A stretch of 20,788 bases of DNA from Pseudobdellovibrionaceae bacterium. Its GTDB lineage: Bacteria > Bdellovibrionota > Bdellovibrionia > Bdellovibrionales > Bdellovibrionaceae. Every line of letters starts with the position of its first letter. Position 1 is the stretch's first letter. The notes under the pieces are model-generated. The model was not told the DNA's origin and ran no database searches. It worked only from the letters and a program-made list of their open reading frames with translations. The position numbers were made by a program, and so were the translations under genes. This document shows, piece by piece, positions 1-20,788 of this stretch. The stretch covers positions 1-20,788 of the forward strand of contig JBGGMM010000124.1 of the NCBI GenBank assembly GCA_041288045.1. The letters are read 5' to 3'.

Positions 1-359
1 ACTACTCTTTAGAACGCGAACTCTTGCAAGAATGGTTTCATTCGCATTTAATTGAAAGATCCAAGCGTCACAAGAACAACGCGGATCTTTTAATAACCCT
101 TCTTAGTAATTCGAACTGCGTCGTCCGACGAAGGATTCAACCGCACAATCGCTTTGGATAGGATGGGAGTTCAGAGCTTTCTAATCAAAGGGTGTTGCTT
201 CAGAAAAATTGGCAAAATCGAATAAAATTGAGTATACGGAATACCGCGATTCTGCCATTTAGATTGGACTTTGTTCGCTAGTGTTCGTTAACTATTGCCA
301 GGTCGCAGCTTTGTCAGTAGCTTCTTGCAAAGCTGCCCATCTAATCGAAAGGATCTACA

Positions 360-836
360 ATGTTAAAGGCATTTCACTTTTTGGCAATTGCAATATTGGT
401 ATCAAGTTCTCTGGCTGCCCGTGCTTCAAGCGTTTGCAATACTCTTTCTGAATGTTTGCAACTTCGTGATCAAGTGAACGCAAGAATCGTCCAGCTTGAA
501 AATACAGCTTCGACCTGCCAATTTAGTTATTATGGCTACTATAGTGAAGAATATGAATTTACTTTAAATGCCAAGAATCCCGAGCTGAGTGTTCTTAATT
601 TTAAGCATACATCTCCCGGATATCCAGAGGGCAAAGCCCAAAATTTTGGAATGTACACTTATAAAGGTAAAAGATATTTAAACTTTAATGCAGCTTCAAT
701 CGATTTGTTAGTCCCTTACCCCGTCGTTATTGGAGCGATTGTAGTTCCCCAGTGTACTTATGATTCTCTACGAGGAGCATGTGGGAGTTATGGCAATCCG
801 TACCTAGATTATTTAACTAAGGGAACCTGTAAATAA
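360..836 (+). CDS. Secreted Cys-containing hypothetical protein
   Basis: 158-aa ORF. AAGGA RBS-like sequence upstream. Signal peptide (MLKAFHFLAIAILVSSSLAARA). Six Cys, including an N-terminal CNTLSECLQLRDQVNARIVQLE helix. Followed by a terminator-like hairpin. Confidence 0.75.
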   Translation: MLKAFHFLAIAILVSSSLAARASSVCNTLSECLQLRDQVNARIVQLENTASTCQFSYYGYYSEEYEFTLNAKNPELSVLNFKHTSPGYPEGKAQNFGMYTYKGKRYLNFNAASIDLLVPYPVVIGAIVVPQCTYDSLRGACGSYGNPYLDYLTKGTCK

Positions 837-868
837 ACCCCTCGTTTTTTGATTAAGTCTGGATTCCG

Positions 869-896
869 AAAGGCTGCCTTAAAAGGCGTCCTTTTT
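869..896 (+). terminator. Probable intrinsic terminator after 360..836
   Basis: Imperfect hairpin AAAGGCTGCCTT-AA-AAGGCGTCCTTT running into a T tract. Confidence 0.5.
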
Positions 897-1151
897 GATT
901 TTGTGTGTGATTATAAAACATTCCCTTGCCAACCGGTACGTTCGCTTGGTGTCAAAAAGTTCAACAAAAGTGACGTTCAGCGACTCGATGTCCAGATCGT
1001 TTGCAGAACTTCATCTTCAAATCCAATTTATTTCAATTTAAAACTGGCTCGATTCAAGCTTACAAATCTTATCGAAAAATTGTTCTCGTTGAATAATGGG
1101 AAATTAATCCCAACAAATTGGAACGATATCTAACTTTTAGGAGAATGACTT

Positions 1152-1559
1152 ATGAAAAAATTAATTCTGATAAGCTTTCTATTAATTACAGCAGGTGCTG
1201 GTGCTCAAACTGCTCTAGTTCAGGATCACGATATCCCAGGTCGACTAGCAGCCTCCTATAATAAAGAAACTGAAGCTTCACAACAGGCTAAATATAAGGA
1301 GAACGAAGAGAGAATAAAACGCGATGAGCAATCCTCATTACAAAAAGCTTACGCCATGGGAACGGCTGAAATTCTAAAAGAATTCGGTGTAAAAGCAAAT
1401 GGACATTATGAATACTATTTTAAGTACCCTCAATATTCTAATGGCACCAACTCTATTTATCTAAGTGGTTTTTCCGGAGATAAATTTTTTAACTGTAGAG
1501 TCATTTTTGGAGTTCGCGATTACAAAGCCATAATCACTGATTGCAAATCAGAAAACTAG
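1152..1559 (+). CDS. Secreted hypothetical protein
   Basis: 135-aa ORF. AGGAG RBS upstream. Signal peptide MKKLILISFLLITAGAGA. Two C-terminal Cys could form a disulfide. Confidence 0.8.
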   Translation: MKKLILISFLLITAGAGAQTALVQDHDIPGRLAASYNKETEASQQAKYKENEERIKRDEQSSLQKAYAMGTAEILKEFGVKANGHYEYYFKYPQYSNGTNSIYLSGFSGDKFFNCRVIFGVRDYKAIITDCKSEN

Positions 1560-1622
1560 TTTTGCCGATTGAATTCGTTAGTCGCAAATCACTGGTTTAA
1601 AAGTCAGCTCGCGATCAGGTCA

Positions 1623-1649
1623 GTTGGGCTTTATGAAGCAAAGCCCAAC
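1623..1649. terminator. Hairpin between convergent genes, probable terminator of the helicase gene
   Basis: Perfect 10-bp inverted repeat GTTGGGCTTT(1623-1632)...AAAGCCCAAC(1640-1649) directly after the helicase stop codon. Confidence 0.6.
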
Positions 1650-1650
1650 C

Positions 1651-2871
1651 TTATTTCGAAGCACGCACTGAGGCCTTCAATTTCTGACGGCGGCGCTCGC
1701 GTGGGTCGAATTTAGGGGCGCTTTTCTGTTTGGGTTTGTGGGCGAGCGATTGATCCAGCGACACTTTGCCCTTCGTTTGTAGGCGAGAGATCAGGCTGTG
1801 ATCGCGTTCTGTGACCAGGTTGATCACGAGGCCTTTGCGGCCGGCGCGGGCGGTTCTTCCGACTCGGTGGAGGTAGTTTTCCATTTCTTTGGGCAGGTGG
1901 TAATTGATCACTCGGCCGACACTTGGAATATCAAGGCCTCGTCCGGCGAGATCTGTTGCGACCAAGAATTCAACTTGGCCTTCGCGGAATTTTTTGAGGT
2001 TTGTGCGACGATCCGAGTGATCCATGTCGCCCCGGTAAATCACGCAGGGATAATTTTTTTCGTTTAATTCTTTTGCCAATTTGTCGCACTGTTCACGAGT
2101 GTTGGTAAAGATGATCGTGCCGCCCTCGTTTTTTTGTTGAAGGACTTTTTCAAACAGAGGCCATCTTTTTCCGTCTTTGATGATCAGATTTTGGGTGACC
2201 AGGCTCTCGACGATTTTTCCGCTTTTTGAGCTGCGAATGATTTCTGCGTTCATGAACAGTTCAGTCATCAGTTTTTGCACTGAATTTGAGACCGTCGCTG
2301 AAAAGAGAGACAGATGCGTCTCCTTGGGACATTGGCTGACAACGAAATTGGTGTCTTGTAAAAAGCCTTGATCCATCATTTGATCAGCTTCATCAAAAAT
2401 CAGCATGCGCAGGTCAGAGAGATCCAGTAAGCCCCTCTCAATCAACTGCACAATTCGACCCGGAGTCGCGAGTAAAACCTCAAAGGGACCCGAAATATTG
2501 CGCCGAGCTTGCTCGAAAGTCATGCCTCCGAGGGCAGGCCTGACGCGAAGGCGAGTGTCATGGGTGAACTTTTTAAAGACCTTCGCAACCTGTTCACCCA
2601 GCTCCCGAGTCGGCACCATCACCAGGGCTCGAGGCGCGGATTCTTTTTCAACCTGAGAGCCCTCACTTTCAAGGTTTTTCAGAATTTGCAAAACTGGCAG
2701 AACGTAGGCCAAGGTCTTGCCGCTGCCAGTTTCAGACACTCCCACCACCGATTGGCCGCTCATCATCAAGGGGATGACCTGAGATTGAATTTCCGTGGTT
2801 TTGGAAAGTTTGATCTCTTTGAGAGTTTTTTGAATCGAGGGAAGAAATCCGAAATCAGCAAAAGTATTCAT
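1651..2871 (-). CDS. DEAD-box ATP-dependent RNA helicase
   Basis: Q motif (TEIQ), Walker A SETGSGKT, PTRELG, TPGR, DEAD, SAT, motif V ATDLAGRGLD, motif VI HRVGRTARAG, basic C-terminal tail. Confidence 0.97.
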   Translation of the reverse strand: MNTFADFGFLPSIQKTLKEIKLSKTTEIQSQVIPLMMSGQSVVGVSETGSGKTLAYVLPVLQILKNLESEGSQVEKESAPRALVMVPTRELGEQVAKVFKKFTHDTRLRVRPALGGMTFEQARRNISGPFEVLLATPGRIVQLIERGLLDLSDLRMLIFDEADQMMDQGFLQDTNFVVSQCPKETHLSLFSATVSNSVQKLMTELFMNAEIIRSSKSGKIVESLVTQNLIIKDGKRWPLFEKVLQQKNEGGTIIFTNTREQCDKLAKELNEKNYPCVIYRGDMDHSDRRTNLKKFREGQVEFLVATDLAGRGLDIPSVGRVINYHLPKEMENYLHRVGRTARAGRKGLVINLVTERDHSLISRLQTKGKVSLDQSLAHKPKQKSAPKFDPRERRRQKLKASVRASK

Positions 2872-2877
2872 CGCCGC

Positions 2878-2906
2878 AGCTTACCCTGTCTCTCAATCTA
2901 GGTCAT
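2878..2906 (-). promoter_or_regulatory. Putative sigma70 promoter of the helicase gene, probably leaderless
   Basis: Minus strand ATGACC-17 nt-TAAGCT, then 6 nt to the ATG. No Shine-Dalgarno sequence. Confidence 0.45.
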
Positions 2907-3107
2907 CGCATTCATTCTTCAGATCCTCAACTGGGGTCGGAGCCGCAGTTTTAATGGAAATTATACAGGCGCCAGACTCCAGGTCTTATGCTTGGCGCTG
3001 AAAAGTTCTCAACTCATCCCATTTGCCGCGCCATTTTCTGAATGAGTAATTCCCAACAGTTCAGTAGTATTTTTTTTTTGATTTCCACCCCAATCAAAGG
3101 CGATCAA

Positions 3108-3668
3108 ATGAGAAATTTAATCTTCGGAATCAATCTCACCCTCGATGGTTGCTGCGACCACACCAAATGCAATCCTGACGAGGAAGTCCATGATTATTTT
3201 ACAGGCCTCACTCGAGATGCGGGCGTTCTGGTTTATGGGCGCAAAACCTATCAATTGATGGTTCCCTTTTGGCCAGATGTCGCGAAAAACCCCTCAGGAC
3301 AGACAAAAGCAATGAACGAATTTGCTCAAGCGTTTGACTCTGTCCCTCAAATGATCGTTTTCTCTCGATCCTTAGACAGAGCCGAGGGAAAAAATACGAC
3401 AATTGTTCGCAGCAATCCCCAAGAAGAAATATTGAAATTGAAACAGCAACAGGGGAAAAATATTTTAACCGGCGGAGTCGCCCTTCCTACGCAGCTGATG
3501 AAACTGGGTTTGGTTGATGAAATCCGTCTCGTTGTTCATCCAACTGTTGCAGGGAAGGGGAGGCGGCTATTTGACGATATGGACCTACAAAAGAATTTAG
3601 ACTTTAAGCTTGTTGAATCGAAGATTTTTAAATCGGGAAGCGTTGCTCTTCGTTACTTGAAACAGTGA
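3108..3668 (+). CDS. Dihydrofolate reductase / RibD C-terminal family protein
   Basis: Starts MRNLIFGINLTLDG. Contains GRKTY, GG and VDEIRLVVHPTVAGKG motifs typical of the RibD_C family. Start moved from 3042 to ATG 3108, which has an AAAGG RBS. Confidence 0.92.
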   Translation: MRNLIFGINLTLDGCCDHTKCNPDEEVHDYFTGLTRDAGVLVYGRKTYQLMVPFWPDVAKNPSGQTKAMNEFAQAFDSVPQMIVFSRSLDRAEGKNTTIVRSNPQEEILKLKQQQGKNILTGGVALPTQLMKLGLVDEIRLVVHPTVAGKGRRLFDDMDLQKNLDFKLVESKIFKSGSVALRYLKQ

Positions 3669-3727
3669 TATTCCCAAAGTCTACATAAGTCTGATCATCC
3701 ACCTAACTTTTAAAACGAGCAGATTCT

Positions 3728-4492
3728 CTAAAGAAATCGGCGAAGAAGAAAATAGTAATGATGTGGGTGAGGGGAGCCAGTCCAAGCCGTGCACATCAGC
3801 GAAGGCCTATAGCAGTCGATCGTTCCTGATAGGGTTTGGTATTCGTCTCCGAGGCCCATCATATGTCCCACTTCATGGGCGATGACCCTGCCAGTCCAAT
3901 TGCGTCCCCAAAAGAGATCGTAAGGGCCACGAGTCTCATCCAGCACTTGGACTGAGAAGTGAGCTTTTTTTGGATCCTTCACAAGCTCAAATGAAAACCC
4001 ATAGGCAAAATCCACTGGGATCTGATCGCGGTTCCAAATTTCTTGAGCTTCTTTTATTTTCTCAGAGAATTGAGCCCAGTCATTTTCAGTGGCGTTTTTC
4101 AAGTGCACTCTCACATTGAAAATGATTTCACCCTGTGGGCCTTGTAAAACATCGTAGACATATTTCTTTTTCACAATACTTGCATAAGTCATTGTGCCTT
4201 GAATTCGATCCACAAGCTTGAGGTTTTTCTTTTCAATCAAAACCGGATCTGGAAACTTTTTGTAGGAATCTCTTAAATGAACCCGAAAAGATTTAAAAGC
4301 TTCATTTGGGTATTGATTCCGGATCTCAGCGGGAAACAAGAGCACATAGAGCCAATTGTACTGAAGATCATTCAGGGGCTCAATTTCTTGGATATTTTTC
4401 GGAGCTCCGTAATCTTCAGTCCAAGGGAGTGATTGGGCGGCGGCGTGAACAGCGAACAAACTAAGTGCGATGACTCCCAAAAGACATTTCAT
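3728..4492 (-). CDS. Secreted zinc metalloprotease (metzincin-like)
   Basis: Signal peptide. HEVGHMMGLGDEY matches HExxHxxGxx(H/D), followed by a candidate Met-turn (SLM). Confidence 0.8.
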   Translation of the reverse strand: MKCLLGVIALSLFAVHAAAQSLPWTEDYGAPKNIQEIEPLNDLQYNWLYVLLFPAEIRNQYPNEAFKSFRVHLRDSYKKFPDPVLIEKKNLKLVDRIQGTMTYASIVKKKYVYDVLQGPQGEIIFNVRVHLKNATENDWAQFSEKIKEAQEIWNRDQIPVDFAYGFSFELVKDPKKAHFSVQVLDETRGPYDLFWGRNWTGRVIAHEVGHMMGLGDEYQTLSGTIDCYRPSLMCTAWTGSPHPHHYYFLLRRFL

Positions 4493-4806
4493 GACAAAAG
4501 CATTTCATAAACTTTTGCAAATCACAAAGTAATTTCAGGGCTGGTCATCCTGCCCCTAACCCGTTTTTTTCCCATGAATAATTCCAGATAGTTAGCTTTG
4601 GAATTTCGCCAGCTGGCATAACCAAAAAGCGAATGAATTCTAAAGAAATCCACTATTTTTTCCTAAATACACCCAGTTTCCTATTTGAAGCGAAGTAAGA
4701 CCACTATTTTTGAGATGTTTCCCTGTGCTATCTCTAAGGCCATATTTTCCTTATAAGAGCGTACTATTTAGTAGCCCAATCGTTCTACATTTGATACCAT
4801 GGACTC

Positions 4807-5136
4807 ATGTTAGAAGGTCTGGTTGGCAACCAAACAGCTGAAAAAGTTCTTCTTTATATCGTTAATTACGGTGAAGGCCACACCTCTGGCATTGCCCAGA
4901 CATTTGATATTCCCAAATCTCAGGTCCGAAAGCAGCTCATTCGTCTTGAAAATGGTGGAATACTGATCGGCAGAAATGTCGGTAATCTCAGGATGTTCCA
5001 AATCAATCCCAGATGTTCCTATAAAAAGGAACTTGAAAGCCTTTTTGAAAAAGTTCTTTCGTTAGTCTCTGACGCAGAAAAAGAAAAGTTCTATCGACAA
5101 AGACGAAGACCGCGTCGAACAGGGAAAGATTTGTGA
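4807..5136 (+). CDS. Winged helix-turn-helix protein, putative antitoxin or regulator
   Basis: HTH (TSGIAQTFDIPKSQVRKQLIRLENGG) followed by a wing (GRNVGNLRMFQIN). Basic tail RQRRRPRRTGK. GTGA overlap with the next gene. Confidence 0.8.
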   Translation: MLEGLVGNQTAEKVLLYIVNYGEGHTSGIAQTFDIPKSQVRKQLIRLENGGILIGRNVGNLRMFQINPRCSYKKELESLFEKVLSLVSDAEKEKFYRQRRRPRRTGKDL

Positions 5137-5666
5137 AAAAAATAAATCGTAAAATGTCCATTCGGGATTTCGCAGTGGCAGTGGCAGCGATTCTTAACGA
5201 AGAAAACATTGATGTGATTTTGACAGGCGGAGCCGTCGTTTCCATTTATACTGAAGGCAAATACGTTTCTAAAGATGCTGATTTTCTAAGTGCAACTGAC
5301 CAACAATCTATAAAACAAGCTATGTTGAAAGCGGGTTTCAAAAATTTAGGCAAAGATTTTTATCACGACAGCATTGATTTCACAGTTGAATTCCCAGGCT
5401 CAGAGCTAGTCATTGGCGATGAACCCATGAAGCCAGAGGGTGAAATCAAAGAAGGCCAGTTTACACTTAAGCTTCTGTCTCCGACTCAATGTGTGATGGA
5501 TCGATTGGCCGCTTTTTATCATTGGAAGGATCGACAAAGTCTTGAGCAGGCCGTTATGGTTGCGCAAAAGCATCCAGTCAAGTTACTGAGGATTAAAAAA
5601 TGGTCTGAAAGAGAAGGCATGAAAGACCGTTATGAAATCTTTCTCCAGCAGGTAAAAAAGGACTAA
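5133..5666 (+). CDS. Predicted nucleotidyltransferase-fold protein (type IV TA / AbiEii-like toxin candidate)
   Basis: LTGGAVVSIY...SKDADF matches the GG...S-x-D-x-D signature of Pol-beta-like NTase toxins. Translationally coupled to the wHTH gene. Confidence 0.7.
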   Translation: MKKINRKMSIRDFAVAVAAILNEENIDVILTGGAVVSIYTEGKYVSKDADFLSATDQQSIKQAMLKAGFKNLGKDFYHDSIDFTVEFPGSELVIGDEPMKPEGEIKEGQFTLKLLSPTQCVMDRLAAFYHWKDRQSLEQAVMVAQKHPVKLLRIKKWSEREGMKDRYEIFLQQVKKD

Positions 5667-6247
5667 TGCAACAAATGGAAACTTCAGAAATCATCATCGC
5701 GAAAACTCAAGAATGGCTCGAAAAAGCAGTCATCGGTCTCAATCTGTGTCCTTTTGCGAAAGCCGTCCATATCAAAAACCAAATTCGCTACGTGGTGACT
5801 CCGGCCACGAGCGAAGAAGAAGTTCTGCAAACCCTGATCAGGGAATTGCAGTATCTCGCTCAAACTTCGCCAAGCCTTGTGGATACTACGCTGATTATTC
5901 ATCCTGAAGTCTTTCCTGATTTTTTGGATTACAATGAATTTTTAGCTGTGGCCGAAGGCGCGGTTCAAGCTGAGAATCTGGAAGGTGTCATCCAGATTGC
6001 GAGCTTTCACCCCCAGTATCAATTTGCCGGAACTGAGCCTCAGGATAACACCAACTACACCAATCGCTCTCCCTATCCGATGTTGCACCTTTTGCGCGAA
6101 AGCAGTCTGACCAAAGTGCTGGAAACTTTTCCCAATCCAGAGCTGATTCCAGAAAAAAATATGGAGACCCTCAATCATTTGGGCATCGAAGGATGGAAGA
6201 AATTAAATATTCCTGAAGCGGGCAAAAATAGCATTCGACCTAAATAA
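5666..6247 (+). CDS. DUF1415 family protein
   Basis: Characteristic VIGLNLCPFA, QIASFHPQYQFAG and NYTNRSPYPMLHLLRE motifs. Confidence 0.92.
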   Translation: MQQMETSEIIIAKTQEWLEKAVIGLNLCPFAKAVHIKNQIRYVVTPATSEEEVLQTLIRELQYLAQTSPSLVDTTLIIHPEVFPDFLDYNEFLAVAEGAVQAENLEGVIQIASFHPQYQFAGTEPQDNTNYTNRSPYPMLHLLRESSLTKVLETFPNPELIPEKNMETLNHLGIEGWKKLNIPEAGKNSIRPK

Positions 6248-6994
6248 CTACTTCAACTCTTTGAGGAGATTCTCGTACAAGGATTCACTCGAATAGACGG
6301 ACTTCCAAGCGCGAACATAGTCAGCTCCATGGGTCGCTTCCAGTTGCTGAATTGACGGCAGAAGGTGCCCTAATTTGAGCAGCTCAAAACTCTTGCGTTG
6401 GAGTGCGAACAAATGGAGATGAGCTTTGTAGAGCTCTGTTTCGTGGGGAATTTTACTCAGAATCTTCGATGGCTTCTTCGCAAGAATGGCGTTGATATGC
6501 TTATGAAGAATTTCATGAAACGTCGTTGAGACGAAAAGGAAAACCGGCAGGGGTTGGCCCGATAAAGGGGGCATCTGTTTCGCCGATGATTCTAGATAAG
6601 AGATGATATTCAACGCTAAAGGAGTCCCCATAAAAGGATACCGAGGACATAGGAAAACAGCGGCCTGAAGGTCACCCATTTGAAATGATTTTCCAGTTAC
6701 CTCAGTGGCTGCCGTCATCAATGGGTTTCCCTGGAGGTCCCACTGAGATTGAAACCAGCCCAATTTGCTCAGAAGCTCTTCACGAAATTTCGGCAATTGA
6801 GGAATCAGATTTTTCTGCCATGCCGTGAGAACCTCGGGCTCGACATTCTCTGGGCAAAACAGATCGAGGGCATACGAGTACTCGAGGGTTACCTTTGGGA
6901 TTGTGAAAGCCGGTGCCACCTGAGCGGTTAGCAGAAAGCTAAGAGTCAGGCCGAAAGAACTCAATAAATGGGTCGGATGAAAAAACTTCTTCAT
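6248..6994 (-). CDS. Secreted hypothetical protein with HExxH motif
   Basis: Start moved to ATG 6994 (MKKFFHPTHLLSSFGLTLSFLLTAQVAPA, signal-like) because the longer ORF overlaps the upstream gene. Contains FHEILHKH. Lies 5 nt downstream of the serine hydrolase stop. Confidence 0.7.
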   Translation of the reverse strand: MKKFFHPTHLLSSFGLTLSFLLTAQVAPAFTIPKVTLEYSYALDLFCPENVEPEVLTAWQKNLIPQLPKFREELLSKLGWFQSQWDLQGNPLMTAATEVTGKSFQMGDLQAAVFLCPRYPFMGTPLALNIISYLESSAKQMPPLSGQPLPVFLFVSTTFHEILHKHINAILAKKPSKILSKIPHETELYKAHLHLFALQRKSFELLKLGHLLPSIQQLEATHGADYVRAWKSVYSSESLYENLLKELK

Positions 6995-6999
6995 ATATT

Positions 7000-8343
7000 T
7001 CACCTTTGAAAAGTTTTCTTCACGTAGATTGGTTTTCCTTCTGAGTCGAATCCCTGAAAACTTGCATAAACGATTTCCATTTTCTGGGTCACAGAATTCC
7101 AATTGAAAAAGACGGCATCCGAGATTGTCACACCGTTGTTGACGAGAAACACGCCAGTCGATTGCTGCATCAAACGCCATTTATAAAAGGATTCAGGTCC
7201 ATTTTTAGGAAATCCTTTTTTAAAATAGATGCCGAGATATTGAGAGCCGACTGAGAACACTTCAATTTCCAAAGATCCGCCGTCGCTAACATAGGACCCT
7301 AGGGCCATTGGCATTGTTTGGACTGGAACTGCAGTATCGACGTAGGAGTAAAGCGGTGGCTGAATATCAAGGGCCGCATCACTGATATGCATTGTGGCCT
7401 CTATGTTTAGATCATTGGCCATAACGATTAAGCCTTTTTTTGTTGTGCGATCAAACTTCAAAAAGCTTGAAAAACCGGCGGGCATAGCTCCGTTTTTCCA
7501 AATTATTGGTTGCGAGGGTTGACTGTCCCAACCAAGCCCCAGCTGATGACTCAAGTTGATGGCTAACTTCAATGACGAAGATTCAGGGTGCAAATTCGCA
7601 CGGAGATAGTTCGTCATATCGATCAAGTTTGAATAAATTCCGCCAGAGGCGAGTTGGAGATCTGAAGATGGCTCATAAGACAAAGGTTCCAGAACAACGC
7701 TATATCCTTGAAGAAGTCCTGTTGGGCGATTTATTGAATGAATGAAGCCTGTCTCCTTCATCTTGAGAACATTTAAAATTTTCTCTTGGACGACAGAAGC
7801 GAAAGACTTTTTTTCGATTCGACTAATCACAAGTCCAAGAGTAGCAAACCCTAAATTTGAATATTGCCTCTTTCCTTTTGGATAATGAGATAAATCAGGA
7901 TTATAGAATTTTAAAAAGGCGATTAGTTCAGCCTCAGAGAAATCCTTCGTGATTTTTCCATTCACATCAACCATGTTATTGGTCAGTTGGGCTGTGTGAG
8001 TTCCAAGTTGGTTGGCATTTACGGACCCGACAAAGGTTCCCTTCAATTCAGAGATATAGGTGGAAATTGGCGATTTCAGATCCAGTTTCTTTTCTAAGGA
8101 AAGTTGAGCTGTCACAATTCCGGTAAAGGATTTACTGATGGAGCCAATCTCAAAAAGGCTTTGATCTGAGGTGGCGTCCCCATAGACAGCCTTCCTTTCA
8201 TCACCATTGGCGATAAGAGTGACCGCTACGCCCCGAGTGAGGCCAGAATTGATTTGTTCTTGAATCAGGTTGCCCACAAGTGTCGAATCAGCAAGAGCAC
8301 GAACAGCAAACAACATGGAAAGAGCGTATAAGGCAGGCCGCAT
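7000..8343 (-). CDS. Serine hydrolase, beta-lactamase / AmpC-like family, secreted
   Basis: FEIGSISK (SxxK), YSN (YxN) and WKNG motifs. Signal peptide from ATG 8343 with an AAAGGGG RBS. Extra C-terminal beta-rich domain. Confidence 0.92.
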   Translation of the reverse strand: MRPALYALSMLFAVRALADSTLVGNLIQEQINSGLTRGVAVTLIANGDERKAVYGDATSDQSLFEIGSISKSFTGIVTAQLSLEKKLDLKSPISTYISELKGTFVGSVNANQLGTHTAQLTNNMVDVNGKITKDFSEAELIAFLKFYNPDLSHYPKGKRQYSNLGFATLGLVISRIEKKSFASVVQEKILNVLKMKETGFIHSINRPTGLLQGYSVVLEPLSYEPSSDLQLASGGIYSNLIDMTNYLRANLHPESSSLKLAINLSHQLGLGWDSQPSQPIIWKNGAMPAGFSSFLKFDRTTKKGLIVMANDLNIEATMHISDAALDIQPPLYSYVDTAVPVQTMPMALGSYVSDGGSLEIEVFSVGSQYLGIYFKKGFPKNGPESFYKWRLMQQSTGVFLVNNGVTISDAVFFNWNSVTQKMEIVYASFQGFDSEGKPIYVKKTFQR

Positions 8344-8529
8344 TTTAGCCCCTTTGATTAGTCCGCCTGTATTTATCAAATTTGTCGGTGCGCTGCAATT
8401 GAACCTAAAACTATGAGTTAGGTTCAGTCACCGGAAAGTAAATTCTTCATGAGGTAAAAAAACGAATTCTCTGCAGTTAAATAATCAAGTCATTTATCTA
8501 AAAGTATGGCCCCTCGCCACAGGTTCAGC

Positions 8530-10554
8530 TCAATTCAAAGGAACAAGCTTCCAGCTGTCGGCGTAGAGATATCCGCTCCCCGCATTCTTCCAAGTAAAGA
8601 CCCAGGCCTGCGAAGCTCCCGATGGAACGGTGAAATCCACAGTCAAAAGGGAATAAGCGGATGAAGGGACCGCCACCTTTTTTTCTAAGATCACCACATT
8701 GCTGGAGTTCGAAAATTTAACTCCCACCCAAGCCGCATCTGTTGAAACTGTTTTCTTCGCATAGGCCGTCAGCCGATAGCTCTTTCCAACCACGAGAGAC
8801 CCGAGGATGGATTGGGCTCCGCCGCCAGCGCCAACTCCTGTTCGCAAGGCGTAGGTGCCTGCTTGGCTTTGTCCGCTCACAGCTGAAGTGTTGCCCCAGT
8901 TGAGCCAATTCTGCATGGAGAGTTCAATGCCTGGATTTTGAATCAAATTTGTGACCGTTGCTGGTGGAGTGCTGAAAGTGGATTCAACCGCGCCGACATC
9001 ATAGGCTCCTGCTTGTGGCAAAGTTCGGCCTCGGAAATCCCGAGTGCCCGGATTGATGCCAAACTGAGAAAGAGAAAGGCCTTTATTGATCAAAGGCGAA
9101 GTGGAGAGCAAATCATAGTTAGCCAAGCTTTCAAGCAGACTGGGGTTGTTCACAGCCGTTCCAAGGCCGGGACTTTTAAAAAGTGGATCGACTTGCTTGC
9201 CGACAGAAACCCCGTTGAGTTTTTCCTGACCTGTTGCCGCTTGGAAACTGGTGAGGCTCGAGTAGGTGGTTCCGTTCCAAACGATTTTCAGAGGAGAGCC
9301 CACAGACCAGTAGGTATTCCCTTGAAGCGTGGCCCCCGGCTTCGCATTGATCGCATGCGCCCCGTTTTTTGTGTAGAAAATATTATTTCGGATGCCCACA
9401 TTGGGTGAGGCATAAAGAGAGCTAAAATAAAGCCCACCTTGAGAGCCTGTGCTCCGATCTGAGTAGACCGTGTTGTTGTAAACTTGAAGATTTTTAATGT
9501 AGCCTTGAATGTGGATTCCGCCAGTGACGGATTGACAGTTTTTTCCATCATTTTCGCTGATATTGTAGCGAACCACATTATTGCTCGTCGGTTCTGTGGC
9601 ACCCGTCGCATAGACCAAAAAGCCCATGCAACCATTCCCATGAGAGTAATTGTACTGAAGAACCGAATTGGTGGTGCCAATATCCAAATCAAACCCATCT
9701 CCGTCCACCCGAGAGGCCGATTTATTATTATAGGATTCATTTTTCTGAATGATGACATTATTCGAATAGTAAGCCCAGATTCCCACGGGCCCTTGTAAGG
9801 CAGAGTTCCGAGCACCATTATTATAGGCGAAGGATTTTTCAATCATTCCGCCGTTGACACTGCCGAGCACAATCCCGTTTCCGGTGTTTCTCGGATGATT
9901 GACAATGCCGGGATGATTGTAGGCCTTGCAGTTCGTGACGTGAATATTTTCGATTCCTCCAATGCTCTCGGCGAAGGTGGTGATTCCGGAGTGGGTATTG
10001 TCATGAACGCTGACATTAGAGATGGTGATATTCTTAAAACCGGAAAGGCCATTCCAGCTGCTGATGAGAATCCCATTTTGAAATCCCGAGACTTCCACCT
10101 GATCAATGATGATGGTATCTAGCCTCACGTCACCGTCAAGATCCGCATAAAATGAAATTCCTTCTTGTTTATTGATATCGATCCCAGCCCCGATCAGTCT
10201 CAGGTTGTAAATTTTGATTCCAGCTGTGTTGGTGGCCGTGATCCCATCCAAAGTGCCAGCGCTGATGGTCGCGCGGCCCGTACCATAAGACGAAATCAAA
10301 ATGGGATTCGAGGCCGACCCGCGATCATTCAGATCTAAAACCAAACTTCCAGAAAAAGTGTCTCCACCGCGAAGATAAAGACGATCGCCAGCAAGAAACC
10401 GGACCTGGTTGGCTCGCGCCAGGGTTTTCCAAGGCGTCGCGGAGCTTGTGCCCGCCCAGCTATCCGATCCCGCCGCACTTAAATAGTAACTCGTCGCTCT
10501 GGCCTGAGCCGAAATCAGCAAAAAAGCAAAAGCACTCCACACCCAGAATTTCAT
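8530..10554 (-). CDS. Secreted right-handed parallel beta-helix protein with C-terminal carbohydrate-binding (CBM4/9-like) domain
   Basis: Signal peptide. YYLSAAGSDS...PWKTL start, DGDGFDLD and repeated Asn-rich beta-helix turns, YDVGAVE motif, Pro/Thr linker, then an NLIQNPGIE...YLYADSW CBM-like domain. Confidence 0.88.
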   Translation of the reverse strand: MKFWVWSAFAFLLISAQARATSYYLSAAGSDSWAGTSSATPWKTLARANQVRFLAGDRLYLRGGDTFSGSLVLDLNDRGSASNPILISSYGTGRATISAGTLDGITATNTAGIKIYNLRLIGAGIDINKQEGISFYADLDGDVRLDTIIIDQVEVSGFQNGILISSWNGLSGFKNITISNVSVHDNTHSGITTFAESIGGIENIHVTNCKAYNHPGIVNHPRNTGNGIVLGSVNGGMIEKSFAYNNGARNSALQGPVGIWAYYSNNVIIQKNESYNNKSASRVDGDGFDLDIGTTNSVLQYNYSHGNGCMGFLVYATGATEPTSNNVVRYNISENDGKNCQSVTGGIHIQGYIKNLQVYNNTVYSDRSTGSQGGLYFSSLYASPNVGIRNNIFYTKNGAHAINAKPGATLQGNTYWSVGSPLKIVWNGTTYSSLTSFQAATGQEKLNGVSVGKQVDPLFKSPGLGTAVNNPSLLESLANYDLLSTSPLINKGLSLSQFGINPGTRDFRGRTLPQAGAYDVGAVESTFSTPPATVTNLIQNPGIELSMQNWLNWGNTSAVSGQSQAGTYALRTGVGAGGGAQSILGSLVVGKSYRLTAYAKKTVSTDAAWVGVKFSNSSNVVILEKKVAVPSSAYSLLTVDFTVPSGASQAWVFTWKNAGSGYLYADSWKLVPLN

Positions 10555-10590
10555 CCCACATCCCCCATGGCTTTGACTTTATTCTAAGAT

Positions 10591-10662
10591 TTCTCAAATC
10601 GAGAATCATGATTTTTCACCAAAAGCTGTTAGAAATCGGGAGAGATGTCTTATTTTGAGACA
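10591..10662. promoter_or_regulatory. Two palindromic TCTYA-N3-YGAGA sites upstream of the beta-helix gene
   Basis: TTCTCAAATCGAGAA (10591-10605) and TGTCTTATTTTGAGACA (10646-10662). Confidence 0.45.
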
Positions 10663-10721
10663 AGTCAGGAAGCTGTGGGAGACCCCATTGGACCTGCCAA
10701 ATCTTTCCCAAAGGCGAGAAT

Positions 10722-11417
10722 TCAATCCAGGATTTTCATTAAAATTTCGCTATAGTGATTGAGAGTTGTAATCTCTTTGTGGTGGCCACCCAAATCTGGA
10801 TGGAAAATGCGGGCCAGTTTCTTTTTTGCGAGCCGAATGGATTCTTCGCTCAAATCATCTTTGAGGGGAAATCCATTTTCATCAAAATAATCAAAAGCTG
10901 CTTGAACTTCGGGTGGGTAAGAGGGGACAGCTTGCTGGGCCGATCGTTTGAGTTGCTTTTTTTCCAAGCGTTGCTGTTGATTTCTTTCCTTCAATCTCGC
11001 GGATTGCGCCTTTTTGAATTCAGCTTGTTTCGCCTTTCGTTCCGAAGTGCCCGGGGATTCTGCTGCTACAGTCGCGACAATTTCGCTTTTTGAATCCAAA
11101 AAGTCAGGATGCTTTTTTTCCACCGCCAAAAGCGTCGCCCAAATGTGTTTGCACAAGGAACCTTTTGAAAAAATCGGACAGGTGCAACGGGCGGTCATTT
11201 CTGAAGATGAGATCGCCACGGCGGCTAAATGAACACGAGCTCCAGTTCCGGCTTTGATGAAAGCTTGAACTTGAGTGTCCGAGGCGATGGACAGGTGAAC
11301 CAGGCCCTTGCGAAAATAATCTTCGCCATTCTTTTGAACTTCGGGCTTAAAATAGCCTTGGATCTTTTGCGCTAACACTTTGGCTCCATTCAAAGAAAGA
11401 CTTTTGCAGGTCCCCAT
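10722..11417 (-). CDS. SWIM zinc-finger protein with coiled coil and C-terminal J-domain-like (HPD) region
   Basis: CTCPIFSKGSLCKH SWIM motif, charged helix, then AKKKLARIFHPDLGG. Alternative start is GTG 11378, which has a GGAG RBS. Confidence 0.85.
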   Translation of the reverse strand: MGTCKSLSLNGAKVLAQKIQGYFKPEVQKNGEDYFRKGLVHLSIASDTQVQAFIKAGTGARVHLAAVAISSSEMTARCTCPIFSKGSLCKHIWATLLAVEKKHPDFLDSKSEIVATVAAESPGTSERKAKQAEFKKAQSARLKERNQQQRLEKKQLKRSAQQAVPSYPPEVQAAFDYFDENGFPLKDDLSEESIRLAKKKLARIFHPDLGGHHKEITTLNHYSEILMKILD

Positions 11418-11595
11418 TTATTTGTCCATTTCAGTCCTGAGGCTGGACATGGCAATGCTCCTTGATTCGCAGCGCAAATCTCGGTGCTCGTCTGATTGTC
11501 GCCAGCTCCTTTCGCTCTTGTGAACTCGACGGTTGACCCATGGTTCCAAATGCCTTAGAGGTGACTCCTCATAAAACTTCTTAAAGGAGATCAAA

Positions 11596-11835
11596 ATGGC
11601 AAAAAAGGCAGCAGCACCCAAAGTGGAAAAAAAAGCACCTCGAGTGAAAGTCACTGGATTTGCTCCCGTGAACTTTAAAGATCATACAATCACTCAAAAG
11701 CGCTCAGGCCGATTTCAAGTTGTGACCGCAAAAGGTAAACCAGTCAATGGAGCTGAAAAAGAGAAGATCTTGCTTGATGCGAAGGTTTTAAAAGGTTCTT
11801 TCAAAAAATCTGCTGATGCTCCAGCAGCCACATAA
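11596..11835 (+). CDS. Small basic hypothetical protein
   Basis: 79 aa, strong AAGGAG RBS, Lys/Ala rich. Core TITQKRSGRFQVVTAKGKPVNGAEKEKILL. Confidence 0.85.
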   Translation: MAKKAAAPKVEKKAPRVKVTGFAPVNFKDHTITQKRSGRFQVVTAKGKPVNGAEKEKILLDAKVLKGSFKKSADAPAAT

Positions 11836-11854
11836 TTCTTAGAATTGATTCTCA

Positions 11855-13456
11855 GTGATTAGTACGTCCCAAGTCAGCCTCCGGTTTGGCGGTAAGAAAC
11901 TTTTTGACGACGTGAACGTGAAGTTCACGCCGGGGAATTGCTATGGTTTGATCGGCGCCAATGGCGCCGGTAAGACCACTTTCCTCAAAATCTTAGCCAA
12001 AGAAATCGAACCCAATTCGGGCGAAGTCATTTTAGATCCCAAACTTCGTCTCTCCGTTTTAAAGCAAGATCACTATGCCTATGATGAGCAAACAGTTTTA
12101 AAAACGGTGCTGATGGGCAATGAAAAGCTTTTCAAGGTCATGACGGAAAAGGATTTGATTTACGCAAAGCCTGATTTTTCAGAAGCAGATGGGATGAGAG
12201 CCTCTGAACTGGAAACTCAGTTTGCCGAGCTCAATGGCTGGGAAGCAGAATCCGAAGCTGCAGTGATGCTCACCGGAGTGGGCATTCCCAACGACTGTCT
12301 TGATAAGCAAATGAAAGAGCTCACCAGCGGCGATAAAGTCAAAGTTTTACTGATCCAAGCGCTGTTCGGTAAGCCCGACATTTTGTTGCTCGATGAGCCC
12401 ACCAATCACTTGGACATCTATGCCATTCAATGGCTCGAAGATTTTTTATTAAATTTTGAAAACACAGTCATCGTGATCTCACATGACCGACATTTCTTAA
12501 ATAAAGTCTGCACTCATATTGCAGATATTGATTACCAGAAAGTCACAACCTATACCGGAAACTATGATTTCTGGCGCGAATCCAGCGAGCTGGCTCAACG
12601 CTTGTTGGCCGATCAAAACAAGAAAAGCGCTGACAAGGCTGAAGAACTGAAAGCTTTTATTCAAAGATTCAGTGCCAATGCCTCGAAGTCCCGTCAAGCC
12701 TCGTCACGACAAAAGCAGCTGGAGAAATTGGATTTCAATGACATGCCGAAATCCAGTCGCAAACAGCCCTTCGTCGGATTTGATGTCAAACGCGAACTTG
12801 GCAAAGATGTCCTGACAGTCGAAAATATTTCGAAATCAGTGAACGGTGAAGTGATCTTGAAGAACATTTCTTTTTCGCTGAAAAAAGGCGACAAAGTTGT
12901 TTTGCTAGGCCGAAATGATGTGGCTAAAACTCTTTTGTTGGACATCTTAGCTGGTGAAACCCAAGCGGATTCAGGAAGCATCACTTGGGGGATCACAACC
13001 AGCCTCAGTTACTTTCCAACTGACAACTCAAAATACTTTCAGGGCAATGAAGACTCTTTGGTCGATTGGCTTCGTCAATATTCGCCAACCAAAGACGAAT
13101 CTTTCCTTCGCGGATTTTTAGGGAAAATGCTTTTTAGCGGCAATGAAGCTTTGAAAAAACCGAATGTCCTCTCGGGCGGAGAAAAAGTTCGCTGCATGCT
13201 TTCGAAAATGATGCTCTCTGGAGCCAATGTCCTCTTGATCGACGGACCCACCAATCACTTGGATTTAGAAAGCATCACTGCGGTGAACGAGGGAGTTCGC
13301 AGATTCAAAGGAAATGTGATTTTTACCTCTCACGATCATGAATTCATCCAAACCGTCGCAAACCGAGTGATCGATCTAGATGTCGGAGTGAAATACGACA
13401 ATCACATCACCTACGACGAGTTCTTAAATTCTCAAAGAAGTGCGCAGATTCTTTAA
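11855..13456 (+). CDS. ABC-F family ATPase (YbiT/YkpA-like, ribosome-associated)
   Basis: Two NBDs (GANGAGKT...LDEPTNHLD and GRNDVAKT...IDGPTNHLD), inter-ABC linker FIQRFSANASKSRQASSR, no TM segments. GTG start. Confidence 0.95.
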   Translation: MISTSQVSLRFGGKKLFDDVNVKFTPGNCYGLIGANGAGKTTFLKILAKEIEPNSGEVILDPKLRLSVLKQDHYAYDEQTVLKTVLMGNEKLFKVMTEKDLIYAKPDFSEADGMRASELETQFAELNGWEAESEAAVMLTGVGIPNDCLDKQMKELTSGDKVKVLLIQALFGKPDILLLDEPTNHLDIYAIQWLEDFLLNFENTVIVISHDRHFLNKVCTHIADIDYQKVTTYTGNYDFWRESSELAQRLLADQNKKSADKAEELKAFIQRFSANASKSRQASSRQKQLEKLDFNDMPKSSRKQPFVGFDVKRELGKDVLTVENISKSVNGEVILKNISFSLKKGDKVVLLGRNDVAKTLLLDILAGETQADSGSITWGITTSLSYFPTDNSKYFQGNEDSLVDWLRQYSPTKDESFLRGFLGKMLFSGNEALKKPNVLSGGEKVRCMLSKMMLSGANVLLIDGPTNHLDLESITAVNEGVRRFKGNVIFTSHDHEFIQTVANRVIDLDVGVKYDNHITYDEFLNSQRSAQIL

Positions 13457-13467
13457 GAGAGGGCACC

Positions 13468-13923
13468 ATGGCAAAAAGCAAATTGTTACGAATGGACAAT
13501 GTGGGGATCGTCGTCAATGACCTTGAGGCTGCGATCGCATTCTTTGCTGAGCTTGGTCTCGAGGTGGGAGATAAGGCGACAGTCGAGGGAGACTGGGTGG
13601 GCCGCATTGTGGGGCTCGACAATGTTCGAAGCGATATCGTCTTTATGCAGACCCCGGATGGCCATAGCAGGCTTGAGCTGACAAAGTTTCAGTCTCCGAC
13701 GGCGATTAAGGCGGACCCAAACGAGGCAGTAAACAAGCTCGGCAAATTTCGTGTCATGTTCGCCGTTGAGGATATCAAAGATTGTCTAGCCCGACTAGAG
13801 GCCCACGGCGCTCAACTGATTGGCGAAGTGGTGCAATACGAGGACATGTATCTGCTCTGTTATCTTCGCGGCCCCGAGGGCATCATCATTGCGCTGGCCC
13901 AAGAGCTCGCTCGGCAAAAATAA
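13468..13923 (+). CDS. VOC family (glyoxalase / bleomycin resistance) protein
   Basis: MDNVGIVVNDLEAAIAFF, LELTKF and YLRGPEGIIIALAQ motifs. Confidence 0.93.
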   Translation: MAKSKLLRMDNVGIVVNDLEAAIAFFAELGLEVGDKATVEGDWVGRIVGLDNVRSDIVFMQTPDGHSRLELTKFQSPTAIKADPNEAVNKLGKFRVMFAVEDIKDCLARLEAHGAQLIGEVVQYEDMYLLCYLRGPEGIIIALAQELARQK

Positions 13924-14054
13924 TATCGATAAGGATAAGTTCGGCTCAGTCGTTTTTTTCGGCGTTGTTCAAGAGCCATCGATTGGAGTCGAGGACTGCG
14001 TTGTCCATCAAATCAATCTGGAGTGGAATAGACTGAAAATCAAATCCTATACAT

Positions 14055-14076
14055 TATACCAAAATCGGTATATACT
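14055..14076 (+). promoter_or_regulatory. Operator palindrome overlapping the -10 box of the TA operon
   Basis: TATACC-AAAATC-GGTATA (14055-14072) overlaps TATACT (14071-14076), 9 nt before ATG 14086. Confidence 0.6.
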
Positions 14077-14085
14077 GGTTTCGTT

Positions 14086-14405
14086 ATGGAATTGATTGTC
14101 CTAAAACAAGCTCGAAAAGAGCTCCAAGATCCCCTAAAGACGTTATACAAGATGTTTTTGCTCTTTTTGACGATTTGATGGCTGGCAAGCTGTTAAGTAT
14201 GCCAATTTCACGTCCGCTTCCTTCAATTGCGAAGGGCTTGCATGAGTTGAGGCTTTCAGGAAGGGCTGGAGAGTATCGAGTTTTTTATGTGATAAAAGTG
14301 GGATCAGCAATTTACGTCTTGCATGCAACTGCCAAGAAGTCGCAGAAGACGGATAAGCGGACAACGGAGCTAATTAAAACAAGATTGAGGTGCGTCGATT
14401 TATGA
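14086..14405 (+). pseudogene. RelE/HigB-like (phage gp49-like) toxin with a frameshift near 14128-14133
   Basis: ATG 14086 reads MELIVLKQARKELQD and stops at TGA 14176. The -1 frame continues PKDVIQDVFALFDDLMAGKLLSMPISRPL...GLHELRL...EYRVFY...YVLHATAKKSQKT, which is RelE/gp49-like. Confidence 0.75.
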
Positions 14406-14707
14406 AATCAAAAGTTAGAGACAAAGTCGTAAAATATAAAACTGCTGAAGCTTTCGGAAAAGATTTGGGCTTAAGCTCAATTGAAATTGAGCTCATTCGA
14501 CAAAAGAAAAAAATTGTTGAAAAGCTTCGCAAAGCTCGCGAGAACCAGGGGCTTTCTCAGGCTGAGCTTGCTAAAATGGTGTCAAGTCATCAACCTGCTA
14601 TTGCTCGTATGGAATCAGGCCAAATCAGTGAAGTCAGCCTTGATTTTTTGTGTAAGGTCGCTCTTGTCCTTGAAGTATCGGTCACAATCCGAGCCAAGGC
14701 CGCTTAG
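14402..14707 (+). CDS. XRE-family HTH antitoxin (HigA-like)
   Basis: LRKARENQGLSQAELAKMVSSHQPAIARMESG HTH_3 motif. ATGA overlap with the toxin stop supports a start at 14402. Toxin-first gene order. Confidence 0.88.
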   Translation: MKSKVRDKVVKYKTAEAFGKDLGLSSIEIELIRQKKKIVEKLRKARENQGLSQAELAKMVSSHQPAIARMESGQISEVSLDFLCKVALVLEVSVTIRAKAA

Positions 14708-14717
14708 ATATGCTCGC

Positions 14718-15425
14718 CTAAGCCGTTTTTTTGCTCACACTTTCGATGGTGAACGAATATCCCTGGCCATAAACAGAAACCAGGCAGCCTTTCATAGCGC
14801 CGAGCTTTTTTCTGAGGTGGGCGATGTGGGTGTTAATGCCGTGGATATCGATGGCGGTGCCGTGGCCCTCCCAAGCGGCCATTTCCAGCTCGCGCCGGGA
14901 CAGCACAGTGCCGATGTTTTTAACCAGAACTAAAAAGAGACGAAATTCAGTTGGAGTCAGACCCAGATCTTGTTTCTGCTCGTTTTGGACTAAATAACAT
15001 TTTTGAAATTCGAGATCGAAGAAAAAACCACTGCTCTCATAGGCCCTCACCGTGGTTGTGGACAGGCGAAGAAGATAGCGATCGACTCGGGCTCTGAGTT
15101 CGGTCACGTGAAAAGGCTTGGTGATGTAATCATCTGCACCACAGGTAAAGCCAAAGACCTTTTCTGCAGTTTCGGCTTTGGCAGTCAGCAGAATTCGCGG
15201 GATCTTTTGGTGGAGCAAATTTTGGCTCAACTTTTTGCAAAAATCAAAGCCATTGCCGTCGGGCAAAGTGACGTCGATCAGAACGAGCTGAAAGCCATGT
15301 TCCTTGAGAGCGCTTTCAGCCTCGGCCAGCGAGCGGACGTGGTGAATCAAATAGAGATCGAGACTGTTTTTGACCAGCAATCCGGTGTCTTCACAGTCAT
15401 CGATCAATAAGATCTTGTGCATCAT
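14718..15425 (-). CDS. OmpR/PhoB-family response regulator
   Basis: Receiver (LLIDD, IDVTLPD, LTA, DDYITKPF) plus wHTH output (LTPTEFRLF, HIAHLRKKL, VYGQGYSF). Confidence 0.95.
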   Translation of the reverse strand: MMHKILLIDDCEDTGLLVKNSLDLYLIHHVRSLAEAESALKEHGFQLVLIDVTLPDGNGFDFCKKLSQNLLHQKIPRILLTAKAETAEKVFGFTCGADDYITKPFHVTELRARVDRYLLRLSTTTVRAYESSGFFFDLEFQKCYLVQNEQKQDLGLTPTEFRLFLVLVKNIGTVLSRRELEMAAWEGHGTAIDIHGINTHIAHLRKKLGAMKGCLVSVYGQGYSFTIESVSKKTA

Positions 15426-15430
15426 ACTTC

Positions 15431-15525
15431 ATTATATCAGGAAGCCGGCGTTTCAGTTGTTTCACTTGAGTGAGAAGGAGTTTCATTTTTGGAAATTTCT
15501 CAATCTGAATATCTCAAGACGAGAA
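15431..15525. promoter_or_regulatory. Divergent promoter region of the phosphorelay cluster
   Basis: Extended -10 TGATATAAT on the minus strand (15431-15439), 5 nt from the ATG. GTTTCA direct repeats at 15450, 15459 and 15480. TCTCA-AGA-CGAGA site at 15512-15524. Confidence 0.5.
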
Positions 15526-15601
15526 TCATTGAGAAGAGCCGCCCGTTTTACGCCCCTTTCTCAAAAATCCTTCAATTAGAATAATTCAATCGGAGGAGAG
15601 C

Positions 15602-16051
15602 ATGAGAACGGATTCGCCACATTCACCTCAGGCCCAAAAGGTCACCAATATACTGATCATCGATGATGATGTGGATTCGGCGCTGATGGTCGAGTCAGTG
15701 TTCTCGCATTTAGGCTGTGAAACGACTTGTTCTTTAGGTTGCAAAGAAGCGCGAGAGAAAATCTGTTCTTTGCAGGCGGATCTCATCATTATGGATTGGA
15801 TGCTGGATGGCCAGACAGAAGCCAGCAGTGTGGTTCGTCAATGTGCTGAGACTTTCGCCAAATTTGGCAGGGGTCTAGGGCATGGTTCCTGGCCGAAAGC
15901 AAAAATCATTACTTTCTCAAGCTTAGCAGCCAGTGAAATTGAGAGCCTGCGAAATCCTTATTTTGAACATTTGGATCATTGGCAAAAACCAATCACTCAG
16001 CGGGAACTCTTGCATCGAGTATTGGTGTTACTTGGAAAGATGGGTTGTTGA
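15602..16051 (+). CDS. Stand-alone response regulator receiver protein
   Basis: ILIIDDD, phospho-Asp in IMDW, Ser in ITFSS, conserved KP. GGAGG RBS. Confidence 0.9.
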   Translation: MRTDSPHSPQAQKVTNILIIDDDVDSALMVESVFSHLGCETTCSLGCKEAREKICSLQADLIIMDWMLDGQTEASSVVRQCAETFAKFGRGLGHGSWPKAKIITFSSLAASEIESLRNPYFEHLDHWQKPITQRELLHRVLVLLGKMGC

Positions 16052-16066
16052 AGTAAAGGAGGGCCT

Positions 16067-16867
16067 ATGTGGTCACTATGGCGTGAACAAATTGAATCGA
16101 TGATGCCAATTTTTGATGATTTGATTCCCGAGCACAGCCTGGACGGGCAAGATCGAGAGGAGCTCGAACAAATTTGTCAGACCTTGATGCCGGCACTGGT
16201 GGACAAACTGCCATCGGATAGCAGCTGCAAAATTTCTTTTGATCGAGATGAGAGCGGGCAGTGGAGCTTAGATATCACCTGCCGATTTTCAGGCGGCCCA
16301 ATGACCGCAAGAGCAAAGGGAGCGACTCCGCTCGAAGCTTTTCAGCTCACGCGAAACTTGATCGAAGCTCAGCTGGACGAGTGGCACACTCAGCGTTTTT
16401 CTGCCGAACCGGAGCCCCTGTTGCCGGTGGGCTATGACCCAATCCTGACCTTGCCCAGGCAAAAGCGCGTTCTCATCGTGGATGACGATGTCGACTCGGC
16501 TCTGGCTACCCAAGGGGCGATGGAGCTTTTGGGCTTCGCCACAGAAATTGCCACTCGGCATGAAGATCTGCACCGAAAAATTATTTCCAGCGATTTGGAT
16601 CTGATTGTTTTGGATTGGAAACTCAATGGTGACGTGACTGCGGATGCAGTGGTGGAAAGAGCGGCAAGACTGATCGGCGCTTTTTCGGATTTGCGGCAAA
16701 AGTATCACGAGAAACGTCCGCAAGTGATCACTTATTCGGCCCTTCAAGAGAAGCAAATTGATTTTCCTCTCTTGGGCGCCGAATACTTTGATCATCGCGA
16801 TCATTGGCAAAAGCCAATGCCCTATTCTGAAGTGATCAAGCGGGCTTCGGAGTACTTGCCGGTATGA
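16067..16867 (+). CDS. Response regulator with N-terminal HPF/RaiA-like domain and C-terminal receiver
   Basis: C-terminal receiver (VLIVDDD, VLDW, ITYS, QKP). Residues ~28-111 align by eye with E. coli HPF. AAGGAGG RBS. The receiver call is firm; the HPF-like call is tentative. Confidence 0.8.
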   Translation: MWSLWREQIESMMPIFDDLIPEHSLDGQDREELEQICQTLMPALVDKLPSDSSCKISFDRDESGQWSLDITCRFSGGPMTARAKGATPLEAFQLTRNLIEAQLDEWHTQRFSAEPEPLLPVGYDPILTLPRQKRVLIVDDDVDSALATQGAMELLGFATEIATRHEDLHRKIISSDLDLIVLDWKLNGDVTADAVVERAARLIGAFSDLRQKYHEKRPQVITYSALQEKQIDFPLLGAEYFDHRDHWQKPMPYSEVIKRASEYLPV

Positions 16868-17175
16868 AAAAATTAACTTTGGATTCAGTTCCTCCAGAAC
16901 TTTTACACCTGATCCCGGGCTTTCTCGAAAGACGAGAGAAAGATGTGGCCGATCTTCGATTCTTTCTCGCGCTTGGAGACTATGTCGCGATCAAAGATAT
17001 TGGCCATCGCTTGAAAGGTACCGGGACGGGCTATGGTTTTTCAATGATCAGTGAGCTTGGAAAGGATTTAGAGGCAGCTGCCGCTTTGGAAGACTTTCTG
17101 CAGGTGTCGACCTGCATCGAGCAACTGAAGGTCCTGACTGGCAGTTTAAAATATTGTCTGACTTCTGCAGCTTAA
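16864..17175 (+). CDS. Hpt (histidine phosphotransfer) protein
   Basis: GHRLKGTGTGYGF (HxxKG) motif in a small helical protein. ATGA overlap with the upstream gene. Confidence 0.92.
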   Translation: MKKLTLDSVPPELLHLIPGFLERREKDVADLRFFLALGDYVAIKDIGHRLKGTGTGYGFSMISELGKDLEAAAALEDFLQVSTCIEQLKVLTGSLKYCLTSAA

Positions 17176-17181
17176 GCACAG

Positions 17182-19197
17182 ATGGGACGTTTTATGAAGC
17201 GCTTGCCAAAAAAGATCAACAGAGGTTGGCAAAATCTTTCGGTTTCGCACAAACTGTATGCCGTGGTCGGCATTATGGCAATTTTGATTGCCACTGAACT
17301 GTTCACTCTTCTTTTTGCGATGGACACGCTCTCGGCCGTGCGGGCCTTTGTGGGCGGTGAAGGGATTTGGTCGAAAGCGCAAAAGGATGCGGTGTTGGAG
17401 ATTCAAAACTATGTGCGCACTGGGGATGTGCAGCACTACCGTTCAGCCCAAAAACACTTTCTCATTCCTTTGGGCGATCATTTGGCCCGGGTGGAAATGC
17501 AAAAACCAGATATGGATTTAGAAAAAGTAAAAGAAGGCTTTTTGGCGGGAAAAATCCATCCCCATGATATTGAACCCATGGTGAACCTGATGCGACGCTT
17601 TCACCAGATCAACTTTATTGATGAGGCCATTAGCATTTGGGGCAAGGGCGATCATCTCATTTATCAATTGATTGGTGTCACCGAAGAACTGCATCGGGAA
17701 ATGTCCCGTGAGAAACCAAGCTCACAACAAATCCAAATCTTGTTGCAACAGATTTTTGCTCTGAATGATCAACTGACCGAAATTGAAAATCAGTTCTCGT
17801 CGACCCTGGGCGCGGCCTCACGCTGGCTCGAAAATCTCTTGATGATGATTCTGGTCATCGCTGTGGCAACAGTCGAGACTACCGGCTTATTTCTGACCAT
17901 TGCCTTCAGTCGCAGTCTGACCCATGTCCTGAATGAGTTGCACAGGTTTGCAATTGGTGTCGGTGTCGGGGACTTTTCTAAAACGGTTCCGGTGCGCTCA
18001 ACGGATGAATTGGGAAAATTAGCCCAAGCTTTGAATAAAATGGCAGAAAGCCTGAAAGAAACCACCAGTGAAAGGCAGGTCGCTGATCGAGCGAATCAAA
18101 TCAAAAGTCTTTTTCTAGCAAATATGAGTCACGAAATTCGAACACCGCTCAATGCCATTTTGGGATTTGTAGATCTTCTGAAAGACTCTTCGTTAAAGGG
18201 CCCCCAGCGCCGAACCTATTTAGAAATTATTGAGCGCACTGGCTTTAGTCTTGCGACGATCATCAACGACATCTTAGATATTTCAAAAGTTGAAGCTGGA
18301 AAATTAGAAATCGAAAAGTCCATTTGCTCATTGCCCCAGATCTTGCGGGATTTAGAATCTCTGCTCAATCTGCGCTGTGAAGAAAAAGGCATTGATTTGA
18401 TCTTTGAGCAAAAGGATCTTCCCAAAGCCATCGTGACCGACCCCACGAGATTCAAGCAAATTTTACTGAACGTCATCGGCAACGCCATTAAATTTACCAG
18501 CAAGGGTGGGGTCCGAGTTCAATTTGAGGTTCGGGCTCAGCAATTGGTTTGCACTGTCAAAGACACGGGAATCGGAATCTCGCCCGAAAACATGGAAAAA
18601 TTATTTCGTCCCTTTTCGCAAGTGGACCTCTCGATCCGAAAGGAATTTGGCGGCACGGGGCTTGGTTTGACTCTGTCGAAACGCTTGGCCCAACTTCTCA
18701 ACGGCGACGTCATTCTCAGCGACAGTGTGATCGGCCAAGGCAGCACTTTTGTGGTCTCCATCGGACTGGATGATCTGCAAACAGCCCATCTGCCCATATC
18801 CAGACAAGAACGTTTTGATCCGGTTTCGGCTCCCTCCTTAAAGGGACGAAAGATTCTGGTGGTAGAGGATTCCTTGGACAATCAGCTATTGGTTCGTCAG
18901 GTCCTGACCAACGAAGGAATGTTGGTCGAGACAGTCAATCACGGCCAAGAGGCCATCGAGACAGTCGCGCAAAAAAAGTATGATCTCATTTTGATGGATA
19001 TGCAGATGCCGATTATGGACGGCTATACCGCCACGATCCAATTGCGTCAGATGGGATGCTGCACTCCGATCATTGCTTTAACAGCCCATGCAATGAAAGA
19101 AGACCTCGATAAATGCCTCAGCGTCGGCTGCAACGCCTACCTCAGCAAGCCCTTCCGCCGCGACGGCCTCATGGAAGTCATCAGCCAGCACTGTTAG
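17182..19197 (+). CDS. Hybrid sensor histidine kinase (TM-periplasmic sensor-TM-HAMP-HisKA-HATPase-REC)
   Basis: Two hydrophobic segments, HAMP (DELGKLAQALNKM), H box FLANMSHEIRTPLN, N box NVIGNAIKFT, DTGIG, GGTGLGL, receiver VVED...MDMQMP...SKP. Confidence 0.96.
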   Translation: MGRFMKRLPKKINRGWQNLSVSHKLYAVVGIMAILIATELFTLLFAMDTLSAVRAFVGGEGIWSKAQKDAVLEIQNYVRTGDVQHYRSAQKHFLIPLGDHLARVEMQKPDMDLEKVKEGFLAGKIHPHDIEPMVNLMRRFHQINFIDEAISIWGKGDHLIYQLIGVTEELHREMSREKPSSQQIQILLQQIFALNDQLTEIENQFSSTLGAASRWLENLLMMILVIAVATVETTGLFLTIAFSRSLTHVLNELHRFAIGVGVGDFSKTVPVRSTDELGKLAQALNKMAESLKETTSERQVADRANQIKSLFLANMSHEIRTPLNAILGFVDLLKDSSLKGPQRRTYLEIIERTGFSLATIINDILDISKVEAGKLEIEKSICSLPQILRDLESLLNLRCEEKGIDLIFEQKDLPKAIVTDPTRFKQILLNVIGNAIKFTSKGGVRVQFEVRAQQLVCTVKDTGIGISPENMEKLFRPFSQVDLSIRKEFGGTGLGLTLSKRLAQLLNGDVILSDSVIGQGSTFVVSIGLDDLQTAHLPISRQERFDPVSAPSLKGRKILVVEDSLDNQLLVRQVLTNEGMLVETVNHGQEAIETVAQKKYDLILMDMQMPIMDGYTATIQLRQMGCCTPIIALTAHAMKEDLDKCLSVGCNAYLSKPFRRDGLMEVISQHC

Positions 19198-19248
19198 GGT
19201 GCCTTTCTCTTTTTCCTTCACTCGGCGCGTAATTGCCCCGCCAAATTT

Positions 19249-19893
19249 TCAGTGTCTGGCGGCGATGGATGCCTCTCTCAGTTTGTGACGATTTTGAAAA
19301 TACCCACGTAAGATCCCACGTAAAGTGTCGCCGTGATTGCGAGCCCAATCTCTTTGCAGCTCACAGGCAAGTGCCAAGGACGTGAGGGGTTTCGCACCAG
19401 CTTGAATCATTCGTTGCACAGCGGTCTCGTGGGATTCCTTCGTGACGCCACCGATAGCATCAACGACAAAGTAAACATCGAAGCCGTCTTTGATGGCATC
19501 AAGAGCTGGAAATGCCACGCAGACTTCAGTCCATAGGCCAGCCATGATGATTTTCTTGCGCCCTGTTTTTTTGATGGCGCGGACAAAATCCTGATCTTCC
19601 CAAGAGTTCAAAGTTGTGCGATCGATCTCCTCGGCATTTCCCAAAGCGTTACGCAGCTCTGGTGAGGTCGCTTGATTGACTCCGAGCTGCACGCCCACGG
19701 TGCTTAAAACCACGGGAACTTGAAAGTCATGAGCGATTTTCCCCAACATCACGGCGTTTGATAGAAGCTCTTCACGGTCTTTTGATTGAACGCCGAGAAA
19801 TTGTTCCGGCTGATAATCAATGAAAGCAAAGACACAATTTTCAGGCGCCAGAAGATGATCTTGAAGGGGGTTGCGAATGGGTGTTTGTTGCAT
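19249..19893 (-). CDS. Isochorismatase-family cysteine hydrolase (YcaC-like)
   Basis: FIDYQP, DRTTLNSWED and GLWTEVC motifs. Start moved to ATG 19893, which has an AAAGGGGAG RBS. Confidence 0.92.
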   Translation of the reverse strand: MQQTPIRNPLQDHLLAPENCVFAFIDYQPEQFLGVQSKDREELLSNAVMLGKIAHDFQVPVVLSTVGVQLGVNQATSPELRNALGNAEEIDRTTLNSWEDQDFVRAIKKTGRKKIIMAGLWTEVCVAFPALDAIKDGFDVYFVVDAIGGVTKESHETAVQRMIQAGAKPLTSLALACELQRDWARNHGDTLRGILRGYFQNRHKLREASIAARH

Positions 19894-19999
19894 AAATTCT
19901 CCCTTTCGAGGAAGTGGTTTGAGGGCCACTATAGATCGGGAAGCTAGGCATGTTGAATATGTTTTCTGCCACGGCATTTGTGGCCCGAAACAATAAAGT

Positions 20000-20458
20000 T
20001 TAAACTCGCGTTTGTCGTTTGATCGACTGAATCACCTGATCCAGAGTTCCTAAAAATTTGGAGCGAGCTTTTTTATCCATCGGCGCAGGACCGCCTCGCA
20101 TTTCGCCCATATGTCGTAAATTCTGCAGCAGTTCTCGGGTTGCAACTGCGGAGCCAATATTGTCTTCCGTGAACTCCTCACCTTTGGGGCCAATCACACG
20201 AACGGCTTTTTTCACGCATCGATCGGCCAGTAAAATATCGGCTGTGATCACAATATCTCCGGCTTGCGTCTGTGTGGCGATCCAATCATCGGCTGCATCA
20301 AAATCGCCACTGACGACTTTCATTTCAATGAGTGGGCTGAGGGGGACCCTGAGTGGCTTGTTGGCGACAACGACGACTGGGAGCTGATAGCGCTCGGCCA
20401 CTTTGTAAACTTCATCTTTCACTGGGCAGCCATCGGCATCGATATAAATTTTGGACAT
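20000..20458 (-). CDS. YaiI/YqxD family (UPF0178) protein
   Basis: [27 protein letters not shown] and GGPAP motifs. Start at ATG 20458 (MSKIYID). Confidence 0.93.
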
Positions 20459-20618
20459 TGCTCTGAAGTCTATCAGATTCATGCCTTGGATGGTACGCCT
20501 AATCTTTCCACTTCGCTGACAAAGAAGATTTGACTCTCGAGTTCAAGTGCTAAATTCGTCGCATTTTCGGCGCCATCCAAAACACTCATTTACAAACCAA
20601 AAAATCATTCAGTGAACG

Positions 20619-20735
20619 GTATTCTGAATACAGCTGTATTCAGAATACTGGAGTCAGTTCTGTATTCGGAATTCCGTATTCAGTATACCGAATACATAAT
20701 TCCGAATACTGATCGGCTTACTGAATACAGAATTC
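20619..20735. repeat. Array of GWATWC hexamers with 7-bp spacing, forming nested palindromes
   Basis: Twelve exact GWATWC copies at 20619, 20626, 20636, 20643, 20662, 20669, 20676, 20683, 20690, 20704, 20723 and 20730, plus TAATTC at 20697. Perfect 30-bp palindrome at 20619-20648. Near-perfect 48-bp palindrome at 20662-20709. Confidence 0.9.
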
Positions 20736-20788
20736 CCAAAAAGGGAGGCCTAATTGCAAGGGGTCACCGCGACTGATTTGGGTGACAC

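Follow-up and report, generated by a model that had tools for sequence, protein, structure and literature searches.

HPF/RaiA proteins bind 30S/70S ribosomes, where they block the tRNA sites. Fusions that join an HPF domain to a second module have been described in archaea and in bacteria. Cryo-EM shows the archaeal CBS-HPF proteins HibA/AHA bound at the decoding site, and their partner module binds adenylates, according to the available portions of the two reports (PMC13324472 and PMC13728122). In the bacterial fusions HPFcold and SigE-HPF, HPF is combined with a stress or signaling domain, and the fusion occurs alongside canonical HPF, as stated in the available text of PMC13392368 and bioRxiv 10.1101/2025.11.04.686544. 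The available part of PMC13392368 adds that HPFcold retains basic residues and binds ribosomes. The main text of the bioRxiv survey, in the portion available, names Csp, SigE, and CBS fusions and mentions no receiver, response regulator, or Bdellovibrio; its supplements may list further fusions. The four supplementary files of PMC13324472, tables presented as pictures aside, contain none of the latter three terms either. A literature search conducted mostly outside subscription papers returned no HPF-receiver fusion.

Here, we analyzed a 20,788-nucleotide stretch of DNA from a Pseudobdellovibrionaceae bacterium (the window; GenBank assembly GCA_041288045.1, contig JBGGMM010000124.1) that encodes a receiver protein with an N-terminal domain of predicted HPF fold. 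This domain has the same predicted fold as HPF/RaiA (YfiA)/PSRP1 (PF02482; PDB structures 8uu7_w, 3tqm, 1imu, 5ngm_Av, and 4y4o) but lacks the first strand, the basic patches, Y71, and D75, and it is fused to a receiver. The protein resembles HibA/AHA in joining an HPF domain to a regulatory module; here, however, a phospho-receiver serves as that module, and the contacts to rRNA have been lost. The locus also resembles multistep His-Asp phosphorelays, in that a hybrid kinase, a stand-alone Hpt, and several receivers are encoded together with their catalytic residues intact. Unlike in those systems, an HPF-fold domain is attached to one receiver, and two of the receivers come from an atypical subfamily in which helix 4 is remodeled. 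We regard the combination of HPF fold and receiver as an undescribed domain pairing within an under-recognized, order-wide family.

Gene and domain architecture

The fusion gene (positions 16067 to 16867, forward strand) is an open reading frame of 266 amino acids with a GGAGG site upstream. Residues 27 to 112 (16145 to 16402, forward) form the HPF/RaiA-fold domain, a helix, three strands, and a helix, without the first HPF strand. The proline-rich linker described in an earlier note on this DNA is present at residues 113 to 131 (16403 to 16459, forward); it is modeled with low confidence, and its length is very variable among homologs. The rest of the protein (16460 to 16864, forward) is an atypical receiver with a predicted phosphoacceptor, D183, encoded at 16613 to 16615. 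The fusion of the two domains is real and recurs across the Bdellovibrionales.

The receiver holds the acidic pair D139/D140, the phosphoacceptor D183, S224, and K249, and positions D140, D141, D183, S224, and K249 are invariant in all 34 aligned fusions. The earlier note had claimed a receiver with all canonical residues. The residues are indeed there, but the Pfam Response_reg match is partial (model positions 1 to 54 only, 20.1 bits against a cutoff of 30.2), and the full-length model has five strands and four regular helices, with helix 4 broken into short turns. Helix 3 is extended, helix 4 is remodeled, and His246 occupies the aromatic-switch position. The extended helix 3 and broken helix 4 are common to the fusion and the single receiver encoded upstream (E = 8e-21). 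Both domains exceed pLDDT 90 in the full-length model; the linker is at about 53 and the pTM is 0.55, and therefore no fixed contact between the domains is predicted. In one genus without the fusion, a single-domain atypical receiver was matched in each of 18 genomes out of 18 (L138, 4316 to 4738; L139, 4400 to 4822), and in three loci of that genus, no HPF-like neighbor lies beside it.

Gene neighborhood

The gene order in the window is that of a relay cluster: a divergent OmpR-type regulator, a single receiver, the fusion, Hpt, and a hybrid kinase. The OmpR-family response regulator (14718 to 15425) lies on the reverse strand. On the forward strand are the single-domain receiver (15602 to 16051), a paralog of the fusion's receiver, and, past the fusion, a stand-alone Hpt phosphotransfer protein with H48 (16864 to 17175), whose start overlaps the fusion stop codon. 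The hybrid sensor kinase (17182 to 19197, forward) comprises an N-terminal sensor region, HAMP, HisKA, HATPase, and a receiver. Its sensor region (17182 to 17900) is without a Pfam match, yet it is conserved in homologous clusters.

This neighborhood is shared by many of the homologs. Hpt lies within 1.5 kb of 33 of 37 fusions, directly downstream in 25, and H48 is invariant in 17 of 17 Hpt proteins. An OmpR-type regulator is found near 23 of the 37 fusions, a single receiver near 18, and a kinase near 15, in counts for which many loci span only 1.5 kb per side. CsbD and YflT genes are found near some fusions, and Hsp20 genes near stand-alone members of the family.

Sigma-54 control of the window cluster was considered and rejected, as sigma-54 sites in the window are not enriched (39 matches versus 38.3 expected) and no good site lies upstream of the cluster. 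Of 31 fusions, three have near-consensus sites, and these belong to a single subfamily (L049 to L051); the background is 1.3%. The subfamily of L049 to L051 and L137 adjoins sigma-54 activator genes. A scan for promoters and terminators gave results at chance level. Elsewhere in the window, a small regulator-like gene overlaps a gene for a 177-amino-acid protein (4807 to 5666), which by eye looks like a nucleotidyltransferase pair. The HTH_3 gene at 14390 to 14707 may encode an antitoxin.

Predicted fold of the N-terminal domain

An AlphaFold2 model of the domain, computed from a 145-row alignment, contains a helix at residues 27 to 47, strands at 53 to 60, 66 to 74, and 77 to 85, and a helix at 88 to 112 (pLDDT 86.7, pTM 0.75). 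This is the helix-beta-beta-beta-helix order that had been read from the sequence by eye. The model leans on stand-alone relatives, because these are in its alignment. HPF strand 1 is not formed in the domain model or the full-length model, where that stretch is of low confidence, and several members of the clade described below begin at helix 1.

A Foldseek search with the domain model returned HPF/RaiA proteins for all six hits at E ≤ 0.001 (TM by query, 0.48 to 0.66), and ranks 1 to 19 were all HPF, RaiA/YfiA, PSRP1, or mycobacterial homologs. The check by AlphaFold and Foldseek that the earlier note had proposed thus found an S30AE-type fold. An ESM Atlas model of the domain reached TM values of 0.71 to 0.76 to clusters, with PF02482 in 6 of the 10 listed; like the Foldseek comparison, this one is based on predicted models. 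The Atlas search with the whole protein returned receiver proteins only. A double-stranded RNA-binding domain (dsRBD) was rejected as the best match: the first such Foldseek hit is at rank 20 (TM 0.47), with others at ranks 34 and 38, and no dsRBD Pfam hit was obtained. HicB was considered as a candidate and dropped after Pfam and family, sequence, and Foldseek searches gave no match to it. The assignment of residues 27 to 112 to the HPF/RaiA fold, as the earlier note had called it, is supported by the structure search with predicted models together with two-step sequence homology.

Sequence ancestry of the domain

Between strand 3 and helix 2, the domain aligns without gaps to E. coli HPF (reference from NC_000913.3, MG1655) over 36 residues, with 10 identities and a BLOSUM score of 29. 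The alignment given in the earlier note proved correct against this reference sequence. None of 2,000 shuffles of the domain attained this score against the fixed E. coli segment, a lenient test because that segment was chosen beforehand. Pairwise BLAST between the domain and E. coli HPF gave only E = 0.006. The PF02482 search suggested in the earlier note returned no direct hit for the fusion protein, either at the curated cutoff or up to an E value of 10. The N-terminal part is without a match in NCBIfam, and none was found among PDB sequences.

Word-based homolog searches yielded only the protein itself, nothing, or one other fusion. A search of 61 related genomes gave a match in 13, and the family so found has as its hallmarks a proline that follows helix 1 and a W-x3-R motif that closes helix 2, a signature that is new relative to canonical HPF. 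The profile of this HPF-like family matches 217 of 301 Bdellovibrionales genomes, some canonical HPFs being among the matches counted. In a set of 1.84 billion representatives, it matches 392 clusters at E ≤ 1e-10; relatives fall in the Bdellovibrionales. The same profile finds HPF/YfiA in the PDB at E = 1e-5. PF02482 was matched at E ≤ 0.01 by 34 of 145 family members, and no other family was matched more than once. A fusion from another subfamily (L081) reaches PF02482 at E = 0.0012, under the cutoff, and a stand-alone member in genome G042 passes it.

As a non-circular test of ancestry, we used a profile of 116 stand-alone members only, these being the short proteins among the 150 profile matches listed. 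It finds the window domain at E = 7e-10 among 26083 genome open reading frames and recovers 22 of 33 canonical HPF rows at E < 1e-3. A profile of canonical HPFs alone misses the window domain (E = 79), and a profile of the window protein's own clade gave no HPF hit in the PDB and a 10% probability against E. coli HPF. The sequence link is therefore a two-step one, as a profile confined to the clade falls short of HPF. At the level of sequence profiles, common ancestry with HPF/RaiA is detectable, via the stand-alone HPF-like proteins of the Bdellovibrionales.

Distribution and evolution of the fusion

A survey for homologs of the same architecture, which the earlier note had recommended, identified at least 37 distinct fusions among the loci fetched, in at least six families of the Bdellovibrionales. 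The figure of 37 is a lower bound, as it counts best matches only and the divergent fusions L144 and L145 fall under the threshold. Of 301 sampled genomes of the phylum, only those of the Bdellovibrionales gave matches that cover both domains. An N-terminal hydrophobic segment is found in 14 of the 37 fusions (L067 to L079, L087, L090, and L127 listed), and from their sequences, these are likely membrane-anchored HPF-fold receivers.

The window protein sits in a 20-member clade with a long stem (SH-aLRT 99) in a quick tree of 95 rows, among them 50 of the 116 stand-alone members and 14 of the 31 canonical HPFs. Clade-invariant residues of the domain are P49, W66, A81, A91, W106, and R110. When the fused state is mapped onto the receiver tree, it switches seven times, with at least three of the switches forced by strong branches; fusion or loss therefore occurred more than once. 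Genome G015 (L137) has an unfused arrangement of Hpt, receiver, and stand-alone domain, and a clade relative, L086, has a membrane segment and a receiver and has lost the domain. For domain pairs above 55% identity, dN is 0.005 to 0.25 and dS is greater than 1 or saturated in 29 of 29, substitution patterns indicating that the HPF-fold domain is under purifying selection and is not decaying.

Other HPF genes in the same genomes

The window genome contains two PF02482 genes and one stand-alone HPF-like paralog (G000:C234; L017, 1489 to 1860, forward strand). Its best PF02482 gene (L001, 1489 to 1872) keeps two of the four basic sites considered below and is without the helix-1 basic pair. Separate PF02482 hits are present in 29 of 30 fusion genomes. 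The exception, G041 (100% complete), has no PF02482 hit and encodes a very basic stand-alone member (L149, 3674 to 4033) as well as a fusion (L057).

In the stand-alone members, helix 2 is basic and ends in W-[KR]-x2-R-F; among the matches listed, position 89 is basic in 110 of 116 and position 92 in 115 of 116. Judged by sequence, it is these stand-alone proteins, more than the fusion, that would be candidates for genuine hibernation factors. In L006, L007, and L009, HPF-like genes from different subfamilies stand in tandem downstream of Hsp20 genes, and one protein, P0046, unites two HPF-like domains.

Ribosome-binding surface

In Staphylococcus aureus HPF, the quadruple change of K27, R30, K84, and R87 abolishes ribosome binding, and each double change leaves it, according to the available part of the report (PMC4889938). 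These residues correspond to E. coli K23, K26, K80, and R83, an equivalence taken from residue spacing and not from an alignment of the S. aureus protein. In the window protein, the equivalent residues are L40, A43, L98, and A101, none of them basic. K87 of E. coli HPF is replaced by E105, and Y71 and D75 are lost. The domain is acidic, as had been claimed: its net charge is -5 over residues 27 to 112 and -10 over the stretch aligned to HPF 1 to 95. The only basic residues in helices 1 and 2 are R30, K47, R96, and R110, and therefore no register shift restores the basic patches.

The loss extends beyond the window protein. At least three of the four basic sites are kept in 28 of 31 canonical-type Bdellovibrionales HPFs (a set without L002, which the E. 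coli profile did not recover), and at most one in 19 of 21 type-A fusions. Among the 20 rows of the clade (L077 falls outside it and was omitted), 14 have an acidic residue at helix-1 position 23, 17 at position 26, and 16 at position 29, whereas a basic residue is found there in 24, 26, and 27 of the 31 canonical HPFs, respectively. At position 87, 13 of 20 clade members have an acidic residue and 31 of 31 canonical proteins a basic one. The window protein itself has only D46 acidic among the three helix-1 positions, as L40 and A43 are neutral. Helix 2 of the clade does have basic residues, although at shifted positions (78 in 18 of 20, 83 in 10, 86 in 12, and 92 in all 20), and on sequence grounds these could still bind RNA. 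Other fusion subfamilies retain K23 and K26 in five and seven of eight members.

Possible roles of the fusion

We somewhat favor a role as the receiver protein of a relay cluster, in which the HPF-fold domain is a candidate protein-docking module and not a translation switch. Repurposing of the domain for docking is likely because the basic residues that grip the ribosome are missing, and a fold turned to protein binding would fit better than ribosome silencing. In favor of docking we count the charge reversal, the absence of all four sites, purifying selection, the Hpt neighbors, and the separate PF02482 genes. Against it, we count that only D46 is acidic here, that the clade has shifted basic residues on helix 2, and that other subfamilies keep K23/K26. 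Also counted against it are the ribosome binding of the S. aureus double mutants and of the HibA/AHA and HPFcold fusions, whose complexes with the ribosome have been solved, the retention of only two of four sites in L001, and the loss of the domain in L086.

In the relay that the gene context suggests, the hybrid kinase would pass phosphate to Hpt H48, and from there it would go to three receivers, namely those of the OmpR-family regulator, the single-receiver protein, and the fusion (at D183). The fusion may form a side branch and thereby adjust the OmpR-type output, its flexibly tethered acidic domain presumably holding it to a protein partner. In the 14 of 37 homologs that have one, the N-terminal membrane segment would similarly position the fusion.

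Several other readings keep a link to the ribosome or to RNA. The relay may instead be wired to the ribosome, with a rebuilt surface (the shifted helix-2 arginines and the W-x3-R end) docking to idle ribosomes under the gate of D183, and with membrane-anchored versions in part of the order; we consider this unlikely. Also doubtful, the domain could be an input that weakly samples idle ribosomes or an associated factor and reports translational state via receiver phosphorylation. Response regulators usually have the receiver first and the output domain second, and the reverse order here would suit an input. The sharing of W106 and R110 with stand-alone members whose helix 2 is basic, together with the stress-gene neighbors, points the same way. 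The same loss of rRNA contacts counts against an input domain, as do a variable, low-confidence linker and the lack of a predicted domain contact.

The earlier note had proposed phosphorylation-switched ribosome silencing, in which phosphorylation of D183 would either free the HPF-fold domain or bring it to the decoding channel of the 30S subunit, and translation would stop. This proposal draws on the fold itself, on the ribosome binding described for CBS and cold-shock HPF fusions in the available parts of those reports, on the shifted helix-2 basic residues, on the CsbD, YflT, and Hsp20 neighbors, and on the complete genome G041, with a fusion and no PF02482 hit. It is not supported and now ranks as improbable. 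None of the four binding sites is basic, the domain is net acidic, and helix-1 charge is reversed across the clade, whereas HPFcold, a binder, keeps its basic residues (as the available text of PMC13392368 has it). Further, receiver-domain contact is not predicted, 14 of 37 homologs have the N-terminal membrane segment, and separate HPF genes are retained.

Less probable again is another kind of RNA-binding output, a dsRBD topology without strand 1 that would bind mRNA or small RNA via the shifted basic stripe of helix 2. The helix-three strands-helix topology, the dsRBD matches from Foldseek (ranks 20, 34, and 38) and from a sequence search (E = 0.69), and the conservation of R96 and R110 would agree with it, but the TM by query is 0.38 to 0.47 for dsRBDs against 0.60 to 0.66 for the best HPFs. 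The domain also has a net negative charge, and its helix 2 contains just two basic residues. Least probable of all is a functionless folded spacer left when a neighboring HPF-like gene was fused by read-through: fused and unfused forms both exist, the fused label changes at least three times on the receiver tree, L086 lost the domain, and most clade invariants could be core-packing residues, but purifying selection in 29 of 29 close pairs, an exposed helix whose reversed charge is conserved, and a well-supported clade with a long stem (in the quick tree) argue against a passenger.

Implications

The receiver fusion is an addition to the few HPF fusions described so far, and it leads to an HPF-like family that spans the order and that Pfam mostly fails to detect. 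If the domain is a docking module, a ribosome-binding fold would have been made into a signaling module by charge reversal, and the family would be a warning against calling HPF fusions hibernation factors by fold alone. If instead the relay is wired to the ribosome, the protein would be a phosphorylation-gated hibernation factor or a ribosome sensor. Predatory-type bacteria alternate between growth and nongrowing phases, and such a protein would give them a direct two-component switch on translation.
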